A DNA stretch of 64,000 nt from Naegleria gruberi (taxonomy: Eukaryota), in assembly GCA_000004985.1 (NCBI GenBank), contig GG738916.1. The stretch is one strand, 5' to 3'. The notes below the pieces were generated by a model. The model saw nothing but the letters and a program-made list of their open reading frames with translations, was not told the origin of the DNA and did no database searches. This document shows positions 1-64,000 of the stretch, piece by piece; position 1 is the first letter of the stretch, and each line of letters starts with the position of its first letter. A program made the translations under genes and the position numbers.

Positions 1-1729
1 GGTGGTAAATCAGCTACTAATCTTGTTAAGGATTTTGTAAAGATTAAATTGTCTACTCTGGATGTGGATAAGGCTACTTGCCAATCGGAGGTATTAATTT
101 CTGAACTTGATGGCTTTGCTCCAAGATTTGGTCATTCATTGGTGTTGGAAAAATCAGAAAATGGTAAAAGACTTTACTCCATTGGTGGTTGTAATAATAA
201 GGTTGACCATTTGGATTGTATCTATATTGATTTAAATAACATCAAGAATGGTTGGGATGTAACTTATACTCATTCTCTTTCCCACACTTTCAAAAGCAAA
301 GATGTTGGACCCGTATTTCATGCAAATGTTCCATTCCAAGTGATCAATGAAGATGATAGTATTGCTATGAATTACTTTGTATTTGGTGGTACTTATCAAA
401 AGACTGAGGATTCTAAAATTCAAGAGACCAGCCAACAAACAGATAAGATTGAAAAGAAGCAGAAAAAGAAACAAGCTGGTGAGCCATCATTTAATATTGA
501 AGTATTTGATAATGTGATGAATGATGACATTTTCAGATTGGTTCTCTCATTCATGACAATTTCAGATTTGTGTAAATTAGAGTTGGTCTCTAAGAAATTG
601 AGAATTTGCAAGCTCACCTCAGAGGATCAATACTGGAAGGATTATTACTATCAAAGGATTAATTTATATTTGGAAGCAAGCAAAACTTATAACTATAATT
701 ACAACAAGATAACTAGAGCTTATGAAACTAATTATCAATATTCTGAGATCTATACTTCATACCTCAAATTTACTAGCAACTATAAGAGACGTTTGATTGA
801 AGTTATTGGAGAATGCATGTCAAAAGCTGACAGAGATCACCACAAGAGAACCAGTTATATTGAAGGTTTGTCACAATGTGGAAGTGACATCTACGTTCCT
901 AAAGAAGAAATTCTCAAGTACAAGTTGAAAAATGCTTCAACAAGTGCTTTTAAAATTGTTCAAGTTGGTGAGTTGTCATTTATTTGAGAAAATACTTGAA
1001 TACTAATTAATCAATTGAAATTTCAAATAATAAGGTGATGGAGCTGTGGGTAAAACATGTCTTTGGATATCTCTAACCACCAACGCCTTTCCACATGAAT
1101 ATGTGCCAACCGTTTTTGATAATTACAGTCAAAATTATGTCTGTGATGGAACAACTTTCAGTCTTGGATTGTGGGATACTGCAGGACCAGAAGGTAAGTA
1201 ATTTTAAAATTGTATTTTGGATTGACCATTCAAAAGATTATGATAGGTAAGTTTAAGAAGAGTTATTAATTTTATAAATTATGCAACTAATGAAATATTA
1301 ACGGATTTAAACATATACAGATTACGTCCACTTTCCTATCCCCAAACTGATTTATTCTTTTTGAGTTTCAGTTGTAGTTCAGAATCATCTATGGATAATG
1401 TCGTTTCAAAATGGATTCCTGAAATAAGACATCATTGCCCAACTACTGCAGTTGCACTTGTTTGTACCAAGATTGATTTTAGAGATGATCCAGTCCTTAG
1501 TAGAGAATTACTTGTCAAAAAACATAAGAAGATTCATAGTTTTGAACAGGGAGAATTACTTGCCAAAAAGATGGGATGTCTCACTTACTTGGAAACAAGT
1601 GCTCTTACAGGTGCTGGAATTAAGGATCTGAACGAAGTGATGGTCAGATCCATCTCTATGTGGAATGATCCTTCATTCAAGCAAATTGTGAAAAAGAATC
1701 GTGAAAAGAAGAATTGTAACATGCAATAA
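1..1729 (+). CDS. Multi-domain protein, 5'-truncated at the window edge. The N-terminal part has a Kelch-like repeat and an F-box-like motif; the ORF is open from nt 1 to 987. It is spliced in frame to a C-terminal Rho/Rac-family GTPase domain. Proposed exons: 1..967, 1035..1193, 1237..1246 (10-nt micro-exon), 1321..1729.
   Basis: The ORF is open from position 1 in frame. It contains GG-doublet/W Kelch-like motifs and an F-box-like stretch, [38 protein letters not shown]. It ends ...AFKIVQVG directly at a GTGAGT donor. The 67-nt intron (968..1034) ends AG, and the next exon reads (G)[32 protein letters not shown]...[10 protein letters not shown], a canonical Rho P-loop and switch I. The 10-nt micro-exon ATTATGATAG joins to exon 4 and restores [15 protein letters not shown]. 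The Rho insert region and a C-terminal CNMQ CaaX box are present. The GTPase domain itself has confidence about 0.9; the fusion to the upstream ORF is inferred from phase-perfect splicing. Confidence 0.6.
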
Positions 1730-2358
1730 ATACATGATTTCTATTAGGATGTGACCACTTGGATTGGAATAAATCCATGACGATTGTCACAAACGAGCAT
1801 AGATATCTAAACAAGTTTAAAAGTCTTTTCTAACAGCAACAACTCTCTGGTTCTTGATTTTGAATAGTCCTCTTGATTGACAGCTTAATTACAATATTGG
1901 ATGAATCAATGAATTCAACTTTAATTCCTTTTAGAACCATACTCTTGATCATCATATATTTAAATTGTCCTTGCTGATGAATCAATTTCTGGTTCTTCCG
2001 AAAACAAAATCTTCTAACCAACAACCTCGTTTATTCCTTACTCAATTTCCTCATTTTTTATTCAATAAAAAAGCAATTAGAAAGGGCGCGGAATCTTTCC
2101 ATCCGTTAAGAAATTCCAAAGAAAATGTGAATACCAACGACCATTCTTTCTTCTTGCCTCGCAATGTACCATTTGGATACCATTAACTGGCCACTTATTA
2201 TTACAAATGTACAATTGCCTTCTCCGAATAATCAACAAGTAGATAGCAAACATTCAGGTGTGCTCTTCAATTATGACCATCTAAATTTACATCTTAATTG
2301 AAAAAAAACAGAACAACAAATTCTCCATCATTTTGAAGAAGAACAGATTATTGATTGT

Positions 2359-4512
2359 ATGGCAAATAGTAATAACGATAGTGATAAAAACAAGACGACA
2401 ACTAAAACAACAGAAAGTCCGAATGGTAATGCTACAAGTCCAAGGATAAAGCAATCTTCTTTGAGTAACATCAATTCGGATGCTACTGGAAAGGAAGAAC
2501 TTCATGTAAGCTTTAACTTGAGTAATATTTCGAGTACGAGTACGAATGGTTTTGGTAATGGTAGTAGGGAGAATTCATTTAGAATTGTTAAACCAAATCA
2601 AAGACTAGGTGATGGCAATGAGGAAATCATTGAATTGGCAGATGCAGTAATATTGCAAAATGATGAGGAAGAATTAATGATTGACGAATCGAGTCCTGAG
2701 AATAGAAATTCAATGGAATGGTCTGGTAGTTTGGCAGAAGATGGCGAACAAGCAGAATTGTTTCGAGAATTGAAACAAGACAGAAAAGAAAGAAAGAATC
2801 AAGAACAGTGGAAATGGTTGTGGAACATGATTAAGGAAACTGTCACTGTATTTCTTCCTTTGGGATTGACAACTTTTGTTGGTGGTATTCAAATAGTATG
2901 TAGTAGAAAGAAAACAATTCATTGTAACAAGTTAAAATAGGTTCAAAAGAAATTTGTAGATAAGAAGAAATGGTTGACTGAGGCAGAATTTATGGAGATT
3001 TATGCTCTTTCTCAAAGCTTACCTGGTGCCATTATTAGTCAAGTAGTATTTTCGATAGCCATGTTAAGACATGGTTTTTGGTCTGGCTTTTTAGCCAATC
3101 TACTCTTTTGTGGACCTGGTTTTATTGCCAATTTGCTTTTTGGTTGGCTGATGGCTGACATTAGTATTGATGATAACTCGCCGAGATGGGTTCTCAACTT
3201 GCAAAACGGTTTGGCTTGTTCAGGTATTGCATTTGCTGTGAGCTCAGCGTTCAGAATGGCCTCAATGTTAAATAAGAGCAAAAGTAGAGCATTTTCATTT
3301 ATATTGGCAGGATTTGTTGCCATGTTGACAATGGTTGCCAAACCAATGTGGATCTTACCAATTCTCATATTTGGAGGTGCTTTTGTTAGTTACTTCTTCT
3401 CCCTCATTTATGATCGTATTATGAGCAGAATAGACAAGTATGAAATTAGAAAGCAAGCTGCTCAAAAGAAGGATAACGAAGAAGACGAGGAAGAAACCTC
3501 GCTGACCATCAAACAAAAGATTATCTTTGTTTACTTATTCTTCAAGAGCTTTTTCAAAAAGCTTCCTGTTGAACCAGCTCAACAAGATAACCAAGAACCT
3601 CAAGCAGAAACCCAAACAGTAGTGGAAGAAACTCAAGAGAAACGAAAACCAAAGGACAAGTTTTCTAAAAATGTTAGAACTCACTCACCTCTTTGGTTGG
3701 GCATTTCCATGCTTTTGATTTTTGCTCTATTATTTGTTGTTTTGATTGTTACCTCAGTAATTTTCGAAACTTACAAAAAGCCAACCATAACAAATGGAGT
3801 AGATGTGTTTAAGGAGACTATAATTATGTCTAATTTTTTCTACAAGTACGGAACATTGATTTTTGGAGGTGGAGTTGGAGGTATTCCTCTTTTGAGAAAT
3901 GAAATGGTTGAACGAAAGTGGGTAACCGAGCAACAGTTCATGAATGGCTTTTCAATTTCTAATGCCCTCGTTGGTCCAAAGCATAGTGTTGCAGCATTCT
4001 ATGGTGCCTGTATTGGTGCCAAGTTTGCTGAAGCATTAGTAAATAGTGGCTCCAATAGAACTATCAATGGAACATATCTGAATGAAACTCTCATTTTTGG
4101 AAATGAAACAAACTCAAACAACTTTACTAATCCGAATCAAATACGTGTGAAACAACGTTCCAGTGCTCTCTATTACATTTTACCGCCACTGTTAGGAGTA
4201 ATTGCAGGTTTACTTTTCCATTTACCTGGATATCTGACAATGGCAGGTTGCCTTCCATTGTGGAGAAAGATTAGAGAAAATAATGTAATCAAATTATCAT
4301 TAATAGGTGTTAATGCAGTTTGTGTAGGATTTGTAGTTTCCAATTCAATCTCTATGTGGATAGACAATGTTGGAACCAGTTCATATCTGGCTGCTGCCAC
4401 AATATTTTGCTTCTTAATGAACTTTTTTGATTTTTCTCCTCCAATAATTGTGATAGCTGGTGCTATTTTATCCATTGTAGCAGGTGAAATTGGCTTTGCA
4501 GTAGGTTGGTAA
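2359..4512 (+). CDS. Chromate ion transporter (CHR/ChrA family), two exons (2359..2895 and 2941..4512), with an N/S/T-rich N-terminal extension
   Basis: Exon 1 ends ...LGLTTFVGGIQI at a GTATGT donor. The 45-nt intron ends AG. Exon 2 continues GFKRNLVDKKKWLTEAEFMEIYALSQSLPGAIISQ... and later LIFGGGVGGIPLLRNEMVERKWVTEQQFMNGFSISNALVGPKH. This is the duplicated ChrA half-domain signature. The protein has many transmembrane segments. Confidence 0.75.
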
Positions 4513-4773
4513 AATTAAGAAAAAGCTCTGAAAACTGTTACCAACTATTTTCTCAAACTCGCATTAAAAAGATTCAATTTACAAAAAGAAAACAATTATT
4601 GGTAAATCCGAGAATTGTAACCCAAGCTTATTTTGTTCTATTAATACATTCATCTTTGGATTTGAAAGTCTTGGCAGCAAACTTTTAATTCAAATTCGAA
4701 AATGTTCATCAAATTTAAAAATTAAATTATTGAAAAAAATCACAACAACAAATCACTTCTTGTAGGAATCACC

Positions 4774-7700
4774 ATGTTCTCTAACAAAGATAATGATCCC
4801 TTGGCTGTGATCGATAGACTTTTACCTCGTTCATCAGGTTCTAGAAGTTTGTCCTATCTAAATAGTCAAGAGGAATTTAATTCTAATTTTGATGTTTTAA
4901 TTTCACCACCTCGTTTATCCAACACTATTCGTGAGAAAACCATCGGAAGCAATACTCTCCAATTATTTGATGAGACTACCTCGTATTATGAACTCTTCCC
5001 AATTATTGAAAATAAGAGAAAGAAGAATACATCTGATGATTTATTAAAATTTGGTATTACTTGGGAAAGTTTTGTTAAACCAAAGATTAGCTTTAAGAAT
5101 GCTAATCAACACAACAAGGATTTTGATCGTAGAATTGAAGAACAAAACGGAAAGAATTTGTTAGAAAAGTTTTTAACCATGTTGCAAGAACAATTGAGAT
5201 TGGATCAAATTTCATCCAACAAGTATGGTGTTGCTAGTGGACTTTCTAAACAACAAGTTGCTTGTTTGATTGCTAAACAACTTTATATTGCTAAGAGAAA
5301 GTTTAAAAACACTTTATCTGTTAAGAGTGTTTTCAAAGATTTACAAAATATGGGTATTGGCTTGTCACTTGATCCAAAGACACAAAAGTTGGAACAAATT
5401 GTCAAGGAAGTTCACATTTTGAAAGTTTTGGAACATTTGGAAAAGTTAATGGATTGGATTGACAGATATGCCAAACCAAACTTGGCAGAAGAAGAAGCCA
5501 AAAGATATGGTAAAGTTGAAAGACTTATTATCGGAACTGGTGAATCAAAGAATACTAATACATACTTTTCCACTGGTACAGAAAAAGATAATGATGAATA
5601 TGATGATGAAGCTCTAGTAATTGATGAAAATATTGAATTTGGTTCTGCTGATGATATTACTAATGCAGACCATTTGCATAATCAATTTAGAAATATTAGT
5701 ATCTTCTCTAGATCCCAATTGGAAAATGTTTTAGACCAAACTAATCTATTCTCCTTCACTGCACCAACAGAAAATGTTGAAGAAGAGGAGGAAGAAGAAG
5801 AAGAATCTGTTCTTTCTTCCATGTATACTGTTGATTGGTTGGAAAAGGAAGCCAGAAAGATTTGCAAGACACCAGGTATTGAAAATATTGTTTTGGATAT
5901 TTTACAAAAGAAGGGACAAGATGCTGTTCAATTACAATCTCGCTTATTCGATGCTCTTGGAGAAAATGCTTTCGAATTAATGTCAATTATCATGGAACAT
6001 AAGTCAGAAATTTTGGCTGATTTGTATAGAATGCAAATGGCAGATAATGCTGTTGAAGGTATTAACTCATTCTCTCATGTAAAGATGACAACATCCAAGT
6101 TCAAGGATGCTCAAAAGAAGCTCAAGAAGGAAGGTAGAAAAATTGGTAGAAAGAATCAAACCAAGTTTAACCTTTCAGGAGGAAACTCTGAAAATGAGTT
6201 GAATGAACTCAAATCACTCTATCAAACCTTCAAGAAGGAAAAGGATAGAAATGTTCTCAAGGCTGGTGAAGGAGAATCTAGAGTACTTGTTCTCGGAAGA
6301 GATGTTATTCCAGAGTCCAATAATGAGGCTGATAAAGAAACTCAAGAAAGAGTTATCAGACAACCAACTTATGAAGAACACGTCTTCCCTGCTCCAAAGA
6401 AACGTGAAGATAACACACCACTTGTTCCAATTTCTATATTTGAAGATTGGGCTCAACTTGCATTCAAAGGTTATACTCACCTCAATCGTGTACAATCTGA
6501 TGTTTTCTATTCTGCTTATAAAACTAGTGAAAACATGTTGGTTTGTGCTCCAACAGGTTGCGGTAAGACAAATATTGCAATGATGACAGTTTTGAGAGAA
6601 ATTGGCCAACACTTTAAGGGAGGAAAGATTAGACGTGAAGAATTCAAGATTATCTATATTGCTCCAATGAAAGCTTTGGCAGCTGAAATGGTTGAAAACT
6701 TCTCCAAGAGACTTGCACCACTTGGCATTACAGTAAAAGAAATGACTGGTGATATGCAATTGACAAAGAGAGAAGTACAACAAACTCAAATGATTGTTAC
6801 TACTCCTGAAAAGTGGGACGTAACAACCAGAAAAGCCTCTGATCAAGCTTTAATTCAATTGACTAGATTGATCATTATTGACGAAGTTCACTTGTTGAAT
6901 GAAGACAGAGGTCCAGTTATTGAATCTATTGTTGCTAGAACTTTAAGACAAGTTGAAACAACACAAAGTATGATTCGTTTGGTTGGTTTATCTGCTACTT
7001 TACCAAATTATATGGATGTTGCTAACTTCCTCAGAGTTGATCCTCATTCCGGATTGCACTTCTTTGATGGATCCTATAGACCTGTTCCACTTGAACAAAG
7101 TTTTATTGGTGTCAGTATTAGAAATCCAATTGCTAGAAATAAGGAATACAATCAAATTGCCTTCAATAGAACCTTGAAGAATTTGAAGAGAGAAAAACAA
7201 GTCATGGTTTTCGTTCACTCCAGAAAGGAAACTTCCACTACTGCCAAAGCTTTAATTGATTTGGCAGTTGAAGAAAATGCTCTTGATATGCTCACTGCTG
7301 GAGTTAAAATGAGTGAACATACCAGAAAGTGGGTAACTAAATCATTAGAAAAGTGTCACAATAGAGAATTGAAAGAATTGGTACCAAAAGGTCTCGGTAT
7401 TCACCATGCTGGTTTAGTTAGATCAGACAGAAATCTTGTTGAAAAGCTCTTTTCTGAAGGTATTATTAGAGTTTTATGTTGTACCTCTACACTCGCTTGG
7501 GGTGTCAACTTGCCATCATATTGTTGTATTATTAAGGGTACCGAAGTTTATAATGCTGAAAAGAGTACCATGACTGAACTTGGAATGTTGGATATTATGC
7601 AAATTTTCGGTCGTGCTGGTAGACCTCAATTTGACGTTGAAGGTGAAGGTGTTATTATTACTAGTTATGAAGTTTTACCTCGTTACCTCAACTTGTTAAA

Positions 7701-10700
7701 GAGAAATTTACCAATCGAATCACAAATGACACAAGATTTGGCTAACCACTTGTGTGCTGAAATTGTTTTGGGTACAGTGTCCAATGTCAGAGAAGGTTGT
7801 TTATGGTTGAATTATACTTACCTCTTCTTGAGAATGAGACAAAACCCAATGAATTATGGTATTTTACCTGAGGAAGTCAAGCTCGATCCTTCATTGATTG
7901 GTATGAGAAAGAGTCTTATTGAAAAGGCCTGTAAGATGTTACAAGAAAGCAAGATGATTATCTACGACGAAAGAACTGGTGTTGTTTCTGCAACTGATTT
8001 GGGTCGTATCGCCTCTCACTTCTATATTCACTACGAAACAATTCAATTGTACAATGAAAAGCTCCATCCAAAGATGTCCGAATCTGATGTTCTCCACATA
8101 GTTGCTAGTGCCAGAGAGTTCAAGAATATCAAGGTTAGAGAAGATGAATCTGAAGAACTTGCTGAATTATCAGCCAATGCACCAGTTAAAGTTACAAAGG
8201 GACAAGATGAATTCACTGGAAAGGTAAATTTGTTGATTCAAAGTTACATTTCCCATGTTAAGATTAAGAATTCATCTCTCATTTCCGATTGTGCCTTTAT
8301 TATTCAGAGTGTTGGTAGAATTATTAGAGCAATCTTTGAAATTGCTATCAAGGAACGTTGGTCATCTTTAGTTGACAAACTTTTAACCTTGACAAAATGT
8401 ATGGAAAGAAGACAATGGGTATTTGAACATCCACTCAGACAAATGTCAAAGATTCCAACCTTTGCCTTGCAAAAACTTGAAAACAAGAATTTGACCCTCT
8501 CCAAATTAGTTGAATATGAAGAATCCGAGTTGGATCAAGTATTGAATGTTAGAGGAATGGGTAGAATTATTATGGAACATATTGATAGATTCCCTCACTT
8601 GGATTTGGAAGCTAACGTTCAACCAATTACAAGAAATGTTCTTCGTTTCCAAGTTAAAATCAGACCAAACTTTACTTGGGACAAGAAATTGCACGGAGAA
8701 ACAGAGCCTTGGTGGATTTGGGTTGAAGATGAAAACTCTGAATTCATCTATCACTCTGAGTACTTCTTGTTAAAGCATGATGAATATGAAAAGATGATGA
8801 AAGAATCAAGAGATGACGAAGAAGGACCATGCTATTCTCTCAACTTTGTTGTTCCTTTCAGAGAAGATCCAAGACCTCTCTATTTTATTATTAGAGCAGT
8901 TTCTGACAAGTGGATTAGTGCAGAAGCACAAATTACCGTCAATATTAAGGATATTATTTTACCAGAAGGTTTTGCTCCAAGCACTCCAATTCTCCCATTG
9001 GATCCTCTTCCAATCACCTGCTTGAACAATCCTGAATATGAAAAGTTATATGCTGATAAGGGTATCAAATATTTCAACCCTGTACAAACACAAATTTTCC
9101 ACATGACATACCATACTGATGAAAATATTCTTATTGGTGCACCAACAGGTTCTGGTAAGACACTTGCTGCTGAATTGTGTATCTTTAGATTGTTCAATAC
9201 TAAACCAAATCAAAAGGTTATTTATATTGCTCCTCTTAAGGCCCTTGTTAGAGAAAGACTTGTTGAATGGGAAAAGAAGTTTGTTCAAAAGTTAGGCAAG
9301 AAAATGGTCGAATTAACTGGTGATTTCACTCCTGATGTTAAATTATTGAAGGAAGCTGATATTGTTATTACAACTCCTGAAAAGTGGGACGGTATTTCTC
9401 GTAACTGGCAAAATCGTTCCTATGTCAGAGATGTTGGTTTGATTGTCATGGACGAAATTCACTTGCTTGGCAGTGGAAGAGGTGCTATTTTAGAAGTCAT
9501 TACATCTCGTATGAGATATATTTCTTGGAACACTCAAACTCACATTCGTTTGATGGGTCTCAGTACGAACATGGCTAATGCTACTGACTTGGCCGATTGG
9601 TTGGGTGTTGGACAAAGAGGTTTGTTCAACTTTAAGAGTTCTGTAAGACCTGTTCCTTTACAAATTAGTATTTCTGGATTCAGTGGTAAGAACTATTGTC
9701 CAAGAATGAATTCTATGAATAAGCCAGCTTATCAAGCAATTTTGAGACACTCCAACAACAAACCTTGTTTGATTTTCGTTTCTTCCAGAAGACAAACCAG
9801 ATTGACAGCAATGGATTTGATTGGTTATTGTTCTGCTGATGAAAATCCTCACAGATTCTTGAGAATGGACCAAAATGAAGTTATTAGTGCTTTGGAACTT
9901 GCTCGTGACACTCACCTCAAACAATTCTTACAATATGGTATTGGTATTCACCATGCTGGTCTTACTCCATCAGACAAAAAACTCGTTGAAGAACTTTTCC
10001 ACTCTGGTAAGATTCAAGTCCTTGTTGCTACTAGTACTTTGGCTTGGGGTGTCAACTTGCCAGCATACTTTGTCATTATCAAAGGTACTGAATTTTTTGA
10101 ACCATCCACAAAGAGATATGAAGATTATCCACTTGTTGATGTATTACAGATGGCTGGTCGTTCTGGTCGTCCAGGTTTCGATACTGAAGGTAGAGTTTTC
10201 ATCATGGTTCACGATATTAAGAAGAATTTCTACAAGAGATTCCTCTATGAACCATTCCCAATTGAATCAAGTTTGCATACTCAATTGCATGACCACATCA
10301 ATGCGGAAATTGTTTCAGGAACTATCAAGACCAAACAAGATTGTTTGGACTATTTAACTTGGACTTTCATGTTCCGTCGTCTTGTCCAAAATCCATGCTA
10401 TTATGGTATTGAAGATTTGTCCTATGAAGGATTGAACAAGTGGTTATCTACTAAGATTACCAGTATTATTGATGACTTGGAATATGCTGGACTTGTTAAA
10501 GCTATTGATTTGAATCTTGATAAGAAGAAACGTTGGGAAGTTATGGCTTCTCAAACACAATCATCAACCTTTGGTACTATGACAGCTGAGAAGGAAAAGG
10601 CTGAAAAGGAAATCCAAAAGGCCAAGGGAATTTATTTGGAACCAACAGCAACTGGTATTATTGCCAGTTTCTATTATTTGTCATATAGAACTGCTTCTCA

Positions 10701-11661
10701 TTTCAACAGACTCATCAAGGCTGATTCTAACGTTAACTACTTGTTAGAACTTCTCTGTGAAGCTAAGGAATTTGCTGAAATCCCTGTCAGACATAATGAA
10801 GACAAGTTGAATAAGGAATTGAGTGAAGTTGTTCCTCTTGGAGTTTACATGCACGACTATGAATCTCCACACATTAAGTGTTATTTACTTTTACAAGCTC
10901 ACTTTGAAAGAGTCAAGCTTCCAATTGTCGACTACATTACTGATACTAGAACAATTTTAGATTCTACCATCCGTATTTCTCAATCCTATATTGATATCTG
11001 TGCCGAAAAGGGATACTTGCAACCAACAATTAACATGATGCACATTTTGCAAATGATCATGCAAGCCAGATGGGCAACAGATTCAACCCTCTATCAATTG
11101 TTCAGTAATTTGCAATGTCCACGTGAAAATACTGAAAGTTCTTCAGAAGATATTCACAACTTTATTCAAAACTTAGCTCAAAAGGAAAATGTCACTGGTC
11201 TCAAGCAATTGTTGGATGTTAAATATCAACAAGGCGAGTCTGCTTTGCAAAAATTGATTTCCAAATATTTGAGAAAGAACAACTTAGTATCCAATCTCAT
11301 GAAGATTGTTGAAGAATTCCCATATTTAACTGTAAAGATTGACAAGGTTACTCACGATGAAGAAGATCACCAACTTGAAGTTTCTGTCAACATTGAAAGA
11401 TTAAGCAAACCAAAAGAACAAGCTTACACACCAATGTATACCAAACAAAAGGATGAAGGATTCTGGTTGATTGTTTCTAACCCTCAAAACAATGAATTAT
11501 TAGCTCTCAAGAGAGTAAGAGCAAACAGAAAATTCAATCGTACTGAAGTTTATCTTCCAGTCTCTGAAAATGATAAGGAATTGGAAGCTATTGTTGTTCC
11601 TGATTGCTATCTTGGTTTAGATGTTTCTTCTAAATTCTTGTGTAAGATTCAAACTAAATAA
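4774..11661 (+). CDS. ASCC3: ASCC3/Slh1-type Ski2-like DExH RNA helicase with two helicase-Sec63 cassettes (ribosome quality-control RQT helicase family), single exon, 2295 aa
   Basis: First cassette: [42 protein letters not shown]. Second cassette: [51 protein letters not shown]. Long conserved blocks match my recall of ASCC3 ([76 protein letters not shown]). The assignment to ASCC3 rather than the closely related Brr2 rests on my recall of the second-cassette motifs. Confidence 0.85.
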   Translation: [2295 protein letters not shown]

Positions 11662-11744
11662 ACAAAGTTCCGATTCTTGGCTGCGAATTGAATGTTGTAG
11701 TATTTCATTCCATTTTAACTATAAATCTTTCTCTTCTACTTGCA

Positions 11745-11963
11745 TGCATTGTTTCAGTCACCTCTCTGAAATTCCAGAATATTGTGATCTTTCTCGAAAT
11801 ATGTGTTGAATTTGTAATAACATCATTGCTCTATGAGAGGAGCAGTGAAAGTTACAGAGCAGAGATGAGCACCAACTATGATTGAATAATCACGAAGGAA
11901 TGCAAAAAGAGGATGTGTAGAAGTTTTTGATTGAAGGTTTGGTTGTTTATCGATTTCAGACAT
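11745..11963 (-). pseudogene. Degenerate fragment of the first exon of the mitochondrial carrier gene. This is a copy of 18270..18455 and is frame-disrupted.
   Basis: The minus-strand sequence reads MSEIDKQPNLQSKTSTHP...GAHLCSVTFTAPL, then deletions relative to the right-arm copy break the frame. There is no downstream exon, and the helicase gene 3' end abuts the fragment. Confidence 0.65.
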
Positions 11964-12167
11964 TTTTTTTGAGTTTTACAAAGTTCACCAAATTTATCTT
12001 TTAATAAAATGAAAGAAAAAATGGGGTAAAAACCGAGGTTTCTTTCTCGATGAATATTGAGTTTAAAGATGTGATTTTTGGAGTAGAGATAGTAATACAT
12101 GTCTAGTTTAAGTGGTATAAAGTTGAAAAAGAGAAAATGAAAGAATGTTGAAATGGAAAATAATTTA

Positions 12168-12238
12168 TGCGTCGACCGGGAATTGAACCCGGGTCACGGC
12201 GATGGCAACGCCGTATTCTACCACTAAACCATCGACGC
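12168..12238 (-). tRNA. tRNA-Gly (anticodon GCC)
   Basis: The minus-strand sequence is GCGTCGATGGTTTAGTGGTAGAATACGGCGTTGCCATCGCCGTGACCCGGGTTCAATTCCCGGTCGACGCA. The acceptor stem is 7 bp. The A box TGGTTTAGTGG and B box GGTTCAATTCC are present. The anticodon loop is TTGCCAT. The T-stem CCGGG/CCCGG is intact. A T-run terminator follows. Confidence 0.85.
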
Positions 12239-12451
12239 TTCTTGATATCTATCATAAAATGTTGTTAATCAATAAGCTAATGGAGGTAGCATATTACTGT
12301 TCCAAGTTTTTTTAATAAATGTCACTTAATCCACAATAAATTGCAATTTTAATTCTATTATTTTCACTTCACATTCAATTAATTCAAGAATTTCAAACTT
12401 AATTTACAAAAAAATGTTTTAAAGTGAAAAAGCAAAACCGAGCACAACATT

Positions 12452-14812
12452 ATGGGAGTAAATACGAAAAGCAATACACTGCTTACACTTGTTTCCAAGT
12501 GGGCAGTCTCCAATTCCATTATTATTCCTACCAACAACAATTCTGCATTGGAAAATCATCACAATGTGCAACAATCAACAAGCCTTTTAGATTTGCTTCC
12601 GATGAGAGTAATTGAAGAATTACTATCCTATCAATCGGCCTCTTCATTGGAACATTACTATTCTCTTTATTCTTCATCAAACTCTTCATCATCAAATGTA
12701 TTGATGAATAATAATTATAATATTAATTTGAATAATAGGAAATTAATGCAAAGGATTGTGGATCAATGTTTTGCAAGATTAATCGGAATTCAATTTGGAG
12801 AACCTCTAATTTACTCTAAATTGCAGACAAAACAAGGACAGTTACTGAAGGAAGGTGAGGAATTGGGATTATCATCACTCGAAGACTTGGATGATGAAGG
12901 TTATCATATAACAAGCTATTTTGAAAGTTATTTGCAAAAGTGTTTGGTGAATGTGTTATCGGAGAGACAAATTATTGAATTTGTCAAGATGAGTGATGAA
13001 GAGAATGAAAAAGTGAATGAAGATTGTGTTGTTTATAAGGAATTTCTCGATTTACCAATTGCAGATTCTGTTCTTAATCTTGCATTTTCGGAATTTGATG
13101 AGAACAATGAAATATTTCACTACTCAAAACGTATTTTCAATACGATTGGACAAGCTGTTTCTAAATTTGCTAAATATTCGAAAAAAATATCAGTTCCAAA
13201 GACTCTCTTGAAATATTTGGATGAAAGTTGTTCGATTGAGGAGTTTTTTAGCAATTTTACTCATGTTCATGAAATATCCTTCAGAGATATGAGAGATTCA
13301 GATGTTCAAAATATTATTCATATTCTCAAGCAGTGTAATAATGTAGAATCACTTTCATTTTATCATACATTTTTCACAGAGTCCAATCTTGCAATGGTTT
13401 TAGATATTTACTCAGACGCCATCTATGTGCCTCCAACAGATTATTCAGTCTATTTTAGTGATGATATCATGGAAAAGAAACCAATAGAACCAGCAAATGC
13501 CATGGTATATGATGAATTTGATTTTTATAGTGACATTCTGTCTCCTTCAGTCCCAATCGAAACAACATTGGAATCCAATAAGAAAAGAGAAAATAATAAC
13601 TTGTTTATAGAAGACGAGCTTGATTCCAAAAAGAGAAAAACAGATCCACCCAAACTCAAGAAACTCTCATTCAGATCGATATCTCTGTATCACTCATCCT
13701 GTAAATCAATTAGAGAAATATTGGAATATAACTCAACAGATATGCATGGAGTGGAGCTGAATTTTTCCTTCAATGAAATGAGTTCAGTAATGGCCAATGA
13801 GATGCTCTCAGGAGAATCCATAAGAAATATAACAAGATTAATACTCACAGAAAACAATGTAGAAAATGACTTTCTCATTCACCTCTCATCTCAAAAAGAC
13901 TTTTTCAAAAGTATCAAACATCTAGATTTGAGTAATAATAACTTTGTTGGAACTATTGGAGTGAATGCATTATTCACAGCATTGAATAACTATTCTTCAG
14001 GTATTTCTTTGGAACATTTGAATATTAGTCACAACAAACTCGGGGGAACAGACCTCCTCAATGACAATTATCGAATTGTACACCAAAATGAATTTAGCAA
14101 ATTGATAGAATACTTGAATGGGCCTAATTGCAACTTGAAAGAACTTTTGATCTCAAATTGTGATTTAACCCAAACAATGGTCGAATCACTCCTACTTGCT
14201 GTGGCCAATAATTCATCCCTAACCACATTGGACATTTCCAATACTCATTCCCTCCGTTTGTGTGGTTCTTCTCTGTCTCTAATGATCACCTCCAACAGCC
14301 CCCTGAAGAAAATGTCCATATCCACATGCTCCCTCAATGAAATTTCAGATTCTCTCTTTAATTCTCTCCTCTCCAATACCTCTCTTAGATATTTAGATTT
14401 GAGTGGAAATCGTTTCAAAGAATATGGTGGGAAGAACATTCTGACCTATCTCAGAACCAAAATTGATCAGCAACTCACAGAAAAACGAAACAAACATCAA
14501 CCATTCCATTTGAATACTCTCGATTTATCCTCCAATACTCTAACAGAACAATTTTGTCTCCAATTGACCCAACTCTTTGCCTCTCACTCCACGGATACAA
14601 CTGAACTATTGGACAAACACTATCTTCAAGCTAATGGATTACCTCTCATTGACATTCTCCAATTGGAAAACAACTTTTTCTCTCCTCATCTCACTCTGAG
14701 ATTAAAACAAGCAGCTCTCGACAGTTTCATTGTGAATCGAATTGTTCTCACCAATGAAGATGGATCCTCTGAGGTATTTTCTAATGTTTGTGATGGAACC
14801 ACTCTCACTTGA
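12452..14812 (+). CDS. Leucine-rich-repeat protein with an N-terminal F-box-like motif, 786 aa
   Basis: The F-box-like motif is LLDLLPMRVIEELLSY. Multiple LRRs are present (LDLSNNNFVGTIG, LNISHNKLGGTDL, LDLSSNTLTEQ, LDLSGNRF). There are poly-S/N tracts. It is a single ORF with an ATG start. Confidence 0.7.
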   Translation: MGVNTKSNTLLTLVSKWAVSNSIIIPTNNNSALENHHNVQQSTSLLDLLPMRVIEELLSYQSASSLEHYYSLYSSSNSSSSNVLMNNNYNINLNNRKLMQRIVDQCFARLIGIQFGEPLIYSKLQTKQGQLLKEGEELGLSSLEDLDDEGYHITSYFESYLQKCLVNVLSERQIIEFVKMSDEENEKVNEDCVVYKEFLDLPIADSVLNLAFSEFDENNEIFHYSKRIFNTIGQAVSKFAKYSKKISVPKTLLKYLDESCSIEEFFSNFTHVHEISFRDMRDSDVQNIIHILKQCNNVESLSFYHTFFTESNLAMVLDIYSDAIYVPPTDYSVYFSDDIMEKKPIEPANAMVYDEFDFYSDILSPSVPIETTLESNKKRENNNLFIEDELDSKKRKTDPPKLKKLSFRSISLYHSSCKSIREILEYNSTDMHGVELNFSFNEMSSVMANEMLSGESIRNITRLILTENNVENDFLIHLSSQKDFFKSIKHLDLSNNNFVGTIGVNALFTALNNYSSGISLEHLNISHNKLGGTDLLNDNYRIVHQNEFSKLIEYLNGPNCNLKELLISNCDLTQTMVESLLLAVANNSSLTTLDISNTHSLRLCGSSLSLMITSNSPLKKMSISTCSLNEISDSLFNSLLSNTSLRYLDLSGNRFKEYGGKNILTYLRTKIDQQLTEKRNKHQPFHLNTLDLSSNTLTEQFCLQLTQLFASHSTDTTELLDKHYLQANGLPLIDILQLENNFFSPHLTLRLKQAALDSFIVNRIVLTNEDGSSEVFSNVCDGTTLT

Positions 14813-14996
14813 TTGCTGAAAGGGTTGTTGTTTCATTTAAAAAATTCGTTCCTTATTCTTCGGATCGGAATATTGTTTTTGATAACTAGAGAAAACAATC
14901 TGTAGTTTGCTGTAACGGTTTGGTTTGGTTTGGCGCCAAAAACAACTGTAAGAAAATTCCCTCCAAATTGCAACAGAAATCAAAAAAAAAGAAAAT

Positions 14997-16499
14997 ATGA
15001 GTACAATCAGCAAGGGCTCAAAGGCCTCAACAACATCACAAAAGAAGGACAAACTGAAGGCTCTTCTCTGTGATAAAGTAATTGAATTGGTTAAAAAAGG
15101 AGGCAGTGCTCAAATACCTGCCGAAGCATTGAGTTTGATCAGTAGGGATGTAGATGGTCTTATGAAGGAAGGAAAAGGTAGCGAAGCTGACTTGAAGGTT
15201 ATTGCCAACAAGGTAAAAGGAATGCTATCAAAAGCATCTTCAACAGCATCCTCTAGACATTCTATTCCTCCTCTCGATACACACAGTGTAGCTTCTAAAA
15301 AGAGTTCAAGCTCTCACCAAAGCGAAAGATCCGAAATTGCAAGAAGTACCACTTCTAACCAACAACAAGAAACAGAAGAAGAACCTGCTTATGCTATTGG
15401 AACTTTGGGTGGATTATTCGGAGGTGGTATCAAAAAGACTGCCAAACCAAACAAGCCACCAAGTGGTGATGACATTTGGGCTGCCATTGCAGTTAAGGAC
15501 ACTGAGGAATATCACAATGAACAACATCAAGAGTACGTACGTCAAAAACAAAAGCAAGCAGAGTTGAGAGAAACATTGCAAAAGCAAAAGGAAGAAAACC
15601 ACCGTCAAGAAGAAATCAAGATTAAGAAGGAACAAAAATACATTGAAGAGCAAAAAGCAAGAGCTCAACGAGAAGCAGAAGAAGAAAAGAAGAGAGAAGA
15701 GGAGAGAAGATTGAGAATATTGGAAGAAAAGAGAGTAAGAGATCAACAATTAGAGCAATCCAAGATTAGAAAACAAATGATCGATCAAAAGAAGAAGGAA
15801 GAAGAAGAAGAACTTGTCAACAAACTTAAGAAACAAATCAATAAGGAAAAGGAGAAGGAAGTCCAAACTAGGGAAAGCAACAAGAAGGAACTTTCTTCAT
15901 TTTTGGCTTACAACGAAACCATTAAACAAAGAAAAGAAGAAGAAGCTAAGAAGGAAATTGAAGAAGACTTGAAATCGTTCAAGCTCTTTGAAGAAAAGCA
16001 ACGTCAACAAGAATTAAGAAGAGAGATGGAAATGAAGAAAATGTACGAAAGACAAAGTTTATCAATTGCTCTCTCTAACAAGTTAGAAGCCAATTTGGAT
16101 GAAAAAGCTAAGGAAGACGAAATTAAGGCAGATAGAATTCATTCTGAAATGGAAATGAAAAAGGAGAATGAAGACAAGAAGAAGAGGGATCGTTTACAAA
16201 AACAAAAGGAAGAAATGATGGATACATTGGCCAGACAAATTCAAGGCAAGTTTGATAATAGAAAGGAAGTTTTAATGGAAGAACAGAGACGTAAGGAACA
16301 AATTGAAGAAGATTTAAGAAAGGCAGAACAAGAAGAACTGGATAGAAAGAGAAGATTTAAAGAAGGTTTGAAGAATCAACGTGAATCTTTATCTGAACAA
16401 GTTAAAGAAAAGCAACACGTAACCATGAAACAAAGTGGTATGTCAGATATTGAAATGAAGCTCAATGCTGATAGACTGAAAAAGATTAACATGTTGTAA
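14997..16499 (+). CDS. K/E/R-rich coiled-coil protein, 500 aa, low complexity, function unknown
   Basis: A long uninterrupted ORF with heptad-like EEKKR repeats such as EEQKARAQREAEEEKKREEERRLRILEEKR. It sits in a clean intergenic context with an ATG preceded by an A-run. Confidence 0.55.
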   Translation: MSTISKGSKASTTSQKKDKLKALLCDKVIELVKKGGSAQIPAEALSLISRDVDGLMKEGKGSEADLKVIANKVKGMLSKASSTASSRHSIPPLDTHSVASKKSSSSHQSERSEIARSTTSNQQQETEEEPAYAIGTLGGLFGGGIKKTAKPNKPPSGDDIWAAIAVKDTEEYHNEQHQEYVRQKQKQAELRETLQKQKEENHRQEEIKIKKEQKYIEEQKARAQREAEEEKKREEERRLRILEEKRVRDQQLEQSKIRKQMIDQKKKEEEEELVNKLKKQINKEKEKEVQTRESNKKELSSFLAYNETIKQRKEEEAKKEIEEDLKSFKLFEEKQRQQELRREMEMKKMYERQSLSIALSNKLEANLDEKAKEDEIKADRIHSEMEMKKENEDKKKRDRLQKQKEEMMDTLARQIQGKFDNRKEVLMEEQRRKEQIEEDLRKAEQEELDRKRRFKEGLKNQRESLSEQVKEKQHVTMKQSGMSDIEMKLNADRLKKINML

Positions 16500-16554
16500 A
16501 TTTCTTGGATATTCGAATAGAATAATCAAACAAATTGTACATAAAACCTAGAGT

Positions 16555-17259
16555 TTAATTTAAACTACCTAAGTAGTCTTCCTTGATGGTACCTACTGCG
16601 AACAATCCTGTTGGTTCGACTTTCATACCCATAATCTTTAATCTTACATCCTTTTCTTCCATGATGGAAACCTGATGATTGAATTGATGAAAATTAAATT
16701 GAATAATTATTCAAAGTTCAAATTGATGATGAAGATTCGTGATGAAAATTTAGGTATTGTTGTTGCATGTTAAAAGATTGAATTGTTGTGAAAATACATA
16801 CTTGAGCTTCTTCCGAAATAAATCTTGGAGGAGTATGATGGCCATCATACTTCATATCATCTGGAACAGCATGACTACTAACAAAAACATTCAATGGACC
16901 TAGATAATCAATGAATTATATGTCACACAACCACTGCAATACTTACCAACACTTGCAAAAAATCCAACTGGTGTTACTTTATATACAACAGCATCACAAA
17001 CTTCTCCTTTGAAAGGCTTGAATACTATAGCTTTATAATTAATAGGGAATGTAGCATATCCTGATGATTCTCCAATTTTACCTTGTCCAATTTTTGTGAT
17101 TTCTGTAACAGAAACAATATATCCATCTCTTCCTGTACATTGTCCTTCAACGTCGTTTTGAAGACGAGCACGAAGTGTACGAGTAAGATCAGGACCAAAG
17201 AATTTAGGATGCAAACGAATATTCTTGTCCAAATCCACCTTTTTTAATAAAATCCGCAT
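16555..17259 (-). CDS. RPB7: RNA polymerase subunit Rpb7 (Rpb7/RPC25 family), three exons: 17259..16947, 16899..16802, 16671..16555
   Basis: Exon 1 reads MRILLKKVDLDKNIRLHPKFFGPDLTRTLRARLQNDVEGQCTGRDGYIV...AIVFKPFKGEVCDAVV...GFFASV, then a GTAAGT donor. The 47-nt intron ends TAG. Exon 2 reads GPLNVFVSSHAVPDDMKYDGHHTPPRFISEEAQ, then GTATGT. The 130-nt intron ends CAG. Exon 3 reads VSIMEEKDVRLKIMGMKVEPTGLFAVGTIKEDYLGSLN and ends in a stop. The total is 175 aa, and it aligns along the whole length of human RPB7. Confidence 0.8.
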
Positions 17260-17617
17260 TGATCATTATATTCATCAACAATAATTATATTGATCACATT
17301 GTCATCATGATGAAAATACACAATAATTGATTTCAATACAAATCGACTCTCCCAACAATACCTACCAAGAAGAACATTTTTTTGTTTGTGTTTTCCGTTA
17401 AAAATAAATTTGCTTGCTTTTTTACTTCACAAATTTCATCCTCTTTGTGTGATGGTAAATGTATGAAGTTGAAAAATTAAAATCTTCATTCTCTGATCAT
17501 GATGATGTGATGATGCGAAGGGTTGATGTATTTTCATCGAACAGCAGGCGGTGATGACCTTATTTTCTATATAGTACTCCAATCAATTTTGAAAATAAAA
17601 ATAATTTTATTTAAAAA

Positions 17618-17794
17618 ATGGCAAAGAAGAAGGCAAAGACTATCCTCATCAAACTCGTTTCCAGTGCTAAAACTGGCTTTTTCTACACTACCAACAAGAA
17701 TACACAAAACATTCAAAGAAAATTGGCTTTCAGGAAATACGACCCAATTGTTGATAGACACGTTTTGTTCACTGAAGCTAAGGTTAAGAAGTAA
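17618..17794 (+). CDS. Mitochondrial-type ribosomal protein bL33, 58 aa. This small gene is absent from the supplied ORF track.
   Basis: ATG at 17618. The product is MAKKKAKTILIKLVSSAKTGFFYTTNKNTQNIQRKLAFRKYDPIVDRHVLFTEAKVKK, then a stop. It closely matches the bacterial/organellar L33 consensus (MAKKGKR..VKL.S.AGTG.FY.T.KN....KLE..KYDP.V..HVLF.E.K). Confidence 0.7.
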   Translation: MAKKKAKTILIKLVSSAKTGFFYTTNKNTQNIQRKLAFRKYDPIVDRHVLFTEAKVKK

Positions 17795-17944
17795 ATTTTT
17801 GGATTCCGCATTATCACCCGATAGTAATATCACTTTCTAGTTCCTTCCGAATAATTATTTAAAATTAACGATAAAAACTCTATAAAAACTCTTTAAAGGA
17901 TATTTAATGTTTCTAATTGAATAGAATCATTTGGAAAATATACA

Positions 17945-18528
17945 AGAAAATCATTAGTTATTCATTAACAACATTTTATGATAGATATCAAGAAGCGTCG
18001 ATGGTTTAGTGGTAGAATACGGCGTTGCCATCGCCGTGAATAGGGTTCAATTCCCGGTCGACGCATAAATTATTTTCCATTTCAACATTCTTTCATTTTC
18101 TCTTTTTCAACTTTATACCACTAAAACTAGACATTTATTACTATCTCTACTCCAAAAATCACATCTTTAAAATCAATATTCATCGAGAAAGAAACCTCGG
18201 TTTTTACCCCATTTTTTCTTTCATTTTATTAAAAGATAAATTTGGTGAACTTTGTAAAACTCAAAAAAAATGTCTGAAATCGATAAACAACCAAACCTTC
18301 AATCAAAAACTTCTACCCATCCTCTTTTTGCATTCCTTCGTGATTATTCCATCATAGGTGGTGCTCATCTCTGCTCTGTAACTTTCACTGCTCCTCTACA
18401 TAGAGCAATAGATGTTATTACAAATTTCGAGAAAGATCACAATATTCTGGAATAATCAATTGTATTACTGAGGTTGTAAAGAACGAAGGTATTTCGTTTC
18501 TGTGGAGAGGAAACGTTACATATTGTTT
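17945..18528. repeat. Right arm of the inverted duplication, about 585 bp. It contains the second tRNA-Gly and the functional-looking 5' end of the carrier gene.
   Basis: See the left-arm entry. This arm carries the extra 76-nt block. Confidence 0.8.
17995..18065 (+). tRNA. tRNA-Gly (GCC), second copy with an altered T-stem
   Basis: Identical to the left copy except in the variable region and 5' T-stem: GTGAATAGGG in place of GTGACCCGGG. This introduces an A.G mismatch and a U.G pair in the T-stem. The A and B boxes are intact. A T-run lies downstream. Confidence 0.7.
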
Positions 18529-19063
18529 CAGAGAGGTGACAGTTGTTGCCTTAAATTTTTCTTTGCATGAGTCATTTAAGAAAATGCTTCCTCAATATTC
18601 TCCAGTCACTAATCAACTAGAATACTTATCTGGTAGTTTGGCAGGTCTTTCCACATTATCATTCCAATATCCATATGATTACATTTTTACTAAGGAATTT
18701 CATTATTTAAAACCAGGATTCAGAGCTTGTTTTAATGGCCTCTCAGATGTTGCACCCATTTCCATATTATATCGCGGTTTATATTTTGGTCTTTTTGATA
18801 TTTGGAAGGAAATGAGAAGAGACCACTACTCATTAACAAAGAAAGTGGTAGTAGCCCAAGGAGTTTCCATTATTTCTGGAGTTTCTGTTCGTCCTTTTCG
18901 ATTGGCTACAGATCGAGCATTAGGATATGATAGAATTCAAAAGAAATTCTACAAAGGAACTTTTAGAGAATTATGGAAGATTCGAAATGAACAAGGAGTG
19001 AAAGGTTTATTTAAGGGTGTAATGAGTGGATATCACACCTGCCTGTACTTTGATTCTGTTTGA
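18270..19063 (+). CDS. Mitochondrial carrier family (SLC25) protein, ADP/ATP-carrier-like. There is an apparent +1/-2 frameshift near 18440..18455.
   Basis: Frame A (18270..18455) reads ...FLRDYSIIGGAHLCSVTFTAPLHRAIDVITNFEKDHN. The adjacent frame reads QYSGIINCITEVVKNEGISFLWRGNVTYCFREVTVVALNFSLHESFKK.... This is the classic first carrier repeat YKGIIDC...EQG..SFWRGN. No intron can join the two frames. It is either a sequencing indel or a disrupted gene. Confidence 0.65.
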
Positions 19064-19208
19064 TGAAATACATGGATTACTTTTGGATTAGTTCAATAAA
19101 CTTTTCACAGTGTCATCATCACATCCATGGTCAGATATTTGAATGTCTGAAATATACTGATCAGTTAACAATGTATTAAAACACACGTTTTTAAATGAAC
19201 CAATGAAG

Positions 19209-21164
19209 CTATTTATTAGAATTCAATGAATGGTATTCAACTCTCTTACTAGCGAGAGGTTTATCAGTGCTATCAACATCATCATTTGTGAGAAACACTG
19301 GAACAATCTTGTCCATTAATGTATGTCTTTGAATGGAACAATAGACAGATAAGAGTTTCTCCTTATTCATATATTCAGAAATTGTTTCCACAGGTTCAAC
19401 ATCAGATGAAGTTTGACTATTCCTATAGATGGAGACCAATGTATCACAATACTTTTCAATTCTTTCCTTATCTACAATACAAGATTTGTGTAATAACCAT
19501 GAGCTAGCGCCAAATCTTGCTCCTAACATGTAACCACTAATGGCTGCAACAGTATCTGTATCATAACCATTCGAAATGATTGAATAGAGAAGTAATTCAG
19601 GGAATGGAATATTTGGCAATGCCAATTTCAAATGGTAAGCTTTGGAAGGATGAGCTGCCAAAATAATTCTAGGATTTTCTGGCATTACCGAAGCAACCAA
19701 ACAATGAATACCTCCCAAGAGACAGAATCCTTGATTGACATTTGCTTTCATGGCCTTCTTCTTGACACTCTTTGCTAGTTCAGAAATCTTTTCTCTGCAA
19801 TTCTTGAGCAATAATTCACTTTCTCTATTTTCCTTAATAAATTCAAATACTTGTTCCAAAATATTTGAAACATTGTGAATCGATTGATTCATTGGTTCAT
19901 AAATTTGGAATTGATTCTCAACCCGATCTCCCTTCTTCAATTCAGGGCAATAACTTCTCTGGAGCCACAATTTTTCATGTTTCTGAACAATGAGTGGAAG
20001 ATTATCCAAGATCCAATCAATGGTTTCTTGGCTATTACCATCTTGAATGAATTTGTAAGCAATTACATTGGATGCAAATGTCACTGATGAGCTTTCAATA
20101 GTTGAGTGAGTTGTCAAACATTGCGCATATGAGAAATTTGACAGAATGTCAATATACTTGTCATTAGTAGTAGAAGACTCGATAGAGGCATTCAATTTCT
20201 CCAATAATTCCAATTTTCTCTTTTCCTTTCTTGATAATATTTCTGAACTTTGCTTAACTTCGAATAAATTATTAGATTCCCTTCTTTCAATTCCAAGAAC
20301 TTTTTGTAAAGCAAAACATGTTGGAGCAACACAACATCTCATCATTCCACCAATTCCAGTAGTTTTAGACCCACTTTCATAGCAAGATTTGTTCTGGTTG
20401 ACTATTTTCTTCAATGCCCTCGAAGTATTGGATCCAAATTGTCTGAAAGCTTGAGAATTCTTTGCAACTAATTCGTCACCAAGTTTACAATCACCTTTCG
20501 TAAATCCTTCATAGAGCCATTTTCTCCAATAACTTAGAAATTCGGTAATATTCTCATGATCTTTCGAATATTTTACAAATTCAAGGATGGAATTGATCAG
20601 TGCGAAACCTTGTTGAGTATCGTCTGAGTGAATACCAACTGGACGAATGTGTCTCAGAAATAGCTCAGTACCACTTTCCTTTCTTTTCACACCGACAACC
20701 TTTTTGGCATTTTGCAGATGGGAGAAATCTTTAGAATCCATCAATTCCTTGCTTGGGAATCCTTTCTTTACGATTAGTCCAAAATCGAATAGTAAAAATT
20801 CCTTATCACCATAAAACTTTCGTATTTCACCTGATTTCCATCCTTCAATAGGACACCCAGCTACATCACCATAAACTTGACCCCAAATCGAACCAACCAA
20901 TCGATCAAGAATTTCATCCTTTTCGTCTCCATTCGAATATCTTTCGGAAGATGAATTTCCCTGCGTAGGACCATTCGTTTTCAACACTTGATCAACATAA
21001 TTCTGTATCACATCAGCATTGTAGAGAATTCTATTTTCAAATGATGAACTTTCGTCCTCCTCTTCACATTCTTGATTTTCTTCTAGATTATTTTCTTCTT
21101 GATTTTCCTGATCATCGTTGAATTTAATTTCTTCTCTGTCTTTCAGTTCTTGTTGTGAAATCAT
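19209..21164 (-). CDS. ADP-ribosylglycohydrolase (ARH/DraG) family protein with an acidic N-terminal extension, 651 aa
   Basis: Near the N-terminal part of the domain: GSIWGQVYGDVAGCPIEGW. Near the C-terminus: GYDTDTVAAISGYMLGARFG, the ARH metal-binding D-x-D-T motif. It is a single ORF. Confidence 0.6.
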   Translation of the reverse strand: MISQQELKDREEIKFNDDQENQEENNLEENQECEEEDESSSFENRILYNADVIQNYVDQVLKTNGPTQGNSSSERYSNGDEKDEILDRLVGSIWGQVYGDVAGCPIEGWKSGEIRKFYGDKEFLLFDFGLIVKKGFPSKELMDSKDFSHLQNAKKVVGVKRKESGTELFLRHIRPVGIHSDDTQQGFALINSILEFVKYSKDHENITEFLSYWRKWLYEGFTKGDCKLGDELVAKNSQAFRQFGSNTSRALKKIVNQNKSCYESGSKTTGIGGMMRCCVAPTCFALQKVLGIERRESNNLFEVKQSSEILSRKEKRKLELLEKLNASIESSTTNDKYIDILSNFSYAQCLTTHSTIESSSVTFASNVIAYKFIQDGNSQETIDWILDNLPLIVQKHEKLWLQRSYCPELKKGDRVENQFQIYEPMNQSIHNVSNILEQVFEFIKENRESELLLKNCREKISELAKSVKKKAMKANVNQGFCLLGGIHCLVASVMPENPRIILAAHPSKAYHLKLALPNIPFPELLLYSIISNGYDTDTVAAISGYMLGARFGASSWLLHKSCIVDKERIEKYCDTLVSIYRNSQTSSDVEPVETISEYMNKEKLLSVYCSIQRHTLMDKIVPVFLTNDDVDSTDKPLASKRVEYHSLNSNK

Positions 21165-22205
21165 TTTTTTTAATTGGTTAAAATTTGAAATTGAATCACA
21201 ACTTTCAATTTTGTTTGCTTCAATTTCAATTTCAGAATTGTAACGGTTTCAAAGTGGTGTCTCAACCTTCAAATTGAAGGTTTTATTGCTTTGTTAATTT
21301 CTTCCACATATTCCATAATGATTTTCCGTATCCTCAACATACACATTTGAACAGAAATTTTGATGACTAAGGAGCATATTAACTTTATAATTTTTACACA
21401 CAATGAATTTAAAAGTACACAACCACAGAGTTTAGCAAAGGGTTGCTTTGATTTCAATACCCAAAAACAGGGCAACACTAATAGACTTAAATGCTCGATT
21501 ACTCGACCACAGTTTCTTGCATTGTTAAGAAAAAATGTATCAAAACAATAAGGTATCAATCTTACTTGTAGTTGTTCTATTGGCAGTTCTTGGTTTATCG
21601 TTTGAAGTTCTGCTTTCAAAGAAAAGGTAACATGTGCTCCAGGTCAAAGCCCTTTCGATTACATGTGGAAGGAATTCCATTTCCATTGCAACCATCTCCA
21701 GATGGAGTCACCTATTTCTGTACTACTACGTAATAATCATGCTTTCGAGAATACATTTGAATTGACCCCTGTTTCATCAAATATTCCTTTGGCTCCGTTC
21801 ACAATTTACATGTCTTTAAGCCGTCTATTACGTTCACGTTTAATGTCGACCACTATCAACCAGTTTATTTTTCAATTCCACTTTCATATCCATTCAAATT
21901 GTTTTATAAAAAGTCGAGTTTTTTCTAAAGATTGTTGTAACAAAACAATAATTGGTTGTTAACATGGGGCAAAACGTGAGCTTTTCTCCACAACTAAATT
22001 TATGATAGACCATTGACAATTATAATACTGTCTTATTACACTACGTAAATGTAGTGTTACACATCTTCAGTCTTCCTTTTGATATTTCTCAAGTGACCAC
22101 ATATGACCTTTAAAAAGTTTTTTACTCTGCACTTTCAAACAGATCAATCAAAAAAAAATTAACAACCTCTACTAGTTGAATATTTCACACAAAGTAAATA
22201 GAAAA

Positions 22206-23363
22206 ATGGGTCTCTCTGCATCTAACTCTCTTGCTGCCTCTCATAACAAGTTTTCCTCTCAATTGTATCAAACAATTACTCAAAAGAAGCAAAAGGAAAA
22301 TGTTGTCTTTTCACCAGTTTCCATTTATTTGGCCATGTTGATGGCAACTTCCGGTGCAAATGGTGAAAGTTTGACAGAACTCGTCAATGGACTTGGTATT
22401 GATAAAGCTCCATCTACCATTGAAGAATGGAGACAAATAGTTGAGCCATTTGCTACCACTTTCTATTCTAATCTCAACACTTCCATTTTGAATGTAGCCA
22501 ACAATGCCTTTGTTGAACAGAATGCTACTTTGGATGGTAAATACAAGGATCATGTCAAGAAGGCATTCCAAGCACAAGTTACTCAATGTGATTTTGCTGG
22601 AAATGCTGAAGGAGAAACCAAAAAAATCAATGAATGGGTTTCTTCCAAGACAAATCAAATGATCAAGGATTTAATTGAACCAGGTCTTTTGACCTCTCTC
22701 ACTAGATTGGTTTTGGTCAATGCAATTCACTTTTTAGGAGCTTGGAAGAAAGCTTTTGATAAGGAAAATTCATATAATGGAACTTTTTATGGAGCTGAAG
22801 GAGAAAATACTTGTAGAATGATGAGTAAGAGTGATTCAAAGGAACAATATGGTAGTGAAGGTGGATATCATTGGGTCACTTTACCATTCTCTGATGTTAA
22901 ATACAAGATGACAATTGTTGCAGTTAAGGATCAAAGTTTCCAACAAACACTTGATGGATGGGTTGCTCAAAAATTGAATCAAGGAATTGACACTGCATTC
23001 CCAACAAATGAAGCCAAGCTTAGCTCTTTTAGATTCCCAGCTTTTGAACTTGAACAAGGATTAGAGTTGAGCGAAATCTTGCAATCTGCTCCATTCAACA
23101 TCAAGAAACCATTCACAAACGAAGCTGACTTTTCTAATCTCCTCACTAAGGAAGATATCTTTATTGATAAGGTTATTCACAAAGCTGCTATTAAGGTTGA
23201 TGAAGCAGGTGCTGAAGCTAGTGCTGCCACTGCAATTGTAATGAGAACTTTGAGCTATGATCCTAATCAAATTTCATTCATTGCCGAATCACCATTTACC
23301 TTCGTATTGAGTGACGATTCAAGCAAGACAGTTCTCTTTGTTGGTAAGGTGAACAAGTTGTAA
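22206..23363 (+). CDS. Serpin (serine protease inhibitor)
   Basis: NVVFSPVSIYLAMLMATSGANGES. NAIHFLGAWKKAF. The hinge/RCL DEAGAEASAATAIVMRTLS. The C-terminal FIAESPFTFVLSD...TVLFVGKVNKL. The first ATG is taken at 22206; the supplied ORF starts at an upstream TTG. Confidence 0.85.
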   Translation: MGLSASNSLAASHNKFSSQLYQTITQKKQKENVVFSPVSIYLAMLMATSGANGESLTELVNGLGIDKAPSTIEEWRQIVEPFATTFYSNLNTSILNVANNAFVEQNATLDGKYKDHVKKAFQAQVTQCDFAGNAEGETKKINEWVSSKTNQMIKDLIEPGLLTSLTRLVLVNAIHFLGAWKKAFDKENSYNGTFYGAEGENTCRMMSKSDSKEQYGSEGGYHWVTLPFSDVKYKMTIVAVKDQSFQQTLDGWVAQKLNQGIDTAFPTNEAKLSSFRFPAFELEQGLELSEILQSAPFNIKKPFTNEADFSNLLTKEDIFIDKVIHKAAIKVDEAGAEASAATAIVMRTLSYDPNQISFIAESPFTFVLSDDSSKTVLFVGKVNKL

Positions 23364-23735
23364 TTTAAATAAATCACTTTTTGTACAATATATTATCCAA
23401 CCTTTTCTACCTAGAACAATTAGATGCTTAAATATTTTAATAATTGTAATAATTAGGAATTCAATCTTCTATGAAATTCAATCTTCTTTTCCTCGGTCTT
23501 ACTTCTAATGAGGATGAACGCGCTCCTTATCTTGGTTCCATGTGCCTCTATTTGGCTCTCTGCAGAGTTGCTAACTGTATTAATCTAACTGCTGCTTTGT
23601 GTTTTTCTTTTTTTTTAATTAAGGAAAAAAGTTCATATTAGAGAAAAATTTGGCAACAAGCACATCTCGCACAATAATTCAAAAAGAGTGAGGGCTTGTT
23701 TTAAATAATACCTTAATATTAAAGTATAAGGAAGA

Positions 23736-26051
23736 ATGAAATTAAGCAAGTATGGCTTTGTGAAAGTCATCATGATGAAGATATTATTATTAATTATAGT
23801 AATGATGAATAATTTCGTAGAGAGTCATGATGACCATAACCATTATCATCATCAGGAGGATCAAGTTGCAGGACACAAATGTATTCATAATGAATTAATG
23901 GCTGCCGAGAAGACTAACACTCACCCGAGGGGTATCTTCTCAACAATGGAATCAAGTTTTAAACTCCAAGCACAACATAATTTGAAAAGATCAATCCTAC
24001 AATCAACAGCCACAACAGCAACAGAAACTTGGTCCAATATTAGAGTACTATTCAGAACTGATTATTTAGGACCTGACAGTGATACAGAGAGTAGAAGTTG
24101 CAAAGCTGTTGGTGATTACTATTGGACAGGTGCCAATACTCCAACTAGTACCAAAACACAGTGTTTGACAGATAGTAGTTCAAATTGTTGGAGAGTTTGC
24201 AAAGATACTGATGTGATAGATAGCTCATTCCTTTCAGAAATTGTCTCAAGCATGTTGCCAACCATTAAAGAAGATTATTCTCGAATGCTTCAAGTACCTA
24301 CTGTTAAGGATGGTGATTATCCAAAGATCTTTAATGCCAATAGCAGATGTGGATCTCAAGGAGGTGTAGCAGTTCCAAGCGATATTATTGCAAATGGTTT
24401 GGATGGAAAGAATGCTGATGCCATCTTTTTTGTAACTTCACGGCCAACAGAAACTGGCGTTCTTGGATGGGCAATTCCTTGCATTCTTGATTCAATCACA
24501 AAGAGACCACTTGTGGCCCAGCTCAATATTTCACCTAAACTTGGTAATTACACCAAAGAAAAGTTGTCAGTTGTTAGACATGAAGCTTTGCATGCACTTG
24601 GTTTCTCTAACTCTTTCTTGTCAAGTTTTTACGATAGAGCTAACAAAAAGACACTCGACGCGTCTGCTGTCTATTCTGTTGTTAATAAGTCCTTTGTTGA
24701 TAGCACAGGAACAACTCAATCAGTCTCAGTTACCAAACTCAAAACTCCAAAGATTTTAGAAGTAGCAAGAAAGTATTACAATTGCCCAACATTAGATGGT
24801 GTTCCTATGGAAGAATATGGTGGATCTGGAAGTGCAGTATCTCACTGGGAAAAGAGTATCATGAAGAATGAACTAATGGTTGCAAGTGTTAGTGGTGAGC
24901 TAGTTTTGAGTAGTTTTACAATTGCTTACTTTGAAGACTCTGGATGGTATAGAGGAAACTTTAGTCATGCTCAACGATTAACTTGGGGTAAGGATATGGG
25001 ATGTGCAATGGCCAATTATAGATGTGAAAATTGGCCAACCAAGAATGTTGGATACTTTTGTAGTTCAGAAAGTCCTTCTAAGTCCTATTTCCAAACAACT
25101 TCAACGAGTTCTTGCACCCATGATTTGAAGAGCAAGTCTTACTGTAATAGTGCAAAGTATTACAATGATTTGGGATACTATGAACATTTCCCAAGTTCTC
25201 CAAAACAGGGAGGCACTGACTCTTTCATGGATTATTGCCCATTCCAAATAGCATTCACAGATGGTAATTGTGTGAGTGGTTATCCAATCAAAACAAGTGG
25301 TGAAGAGTTTGGAAGCTCAAGTGCTTGCTTTGAAGCTTCTATTTCTCTCACTTCAAACTCAGATATCAAAACTGCTGATTCCAGATGCTTAAAGTATTCA
25401 TGTGGAAATGAAACTTTGAACATCTATGTAGGATCTAAAAAGTTTTCTTGTCCAAAAGATCAAACAGCTCAAACAAAATACGATTCCACATTCTTTGGAT
25501 ATGTAAAATGTCCTCTAAATGGTTATGATATTTTGTGTACAAATTCCAAAGCGACAGCATCAAACAATGCCATTAATGGAACCTATGTTAAGGATGGAGA
25601 AGTAGCAGCTGAACCAACTTGTGATGGAATTACTGCCTCATCACCACTAGTCTGCAATAGAAGAGGTAAATGCATTTCAAATAATAACTGTCAATGCTTT
25701 ACAGGAGCTTTTGGAGACCAGTGTCTTTCCTATACATGTGACTCAATATCATCATCCAATTCGAGTGTTTGCAGTGGACAAGGTACATGTGATGGATTGG
25801 ATAATTGTAATTGTTATGCTGGTCATTATGGAGATTATTGTGAGAATTTCCTTTGTTTTGGATATCCAGCTTCACATTCTTCTGTTTGTTCCTCAAATGG
25901 TCAATGTGTTGGATACAATAATTGTAAATGTAATACTGACACTATTAATGCTGATTGTTCCATTTCAAAAGTCAACGCTTCCACATTATCTCAGAGTTTT
26001 GGAATTATTTCTCTCATTGTGACACTAATTTCATTGATAACCTTAATTTAA
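23736..26051 (+). CDS. Leishmanolysin-like (GP63, peptidase M8) metalloprotease with C-terminal EGF-like Cys-rich repeats and a hydrophobic C-terminus, 771 aa
   Basis: An N-terminal signal-like segment. VVRHEALHALGFS, the HExxHxxGF zinc motif. Four or more repeats of CxxxGxCxxxxxCxCxxGxxGxxC. It ends in the hydrophobic tail SLIVTLISLITLI, which could be a GPI signal or a transmembrane segment. Confidence 0.8.
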   Translation: MKLSKYGFVKVIMMKILLLIIVMMNNFVESHDDHNHYHHQEDQVAGHKCIHNELMAAEKTNTHPRGIFSTMESSFKLQAQHNLKRSILQSTATTATETWSNIRVLFRTDYLGPDSDTESRSCKAVGDYYWTGANTPTSTKTQCLTDSSSNCWRVCKDTDVIDSSFLSEIVSSMLPTIKEDYSRMLQVPTVKDGDYPKIFNANSRCGSQGGVAVPSDIIANGLDGKNADAIFFVTSRPTETGVLGWAIPCILDSITKRPLVAQLNISPKLGNYTKEKLSVVRHEALHALGFSNSFLSSFYDRANKKTLDASAVYSVVNKSFVDSTGTTQSVSVTKLKTPKILEVARKYYNCPTLDGVPMEEYGGSGSAVSHWEKSIMKNELMVASVSGELVLSSFTIAYFEDSGWYRGNFSHAQRLTWGKDMGCAMANYRCENWPTKNVGYFCSSESPSKSYFQTTSTSSCTHDLKSKSYCNSAKYYNDLGYYEHFPSSPKQGGTDSFMDYCPFQIAFTDGNCVSGYPIKTSGEEFGSSSACFEASISLTSNSDIKTADSRCLKYSCGNETLNIYVGSKKFSCPKDQTAQTKYDSTFFGYVKCPLNGYDILCTNSKATASNNAINGTYVKDGEVAAEPTCDGITASSPLVCNRRGKCISNNNCQCFTGAFGDQCLSYTCDSISSSNSSVCSGQGTCDGLDNCNCYAGHYGDYCENFLCFGYPASHSSVCSSNGQCVGYNNCKCNTDTINADCSISKVNASTLSQSFGIISLIVTLISLITLI

Positions 26052-26114
26052 ATTGACTATTATGAACTTACATTTCAAATTTATAATTTATTAAATACAT
26101 TAGTGATGGTTCAT

Positions 26115-28316
26115 TTACTTGTGTGAAATCAGAGAACGAATTCCATTCTTCCAATATTTTAATTCTTGTTCAGAACCTGCTTGTAATTCGTAGACTCTTC
26201 CATTAGATGTAGAGACATTGAATGCAAGTGGAGTTGAACCTGGAAGAATATCCAAAACGTCATCAACACATATAGATCCTTTGGATTTTCCCTATTGAAA
26301 TTGTGTTAAACTACTTTAAATAATTATGAAATACTTACTCCTTCCTTTTCATAATAGCACAAATAATTTCCTTCCAAATTGAACCAACGTTTTCGCCAGA
26401 GTTTGACCAAACCCTTTTCACCCTTCTTTTGTAAATAACCGTGTAATTCTTTAACTGCTGATGACTTGTTTGTTTGCTTGACAGGTTGTGAGACAGGTTT
26501 TGGTTTTTCCTCGTCATCACTCAAGTCAACATTGACAACTGCAGTTGGAGTGGTCTTTTGTGGTTCATTATAGACATCAGATGATGATGAACTAGCTGGC
26601 TTCTTTTCAGGTTCAGAACTAGTTGAGGCTGGAGTAATAATTGTGGCTGTTGGCTTAATGGAAGCATATTCATCCTCATCTTCAGAATCACTGTCTTCAT
26701 CTCCCTTACTATCCTCTGATTCAGAGTCGTACTCTTCTTCAATAATTTGTTTGGTACTTTCCTTCTTGACAGTGGTTGCACTAACATTTGGATTGGTTTC
26801 TCCTCTTTCGAATTTTTCCAAAGTGAGGTCTGCATTTGGATTCTTATCGGATGAGTGTGGTTTCAATATGACAGCGGTATGAGTTTCACCACAACAAATC
26901 ATATAGCAATCACGTGGAGTAGAGAATGGGAATTTCTTTGGATGTAAAAGAGATGCTTCATCAATACTCAAAGATTCATCATTCAAATTTGGAATACCCA
27001 ATTTGTTATCCTCATTATTACCCCAAATGTAGAAATCTTCACGATTCTTACTGTCATCATCTGAATTCAATACAATAGCACCTGTATGAGTAGCGAAAGA
27101 ACTCTTGGCAACTGATTTAACTCTCTTTCCTTCCAATGATTGAACAATACATAAGAGAGTTCTTGGAGCTTCACCTTGACCACCTCCTTCATAACCACCC
27201 TTACCACAACTGAATAAACGACCATCAGAAGTCAATGCAATTGTGTTATATTTGAGACATTCAACTTGAATAAAGTCAACTTCATCACTTTGTTTAAGAT
27301 TATCTTCAGTAACCAAATCACCAACTTGAACCAAATCAACTAAATGTGGATAAAAATCAGATTCCTGTTTTGTGTCCAAAATACGACCCAAAGGTCCTAA
27401 AAAGTTATTTCCCCATGTGAAAATTTCATTTTTTGCTGTTACGCAAGCCATGTGAGATTGACCACATGAAACATGAATAACTTCTTCTTTTTCTAAATTA
27501 TCAACACCAATATCATCGTCATCTTCATCCAAATCTTCATCATCATCGTCATCTTGAATCATTGGCATACTCTTCTTGAAATTACCTGTCACACCAATCA
27601 CACGTTTTGGTTCAAACACATCTTTTTCATCACCATGTCCCAACATTCCACAAAAATTCTTTCCCCACGTGTATAAATGTCGTTCTCTAGTAATACAGGC
27701 CATACATTCCTCACCTGCACATAAATAAATACCATTCGAAAAATTGTCAATTTTAATTGGACGTGGAACTTTAAATTCCTCATAGGCACTCACAACTTGT
27801 TCTCTATGTCCTAATTGTCCATACATTCCATTTCCCCAAGTATAGATATCTCCATTTCTACTTAAACAAGCACAAAAGTTTAGTCCACAAACAATTTGAA
27901 TAATTTCCTTTGAGGAAAGTTCTTTCCAGTGCATGAGTGTATTTCTATTATCATCAATATCTTCATGTTCATAATCTGTCATGTACCAACTCCTACTACC
28001 AAGTGTGTAAACTTCTCTTTTTTCTATTTGTCAAAAATCAAAATTGAAAAACAATAAACAGTAATCAATGATACGGATAATCAATTATCATTACATTGAA
28101 AAAATTAAAACACTTACCTGTCAAAATTGCTGTAAATCCCAATCCACAAGCAACTTGAATGACAGGTTCATCAAAAAAGTAAGGAACTGGAGTTGCTTCC
28201 TTGATGGTACCTTCTGTATCGTTTCTCGATACTTTACCCCAGATAAATAAACGACCAGCTTTGTCGTTTAGTGATGTTATTGCTTGAGTCATTTTTTTTA
28301 ATGATAAATCCATCAA
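26115..28316 (-). CDS. RCC1-repeat protein with a C-terminal PH domain, three exons: 28316..28118, 28023..26339, 26291..26115; about 686 aa
   Basis: Exon 1 ends ...ACGLGFTAILTG at GTAAGT. The 94-nt intron ends TAG. Exon 2 holds RCC1 blades (YTWGNGMYGQLGHRE, YTWGKNFCGMLGHGD, FTWGNNFLGPLG, YIWGNNEDNKLG) and the start of the PH domain (LHGYLQKKGEKGLVKLWRKRWFNLEGNYLCYYEKEG), then a GTAAGT donor. The 47-nt intron ends TAG. Exon 3 completes the PH domain (...ELQAGSEQELKYWKNGIRSLISHK). Confidence 0.75.
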
Positions 28317-28919
28317 TCACTAATCAAAAAAACAGGTCATCCATTGATTTTCACATTTTTAAATAAAGTATGACCATCAAATTGTAGTGGTTAATTACCT
28401 TCTAGTTGGTTCATGTTGTGATCAATTTAGTGCAAGATATTTACGAGATCAACCTATTCGAAACTTGCTTTTCATTAGTAAAATTTATTAGAAAATGTTG
28501 GAATGAATTTTTAAAAGAAGAAGCAGAAGAAAACCTTTCAACAATGAATGGACAATTAGAACTTTGAAAAGAGGAAGAATTAATTATTGCAATCAATTTT
28601 TTACTGTAAATTTTCACTCATCGCATTATTCACTTTTGATTTGAACAACAAAATGAAAAGATAACCATCATAGTAGGGTTCTACAATGCTATTATGAATT
28701 ATCATCATTAGAATATTATTTGTAATAAATTTTAAAGTTTGATGACTGAAAGCCTATCTAAAGATCGTTATCAACGATACTCTATTTGAAATGCTATTCT
28801 CGGATCATGATGGTAATAAAAGCTTAAGGAAAATCAAAGTAGATAAGCAATAAAACTTTTTGAATCAAATCAAAATCGATTCAAAGCGAAATATAGATAA
28901 TAGAAAAAAAGAAGTGTGA

Positions 28920-30407
28920 ATGAAAAGTAAATTATTATTCCGATGGTGCAATTATCATCTTGCACAGTCAAAGGCTTCTTTTTCTAATTTGATGATGATC
29001 AATATTAAGAACAGCAACAGTTTATCATTGATGAATAATGAGAGCCACCAACAAGAACACTACTCGTTTACAACAAAAGCCTTGTTGATGAACAACCAAC
29101 AAACGGAAACAAATACTAAAAAAATGTCATCAAATCAACAACAAGAAGGAGGATCATCTTCTTTGTCATCATCAATGACAACTAGACAAGAGAATTTGAG
29201 AAGAAAGTTTTGCAAGGATTATAGTTTGCCAATATCGATTTTGGCGAGTCCACACTTTGAATACCTGATCGAATTGTATGATGATTATTTGGGATGTAAT
29301 GGACAATGGAAGGAGATGAATGAGATTATTCAGAGAGATTTTAGATCATCGGAAGGATTGTTTTCCATGTTGGCCAATGATGTGGTCAATAACTTGTTGG
29401 GAACAATTGAAAAGTCTGAAGCCTATATAAAATATAATACCAGTGCTGTTCCTGAAGAGTTGTGGATTAATAGATATTTGGAATTCCATCCAAATGTTGA
29501 AGGATTAGATCAAAAGTCATTGGGTCAATATTTCCCTGTTTTGAATAATTGTCAAGAGGTTTATTCTGGTGAACATGATGGTTTCTATTTCGTTAGTGTT
29601 GATATGGCTAGTGCCAATTTTAACATTTTACGTTTCATTGATCCTAAAATTGTTCTTGGATGCAAAACTTATAAGGAACTTATTAGATTAGCCTTGAAGG
29701 AGAAATTGGAAACTGGTAATTATGAATCAAATCACAAATTGGATTCTAAAAAGTTATTAGAAGAATTGGAAACTAATCAAAGCCTTGTTTACAAGTATCT
29801 GATTGATGCCAAGTACTTGAGACAAGTTTTATTCGGTAAATTAAATCCAAAACGTCAACAAACAATCCAAAAGTTGGTAATGAGAAGTTTGATCAAAATC
29901 CTCGTAGAAAAGGCACAAGAAAGTGATGATCCAATTCTCAAACGATATCTCACTCCAGAACGATTCAGTTCTTGCACCTCAGATGAAATTGTGATCAAAA
30001 TAACAGACAAATTCGACAAGAAAAAGACTGATGAACAATTAAGCCAACAAACCCAACTCGAGCATACCAACTATGTTCTCCAAAAGATTAGAGAAATTAT
30101 TAATAGTGACATTTACTTGTCACAATTAACTTTCCGTGTTGAAGGTTTTGGTCTGAAGCAAATCAAGAGTACAAAATTGGGAGGTAAATCAGTTGGATTT
30201 GTTAAAGAATTTATTACTAATGAACAAGTAAATGGCAAGAGCCATAGTGAACACAGAGCTGTTTTGAATATTGAATTCAAGGCTGTTACTAATTACTTGT
30301 TCCCACAAATTTTCAAACACTATTTCAATAAGGAAATAATTACCCAAGATTTGAAATTTTTGCATGATGGGCAATTTATAGCAACAATGGACGAATCTAT
30401 ATTTTAG
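28920..30407 (+). CDS. Hypothetical protein, 495 aa, N/Q-rich at the N-terminus; no family recognised
   Basis: A long ORF with an ATG start, in a divergent arrangement with the upstream gene. The composition is coding-like. I do not recognise any motif with confidence. Confidence 0.45.
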   Translation: MKSKLLFRWCNYHLAQSKASFSNLMMINIKNSNSLSLMNNESHQQEHYSFTTKALLMNNQQTETNTKKMSSNQQQEGGSSSLSSSMTTRQENLRRKFCKDYSLPISILASPHFEYLIELYDDYLGCNGQWKEMNEIIQRDFRSSEGLFSMLANDVVNNLLGTIEKSEAYIKYNTSAVPEELWINRYLEFHPNVEGLDQKSLGQYFPVLNNCQEVYSGEHDGFYFVSVDMASANFNILRFIDPKIVLGCKTYKELIRLALKEKLETGNYESNHKLDSKKLLEELETNQSLVYKYLIDAKYLRQVLFGKLNPKRQQTIQKLVMRSLIKILVEKAQESDDPILKRYLTPERFSSCTSDEIVIKITDKFDKKKTDEQLSQQTQLEHTNYVLQKIREIINSDIYLSQLTFRVEGFGLKQIKSTKLGGKSVGFVKEFITNEQVNGKSHSEHRAVLNIEFKAVTNYLFPQIFKHYFNKEIITQDLKFLHDGQFIATMDESIF

Positions 30408-33400
30408 ATTCTTCAGTAAAGTCAATATCTTTCAATCTTTCGGCATATTCCTTATATTCAGCATATTTAGATAGTGAAAGCTTGGCTATTTCTGCAACAT
30501 TTCCTTCTGTATCGTTAAGACATTCCAATAATGCATCTACCACCTTGTTTGCAACAAAATCTTCCTTGAGCTCATTAGAGTTTCTTACCATGTTTCCTAA
30601 TGCTGCAGCTGCATTAATTCTAATTTTTAAAACTGGATCCTTGAGCAAACCAACAAATATTGGAATTGCTGCAGCAGCACTTTGATACAAACCACTGCTG
30701 TGGAAGCAAGCATTACCTATTGCAAAGCAAGCAAGTTTTCTAGTGTTTGCATCTGGATCCTTACAACAATCAACAACACAAGGGATGATATCATACAACT
30801 CAATAGCTTGATTGAAATAATCATCCTTTCTGCACATGTTCCCAACAAGGTTACATGTTTTTGATCTAACGTAGGGTTCTTTGTGTCTGAGAAGTTCCTT
30901 GATATTAGGAAAGATCATAGCATGCTCCAAATACTTCTGACTATCCTTGCAGGATCTAGCTACTTGATTGAGAATGGCCAACATGTCAGAGATTACAGAA
31001 GAAGGAACTGTCAACGCCAACATTTTCCTGACGAAATCCATGTTCATTCCTCCAAACTTTAAGTATTGCTTCATGAATTGAGAGGATTGGGCTACTAATT
31101 TTGAAAGGAAGCGAATCACCTCCCCATAAAATTCTACTGGCACAAATTCTGAGAGGCCAATGCAATGATTAATAATTTCTTCCTTGGAAAGAATTTTCAC
31201 AATGTCCTCATGAATTCTTTCTTGTTCCTTATCTTTTTGCGTTGATTTCGAAAAGCAGGTGGCGAGGAATCTTGAGGATGTGAGAATGTAATGAGTAAGA
31301 GACATATTTCCACCATGCCTACTCTCTGGCCAGTGTGAAAAACAAGAGAGGGTATTCTTTTTCAATCCTTGAATAACGGTCCTGATGACAGACAAATCAC
31401 CCAACACATAAAACAAATTATGATTTCCATTTTCCACTAAATCATTCAACAGCTTGATGAATGAAGTTAATCCTTCTGGAGAAATTTCAGAATCCAACAT
31501 GTTCAATCTTTCAATCAAAGCTGACCACAATCCAGATGAGAATACCACATTCATAAAACTGCTATCATCTTTCAACTGATATAACAAAAATATAATTCCG
31601 TCCAATAATCCAAAATCTGGGAATCCAAAACCTGAACCCTCCACTCGTTTGATTTCATGTACCTCATATACAGTGTACTCTTTTGTGACCATACTCAACA
31701 ATGCATTTTGCTCCAGTGTTATTTCCTTAATAGTTTTTGCTTTGGATTCAGGGTTTACACAAGCTCTAGCCAACAACATAACAGCAAGACATTTAAATCT
31801 TTCATCGAATGCTGTGGAAACTATTGTCAAGCAATGGCTAACAATTGTTGCTAGATCCGCTTTGTACAGAGCTGTGAACTTTGGATTTTCTTTGAATATT
31901 GTGGCAATAATAATACAAGCCAATTCCACTTGATACATGGTACTTCCATCCGAAGTGTTAACAATTAAACTCATAATTGTTGTTACTATTGGATTTTCCA
32001 GAGCTAGTTGCTTACAAAACTCATGAGAGAATCTGCAACACTGATAAATGAGCTTCAGAGTGGAAACCACAGCAGGGAGATCTGTTGATTTTAGCAAGCG
32101 AGCAAGAGGAGCCATGTTGTTGTTCCTTGTCAGAAGTCTTGCAATCATGGCTCTAACAGTATTATCTTGATTGCATTCCAATACTTCCGTGACTGGGTAC
32201 TTGTCAGAGTGGAAAATGCATGGAAAAGGGAATATATCTCCTTCACTAGGGTGAACCAACTCTGCCAGGGCCATAATCGTTGCGTTGGACAGGGCAACTG
32301 TGTACTTTTCTTCAGTTTTAGTGCTACTTGTATCAAGACCTGACAACAAAATCGCAAACGACTTTTCATTCATGGTTTGATAAACAGAACTTGATTGGAA
32401 AGGCATTATACATGACTTGATAGCAATTTCTTGTAAACATTTCATGGTATTTAACTGTACACTTAGCGTATTGTCCAACTTATATTCCATAAGATTGTTA
32501 ACAATTGAGAAAAAATCTTTGAGTGTTTGAGCCATATTTTCAATTCCAAATTGAAGGGCATAGCTCAGTGAAATTAAAGCATCCGTTATTATAGTTCTAG
32601 CATCAAAGGTAGCACCTGAGAATTCCTTTAAAAAACCAAATAAATTGGCAACAAGGTTAGCATCAATCAAATTATCGGTATCAGTATCTTTACATTTCTC
32701 CAAGCATTTAGAGAGAATCTTTAGTGAGGTCTGTACAGTTTTAGTCGCTTTGGTCTTGTAATCATTTTGATTTACCAAAATAAATGATGACAATTTATCT
32801 AAATAAAATACATTCTTGAGGACTTTGGTTGGTCCGTTTTCTTCCTTAGACATTACTGATTCAATTTCAGATAAAGGAACTATTTACATATTTAGTTTCA
32901 TTACAAATCATTAATTACTTACTTTCCCTAGTGTGTTCTATTACTTTCTTTACATGATGCCCAGATTTAGCTATTACTTCTCCAGCTCTTAATCTTCTCT
33001 GGTTATAGACTATTTTATCAAAATCATGTATTCTCTTTCTTATTAAACTACTCTTCGATTCTCTTTCTCGTTGGTCTCTAAAAAGGTGATTAAAAAAGTT
33101 GTAAAATGAAAAGCTCACTTACCTCTCCTCTCTTGTTTCTTGAAGAAATGGGTGGTCCAATAATCTTGGCCAATCAAGTCTTTGGCTTGGTGACTTTGTT
33201 AATAGACCTTTAAGAAAACTTCTCAATGTTGGACTTATGTATGGTGGATATTTTACAGTGTCTTTTACAATTAACTGAATTAATGAAAAGAAATTGTTTG
33301 TATAAAATGGTGGTTTTCCAACCACCAACTCGAACAATATAATTCCTAACGACCACAGGTCAACTGTATGATTATAGGGATGCTCTTGGACAAGCTCTGG

Positions 33401-34135
33401 AGCCATATACAGAGGAGTACCTTTAATAGATGTCAACATCATGGTATTGTTTGACATTACTCTAGCAAATCCAAAATCGCAAAGCTTTACAGTACCATCA
33501 GCTCCAATTAGAATATTTTGTGGTTTCATGTCTATTAAAATGCTTCCCATACAGAATGATTACGAGTACTTACCTCTGTGAATAATTCTATTCGAATGAA
33601 TGTAATATAAGGCACTCACAAGCTGTCTTGCAATTTTGACTACTATTTCCTCAGGCAATCTTTCGTCATCTTCCAAAATTTCGTACAATTCTCCCTGTGC
33701 ATACTCCATCACAACACAAAATTCCTCGTTCGTTTCAAAAGAATCAAGAAGCAATACTATATTTTCATGATCCAACTTTCTTAGAATATTAATTTCCTGT
33801 CTCAATGTATTTAATTCCTTCTCATTCTTTCCCTTCTTTGGAATAAACTTTAAAGCCACAGTTTGGCTTGTTTGTTTTCTCCTTCCCTTGAACACTCTAC
33901 CAAAAGATCCCTCTCCAATTAAATCCAAAACATGATAATCATCAATGGAACTTCCCTTCTGAGCAACCATTGTTCTCGGTGTAATTGCACTCGTTTCATT
34001 ACTATTCGCATTAACTACCAATAATTGTTGTCGTTGTTGTTGAGGTGAGGGTGATAAAGGTCTTGCCTGTTGTTGTTGTTGATTGTTCATCCCCGCAACA
34101 GCAAGTGAGGGTTTTGCTGATGAGGGTCTTTGCAT
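30397..34135 (-). CDS. Fused/STK36-type serine/threonine kinase with a C-terminal ARM/HEAT-repeat region, four exons: 34135..33574, 33531..33123, 33077..32923, 32879..30397; about 1202 aa
   Basis: Kinase subdomains: [35 protein letters not shown] split by a 42-nt GTAAGT..TAG intron, [26 protein letters not shown]. The splice junctions are phase-consistent. The C-terminus has armadillo-like repeats ([26 protein letters not shown]). Confidence 0.85.
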
Positions 34136-34913
34136 TTATTTTTTTTTTAAAGCCTTTGATGGCCATCATTGTGTTTGCGCGCTGTTTATTCTTTTTCTCT
34201 CAAAAGATTCGACTACGGTATTGCTGTATTAATGCACCAAACTTGACTACTCGACATGAATCAAAATTGCTCAAGAAAAATTTATTAAGGATTATTTGGG
34301 CTTGCAGGATGAATATTTTGCCACGTCTGGAGATTGGCTTCGCACATGATTTTAAGCAATTTGGCAAAACAACTTTTTTGTGTTTTAAAGTGCTTTATTT
34401 TGAAACAACACAAGAAATCAAACAACAATCTTTTGATAATTAGCTGAACCATTGAGCCAACTTTGAAATCTTGTCAAATAACATCAAGTCTTTTTTCAAT
34501 AATTGCCAAATCCTTAAAATTTTCATCTCACGATCTGGCATTTTATTGTCTTGATGATATCTCGGAATTGTCATTCAAGATCAATTAATAGTAACCCACC
34601 ATGAAATTGTAAACATGAGAGCACTTATCTAACACTAGTAGGAGTATAGTTGTTTCTTATCTAATTTATGCTCCTCAAATTGTTGATTTGGGCCAACAAA
34701 CAAGATTTTGCCGAAACTGAAATTTCTAACATTTTGAAATTAAACTCCATTCAACAAGATTAGAATTCAATGCATGGCTATCTAACAAAATAATTGACAA
34801 TTCTGATTTTTGAATTGGTCATTTATCCAAATTCTTCACATTTTAAAAACTAAACATTATTGTAAACCCTGCAACTAAAACAAAAAATCAAGTTTCTCAA
34901 TCACAAAAAAAAA

Positions 34914-36179
34914 ATGCAACCAAACAGAAACGAACCACAGCCCATTCCTCCCTTCTCTGAAAGTTATTCCTATGATTTAGGACCTTTACCACAATACCAA
35001 CTAGAACCAACTCTTTCCGATTTTAATAATAACCAAAACATCACCAATGACAATTCCACCAATTCCACAAACAGTACTAGAACCAAAAAAACGAGACAAT
35101 TTCGTCGTGATCGTGATACACAAATCAGTACTCCTCCGACCTCATCATCATCATCATCATTAAATAATATTAATAATAATAATAATTCTAGAAATTTAGA
35201 AAAAAACAATTCAAGTAGCAGTAATAATAATAATAATAACATGGTGAGTGTTGCTCCTGGTATTTCCATAATACCTGGTAATCAACATTTGATAAATAAT
35301 AATGCAAATTCACTTCCGGAGAGGATTGAAGGTGGAGCTACTAAATGTCCAATCTGCACACGAAATAAACAATCGTGTGAAGAAGCTAAATCCCTGATGG
35401 GTAAGCTAGGAGTTAGTAATCCATTCCTCAAGGCACAGAATGATGCATTCAATAAAAAGGTTACGAGACATAAGGGGAAAATCAAAATGAAGGAATTCAA
35501 TGCATCAATTAGAGAGGAATTTAAACAATTATTGGGGAAAATTGAGGGGAAAATATTTAGAAATGAAGAGGAATATTCAACATTTCTAAAGAGGGAATAT
35601 TATGATCATTTGAATGAATACTTAAAAGAGACAGTAAATAGTAATGAGGATGATGAAGAGTATCATAGCAATGAGGATGATGAAGAAGATGTCTCAGAAA
35701 TTAGTACTGAGGAAGATGAGGGCAGTGATACTGAAACATCAGATGAAGATGAAGAATACCCAAAGAAGAGAAAGAGTAAAGCATCGACACCAAGCTCTAA
35801 AAAGAGTAAAGCTGACAAGTCAACAGCCAAAGCAAGCAGTTCAACCACTAACGTTGCTTCCTCTTCATCCTTTGCATCTGTTGCTCCATTAGGTGAAGCA
35901 AAAGTTGAGCTTGTTGCCTATCAAGAAAAGTACAAGGATCTTAACATTTACATGTTATGCATTCTTAATCTTTCAGATTTTGATAATTTTGACAAATTCA
36001 AATCAGCAATCAAAAAGGAATTGCTAATTACACATGACAATTTCAAAATTTACTTTAAATTTGGAATACTTGGGAAGAGTTTCATTATTACAAATTCCAA
36101 AATACTTGAAAATCTTAAACAACAAGTAATTGCTTGTCCATCAACCTCACGTGAAATTATCGAAATAAGAGGAATGTAA
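34914..36179 (+). CDS. Hypothetical N/S-rich, acidic protein, 421 aa
   Basis: ORF with an ATG start. It has poly-N and poly-S tracts, a D/E-rich block, and a KKRKSK basic patch. No family recognised. Confidence 0.45.
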   Translation: MQPNRNEPQPIPPFSESYSYDLGPLPQYQLEPTLSDFNNNQNITNDNSTNSTNSTRTKKTRQFRRDRDTQISTPPTSSSSSSLNNINNNNNSRNLEKNNSSSSNNNNNNMVSVAPGISIIPGNQHLINNNANSLPERIEGGATKCPICTRNKQSCEEAKSLMGKLGVSNPFLKAQNDAFNKKVTRHKGKIKMKEFNASIREEFKQLLGKIEGKIFRNEEEYSTFLKREYYDHLNEYLKETVNSNEDDEEYHSNEDDEEDVSEISTEEDEGSDTETSDEDEEYPKKRKSKASTPSSKKSKADKSTAKASSSTTNVASSSSFASVAPLGEAKVELVAYQEKYKDLNIYMLCILNLSDFDNFDKFKSAIKKELLITHDNFKIYFKFGILGKSFIITNSKILENLKQQVIACPSTSREIIEIRGM

Positions 36180-36194
36180 AATACAGTTCAACGA

Positions 36195-38612
36195 ATGTCA
36201 CTTGTTATGTTCAAAGTTCAACCTGTCTGTCAAAATCAAAAAACATCAAAAAAAATGTTTTGCTTTCTCTTGCCCAATCGGAATAGTAGAAATAACAACA
36301 ATACCATCACTTCCATCTCTACCACTTCAAATGTAAATGACCACCTTTCGTCCGAATTATTGTCAATTATACTTTCGTATTTTTCATTCGAAGAGAAAAT
36401 TAGTGTGATGAGATTTGTTTCTAAAACTTGGTTTACTTTCTGTTGGATTAGTACTGATTCCATCAATATTGATGCTAAATGGAGTGAACAATATGTAAAA
36501 TATATTGTAAACAAAGTTATTCAAAAACAAACTCTTCCATATTTGGAAGAATTGACTGTTTCTTCAGAACATGCTCTTACAAATGATTTTCTAGTGGGTG
36601 ATTTCCTAACAAAATCAAGAAAATTGCAAAGACTCTTCTTGAAACAACCCATCAATTCATCTCAATTATTTAATGTCACCAATCATTTGAATAATTTGAC
36701 AAACATTTATTTGAATATTCATAATGTTAAGAATGAAACTCTCATTTCAACATTTAAAGATTTGGATTTTAATGATTTGAGACCAAAGACTGTAATATTG
36801 CCAAAACTCAAGTCGTTAACTTTACAAAATGCACATTTGGATGCTGAACATTCAGCATCGATCCTATTTCTCTTCCTTTTTAAGAATATTTTAGTGAACT
36901 TTTCTAATCATTTGCAATCCAGAACTGATCTTCCATCTACCATTGATTGTAATTTGTTGGAAGAAGTTGAATTAATCAAGTGTGATGGAATTGATGAGAT
37001 TTTTGAAAAATTGGAAAAGATTACAAAAGAATATTGTGAAAAGGAATTAAAGATTTATGGATCTACTGTTGAAAAATCATTCAGAAATTGCATTCCCCTC
37101 AATTCATTGACATTCAAGTTTTGTTCTGATGTTGGAGACAAGGCATGTGTTTCTAGTTCCAAATTATTTAAGAATCTCAACAAGTTGTGGTTTGATAAGA
37201 ATAAGAAACCAACAGAGTTGACCTTTGGTGTTGCTCCACAAAGTGGTTTTACAGGTATTTTGCACGAGAACAATGGATTGGTGTCTGTCTTGTATCAATT
37301 CAGAGATTCTTTGCGGAGTTTAAAGCTGTCAGAGTTTCTTTTCCATACATCAACCACTCCAGAGGATACACCTTACAATTTTACAAAAGTATTGAGTTTA
37401 TTGACGAATTTGAAAGATATTCAACTTGATTTAGGAAGCACCAATACATCAGTCTCGACTCAATCTGTATTTTTAGCTCAGAACATGTTTGAAATTTCGA
37501 ACAGTGTTGAAAGAATAGTTCTCAATGAATGTGGTGATATATTGACACAAGAATTTTGGGATGTCATGACTGGAAACAATGTTAAAGACGAGACTACCAT
37601 TTTTTATCCTAATCTACACACACTCACTGTTCACAGTGGCAAAATGTATAACATTACCTCTAGTTTAATTAGAGAAAATGCATTCCCTAAATTGGAAAAT
37701 GTTACCTTTGACTATTGTTGCAGAATTGAGAGTTTGTACAAGGATGCAAAAGAATCCTCAACTTCAACCTTCGAACAGAATGAAGAAGTCATCACCACCA
37801 ACAAGAAACAATTTAAAAACATTACATTCGATAGATGTATCAGATTGAAACAAGGAATGAATCAATTTATTTCCATGTGCAATCCAAAACTGATTGATAC
37901 GTTTGACTTTTTGCAAATGAAAGAATGCACACGTTATGATTGGTTAGGTAAATTGACCAGTGTGAAGCATGTCAACTTGACCAGCAATATTAATCTCAAG
38001 GATGATGATTTGAAGTATTTGGCAAATTGTGAACAACTTGTCTCACTTTCTCTAGCTCACAACAAGACTCTGAATGGTTCTGGACTCAAATACCTGGCCG
38101 ATTCTACAAGAATTTGTGAAACTTTGCAGTTCCTTAATGTAGATTGGTGTTCCAAATTTGAAGATCAAGCTCTAGAGCATATTTCAAAGTTTACCAATCT
38201 AAGACAATTACACATTTTACATGTAAAGATATTGTCTCGCTTTGATTTATTGAAGAGCTTAACCAAGTTGGAAACTCTGTTGCTTGTTCGTTGTTTCAAC
38301 TTGTCTGACGAGAGTATTATTCCAGTCATTGAAAATTGTAAAGATCTGAAGGTGTTATCACTTCATGGAGGGCATCACGGTTACAATGAAGCCATGTCCA
38401 ATAAGATTTTGAAAGCAATTTCTCAAAATTTACACAATATCAGACATTTGACTGTTAATTTTGCTCCAATCACCAACGATGGCGTTAAATTGCTTGCCAA
38501 ACTTCATTACTTGGAATATTTGGATGTAATGAGAAGTAAGGCATCCGATAAGATTTTAAAATACTTCCCAAACACTTCAGTTGTTCTTGATATCAAACAA
38601 ATATCCCAATAA
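36195..38612 (+). CDS. F-box/LRR-repeat protein, 805 aa
   Basis: F-box: LSSELLSIILSYFSFEEKISVMRFVSKTWFTFCW. C-terminal RNI-like LRRs: LKYLANCEQLVSLSLAHNKTLNGSGLKYLADS, LKVLSLHGG. Confidence 0.7.
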   Translation: MSLVMFKVQPVCQNQKTSKKMFCFLLPNRNSRNNNNTITSISTTSNVNDHLSSELLSIILSYFSFEEKISVMRFVSKTWFTFCWISTDSINIDAKWSEQYVKYIVNKVIQKQTLPYLEELTVSSEHALTNDFLVGDFLTKSRKLQRLFLKQPINSSQLFNVTNHLNNLTNIYLNIHNVKNETLISTFKDLDFNDLRPKTVILPKLKSLTLQNAHLDAEHSASILFLFLFKNILVNFSNHLQSRTDLPSTIDCNLLEEVELIKCDGIDEIFEKLEKITKEYCEKELKIYGSTVEKSFRNCIPLNSLTFKFCSDVGDKACVSSSKLFKNLNKLWFDKNKKPTELTFGVAPQSGFTGILHENNGLVSVLYQFRDSLRSLKLSEFLFHTSTTPEDTPYNFTKVLSLLTNLKDIQLDLGSTNTSVSTQSVFLAQNMFEISNSVERIVLNECGDILTQEFWDVMTGNNVKDETTIFYPNLHTLTVHSGKMYNITSSLIRENAFPKLENVTFDYCCRIESLYKDAKESSTSTFEQNEEVITTNKKQFKNITFDRCIRLKQGMNQFISMCNPKLIDTFDFLQMKECTRYDWLGKLTSVKHVNLTSNINLKDDDLKYLANCEQLVSLSLAHNKTLNGSGLKYLADSTRICETLQFLNVDWCSKFEDQALEHISKFTNLRQLHILHVKILSRFDLLKSLTKLETLLLVRCFNLSDESIIPVIENCKDLKVLSLHGGHHGYNEAMSNKILKAISQNLHNIRHLTVNFAPITNDGVKLLAKLHYLEYLDVMRSKASDKILKYFPNTSVVLDIKQISQ

Positions 38613-38627
38613 TTGTACCATAAATAA

Positions 38628-40355
38628 CTATCTATTTCTATAACTGGTCATGCTTGGATTGTATGCTCTATTATTCATATTAGGATTCTGTTGATTGTTA
38701 GTGATAGGTAACAGATTAGCCCTCACACCCATATAATACGAAAGCAAGAGTTCAACAAGGTAAACCAAAACAGTCCTTATTGGAAGATTCATCAAAAACA
38801 CTCTCAACTTGTCAGTTAATCCACTTTCCTTTCTGTAGAATGGATTAAGAAGTGAGTCAGTCTTTGGTGGTGAATCGATCTTGTTATTTAAGGAAATACA
38901 ATGACTTTCCAAATCTTTGAGTTTTTGTTCGTACTCTTCAATAAGTTTCTCCAGGTTATTCTTCTTTGTCTTTCTTGTTTCGGTTTCTTCAAGTCCATTA
39001 GTTGCTGTGGTTAAATTTCTTTCCTTCTTTTTCCTTTTTTTCCTTTCAACTTTTTCTACAGGTTTAACAATAGTTGGTTGACCAACAATTTCCTTTACAG
39101 CACTTCCTAAATCTTCCAGAGCTGGCTTGAACAAACTCAGCAATTCTCTATTGAGAGTTGAGATGGAAACAGCCAAGTGTTCAATTTCATCAATCAGTGT
39201 TTTTACCTGTTCAGTTGATTCCGCTTTCAATAAAGCAAAACAATTATATTTGAACATCCAAGTTGCTACTGCATCCTCTGTATTCATCAATTCCTTGAAA
39301 GTTTTCTTTGATTTTTCAATAAGCACTGCCAATGATTCGTTAATTTTCTTCTTTTTCTTTGATTTTGCATTTGTTTGCACTGAAAGAGCCAAACTTGTCA
39401 AAATATTTGCTAAATTCAATTTCAATTCCTCTATAAATTGTTGAAATTCTTTTGCCCTCTCAATCTTTTCTACAGAAACAAAATTCCTTACATGAAATGA
39501 ATTTTTCAAATAATCTGAATCAACATGAGGATAATTCTCCAATGCTCTTTCTCTTTCAGTTCTTGAATTTGCCTTGGCCATTGTAAAGATATAATCCAAA
39601 CTTGAATCAATCAAATCATACAAATAATAGACAACAATTGATCTCAATCCTTCCTTAATCATTGAAGATAACCAATGAGGAGATGATATTGGATTTTTTC
39701 CTCCATTCAAATCCACACTTTCCAACATCATGAAAACATTTCCAATACTTTCTGATCTGAACTTTCTAAAAAACAAATAATATAGACACGAAACCACCAA
39801 ATGCACAACTCTAAACGATTTCCTTCCAAACATTGACAAATTCTCCAACTCTAACCTTCTCATCTGATTCGAAGTTTCAATAATTTCATCCAACATTTGT
39901 TTCTTCTCCCTCATACGAGCTGATTCCTTCCACAAATAATTCTCAAAATCCGAATCTGCCTCCAAATCCTGATAGAAACCCCTCCTCCCAACCTCTGTCT
40001 GCTCTAGGAATGTAAAAACATCTTGTCTTTGCTTGGTGGCAAGCCTCTCATATTGTTCCGAATCTAAAATTGCTTCTCTCCTCCTCAGCAAACGTTCCAA
40101 AACGTAGGATGAAAATACAATAATCGAATCATCAATTAATAAACTCCAGAAAAGTGATGTAAATCGATTCCGAATAAACGGATTAAACAATGATGATAAT
40201 TGAAAATTATTTAGAAAATTAAATTGTGATGATGATGAATTGTAATAATTGCTTCCGAATGAGTTGTTATTATTGAATCCATAGCTATTATTATTGCTAT
40301 TAAAATTATTAAATTGACTCGAATGATTATTCAAATAATCGAAAGAGTTTTCCAT
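38628..40355 (-). CDS. Hypothetical protein, 575 aa, with an N-rich N-terminus and predicted coiled-coil segments
   Basis: A long ORF on the minus strand. No family recognised. Confidence 0.45.
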   Translation of the reverse strand: MENSFDYLNNHSSQFNNFNSNNNSYGFNNNNSFGSNYYNSSSSQFNFLNNFQLSSLFNPFIRNRFTSLFWSLLIDDSIIVFSSYVLERLLRRREAILDSEQYERLATKQRQDVFTFLEQTEVGRRGFYQDLEADSDFENYLWKESARMREKKQMLDEIIETSNQMRRLELENLSMFGRKSFRVVHLVVSCLYYLFFRKFRSESIGNVFMMLESVDLNGGKNPISSPHWLSSMIKEGLRSIVVYYLYDLIDSSLDYIFTMAKANSRTERERALENYPHVDSDYLKNSFHVRNFVSVEKIERAKEFQQFIEELKLNLANILTSLALSVQTNAKSKKKKKINESLAVLIEKSKKTFKELMNTEDAVATWMFKYNCFALLKAESTEQVKTLIDEIEHLAVSISTLNRELLSLFKPALEDLGSAVKEIVGQPTIVKPVEKVERKKRKKKERNLTTATNGLEETETRKTKKNNLEKLIEEYEQKLKDLESHCISLNNKIDSPPKTDSLLNPFYRKESGLTDKLRVFLMNLPIRTVLVYLVELLLSYYMGVRANLLPITNNQQNPNMNNRAYNPSMTSYRNR

Positions 40356-40415
40356 AAATTCAAATTTTTATATTTTTTTTTAATGTTTTTTAAATTTTTA
40401 CAATTTTAATTATAT

Positions 40416-41423
40416 TCAATCTTTCAATAATAATTCCAAAATGGCCATTCTCATGTAGACACCATTATTCATTTGTCTAAAGTAGGCTGCTCTTTCGTCA
40501 GTGTCAATACTTTCGTCCAATTCGTCAACTCTTGGCAATGGATGCATAATGATTGGCAAGTGTTGATTTCTGGAATGTTGTAAATCGTCCTTCTTGAGAC
40601 AGAATGATGATTTGTAGCTCAAATATTGATCTTCATTTTCAAATCTTTCCTTTTGCAATCTGGTTGCATAAATTACATCCAATTCCTTCATAATTTCAGG
40701 TGTCAATTTTTCACATTCAACAATTTCATGAACATTTCCATAATTCTTGACACATTCCTCAATAACATAATCTGGCATTTTCAATCCAGATGGAGAAATC
40801 AAGTATAATTTAAGCGGTTGGGTATTATAATATTTGTATAATAATCTCAATAAGGAATGAACAGTTCTACCAAATTTCAAATCACCAAACATGCAAATTG
40901 TCTTTAAATTGAAATCAATTTGTTGAGAAACTCTCTTTTCTTCTTCAGTAATTGTAAACAAGTCCAATAAAGCTTGAGTTGGATGTTCACCATCACCATC
41001 TCCAGCATTAATCAATGGCTTTTCCAATTTTGGTAAAACTTCTTGATGAACTCCTCTCTTTGGATGTCTCATAACAGTTAAATCACCATATTGCTCCATA
41101 GTACGAAGAGTATCTTGCAAAGATTCTCCCTTAACACTACTACTACTTTGAATATCAAGAGTAATTGGTTTACCACCCAATTTCAATACAGCAGATTGGA
41201 ATGAGCATAAAGTTCTAGTCGATGGTTCAAAGAATAACAAGTTTACAATCTTATCGGAAAGGACAGTATTATATTGATGATATTGTTTAGTTTTGTGATA
41301 ATTTTTAAATTCACCAGCTCTCAATGACAACTGTTCAATAAGTGACTTGTCGACTTGTTTGATGGAAAGTAAACTCTTCAAATTATTTTCAACACCTGTA
41401 CCAGAAGATGATGGAGAACTCAT
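40416..41423 (-). CDS. pyrB: Aspartate carbamoyltransferase catalytic chain, stand-alone, 335 aa
   Basis: FFEPSTRTLCSF (carbamoyl-phosphate-binding STRT motif). HPTQALLDLFTI. IMHPLPRVDEL. It has its own Met and a roughly 500-bp upstream intergenic region. It is not fused to CPSase/DHOase. Confidence 0.85.
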   Translation of the reverse strand: MSSPSSSGTGVENNLKSLLSIKQVDKSLIEQLSLRAGEFKNYHKTKQYHQYNTVLSDKIVNLLFFEPSTRTLCSFQSAVLKLGGKPITLDIQSSSSVKGESLQDTLRTMEQYGDLTVMRHPKRGVHQEVLPKLEKPLINAGDGDGEHPTQALLDLFTITEEEKRVSQQIDFNLKTICMFGDLKFGRTVHSLLRLLYKYYNTQPLKLYLISPSGLKMPDYVIEECVKNYGNVHEIVECEKLTPEIMKELDVIYATRLQKERFENEDQYLSYKSSFCLKKDDLQHSRNQHLPIIMHPLPRVDELDESIDTDERAAYFRQMNNGVYMRMAILELLLKD

Positions 41424-41925
41424 TCCTTTTTTTTCAATTTAATTGTGCAGCAAGTGATTGGACCCAAATTATCCTTCATCATTGATTGAGGAGGTGAGGA
41501 CTTGGATATTGTTTTAAATCTCCAGGTGGGTACTTCTTGAAGAAAAGTTTCAAAAGAGTGTTATCTGAGCAGTTGAAGAAGTTTGAGATTTTCAATAATC
41601 AGCTCGCTTGAGGCCTATTAGAAAATAAATGTTCATGATTTAGTTGAATTAAAAATATTGGATATCAAGTTAAAATGAAAAGGTATTCAAGTCAAATGTT
41701 CACTCTCAACATGTCCACTTGGAAGGTTCAAAGAAAAAGAGGATTATAAATTAAGCAAAAAGTTTAGTAAACAAATGAATTATAATAATTATATACAACA
41801 ATTCGGTTGTATAGGATGATTGTTGACACTCTAAGATTTGATTGATAAGAGTGAGTGATCCGAATTAGCTATTATTGCACATTAGTAAATCTCAATCTCA
41901 AATACAATCCTATTTGACTATAAAT

Positions 41926-42997
41926 TTAATAATAATAACTCTTCTTGACAGCAGGCTTCAAAATCTGGAATGAGCACATCAAAGTCTCATCGACAGACAT
42001 CATTGCACCTGCATTATCGAATTCGTTACAGTAATTTGGAGCACTGAAAATCGTCACCAATTGCCTCTTGGCAAAGAATTTGTATCCTTCTTCTACGACT
42101 TGGTGAGCACGACAGACAAGATCCAAATCATGTTTTTTCAGGAATTTTTCTACAACATCATTACCAAATGTGAAAGAAACACCTCTATCATTTTCTCCCC
42201 ATCCTTGTATGCCTTCTTCTGGATCACTCCACAACAAATCACACAACAAGCCACTATCTGGAACATCACTACAAAAAGTTAATAATATTAAACAGAGGGA
42301 TTACTTACGTTGGACGCATAACCTTTCTAATTTGTTCCATATTGTGAAGTTCTGGCGATAAACCACCGTGCATACAGAAAATCTTTTCATCAATAATAGC
42401 AGCAACAGGCATGCAGTTGAAGCAATCAGTAAAGCTCTTCCATAATCTTATGGAGTATCTTCTTTTACATTCGTCATAAAAACCATAAATTCTGTTGATG
42501 GAAGCGCATTCTATTGTTGTTGTTGATATTAATAAACTAGTAATAACAACAATAATACATACCGTGATTACCTCTCAAAAGGAAGAAATTTTCTGGATAT
42601 TTAATTTTGTAGGCAAGCAAAAGGCAAATAGTTTCCAAGGATTGCTTTCCTCTGTCTACGTAATCTCCCAAAAAGAGATAATTTGCTTCTGGTGGGAAAC
42701 CTCCGTATTCGAACAATCTCAAAAGATCATAGTATTGTCCATGGACATCTCCACAAATTTTAATAGGTGCTTCGAGTTCCAGCAAAGCAGGCTGAGATAT
42801 GAAAATTTCCCTAGATTTTAATATTAATTGTTTAATTTCGTTTTCAGTTAGACTCACTAATAAAAAAGTTCGAACCATTTCTTTGATGATTTTGAATACA
42901 AACCTTGTTTTCCTGGTCGAGAACCTCTAACTTCCAACAATTTAAAGATGATGGCATCAATGTCGATATCAGCCGTTGGTGTTGTAGGTGTAGACAT
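41926..42997 (-). CDS. Serine/threonine protein phosphatase PP1 catalytic subunit, four exons
   Basis: Exon 1 reads [31 protein letters not shown], then GTTTGT. Exon 2 reads ...[82 protein letters not shown], then GTATGT. Exon 3 reads [19 protein letters not shown]...[10 protein letters not shown]...MRPT, then GTAAGT. Exon 4 reads [16 protein letters not shown]...[10 protein letters not shown]...SAPNYC. The protein is near-identical to canonical PP1. Confidence 0.9.
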
Positions 42998-43797
42998 TTT
43001 TTTGTTGTTGTTTTATGAAGAATTTTGAATCAGCGCACTACAAAAAAATTGCTCTGATAATTTAAATAATATTATTGTTGATGATGATGTGTTCTTGTTG
43101 TCGAGTCTAACAACAATAAATTTATTTCCAATAGTACAAGAGAGAGATGAAGGAGCAAGATACGATTAGCTTGTCAAGTGTTGATACAATGCGACTCGTA
43201 TTTTTTTTGGATACAAAGCGCTGAGCGGCAAAACCTGTCTTCCCTGTGGTTGACTAGCATTTACAATTGCCAAGCGCCAAACAAGAAAATTTCTAACGGC
43301 CACTGAAAGCACTCAGAACGACAAGTTGTCTTCAACATGTTTCTACAGTTTTTGTGCAAACTTCATATGTGTAAATAATGTGTTGATGGATGATTCGACA
43401 ATTCCGTAATTCAATTGTTTCAACTACATACCTGTTATTAATTAACTTGTTTGATGATGAAATATTGCTTGTTGGTATTAAATATATTTGAGAATCTTTT
43501 AATTGGATGATGAACCTATGAATTGTAATATTCAAATAATCTCTAATGTGTTGATCCATAATTCTCGTGATGATGTTTAATTTTGAAAATCCTTAATCGG
43601 ATATCTCTATGACTTTGGAGGAAAATATTTGAACTATTTGGACGTTGTATTGAAGTTTACAAGAAGTCAACGAACGATTATCTCATAATACGATCACCAA
43701 TTAATTATTAATTTTAATTAATTGCAATCATGAAATTCATTGCTTGGTTGTATTGCAATAAGAACAATTTGAAATTTTGATTTTAAAATTAAAAAAA

Positions 43798-43959
43798 TGA
43801 AAGATTTAAAGAAGGGTGTTGGTCTGTGTATTGTATTAGGATTGGCTTGTATTGCATTGTATGCCTTTATTATTATGGCATCAGTAATTGCTCAGAGAAG
43901 TCCTGTTAAGGATGGAAATCTTACTTTTGCCACTTATTCAAAAGCAAATGTTTAAAATT
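43798..43959 (+). CDS. Possible small single-TM protein, 53 aa
   Basis: ATG. The product is MKDLKKGVGLCIVLGLACIALYAFIIMASVIAQRSPVKDGNLTFATYSKANV. It is the only ORF in a 1.1-kb intergenic stretch. It is short, so confidence is low. Confidence 0.2.
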
Positions 43960-44145
43960 ATTTCCGATGATGGAATATTACTTTTAATGATCAATAGATT
44001 TTGGACTTTAAATTTTCGGAAGGGACAAACCCTAAATTATAATTAACTGTTAATTTACAGTAGCAATGAAACAGAATATTGTGCAACAGTTGTTCTGAGC
44101 AGAAAATTATTATAAATTAATTAATTGAAAATGAGTACTATGGAT

Positions 44146-45210
44146 TTATAAAACTGGTGAGCCCTGGATGATATTGTAAATAAAATTAGTGACAGCATTC
44201 ATTCTAGTGAGAGGAAGAAAATGACCAGAGTGTTTCATTACACGCAATCTGTAGTTACCCTTATTTGGTAAAACTTGTTGCTTGACAAAGCTTTCACACA
44301 GGTTGGATCGAAGTAAATAATCGTTATCACCATGTAAATGAGAAATGGGGAGATCATTGTTGAATCTATCCCATTCAACTTGTTCATCCTTTTTCAAAGT
44401 ATTATCCAAATCGTGAGCAGTAAAATTGAATTCTGCAATCAGCATTTGAAAAACAAAATTTGGATCCTTATCCAACATCATGTCATCCAATACTGTCTTG
44501 TATTTTAACATGATATTTCTATCTTCCTTCCAAACAGAAACCATATTTGATTCCATTAGTGAACTAATCTTGTTGAGATATCTGTTGGCCCACAAGTAGA
44601 ATCTAACAATTCCATTCAAGACAAATCTTGGGAAATAATTCATAACAACCTTCTTAATTTTTAGATAACGAGGATCAACGCAGTGAGTAAAAGATGGACA
44701 GCTTCCAACCAACATGACACCTTTCAATTTCTTTGCAATTTCAGGATATCCTTTCATTAATTCTTGTGCAACAAATATTGAAATCATTCCTCCAACACAA
44801 AATCCACCAACAAAGAATTGTTCAAAATCCTTATCCAAAATTTCCTTTTCATAATTCTTGACAATATAAGCTGTCAATTGTTTGGCATATGAATGTAATG
44901 TCAACTCATCAACTTTTCCGTATACTTTTTCATCCAATTCGAATAAATCTATCACTTGCAAAATATCACCGTAAACCTTCTTTTGATTTGAAAATATTCT
45001 GTGATCAGTGAACAGACTCGGAAATAAAAACATTCTAGTATTTGTCTTTTTCTGTTGTATCAAATCATTATTAACAATTATCTCCTCATCCGTTCCTTCG
45101 GTCATGCACTCATCATCATCAAGTTGATTATTTTCCTTCTTGTTGCTGAATAATAAATAATAGCCACCTCCAACCAAGACAGCAATTCCAGCATAGAGGA
45201 GTGTTGTCAT
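44146..45210 (-). CDS. Alpha/beta-hydrolase-fold protein (thioesterase/lipase-like), with Cys at the nucleophile-elbow position and an N-terminal TM segment
   Basis: The N-terminal hydrophobic segment is LLYAGIAVLVGGGYYLLF. The G-x-C-x-G elbow is FFVGGFCVGGMISIF. A conserved His lies late, at HSGH. The call rests on these motifs only. Confidence 0.45.
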   Translation of the reverse strand: MTTLLYAGIAVLVGGGYYLLFSNKKENNQLDDDECMTEGTDEEIIVNNDLIQQKKTNTRMFLFPSLFTDHRIFSNQKKVYGDILQVIDLFELDEKVYGKVDELTLHSYAKQLTAYIVKNYEKEILDKDFEQFFVGGFCVGGMISIFVAQELMKGYPEIAKKLKGVMLVGSCPSFTHCVDPRYLKIKKVVMNYFPRFVLNGIVRFYLWANRYLNKISSLMESNMVSVWKEDRNIMLKYKTVLDDMMLDKDPNFVFQMLIAEFNFTAHDLDNTLKKDEQVEWDRFNNDLPISHLHGDNDYLLRSNLCESFVKQQVLPNKGNYRLRVMKHSGHFLPLTRMNAVTNFIYNIIQGSPVL

Positions 45211-46049
45211 TTTTTATTGGTAGAAGAATCTAATAATTTACCACAGCAGTTTATTGAACTTGGTATTGCTCCTGTGTAATCCAATATGCTTCTATCATAC
45301 TCATAAATGCAAAAATTGAGCAATGTTAGTAAATTTATTTACTAACATCCCGAAGAATATTCTATTGTTATTAGAGCGAGGAAACACACTAGGTACTTCC
45401 TCACGTATCAAAAATTTTGAAGGAGGGCAATAGCCAATGGCAATTGACCATATACAGGACAGCTTTTCAGAGTGCAAGGAAAAGCGTCGACTGCATAACT
45501 TTCCAACCTTCTTGATCATTGGAAAGTCCTTCAAGGTAAGTATGAAGATTTAAGAGAGGCAGTAAGACCATCCTTAAATTGTCCCTCAAAACCTCAACTG
45601 TTGGCTATATAAAATTATGGTCCATTATTTTTAAAAATATTTCTTATTACAATTTTGAAGCTATGGATTGGAAAAATAATCGCAGATCTATGTTTGTGTT
45701 AAGCCCGATAAATCAACAATATATTCATGTTGGTATTCTGTATATTCAAAGATTCAAGTAATTCTAACATTCTTTTAAAAAATGTGTTTGTAAACAATTT
45801 CCTATGTCAATATGTGTCGAACGTAATTGAAAAAATTGAAGTTCCAACCTACGGTGCAGTTTTTAGTGTGGGAATTTGCAGATAATGTTGATGTTGCCTC
45901 TTGTGATGACATTTTTTAATTAATGGCAGGAAAGAACTGTAGACTAATCCTCAAATCAATTATTCATTGCTCAGTAGTATAATAGATTGTAACAGTTAAC
46001 CTTAAATTGTCCTTGAAAACCTAAACAAATGCAAATAGACAAACATAAA

Positions 46050-46547
46050 TTAAACTTTATCATCATGAAAATTCCAACGAGTATTCTTTGGAGAATGTGA
46101 ACAACTCATTACATAAGTATCATTATCAATTGGTTTCTTCTTTTGAGTTGCACTACTCAACATGGATTGAATCGACATGCAAACACTCTGAATATTCATC
46201 ACAGGTGTCCATCCATCATATAAAATGTTAAGGCAAATATGTCCATTTGTATAGACATGTTCATGGAGAGGAACGTGAGGAGGTACAAATACTACTTCAG
46301 GTGATTGCAATGGATAATCATTGGAAAATGTAAATTTCAAAAGATATTGTTCTCCCGAGTAGATTGTATTTCTTGCTCCGTGTAATGTACAATAAATTGT
46401 TTCTAAATTATTGATTGGTTGATTTATGAAAATATCAATACCAACTCCACTTCCCTGTATGATTTGTCCACTCTGCATTCTCTTCTGATTATCTTCTTGT
46501 TCCTTTACAAGTTTTTGAATTTCCTTTTGAATTCTTTTGGCATACAT
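46050..46547 (-). CDS. UBE2W: Ubiquitin-conjugating enzyme E2 W-like, 165 aa
   Basis: Matches human UBE2W along its whole length: TLYEGEKFQLLFKFS vs TIYSGEQYLLKFTFS; HPHVYSNGHICLSIL vs HEHVYTNGHICLNIL; SVQSVCLSIISMLSS vs NIQSVCMSIQSMLSS; and the C-terminal W.HDD. Confidence 0.85.
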   Translation of the reverse strand: MYAKRIQKEIQKLVKEQEDNQKRMQSGQIIQGSGVGIDIFINQPINNLETIYCTLHGARNTIYSGEQYLLKFTFSNDYPLQSPEVVFVPPHVPLHEHVYTNGHICLNILYDGWTPVMNIQSVCMSIQSMLSSATQKKKPIDNDTYVMSCSHSPKNTRWNFHDDKV

Positions 46548-46822
46548 TTTTATTTACAATTAATTCCAATTAGTATGATGATGGTGGTGATGATGATGGA
46601 GAAGTATAATTATTATCGATGATTATTATTGTGATGATGCTATTGATGAATTGTCTACTTGTTCCGATTCTTGTAATAGTGCTTCACAATTATTCTTCTA
46701 TTTTTTTATGGTTGCTTTATTTGCTTTGATTTTCTATCTTTGTTCATCGTATTGTAAGATATGAACATTATCAGATTTTTCTAAAGTTAAATAGTAAATA
46801 TGAATATAGTATTGGAATATAT

Positions 46823-47980
46823 TTACTGTTCGTCATGATCTGCAAATTTCCAAATGTAAATAGTAAGTGTGGCAGCTGCTACTGCTAAAATTACACCCCA
46901 AATAGCCAAAGACTGATTGATGAGAGAATCGTTTGCTGGTGGTTTCCATTCTTCTTGTTTTTTGTTTTTCTTTCGTTTGTTAGAGAGAAGAGGTTGTCCA
47001 ATTGTCATGGCATTGGTCATCTTTGGAGGAATTTGATTCTTCTTTGGAAGTGGTTGACTTGGTTCAATATTAAATCCAAGAGCTTGTAAAATTGGTGAGA
47101 GAGGAGATCTAGGTGAGTGAACTGGAGAGGAGAAGGTAGCTGATTGTGGTGAGAGAGGGCTTGGATAGTTCTTGAGATATTCATCATTGAGAAGTTGTTC
47201 TTTGGTCTTTTCTAGATCGTCTTCTGAGCTTTCTTCATCTGAAATTTCCAAATTGGACAGCAGGGTTGAATCATCATTGGTGAGTTCACTAATTCTATCC
47301 TTTGAAGTGATGTGAACTGTGCACAGTTTATCATAGCAGGAGATTAAATTCATAAAATTAGGTTTTGGCACTTGGAATGGAATATTTCTGATTGGTAGAC
47401 TCTTTAGGTCCATTTCGTTCCACAATAATTGTTCAATCATATCTCTATTAATGTTACCAGGACAATAGACGAATGAGCAGTAAACTTTTTGTTGACCTTC
47501 TCCATCAAAATATTTCTTCCAAGTTTCAGTTAATAATTCGGTCAACTTTTCCTGGAATTTCACCTCTTGATTTCTTCTAATTTCACTACCGGCAGATTTT
47601 GCCTTATGTCCAGTTTGAATGTCGTGTTGTAATTGTCTTCCTCCTTGCTTCTTTCTAGATACATAATTCGAAAAAGTCTTGTGAACTATTGCCTTCCCTA
47701 AGGATGGATCAAAAATTGCTCCAGAAAAGTGTCCACCATGCATAATACACACAAAAATCAAATCACTCTTTGATTGAGGCAGCATGAATTTATATTCCTC
47801 CTGATTAAACCACGCATTCCAAAAAGTTAAATATTTATCATCATCAATTTCCAATCCGAACAATCCAGGAATTTGATTTAAATTCTTTTCAATCTTTTTC
47901 AATGGTTCTTGTTGAAAGAGGGCCACAATTTCCTCCTGATTAATTTTATATTTTCCCACTTTATGTTCCATCATCATCAA
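46823..47980 (-). CDS. VLRF1 (Vms1/ANKZF1-like peptidyl-tRNA hydrolase) domain protein with a C-terminal transmembrane helix, 385 aa
   Basis: IFVCIMHGGHFSGAIFD. Then SRKKQGGRQLQHD, which has the position and spacing of the Vms1 catalytic GxQ loop. A C-terminal hydrophobic helix, AIWGVILAVAAATLTIYIW. I see no ankyrin repeats and no VIM. Confidence 0.5.
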   Translation of the reverse strand: MMMMEHKVGKYKINQEEIVALFQQEPLKKIEKNLNQIPGLFGLEIDDDKYLTFWNAWFNQEEYKFMLPQSKSDLIFVCIMHGGHFSGAIFDPSLGKAIVHKTFSNYVSRKKQGGRQLQHDIQTGHKAKSAGSEIRRNQEVKFQEKLTELLTETWKKYFDGEGQQKVYCSFVYCPGNINRDMIEQLLWNEMDLKSLPIRNIPFQVPKPNFMNLISCYDKLCTVHITSKDRISELTNDDSTLLSNLEISDEESSEDDLEKTKEQLLNDEYLKNYPSPLSPQSATFSSPVHSPRSPLSPILQALGFNIEPSQPLPKKNQIPPKMTNAMTIGQPLLSNKRKKNKKQEEWKPPANDSLINQSLAIWGVILAVAAATLTIYIWKFADHDEQ

Positions 47981-48360
47981 AAGCCTAGAATATTAAACTA
48001 TTTAATATTTAAATATATTATTAATAAATAGATGGTTAAATTATTCTACAATCCTATCCGATAAAAAAGTCTGTTGACGATGAAAAGATTACTATTACAA
48101 TAGAGAGAGACACCTAGTTATCTTTTGATATTTTTTTATAATCAAATTTCGAATATTTGTGACTTTTTCCCGCCAATTACAATAATTTCTTTTTTACTTC
48201 ATTAAAGAGAATGCTCTTCATCAGATCTCGCACTTGCCCTTTATTGTTCTGGAAAACTTCAAGGCAATTAGAGCATTCTGGTTGACAAACATCAAATAAA
48301 CTTTATTAAAAAAAAATAGAAGAAACAAATTCCTATTCTTTGAATCATCACTGAATACAT

Positions 48361-50787
48361 ATGCCCAATCATTCTAAATTATTTAGTAGTAAATTACATC
48401 ACAGCGAGGACGATGATGATATCTTCTCATCAGCTTCATCGGGAGGTTCATCAGCTTCCTCCGATCTGATCGATGTTCTGATCAAGAATACAACATCATC
48501 ACTGAAGGGGAAATCATCACTCGATTTTAAATCACTCCCAACAGGGATTATATTGAAAATTATTAGAGAGTATTATATTTTGGATTTGACTCAGTATTTT
48601 ACAATTTTAGTGAGAATGATTTATCACAAGTATAGAAATAACAAGACGAATGGTTTCTTTTTGATGAAATTGTTTTTTGGAAGGGTGAAGAAGGAAAGGT
48701 CTTTGGGATTTATGGATAAATATGACATGTCTTTGAATCCATTGTTTAATTCATTGACAAGTATTTCGAATAGTAGTAGTGTTAATACGGACAGTTGTTC
48801 AACAAGTGTTGGTTCTAACAAGTCGGAGGAAAATGAAAGAGTAGTCGTTTCCCTTTTCAAAAATGTATCATTATCAATAGAGCAAAGTTTTGTCGATCAA
48901 GAACAAGCAAAACACAAACATTACTATCAAATGATTGTTTGGTTGCATCAAATGTCAACATTGGAGTTTTTGTTTGGAGGAATACCACTGAATTATGTGG
49001 AATGGAATGTTCCTTATCCAGCCATTTTGGCCTCAGCTTTAAATAATCATGATTCCAATACACAATTGTTGGAAGAGATGAATTCCTCTCAGGTGGTAGT
49101 TGCTGGAGCTAAAAGTAATAGAAAATTTATTATTCGATCAGATGAACAATTTGAGGATTTGAATAGAAATCGTGTGAATAGCTTAATTCAAAATACACTT
49201 TATACGAGTAAGGAGGAAAAGACAGTGCTCAATTCTGATATATTATTCTACATTTACTTGAATGGAGTAAAGAGTGCCAAGTTGAAACTCTCTAATTTTG
49301 ACCTAGGTTTCGATCACATGACAACAAACAAGAGTAAGACTAATTTATTTTATTTGGAAAATATTGATTACCAAGGAAATAGTGATATGATGATGGAAGC
49401 ACTCAAATATTCAAAGAATATCAAGTTCTTAAACTTTATTGACTTTCCATTATCAGATCTGACCCACCTTTCGAATAACATGTTAAAATTATCACTGGAA
49501 ATTGCCAACATTTTCAATATCAAGGGAATTGAAAATATTGGAAAAATGGAAAAGCTTACCGAGCTGAAAATCATTATTGCAAAAAGTTTGCTGACAACCA
49601 CAATGAATAATTGCGATCCAATCATTGAAAAATTACAATTACAAAATCTTGACAAACTTAGGAAATTCCATCTCGAGAAAGAACCAACTATTAACTGTTC
49701 TGATTATAGAATTTTACTCAAATTGGTCAATTGCTTAACTAGCAAATTGAGAGAATTAACGTTTGCACGATTTCCTTATCCCAATATGGTTCATTCCCTT
49801 GTTAGAGAAAGATTTACAGAATTGAATTCTCTTATAATCAATGAGCCAACCATGTTGGAATTTTATGATGAACCAGTTCAATTTGATGGATTGGAACACT
49901 TTACACTCAAACTTTCCCCACAAATAGTGGCAGAAAACTCGAATTCGACTGTTAATTTACAATGCAAATTGACCAGTACCCAATTCGAGAATTTAAAGTT
50001 TAACTTCACAAATTCAAACTCTCTATGTTTCAATTTGGCTCCAAAGAATGCTTCAAATTACAAGAGTCATATTGTTGATAGTTTGGTCAATCAGGTTTTT
50101 GATAAGAACTCTCACATCTATGTCATCAGTTTTACAAATACTAGAATATCAAAACTCGAATCCATCTCTCACATGTTTCAGAAACCAAATTTTGTTCACG
50201 TACAAGTCCTCAATTTACTGCATTGTCTCAAACCAGAAATGTCAGTCACTCCAGAACTCGTGGATCAATTGGGAAAATCCTGTCCAAACCTAATTACACT
50301 CAAATGGTCTAATTTCAAGGAAAAGAAATGCTTTGAACATTTACAAAAACACTACAGACACCAACTACAGAATCTTTCTCTAAGACATTGTATTATTAGT
50401 AATTCTAAAGCTTTCGGATATCTATTCTCCATGAGTAAGCTCAAAAAGTTCTCACTCCAACTAGATCAAGCATTCCCTGCAAACTTCCATCAAACCATTT
50501 CCACACCACTTTTGACCTCCAAAACTACTTCAAATGGAAACGCTGATGAGCAATCAATTACTCAAGAAAATTCAACCACAATTCTATCTCTCTACAATGG
50601 ATGTTCTAATTTGGAATTATTTTCACTCGAAACTCCTGCATTTACAGATCCACAAGTATTGAGAGAATTATTTTCTAAAAAGAATAGAAATTTAACAAGA
50701 TTAACGATTCAAATCACTTCAAATAAGGATCAATTAGATACTCTACACGAAATTCTCAAAGAAGTTCAAAATGGAAAATTCAAATAA
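48361..50787 (+). CDS. Hypothetical LRR-like protein with a weak N-terminal F-box-like motif, 808 aa
   Basis: A long ORF. SLPTGIILKIIREYYILDL resembles an F-box. Repeated L-rich segments follow. No other recognisable domain. Confidence 0.45.
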   Translation: MPNHSKLFSSKLHHSEDDDDIFSSASSGGSSASSDLIDVLIKNTTSSLKGKSSLDFKSLPTGIILKIIREYYILDLTQYFTILVRMIYHKYRNNKTNGFFLMKLFFGRVKKERSLGFMDKYDMSLNPLFNSLTSISNSSSVNTDSCSTSVGSNKSEENERVVVSLFKNVSLSIEQSFVDQEQAKHKHYYQMIVWLHQMSTLEFLFGGIPLNYVEWNVPYPAILASALNNHDSNTQLLEEMNSSQVVVAGAKSNRKFIIRSDEQFEDLNRNRVNSLIQNTLYTSKEEKTVLNSDILFYIYLNGVKSAKLKLSNFDLGFDHMTTNKSKTNLFYLENIDYQGNSDMMMEALKYSKNIKFLNFIDFPLSDLTHLSNNMLKLSLEIANIFNIKGIENIGKMEKLTELKIIIAKSLLTTTMNNCDPIIEKLQLQNLDKLRKFHLEKEPTINCSDYRILLKLVNCLTSKLRELTFARFPYPNMVHSLVRERFTELNSLIINEPTMLEFYDEPVQFDGLEHFTLKLSPQIVAENSNSTVNLQCKLTSTQFENLKFNFTNSNSLCFNLAPKNASNYKSHIVDSLVNQVFDKNSHIYVISFTNTRISKLESISHMFQKPNFVHVQVLNLLHCLKPEMSVTPELVDQLGKSCPNLITLKWSNFKEKKCFEHLQKHYRHQLQNLSLRHCIISNSKAFGYLFSMSKLKKFSLQLDQAFPANFHQTISTPLLTSKTTSNGNADEQSITQENSTTILSLYNGCSNLELFSLETPAFTDPQVLRELFSKKNRNLTRLTIQITSNKDQLDTLHEILKEVQNGKFK

Positions 50788-50823
50788 AGATTAAAAGGAA
50801 TCTTGCAGTTTCATTTAACTCAA

Positions 50824-51977
50824 TTACTTCTTTACAATATAATCAAAAACAATAGGTTGTTCCACACCATCCGATGAAGCATTAATAAATAGAGTGTTTC
50901 CAACTTTCTGATATCCATAAGCTCCATGTACATGTCCAAAACATGAAACTTTCAAATTGGTCAAATATTGTAATCTCTCTTTCAAAGCATAACTTCCATA
51001 CTTTCCACTTCCATCAAGAATCTTATTTGGTGGTGTATGGGTCATTAATATATCAGTATCTGTATCAATTAAATCATAAACAGATTTCAAATCCTCTTCC
51101 TTTTTGTAAAACCCTGTATTGTCCAATAATTTTGTAAAGTAATTTTCACCTTGAAAGTCACCCATGTTAGGGACGAAAGGTGTTCCAAATATTTTGACTC
51201 CCTCAATGGTAATACTGGAATTCACCAATACAGCAGTGGCATTCGAAAGTAATTCATCATATTTTTCTTTTGTTTTTGGGTATTCCTAAAATACATTCCA
51301 ATAAATTTCCAATAGTGTCAAATATATTCGAAACTTACATGATTTCCACAAATCACAATCTTGTGCTTGTAATTTACAGTTCCAAGCCAATCATTAAACC
51401 TGGAAACTTCTGCATTCGATCCAGCATATGTAAAATCACCACAATGCAATAATACATCTGCCTCCTGTGGTAAATTCAACATTCCATGTTTGTTATGAGT
51501 GTCACTCGTCACTACAAATCTAACCACTCTCAACCCATCCTCTGAAATTGTCTCATTCTCTTCATTTATCTTGAACGGAACTACTTTACATTGTTCCACT
51601 TCCTTCTTAATTTTTAATTTCAATTCCTCGGCCAAACTTTTTGGTCGAGCAGAGGAAGAACAAGCATCTTCCTTTGGAATATATTTCAATGAGGAAGGAG
51701 GTGGAGGAACTCTCATTGTGTTGGCAGATGGAGGAGGAGGTGGAGGAACATTTCTATTTGGAGAAACAGCAATGACATTAAACTTTCTGATTGGATTGAG
51801 CAGAATTTTCTTGTTTTCATTTGATACAATGAGTGGGGGTGGAGGAGGAGGTGTTATTGATGAAATAATATTATTATCGTGAGTAGTAGTAGTAGTATTG
51901 GAATCGGAATGGTGAGGGCTATTAGTAGAGATCATTTTTTTTAATTGTTGTTTTGAGTGAACTTCTCTTTTGTTCAA
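50824..51977 (-). CDS. Calcineurin-like metallophosphoesterase, two exons (51977..about 51342 and about 51288..50824), with a Pro/Thr-rich N-terminus
   Basis: VVTSDTHNKH. HCGDFTY. ICGNH, then a GTAAGT donor and a 53-nt intron ending TAG, then EYPKTKEKYDE... which completes the GNHE motif. Then GHVHGAYGYQ. Confidence 0.8.
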
Positions 51978-52075
51978 ATGAATACATACAAGTTCAAAGT
52001 TCCTATCAACTCTAATTTATTGACAGCAACGTCGAATCATAAAAGATATAATCAATTAGCTAATTGTGAGAGAGT

Positions 52076-53114
52076 TTAATAATTATCAATGTAGGCAGCT
52101 CTATCATTAGCTCTATTCAACCATCCTTGCAAGAATTTGTTATTGGCAGTTCCTGGTCTTCCCCAATACAAGTAATCTTGTCTGTGTCTTTCGTTTAATT
52201 GTCTGGCGAAAGCTTTTGGATCTTGTCCATTGTAACCACCAAATTCATTAAGGTATTGTCTTGATCTACCAGTACCAGAGTTGACAGCAATATCAGAACA
52301 GACATAGAAAGCAGGTTGTGGTAAGTTAGAACATCCTCCAGGTCCAAAATAATTTTCAGAATATAATTGAGCTGCACTTGATTTGTAAAGTGATGGATTT
52401 TGGTTATAGGCATAATAGCAAAAGTCAGCTGGATGACCAGAGAAACCATTATTAAATGGTGCAAAGAAGCCATTTCTATTATTCCAACATTCTCTGTAAA
52501 ATTTCAAAATTTCAGTTTTTCGAATACAATTGAAAAGAAACTTACGATGGAGTAACACCCATACATGTATAACCAATCTTTCCTTGGAATTCATTACCAG
52601 AATCACTTGCCCAATTTTGACATCTTCCTTCACTCTTGAATATTTCTGCCAATGTTTCAGCTGCCTTATCACCAGTCTTGCTGTCAGGTCCAGAATATGA
52701 TTCTTGACAGGCCATCTTTAAAAATTGAGCAGAAACCCATTGATTATCTCCAATACGAGCCCACTTGACACCATTAACATTACTAGTTTCGTATACAGTT
52801 ACTTGAGTTTCTGGTCCTAAAGTTTTAACAACTTGTCCACCAGGAGAAGTTCTAACATTCAATGCATTATCAACATTGGTACAACGAGTTTCAGGCCAGA
52901 ATGATTCACTATCAGACAATCCAGAAAAAGAGGATTTGGTCAATTGGTGTCTAATTTCTTGAACGATAGCTTTGGCCAATCTTCTTTCCAAGCTCAAGGC
53001 ATTCAAGCTGCTTGCAACCAACAGGACAGAAAACAACACGGTAGCAACAATGAGTGTGCTAGATTTCATTATTGTGTTATTTTTTTTGTGAGATGCTTTT
53101 TCGTTACTAGACAA
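52076..53114 (-). CDS. Secreted protein with a signal peptide, a bacterial-type SH3b domain, and a C-terminal Cys-containing lysozyme or cell-wall-hydrolase-like domain, two exons
   Basis: Signal peptide: MKSSTLIVATVLFSVLLVASS. SH3b-like domain: ALNVRTSPGGQVVKTLGPETQVTVYETSNVNGVKWARIGDNQWVSAQFL. Exon 1 ends ...GYTCMGVTPS at GTAAGT. The 52-nt intron ends CAG. Exon 2 continues ECWNNRNGFFAPFNNGFSGHPADFCYYAYN... and runs to the stop. The two overlapping supplied ORFs are the two exons of one gene. Confidence 0.6.
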
Positions 53115-53567
53115 CGCTGCATTCTTGATGATTCACCCACTTTCGTACATGTGATGAATTTAGCCAATTTACCCTTGAGAAATTATAATTATCTCTCTGA
53201 AGTTATTTTGAACCATTTATTTGCTTTCAAATATCACCAAGTTCAAATCAAAATAAATAGAAAAATATTGTAATAATGAAAACCTAAATTATTAAGGTAA
53301 TACACTCAAAAGTTCAGACTTTATCATCCAATACATTCTAAAACAAAGACCTGCAACTCTTTCAATATTTGCAACTGTTGTAATTGATTCAGTATTGCAG
53401 AATTATTATTGGTGGGTTGCAACACACAAATTCAGCACTGCACTGTTACATTCTTAATAAGGTTACGTTCTGAATATAATCTTGAAGCATTAAATTGTCA
53501 AAGATGAAATATTCAGCTAAATGCATCCTAAAAGTCTTTTCGTGCCCTTTTTCAAAAAATTAAAAAA

Positions 53568-55320
53568 ATGCTTTCTTTTTTACGCAAGGCTTTGACACAC
53601 AACAATAACAATAATAATAACAATAAGAATAACAATACTGATAACAATAATAATAATAATAGTGATAACAATCATTTTATTCCTAATGATATTTTAATAA
53701 TAATATTTCAATTTCTTAATCAACAAGATTATATAAAAATATCATTTGTTTGTAGATATTGGAGATTTGTTGTTCAACAACCATTCCGAAAGGAATTTAC
53801 AAATTTTATTTTAAACTCTTCATATTCAATAGTTTATTGTACATTTATTATTAATGCATTTGAGTTTTTTAAATTCTTTTCTTCCATAACATTATAACAC
53901 TGTACCTGAATCAACATTTAAAACTCTGCTTTCTTCAATGAAATTACAAAGTTTATTTATTGATTCTTGTGTTGTTAAAAATAATATACCATTCAATTCT
54001 GTAAAACAATCTAATATAACTGAATTAGGATTAAATTGTAAAATGAAAAAGAAAGATTTACGTGCTTTATTTATTGTAATTCCAAATTTGAAACATTTAA
54101 GTTTAGGAATGGTAGTAACCGAATGTTTAATTAACACAGAATCATTTCTGAGTACACATTGTCATAAATTAGAAACACTCCATTTACAATTATTACCTGA
54201 AAATCAAAAAAAAATTGTAAAATTATTACATGGAATATTTAATCCATCAACAACAATATCCAATCTCATTGATATTAGAATATTTGTAACAGATAATAAT
54301 CCAACAAGTAATAGAAAATTAAATAATTTTACATTTAATTTTAATTCATTTCCAAATTTAAAATATTTATTTCTTGATATTACCTATATTTATACATTAG
54401 AATCAATTAGTAATGTATTAAATTCAAATAATATTTCAAAATTACAAGAATTTGGATTTGGAACTATTAGAAAAGCTATTGAAAAATTACAATTTAATTC
54501 GAGTGAAAATTTACAAAATTTAAAAAAATTATTTTTAAATAGAACAGAAATGATGACAAATATTGATAATCTTCCTTCATTAGAATTATTATATATAGAT
54601 GAATATGCAAAAAAACATTATTCCGCTACAAAATATTCAAAACCATGGAATTTAGCATCTAATGTGAAAATGCCATCTCTAAAATATTTACATTTAAATC
54701 TTTTTAATGAAACTCATTTACCTGATCGATTAAATGTGGAACCATTTAAAAATATTAAATATTTTTATTTTGAATCTGAATATAATATTGATTTATCAGA
54801 ATTGAGTAAATTAAATTTAGAAATATTAATTCTTAAAATTTCTGAAGAATATAATAAGAATATACTTCATCACATTTCTAAAATATCAACATTGAGAGAT
54901 TTAACATTTAGTAATCCTATTAGTGAAATTGATTTGAAATTACTTTGTAAATTACCAAATTTAGAATATCTGAATATTAGATTGGAATTTTATAGTGAAA
55001 CATCTTTTACTTTTAATTCACTAACTACACTCTCAATTCATTCAAAAAATTTGAAAGGATTAAATTTCTTTCAAATATCAAATTTACCAAAATTTAAAAC
55101 TTTACTAATTCGTAATCCTTATGATAATAACTATACATGGTGGTTGCAACCATTATTTCCAAATTTACAAATAATTAAAGCAAGTACTGACAGTTTTGGA
55201 ATATTTTTAACATCTCAATATAATGATGATATGAATTTTGGTGAGTATGAAGTTTCACAAAGAGCAGCAAATCATTTCCAAAATGAAAACGTATGGCTCT
55301 TTCCAAAAAAATTTATTTAA
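53568..55320 (+). pseudogene. F-box/LRR gene, copy A of a tandem pair. It is disrupted by a small deletion that creates a stop after codon 109; the ORF resumes at 53938.
   Basis: About 95% identical to copy B (59373..61145). Near 53880, copy A reads ttataacactg where copy B reads ttatttttccataatactg. This gives a TAA in frame. The poly-N tract at the N-terminus differs in length between the copies. Confidence 0.55.
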
Positions 55321-56031
55321 TATTAAAGCTCTGTATCAGAGGTTTCTCCTTGGTCACAGTTGATTTTTTAGAAGGATCTCCTTCAGCCAATATCTTTGGT
55401 TTCAAATGGTGAATTCAAGCAAGCCAATGCTGAGAAGGCCAAAGTTGACAATGATTATGTTTGTAAACATTTCAAATCCTATTTTTCAAAAAATTCAAAT
55501 AAAAAGTTGGTACATCATCATAGTTGTTATTTATCATCATTATAAAAGCCTCTTGGATGGTTCAAGAGATGCTGAATTCAAATGTTATAGAGATTGAACA
55601 GAATATTGTTGTACATTATATTTATTGTACCCAAGAAGGAACTTTTGGAATAAAGGACAGTTCCTTCAAGTTTACCAATTCAAATGCCTTTCATTTGGAA
55701 TAAGCCAAGCTCCCAGGAACTCACCAAGATTATGAAAAAACTGGTAACCAAGTGGAGACAACAAGGTATTATTTTGTTCCTAAAATTCAGAAAGAAAAGG
55801 GTGTCTTTACTCCCTGACTCAAACTGAAGCAATTTAGACTTCAAACGTAATATTTCCATCATTTGCAAGCCTAAGAACTGAAAAAGGATAAGGAATTGCT
55901 TTAGTGTTGAGAAATGAAGGAGAATTTTGTGAAGAATTAAGACAGGCCAAAATTAAATCCTTACAAGTCTGATTTCTAACTTGGAAAATTTATTTATTTA
56001 TTGATTGGCCCATGGTTTTACCTCATTTCCA

Positions 56032-58504
56032 TTATTTTCTGTTTACTCTCAACCAATAATCGATAATAACTTTCAAGAAATTATTGCATGGTATATTTTC
56101 TTGACAAGATAATTGGATTTTTTGTAAATAATCAAGAGTTAAATTATTTGAGCAAAATATCTTGAAATACTCAACTAGCTCTCTACAATCATTATTATTT
56201 TGTGAAACTGAAGCTAAATTTAGTAATATAATAAATTCAGTATCATTAATGGAATATAATTTTTCAACAATCAAGATACAGACATGTTTAACAATCCATG
56301 TAATATCCAATTGTTGTGCAATGATTAAAATACCAACCAAATCATTCAATTTAAGGTAATTGAACTCATATCCATAACATAATTTACATATGATTTGTAA
56401 TATTGTATTAATTTTAGCTGAATTATTGAACAAATCAATAATCCAATGATCTGATACCATCATTTCAATGAATTCATACAAGTCAACCACATTATTTTCA
56501 TTATTTTTAAATAGAATATTTAAAACTGAACTATGAACGGATAGAATTGATTTATGTAATTGCAATAATTCATTTTTATCCTTATTAATAATTACATGAA
56601 TATCACTATTACTTTCATCATTATATAATAATTTTAATGATTCAGTTACATTTTTGGCAATATTTTCAAGATTATCAATTTTATAATTAATTTGTTTAAA
56701 TGGTTGTTTAACATTATTAATTTTATCTTGAATAATTTCGAATAATGGATCTGATTTCAATAAAGTTGCATTTTCTTTAATAAATGCAAGACACTTATTT
56801 GCCAACAATAGCAAAATACTATTTTTAGCTTGTTTTAAAATATTTAAAGAAAGATAATTATTAACTATTCGTAAAATCCTCATAATGTTATCTACATTCA
56901 TTCTATTTGAAATGTCATTAAATAACAATAATTTAATTTCATGCTTGATATCATTAATATCATTTAATATAAATAGACAAGTTACTAAATTTAATTCTAA
57001 TTCTCCAAATGAAATGAAATTAATAAATTTATCATAATTACTAAATAAATCATCTATATTTAAACAATTTAAATCAATAATTGCGTTTTTAATTAAATAA
57101 TATAAAACTTTTTGGTCATTCTCATTTAAATGTTCAATTATATCATTTTTAATTAAATTATAAAAATCATTTGAAATATTTTTTAATAAATTTAAATCTA
57201 AATAAAAATTAGAATTAATTTCATAATTGAACTTAAAATTATCAGTTACCATAATATCATTAATCTTGAGACTATTCTCATTATCTGTTTCATGAATAAA
57301 AATAGTAAAATTTTTACCACAACAAATTTGAATTTCATCACCTTCCTTAATAGTAAATGGTAATTCAATTAATTTTAGTTCATTGGCTGATTTATTAGCA
57401 TATCCTAATTCGCCAAATTCATTAGATCCAAATGAATAGAACTTTTGGTCTACTGTTTGCAAAACACTGTGGAAGGTACCACTTTCCATATTAATAATAT
57501 TATCCATATTTGCTTGTTTAGAATTATAGTCAATATATTTGCATTCATTATTATATAACGATAAAATTTGATATTCATTCAATATTAATTGATCATAATT
57601 TTTCTCAAATTTAAACTCATTATAATTATTATGTAATTTAATTACTTTTTTAGGATTGTAATAATCTGCCAAGCCATAATCAATTAAAGTATAATCTAGA
57701 ATTTACAATAGAAGAATCATTAAAAATAATGAAACTAGTTCTTCCATTACATTTAATATCCTTAATATCTTCAATATTCTTATTAACTAATTTGGTAACA
57801 TTCATAAAATTATTTAAGGTAAAATAATCTTCAACATGTAATTTACCATTTACAATACTTTCAATTACAAATGGTTGGAATGATTGTGAATATTCATTCA
57901 TTCCACAAACATACAATTCATTTTCAAATGTTGTGAAAAATGTCAAATGAAATGTTACAAATATTTTGTTTACTTTTAACTTTTCTAAATTTGTATTTTG
58001 TAATAAATTAACGGCTACATCATTTGATTTTTTAGCAATGATAGCCAATTGTCCATGTTCATTATTACCAATACCAAATATGGAATTTAATTTAGATAAA
58101 AATACAACATGTTCTTTACCAATCGCAAAATCAATAATTTTGTCACTAGTATTTAAATTATTAAATTTAATCAATGTAGGAATATTAGAAATATTATTAA
58201 TAAATGAACAATTTCCCATTTTGTAAACATATCCCTTACGCGTAAGAAATATGCACAATTGATCTTGACTTTTAAATTTAATAATCTTATCATTAATTAA
58301 ATAATTTTGTAAATAATCAATTTTATCAAAACATGTATCATTTAATTTTGTAACAGTAATAATATCACTTTGTTTCTTCCAGAATCCATCTCCGCATCCG
58401 TAAACAAATTGTGATTTAGAAGAATTAATACCGAAAGCAGTGTTATTAGGTTCTGTTTCGTCGTCCACTACTTGATCAACATGGTGAATGGTGAATTGAT
58501 TCAT
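56032..58504 (-). CDS. RCC1-like repeat plus BTB/POZ domain protein. It is split into two ORFs (58504..57680 and 57672..56032) by a stop or frameshift. Coding is extremely AT-rich.
   Basis: RCC1-type blades: YGCGDGFW, FGIGNNEHGQLA, FGSNEFGELGY. A C-terminal BTB-like block: DLYEFIEMMVSDHWIIDLFNNSAKINTILQIICKLCYGYEF...LIIAQQLDI. The two ORFs are 7 nt apart and in different frames. Confidence 0.55.
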
Positions 58505-59372
58505 TTTTTTTTATAGAGTGGTCTCTCGGTTGTTATTGATACAAGAGACATTAATAAACTTGTACACCTTTTATTTTGTTATAGATTGTTACAACAAATA
58601 TTGTGCTTACTCAGCATTGCATTCATTGGTTTTGTCTAGCTAGATCGGCGGAAATGAAATCTCATTCGTGTGATTGATGTGAGAGATGTTACGCGCCAAA
58701 ATTTCTACACCAAAAAATAAGCAAAGCCACTTTTTCGAACTCTTATTTGAAAATCCATTAAGGAAATTAAACTCTCAGTACTTTCAAGAAATACCTCTAC
58801 TCATCATCATTGGTATTTAATTCAATCAACATAAATCAGCATCAATTTGGAATATTTCAATTAGAGTAGCTGGGATACATCTCACCAAAAGTAATAAGAG
58901 CAATATTGTGTGATGGTGTTTCTTCTTGGAATGAAGAAAGTTGCCAACCTCGGAAATATCAAACATTATCATTAAGCTGTAATTCAACATCACATTATAT
59001 TTATTTTTATATTAATAGTAATACTTGTTCATTAGGAATTTCTTCAACTAATTAATATATTTTCATCATGAATTCCAAAAACATTGTATGATTATTAGGG
59101 ATGTCTAATCTAATATCACCATCAAGAGAGTTGGATTATTTGTATTCATCGAGTTGTGGAATTTTACTTCATCATACCTTATCATCAGCAAGCTCACTTC
59201 AGATCATTAAGGTAAATATCTTAATGGTCATCATCAACCAGTTGCAGATTAAAACTGTGATTTAATGTCTCAATTAAGTTGATTGCTATGTTTGGAAAAT
59301 ACACGAACGATTCAATATTTCAATTTTTAAAAAGGAAGGAAGATTCTTCATGACTTTCAAAAAATTAAAAAA

Positions 59373-61145
59373 ATGCTTTCTTTTTTGCACAAGGCTTTGA
59401 CACACAACAATAACAAGAATAACAATAATAATACTAATAATACTAATAACAATACTGATAACAATAATAATAGTGATAACAATAATTTTATTCCCAATGA
59501 TATTTTAATAATAATATTTCAATTTCTCAATCAACAAGATTATATAAAAATATCATTTGTTTGTAGATATTGGAGATTTGTTGTTCAACAACCATTCCGA
59601 AAGGAATTTACAAATTATATTTTAAACTCTTCATATTCAATAGTTTATTGTACATTTATTATTAATGCATTTGAGTTTTTTAAATTCTTTTCTTCCATAA
59701 CATTATTTTTCCATAATACTGTACCTGAATCAACATTTAAAGCTCTACTTTCTTCAATGAAATTACAAAGTTTATTTATTGATTCTTGTGTTGCTAAAAA
59801 TAATATACCATTCAATTCTATAAAACAATCTAATATAACTGAATTAGGATTAAATTGTAAAATGAAAAAGAAAGATTTACGTGCTTTATTTATTGCACTT
59901 CCAAATTTGAAACATTTAAGTTTAGGAACGGTAGTAACAGAATGTTTAATTAGCACGGAATTATTTCTGAGTACACATTGTCATAAATTAGAAACACTCC
60001 ATTTACAATTATTACCTGAAAATCAAAAAAAAATTGTAAAATTATTAAATGGAATATTTAATCCATCAACAACAACAATATCCAATCTCATTGATATTAG
60101 AATATTTGTAAAAGAATATTATACAACAAGTAATAGAAAATTACATAATTTTACATTTAATTTTAATTCATTTCCAAATTTAAAATATTTATTTCTTGAT
60201 ATTACCTATATTTATACATTAGAATCAATTAGCAATGTATTAAATTCAAATAATATTTCAAAATTACAAGAATTTGGATTTGGAACTATTAGAAAAGCTA
60301 TTGAAAAATTACAATTTAATTCGAGTGAAAATTTACAAAATTTAAAAAAATTATTTTTAAATAGAACAGAAATGATGACAAATATTGATAATCTTCCTTC
60401 ATTAGAATTATTATATATAGATGAATATGCAAAAAAACATTATTCCGCTACAAAATATTCAAAACCATGGAATTTAGCATCTAATGTGAAAATGCCATCT
60501 CTAAAATATTTACATTTAAATCTTTTTAATGAAACTCATTTACCTGATCGATTAAATGTGGAATCATTTAAAAATATTAAATATTTTTATTTTGAATCAG
60601 AATATAATATTGATTTATCAGAATTGAGTAAATTAAATTTAGAAATATTAATTCTTAACATTTCTTTAAAATATAATAAGAATATATTTCATCACATTTC
60701 TAAAATATCAACATTGAGAGATTTAACATTTAGTAATCCTATTAGTGAAATTGATTTGAAATTACTTTGTAAATTACCAAATTTAGAATATCTTTATATT
60801 ACATTGGAATTTTATAGTGAAACATTTTTTACTTTTAATTCACTAACTACACTTTCAATTCATTCAGATAATTTGAAAGAATTAAATTTCTTTCAAATAT
60901 CAAATTTACCAAAATTGAAAACTTTACTAATTCGTAATCCTTTTGATAATAACCATACATGGTGGTTGCAACAATTGTTTCCAAATTTACAAATAATTAA
61001 TGCAAGTACTAACAGTATAGGAATATTTTCAACATCATCTCAATATAATGATGGTATGAATTTTGGTGAGTATGAAGTTTCACAAAGAGCAGCAAATTAT
61101 TTACAAAATGAATATGTATGGCTCTTTCCAAAAAAATTTATTTAA
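59373..61145 (+). CDS. F-box/LRR protein, intact copy B of the tandem pair, 590 aa
   Basis: F-box: IPNDILIIIFQFLNQQDYIKISFVCRYWRFVVQQPF. L-rich repeats follow (LKHLSLG, LETLHLQ, LKYLFLD, LEYLYITLEF). The N-terminus is poly-N. Confidence 0.7.
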   Translation: MLSFLHKALTHNNNKNNNNNTNNTNNNTDNNNNSDNNNFIPNDILIIIFQFLNQQDYIKISFVCRYWRFVVQQPFRKEFTNYILNSSYSIVYCTFIINAFEFFKFFSSITLFFHNTVPESTFKALLSSMKLQSLFIDSCVAKNNIPFNSIKQSNITELGLNCKMKKKDLRALFIALPNLKHLSLGTVVTECLISTELFLSTHCHKLETLHLQLLPENQKKIVKLLNGIFNPSTTTISNLIDIRIFVKEYYTTSNRKLHNFTFNFNSFPNLKYLFLDITYIYTLESISNVLNSNNISKLQEFGFGTIRKAIEKLQFNSSENLQNLKKLFLNRTEMMTNIDNLPSLELLYIDEYAKKHYSATKYSKPWNLASNVKMPSLKYLHLNLFNETHLPDRLNVESFKNIKYFYFESEYNIDLSELSKLNLEILILNISLKYNKNIFHHISKISTLRDLTFSNPISEIDLKLLCKLPNLEYLYITLEFYSETFFTFNSLTTLSIHSDNLKELNFFQISNLPKLKTLLIRNPFDNNHTWWLQQLFPNLQIINASTNSIGIFSTSSQYNDGMNFGEYEVSQRAANYLQNEYVWLFPKKFI

Positions 61146-61282
61146 CATTAAAGCTCTGTATCAGAAGTTTCTCCTTGGTCAAATCTGAATAGTGAATTCA
61201 AGTAAGGCCAAAGTTGACAATGTTCAATGAATAATGTTTGTAAACATTTCAAATCCTATTTTCAAAAAATTCAAATAAAAAA

Positions 61283-62829
61283 ATGTCAAGATTAACTTTT
61301 CCGTTACTTCTTGCTACATTGATAATCGCTTTCGTTTTGGTGTCATCAGCATCATTATCGGATCGGGTTAATGCCTTGACTCCACTCATAAAAACATCAA
61401 AATTATTCTCCATCAAACAACAGAATAATAACAAGCAATTATTTATTACTGCTACAATTTATCCTAATTTTAAAATTGTTCATGGAGTGAAGGATTTAAA
61501 ATTTGGTTTGGCTACTATTGAATATAATGATCAGTTACATGCACAAGGATTTGATACATTGGTTTTAGAGACGAGACAATCTACAAGTTTGGTGGAAGAC
61601 TTTGCTATTGCTCAGGGGGCTGGATATTTGGAAGGCTATTTGACAATGCAGAGAATTTACAATCATTTTGTGAATATTAATAGTGTATCGTGGTGGAATG
61701 CTAAGGAGAATAGAACTTTGGGAATGTCAAGTAATATTCGTCAATTTTTCAAAGATCAAAANACATGGATTTTACAACAAGTGAGCCAACACATGAATGG
61801 AACAACAGAAGAGGATTTATATTGGCNNNNNNNNNNNNNNNNNNNNNNNNNNNNNNNNNNNNNNNNNNNNNNNNNNACTGATATTATTTCAGTCATACCG
61901 TTGGGTGGGTATTTAGTGCCTTGACAAGAATGATGAAGACATACACTCTCAATTTTGCAAATCCACTCACAAAGTCTCGCACAGTGACATTTTCGAGTTA
62001 TCCTGGATCATTAGGCAGTAATGATGACTATTATCAAACTGATGGTGGTCTTGTTGTTATCGAGACAACCATTGGCATTTTGAATAATACTCTCTACGAT
62101 AATACTCATCCTCAATCATTGTTGAGTTGGTTTAGAGTTGTCTTGGCCAATAGAATGGCTACAAGTGGCAGAGAATGGTTTGAAGTTTTTAGTATTAATA
62201 ATGGAGGAACCTATAATAATGAGTGGATGATTCTCGATGTGAAAAAGTTTATTCCTGGTCAAGCTCAATTGACAAAGGATTTATTCTGGGTAATTGAACA
62301 AATACCTGGAACAGTGGTGGGATCAGATCAAACAAATCTTCTCTCCACTCGCGGATACTTTGCATCTTATAATGTTCCTTTCTATCCTTCCATTTATGAA
62401 AAAACTGGATATGCAGAATATGTGAAGAAATTTCCAGAGACTTATCATTATATGAGTTATGATAAGTGTGCCAGATCTGAAATATTCAGAAGAGATCAAC
62501 ATTTAGTCAAAGATCTGCCATCCATGCAACGAATTATGCAATATGATAATTATCATGATGAATTTTCATTCGGAAATCCTGACTGGGTAATCTCAGCAAG
62601 AGACGATTTAGCTCCAAATGTTCCAAATGGACAAAAGAGTTGTGGAGGTGGATATGACTGTAAAATATCATCTATTTCTAAATGGAATTTTGTATTTTTC
62701 AGAAGTGGACCAGCTCACCAATTTACACCTGTTTTCAAGTTTGAGAATCAATGTGGACCTCAATACTCACATGTTGGATTGCCTTTGGAGTGGAACTTCC
62801 CTTGGATTCAATTGGATAGCAGAGTTTAA
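61283..62829 (+). CDS. Phospholipase B-like (PLBD/LAMA family) protein, interrupted by a 50-N assembly gap
   Basis: Signal-like N-terminus: FPLLLATLIIAFVLVSSAS. Conserved PLB-like blocks: AQGAGYLEGYLT, NNEWMILD, SYNVPFYPSIYEKTGY. The two supplied ORFs, 61283..61924 and 61921..62829, are one gene read across the gap. Confidence 0.75.
61827..61876. other. Assembly gap: a run of 50 N, plus an isolated N at 61762
   Basis: A literal N run in the sequence. Confidence 0.99.
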
Positions 62830-63082
62830 TTTATACCCAAATGATTCATTTCAAGATTTCAGGATTAATGTGCATAATTGAGTGCATGACCATTTGTTGA
62901 ATTTATTCTTGAAAATATTAAAACGGATTAAAGTAAATTATGATAAATTCCTCTATTTGTAAGATACCGAATAACAACGATCCTTTTTAGTAAATTATTC
63001 AATTCAGGAAAAACAGAAATTCCCTTTAATACTGCAGATGTATGAAATGATATAGTCACCATTCAAAAAAACAAATATCAAA

Positions 63083-63322
63083 ATGCAACCTCAACAAAGC
63101 ACCACTGGCAGTACAATGCAAAATATTAAGGAGAAAGTCAAACATCCATTCACTCATGACACTGACACCAACATTACCTATCCAACCAGAGAACAAAAGA
63201 AATTAGCAGAATCTGGCACTACAGTTCCTCAATCCACCGTTGGAAGTGGTGGAATGTTAAATCAACCAACAACCACTCAATCCAATATTGGTAGAGAAGA
63301 ATACTTGGAAAAGAAATTGTAA
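63083..63322 (+). CDS. Possible small hydrophilic protein, 79 aa
   Basis: ATG in an A-rich context. T/Q/S-rich. It sits between two annotated genes. Short, so uncertain. Confidence 0.25.
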   Translation: MQPQQSTTGSTMQNIKEKVKHPFTHDTDTNITYPTREQKKLAESGTTVPQSTVGSGGMLNQPTTTQSNIGREEYLEKKL

Positions 63323-63382
63323 ATAAATTAAATTCCTGATTGGTTGTTAATTCGTCACCAGCAAAAAAACTTTACAAAAAAA

Positions 63383-64000
63383 ATGGCGCAAAATATCTTT
63401 GAAGTTTTGCCCAACGATTTGATCGGAGAAGTTCTCTCTCATATCAGCCATGTTGAATTACTTGTTACCTTCTCTCAAGTTTGTAAATATTGGCAGAGAA
63501 TTTGTTATGAATTAATTTGGAATTATTATGAAGAATCATTTACACATATTACGAATAATCCGAAACAAGTATTTGTTGATTTGGATCAATTTTTACATTC
63601 AAAAGAAGGAAAGAAATTTATTAGATATTTACTACGTAAACAGGTTTATGAATTTGCTTGTAAATTGGCTCAGAGTTCAACACTTTCCGATAAATCATGT
63701 AATGTGAAAGAAAAGTGGGTCGATGTGGAATTGAGTATATTGAAGGGATGTTTTAAAAGATTCTCTGATTTGGCAGAGCAACCAACGATTCCAATTCTAC
63801 AACCAAAAGTTTACAAAGATCCACCACCAACATCAGGATTGTTCAGTAGTGCTTTATCATTTATTGGATCAATGTTTTCAAAGAATTCATCAAGTAGTTC
63901 CAAAGCTACACCAATTAGTGTTGAGCCAAAACCAGAATATGATTTTCTAACAAAGGTACTTTTGGATGGCGACTATTCAAGTGGAAAGACTTCATTGCTT
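63383..64000 (+). CDS. F-box protein, 3'-truncated at the window edge. The last visible residues start a P-loop GTPase-like motif.
   Basis: ATG at 63383. F-box: LPNDLIGEVLSHISHVELLVTFSQVCKYWQRICYELIW. It is open in frame to the window end, 206 codons with no stop. The final residues KVLLDGDYSSGKTSLL fit the GxxxxGK[ST] G1 motif of small GTPases. Confidence 0.55.
   Translation, partial: MAQNIFEVLPNDLIGEVLSHISHVELLVTFSQVCKYWQRICYELIWNYYEESFTHITNNPKQVFVDLDQFLHSKEGKKFIRYLLRKQVYEFACKLAQSSTLSDKSCNVKEKWVDVELSILKGCFKRFSDLAEQPTIPILQPKVYKDPPPTSGLFSSALSFIGSMFSKNSSSSSKATPISVEPKPEYDFLTKVLLDGDYSSGKTSLL

Follow-up and report, generated by a model that had tools for sequence, protein, structure and literature searches.

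The last 618 nucleotides of the window, by which we mean the whole 64,000-nt stretch of DNA that was analysed, contain the beginning of an intact two-exon gene of Naegleria gruberi, whose product almost certainly consists of an F-box followed by a helical extension, a linker that is Ser-rich and disordered, and a G domain that is Rab-like but divergent. Gene, corrected model and family have been on record since 2021, when Herman et al. (BMC Biol 19:142, Additional files 4 and 10; PMC8296547) described divergent F-box–Rab-like subgroups in Naegleria. Our assignment is correct but not new and, as gene and family have been published in supplementary material, it does not represent a new kind of system. 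To the published record we add a Gln to Pro replacement in G3 and an aromatic residue at the G12-equivalent position that both recur across the subgroup, a Willaertia magna protein (KAL9643028.1) that matches a profile of the N-terminal part, support from two haplotypes for the corrected gene model, and a modelled helical extension and disordered linker.

The NEG-M open reading frame (ORF) starts with an ATG at position 63383 and runs on the plus strand for 206 codons without interruption to the window end. The features of this region are:

63383..64000, + strand: exon 1 of the F-box–Rab-like GTPase gene NAEGRDRAFT_74672, corrected model; open frame, the exon being cut by the window end
63401..63523, + strand: F-box, residues 7-47, EVLPNDLIGEVLSHISHVELLVTFSQVCKYWQRICYELIWN; Pfam PF12937 and PF00646
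63530..63754, + strand: family-specific extension predicted to be helical, residues ~50-124; paralogue conservation and predicted helices
63779..63937, + strand: Ser/Pro-rich low-complexity linker, residues ~133-185; pLDDT below ~60
63953..64000, + strand: start of the Rab-like G domain, β1 KVLLDG and P-loop; Pfam Ras match from residue 191
63968-63991, + strand: P-loop/G1 GDYSSGKT, residues 196-203
63083..63322, + strand: separate upstream ORF of 79 aa, ending in TAA; no Pfam match

The sequence past position 64000 was taken from the GenBank protein XP_002670359.1 and from a near-identical contig of a metagenome assembly (L003; 3.9 kb), which holds the entire locus and is base-for-base identical to the window ORF over all 618 nt (L003 positions 35-652). 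In this contig exon 1 extends 116 nt beyond the window, to ~64117, and is followed by a 39-nt intron with canonical GTAAGT...AG borders and an in-frame TGA (GTAAGTAACATTTCAAACTGACTTTGCAAACTCTAACAG; ~64118-64156) and by exon 2, which reads from QLWDQCGPERF... to a TAA stop at ~64504; all of these coordinates are extrapolated from L003. Removal of the intron restores the β3/G3 junction KVKL/QLWDQCGPERF, in which KVKL/QLWDQCG aligns with RIKLQIWDTAG of Rab8, and the assembled two-exon protein comprises 360 aa. Past GKTSLL, XP_002670359.1 continues as NCAMNETPVDPSNNHHITTIGMDFAIKNFHFGDTTKVKLQLWDQCGPERFRQIT...ILITTKKDKKDE...HLDITNT...YCALLKYLLS, and the tail of this NEG-M protein differs from the one encoded by the L003 allele at 7 of 154 residues.

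The initial annotation, made from the window letters, had described an ORF that opens with a clear F-box, and the profile searches bear this out. Residues 7-47 score above the Pfam thresholds both for F-box-like PF12937 (30.8 bits, cutoff 24.3) and for F-box PF00646 (30.5 bits, cutoff 20.5), and the full-length 360-aa protein gives the same result. AlphaFold2 (AF2) models were made for the window fragment and for a 61%-identical paralogue, P0006. In the fragment model the F-box and the extension (residues 10-125) are predicted with a pLDDT of ~90, and the best Foldseek matches of the fragment in the PDB are F-boxes in Skp1 complexes, namely those of FBXL17, Fbs2, FBG3 and TIR1. The superposition with FBXL17 has an rmsd of 0.7 Å over 35 residues with 34% identity, and Skp1-bound F-boxes overall superpose with 0.7-1.8 Å; the Foldseek E-values lie above 0.1 because the match is short (~35-40 residues). 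Its predicted three-helix fold assigns the F-box to the type that binds Skp1. The extension that follows is likewise predicted to be helical with a pLDDT of ~90 and contains the conserved blocks LLRKxV..A and W..ELSILKGYF, which are kept in paralogues; it has no significant structural match in the Foldseek search against the PDB. The linker differs in length among paralogues and includes a short conserved helix, FxxxLSFIGSxFS.

The protein deposited under XP_002670359.1 (P0003) has 358 aa and a different N-terminus, in which the 79-aa upstream ORF is joined to YLLRKQ... in the middle of the window ORF and the F-box is skipped. If this GenBank/JGI model were right, the protein would start at the 79-aa ORF, the F-box stretch would be intronic and there would be no F-box–GTPase fusion. 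A usable GT (63318) and a usable AG (~63623) are indeed present, and the model is the one on deposit. However, an F-box that is significant in Pfam lies within the supposed intron, in frame and without a break before the downstream exon, the N-terminus encoded there is conserved in the paralogues and in N. fowleri, and the model needs an intron of ~300 nt, whereas the other introns of this gene and of the first gene of the window measure 39-74 nt. A comparison of the window with a second haplotype (L002) also argues against the deposited model. The upstream non-coding DNA differs at 17 of 170 nt, or ~10%, and the 60-nt spacer between the 79-aa ORF and the ATG has an 18-nt deletion in L002. The 79-aa ORF itself has no differences, and the F-box ORF has a single one in 608 nt, located at 63908 in the linker, with none in the part that the GenBank model treats as an intron. 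Metagenome gene calls report the 79-aa upstream ORF as a gene of its own.

Herman et al. likewise corrected the model to the F-box form: their Table S8 (Additional file 10) lists XP_002670359.1* as 'Rab' with the domain 'F-box' and gives a corrected 360-aa sequence (PMC8296547). This sequence is letter-for-letter the protein that we assembled independently. We thus regard the deposited model as very unlikely and conclude that XP_002670359.1 is wrong in that the upstream 79-aa ORF was spliced on and the F-box was dropped. As a consequence of the wrong public model, automated domain censuses miss the fusion. Our own word-index homology search with the 206-aa fragment returned no match, because the 90% cluster of the GenBank protein is represented by the 79-aa upstream ORF; the full-length query found the family.

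The last 16 residues in the window, KVLLDGDYSSGKTSLL, correspond to a β1 strand followed by a GxxxxGK[ST] P-loop, and this segment aligns with LLLIGDSGVGKT of Rab8A. The initial annotation had taken it for the start of a Ras/Rab-like G domain, a reading that the downstream sequence upholds: the P-loop at the window end is no chance match, as both XP_002670359.1 and L003 complete the G domain. In a Pfam search with the full protein, residues 191-337 match Ras (1.9e-18) and Roc (4.2e-18), and the best sequence matches in the PDB are all Rabs (Rab8A with 4.8e-19, Sec4, Rab27A, Rab1 and Rab43). Past position 64000 we found the switch-I segment ITTIGMDF, DxxG in the form of DQCG and, at the place of NKxD, the G4 motif TKKD (within ITTKKD). 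The frame contains no stop at the window edge, and the intron beyond it is an ordinary, short one. The G5 motif SAK is absent and is replaced by (D/E)ITNT, which is conserved in the family. All nucleotide-binding motifs except SAK are intact; given the replacement by ITNT, guanine binding by this domain is putative.

Several lines of evidence place the G domain close to the Rabs. The segments ITTIGMDF and WDQCG align with STIGIDF and WDTAG of Rab8A. Rab proteins carry the RabF motifs IGVDF, KLQIW, RFRSIT, YYRGA and LVYDIT, and at the level of sequence we read the RabF-like motifs IGMDF, KLQLW, RFRQIT, FYRHA and LLVDPS in the G domain. The AF2 model of P0006 (pLDDT 76, pTM 0.77) shows helices (residues 9-132), a disordered stretch (residues 143-193) and a G domain (residues 199-370), and in Foldseek searches the latter matches Rab8, Rab11, Rab35 and Rab1 with a TM score of ~0.8. 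By sequence and by fold, the G domain is specifically Rab-like.

At the same time, the domain departs from the Rabs at positions that matter for catalysis and membrane attachment. The catalytic Gln (Q61 of Ras, Q67 of Rab8) is replaced by Pro253 in WDQCGPE, and the pattern WDxxGPE is shared with the N. gruberi paralogues, N. fowleri and relatives from metagenomes. The residue equivalent to Ras G12 is a Tyr (GDYSSGKT), and many relatives have Tyr or Trp at this position. In Ras-superfamily mutants, changes of the Gln and of the G12 position lead to very slow GTP hydrolysis; the Pro and the Tyr therefore make it probable that hydrolysis is very slow here as well. The protein ends in ...WYCALLKYLLS and has no C-terminal CC, CxC or CaaX motif, and none of the close paralogues that were checked has a C-terminal Cys motif. 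As it has no Cys for geranylgeranylation, we refer to the protein as Rab-like and not as a bona fide Rab. Together, these features suggest that the protein is probably a poor GTPase without a lipid anchor.

Full-length paralogues with both F-box and Ras domains are found in N. gruberi and N. fowleri. Over the full length, the 360-aa protein is 61% identical to P0006 (99% coverage), 55% identical to P0007 and 37% identical to P0008 from N. fowleri, and F-box, helical extension, WDxxGPE and TKxD are all retained in paralogues and orthologues. The 227 N-terminal positions, which span the F-box, the extension, the linker and the P-loop, served to build a HMMER profile; among 1.84 billion representative proteins it gave 42 matches at E ≤ 0.001, 17 of them at E ≤ 1e-10; Pfam detects an F-box in 32 of the 42 and a Ras domain in 16. 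Twenty of the matches were looked up by exact sequence. Twelve belong to N. gruberi, N. fowleri, N. lovaniensis and, with one protein (KAL9643028.1), Willaertia magna, and the rest derive from metagenome contigs; there was no named euglenozoan among the 20. The F-box–Rab-like family thus appears restricted to the Naegleria and Willaertia lineage, plus the metagenome proteins. Herman et al. found no close relatives outside Naegleria and described the divergent Rab-like proteins as having a conserved N-terminal extension in which an F-box is recognizable in at least some members (PMC8296547). The Willaertia match slightly broadens this Naegleria-only range.

The fate of other family members raises the question of whether the gene is a decaying or functionless member, still open-reading, of a family with fast birth and death. 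Some members lack G3 or G4, and pseudogenised or disrupted members occur within the Naegleria Rab-like clades (PMC8296547); for these two reasons the G domain may need neither cycling nor nucleotide binding. Both observations would also fit decay, as would the differences between the tails encoded in NEG-M and in L003. However, neither exon is interrupted in NEG-M or in the second haplotype, the two haplotypes differ far less in the coding sequence (1/608 nt) than in the flanking DNA (17/170 nt), the nucleotide-binding motifs other than SAK are intact, and the family has been kept across Naegleria species and Willaertia. Decay of this gene is therefore, in our judgement, distinctly improbable.

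A second fusion gene, 5'-truncated, lies at the opposite end of the window:

1..1729, + strand: gene 1, Kelch–F-box–Rho/Rac-like GTPase, 5'-truncated by the window start; exon assembly
1-967, 1035-1193, 1237-1246 and 1321-1729, + strand: exons of gene 1; GT..AG introns of 67, 43 and 74 nt
~517-606, + strand: F-box-like stretch of gene 1; Pfam F-box 17.7 bits, below the 20.5 cutoff

Its product contains, in this order, Kelch-like repeats, the F-box-like stretch and a G domain (Pfam Ras 8.2e-39) with TVFDNY, WDTAGPE as G3, TKID and a CaaX box, CNMQ. N. fowleri, N. lovaniensis and Willaertia magna possess full-length relatives with Kelch and Ras domains; those of Naegleria are named 'F-box domain-containing protein', and one of them, P0066, has precomputed F-box Pfam matches. 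The two genes of the window are alike in that an F-box or F-box-like stretch precedes a small GTPase, in the Gln to Pro change in the GPE of G3 and in their lineage, but only gene 1 has an N-terminal Kelch propeller, a Rho/Rac-type G domain with TVFDNY and a CaaX box, and they share no linker. Their similarity is a generic one of the G domain only (26% identity, E 6e-6), and that between their F-boxes is not significant (E 0.084). Tandem paralogy of the two fusions is ruled out by these values, and sequence comparison assigns the two genes to different F-box–GTPase families; they are not two copies of one. The initial annotation had argued that two such fusions in one window point to a family and not to an accident. 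A family does exist, with paralogues and relatives in N. gruberi, N. fowleri, N. lovaniensis and Willaertia, but the two fusions of the window do not belong to the same one.

The presence of two fusion families agrees with the findings of Herman et al. that F-boxes have been combined with several GTPase families: the F-box is the commonest extra domain on Naegleria Ras-superfamily GTPases, occurring with Rab, Rho and Ran as well as G-alpha (PMC8296547). Their survey covers the combination 'F-box + Rho' (PMC8296547); the sequence of gene 1 was not located in their Table S8. The window as a whole has ~33% G+C, and its ORFs are long and its GT..AG introns short, in keeping with the N. gruberi genome; several of its proteins, among them an aspartate carbamoyltransferase and a 2295-aa helicase, are exact matches to N. 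gruberi NEG-M proteins on a 245-kb scaffold. These matches rule out a giant-virus or dictyostelid origin, which the base composition had brought into consideration.

As to function, we lean on balance towards a lineage-restricted F-box–Rab-like protein that acts as an SCF substrate receptor and holds its G domain mostly in the GTP form, an explanation that as a whole seems to us somewhat more probably right than wrong. The receptor mechanism taken by itself is a tentative proposal, which may well fail. The F-box would dock on Skp1 and place the protein in an SCF complex (Skp1-Cul1-Rbx1) at the position of the substrate receptor, where the G domain would take the place of the usual WD40 or LRR substrate-recognition module and the binders of its switch regions would be the targets of ubiquitination. 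Held mostly with GTP, the G domain would be a largely constitutive or exchange-regulated binding module and not a fast switch, so that control would be exerted via expression, exchange or turnover and not via a fast GTPase cycle. As the protein has no Cys for prenylation, it is probably soluble or recruited via protein contacts. 'GTPase-dependent ubiquitination' has been proposed before for Naegleria F-box GTPases (PMC8296547). We found no functional work on F-box–Rab-like genes in the literature and nothing useful on Naegleria Skp1 or cullin. More speculatively still, though it deserves consideration, the family may comprise nucleotide-gated or GTP-locked SCF receptors in which a GTPase effector surface selects the targets and which expanded by birth and death in Naegleria and Willaertia. 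The expansion could reflect an arms race in which intracellular bacteria or giant viruses manipulate the Rabs of their host.

The F-box could instead act on the very protein that carries it. The protein would then be a Rab-like signalling or trafficking GTPase that delivers no other proteins and whose own level is set by SCF autoubiquitination and rapid turnover. Instability is common among F-box proteins. In the Naegleria protein, F-box and GTPase are arranged as in TbFRP, the euglenozoan FYVE–F-box–Ras-like GTPase (Abbasi and Field 2013; PMC3593210), for which this reading has been offered, TbFRP being rapidly processed and its level tightly controlled (PMC3593210). The sequence does not discriminate between this explanation and the receptor model, which are compatible with each other, but a protein without a lipid anchor and probably without hydrolysis is a poor candidate for a membrane-cycling Rab. 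We consider autoubiquitination as the main role of the F-box rather unlikely.

A further precedent comes from yeast, where the F-box protein Rcy1 forms a complex with Skp1 that does not include Cul1 and acts together with the Rabs Ypt31/32. By analogy, the Naegleria protein could unite the F-box partner and a Rab-like module in one chain and serve in a non-SCF Skp1 complex in membrane traffic. The modelled F-box fold is of the Skp1-binding type, and the G domain is nearest to exocytic and recycling Rabs (Rab8, Sec4, Rab11 and Rab35), in keeping with such a role. However, the protein has neither a prenylation motif nor another membrane anchor, its helical extension resembles neither Rcy1 nor any known domain, and the reading is purely analogical; we therefore hold a role of the Rcy1 kind to be unlikely.

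An F-box on the same chain as a Rab-like G domain suggests that small-GTPase signalling is linked directly to cullin-RING ubiquitination; the fusion is one of the features that make the GTPase repertoire of Naegleria unusual. Its architecture had been inferred correctly from the raw sequence by the initial annotation, and as gene and family are already published, what the present analysis still has to offer is the putative mechanism and the recognition that the public gene model XP_002670359.1 is erroneous.

Among known systems, Rab8, Sec4 and Rab1 are the best matches of the Naegleria protein in sequence and structure, and IGMDF, KLQLW and RFRQIT are largely kept; unlike these Rabs, the protein is extended by 190 residues at the N-terminus, and it has Pro in place of the catalytic Gln, ITNT in place of SAK and no C-terminal Cys. 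TbFRP resembles it in having an F-box N-terminal to a Rab-related G domain in one polypeptide of a discoban host, but a PI3P-binding FYVE domain at the N-terminus is a feature of TbFRP alone, the 360-aa Naegleria protein having no Pfam match to FYVE, and the authors of the TbFRP study did not find an N. gruberi orthologue (PMC3593210). Homology with TbFRP is unsupported, as there was no named euglenozoan among the 20 profile matches looked up. RhoBTB proteins consist of a Rho-like GTPase fused to BTB, act as Cul3 adaptors and probably do not hydrolyse GTP. Like the Naegleria protein, they join an atypical small-GTPase domain to a cullin-adaptor module; they differ in using BTB and Cul3 in place of F-box and Skp1-Cul1, in having the GTPase at the N-terminus and in its being of the Rho type, and the sequence relation is confined to the G fold. 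RhoBTB is also present in Naegleria (PMC8296547). RhoBTB with Cul3 is the closest functional analogy, and the F-box–Rab-like proteins would be its Skp1/Cul1 counterpart.

The deposited model of the F-box-Rab-like gene, GenBank XP_002670359.1 (358 residues), lacks the F-box. Across window positions 63083-63630 this model joins an unrelated upstream 79-residue ORF to the middle part of the gene. In the protein database the 358-residue model sits in a cluster represented by the 79-residue ORF, and because it was hidden there our first homology search returned nothing.

The metagenome contig L003, which carries the whole F-box-Rab-like gene, is identical to NEG-M over all 618 nt of the ORF that lie inside the window. 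Past the window edge, comparison of L003 positions 809-1156 with the tail of the deposited protein revealed seven residue differences between positions 261 and 347 (L261V, P262S, T279P, H280Y, N294K, L325F and N347Y). This divergence of the tail from NEG-M could be the product of a chimeric haplotype assembly or could reflect a fast-evolving C-terminal half of the G domain. L003 and two further contigs, L001 and L002, come from an ENA data set that carries a metagenome label (ERZ929261; run ERR1078381, PRJEB11402). All three are nearly identical to the nuclear genome of N. gruberi NEG-M and a second haplotype is found among them; the sample evidently held an N. gruberi strain very close to NEG-M.

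Upstream in the window, a run of N marking an assembly gap (about 61760-61810, within 61283-62829) breaks a phospholipase B-like gene, the 3′ part of which matches Pfam Phospholip_B (7e-103). L001 spans the gap region and aligns poorly there. Also in the window, ORFs of F-box and/or LRR type are unusually frequent.

F-box and/or LRR-type ORFs and intervening ORFs in the window.
12452-14812, 36195-38612 and 53938-55320: ORFs with LRR matches of varying strength
48361-50787: ORF counted among the F-box and/or LRR type; a Pfam search of it gave no match
59373-61145: ORF with a Pfam F-box above threshold
56032-57672 and 57680-58504, minus strand: neighbouring ORFs that carry RCC1 repeats and a BTB domain

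Between 54000 and 62000 the G+C content falls from ~33% to 21-27% over ~8 kb, a drop that may stem from a recent duplication, a mobile insertion or a foreign origin. Within this stretch, 53938-55320 and 59373-61145 form a near-duplicate F-box/LRR gene pair, and the RCC1-repeat/BTB ORFs located between them may belong to a single gene that a stop or an intron divides.

The coding sequence of the Kelch-F-box-Rho gene at the window start includes a 10-nt micro-exon (1237-1246), flanked by introns of 43 nt and 74 nt (region 968-1320). Its G3 motif reads WDTAGPE (about 1170-1193), in which the catalytic Gln is replaced by Pro, as in the F-box-Rab-like gene; the two F-box-GTPase families are unrelated, and the change they share may have arisen by convergence.
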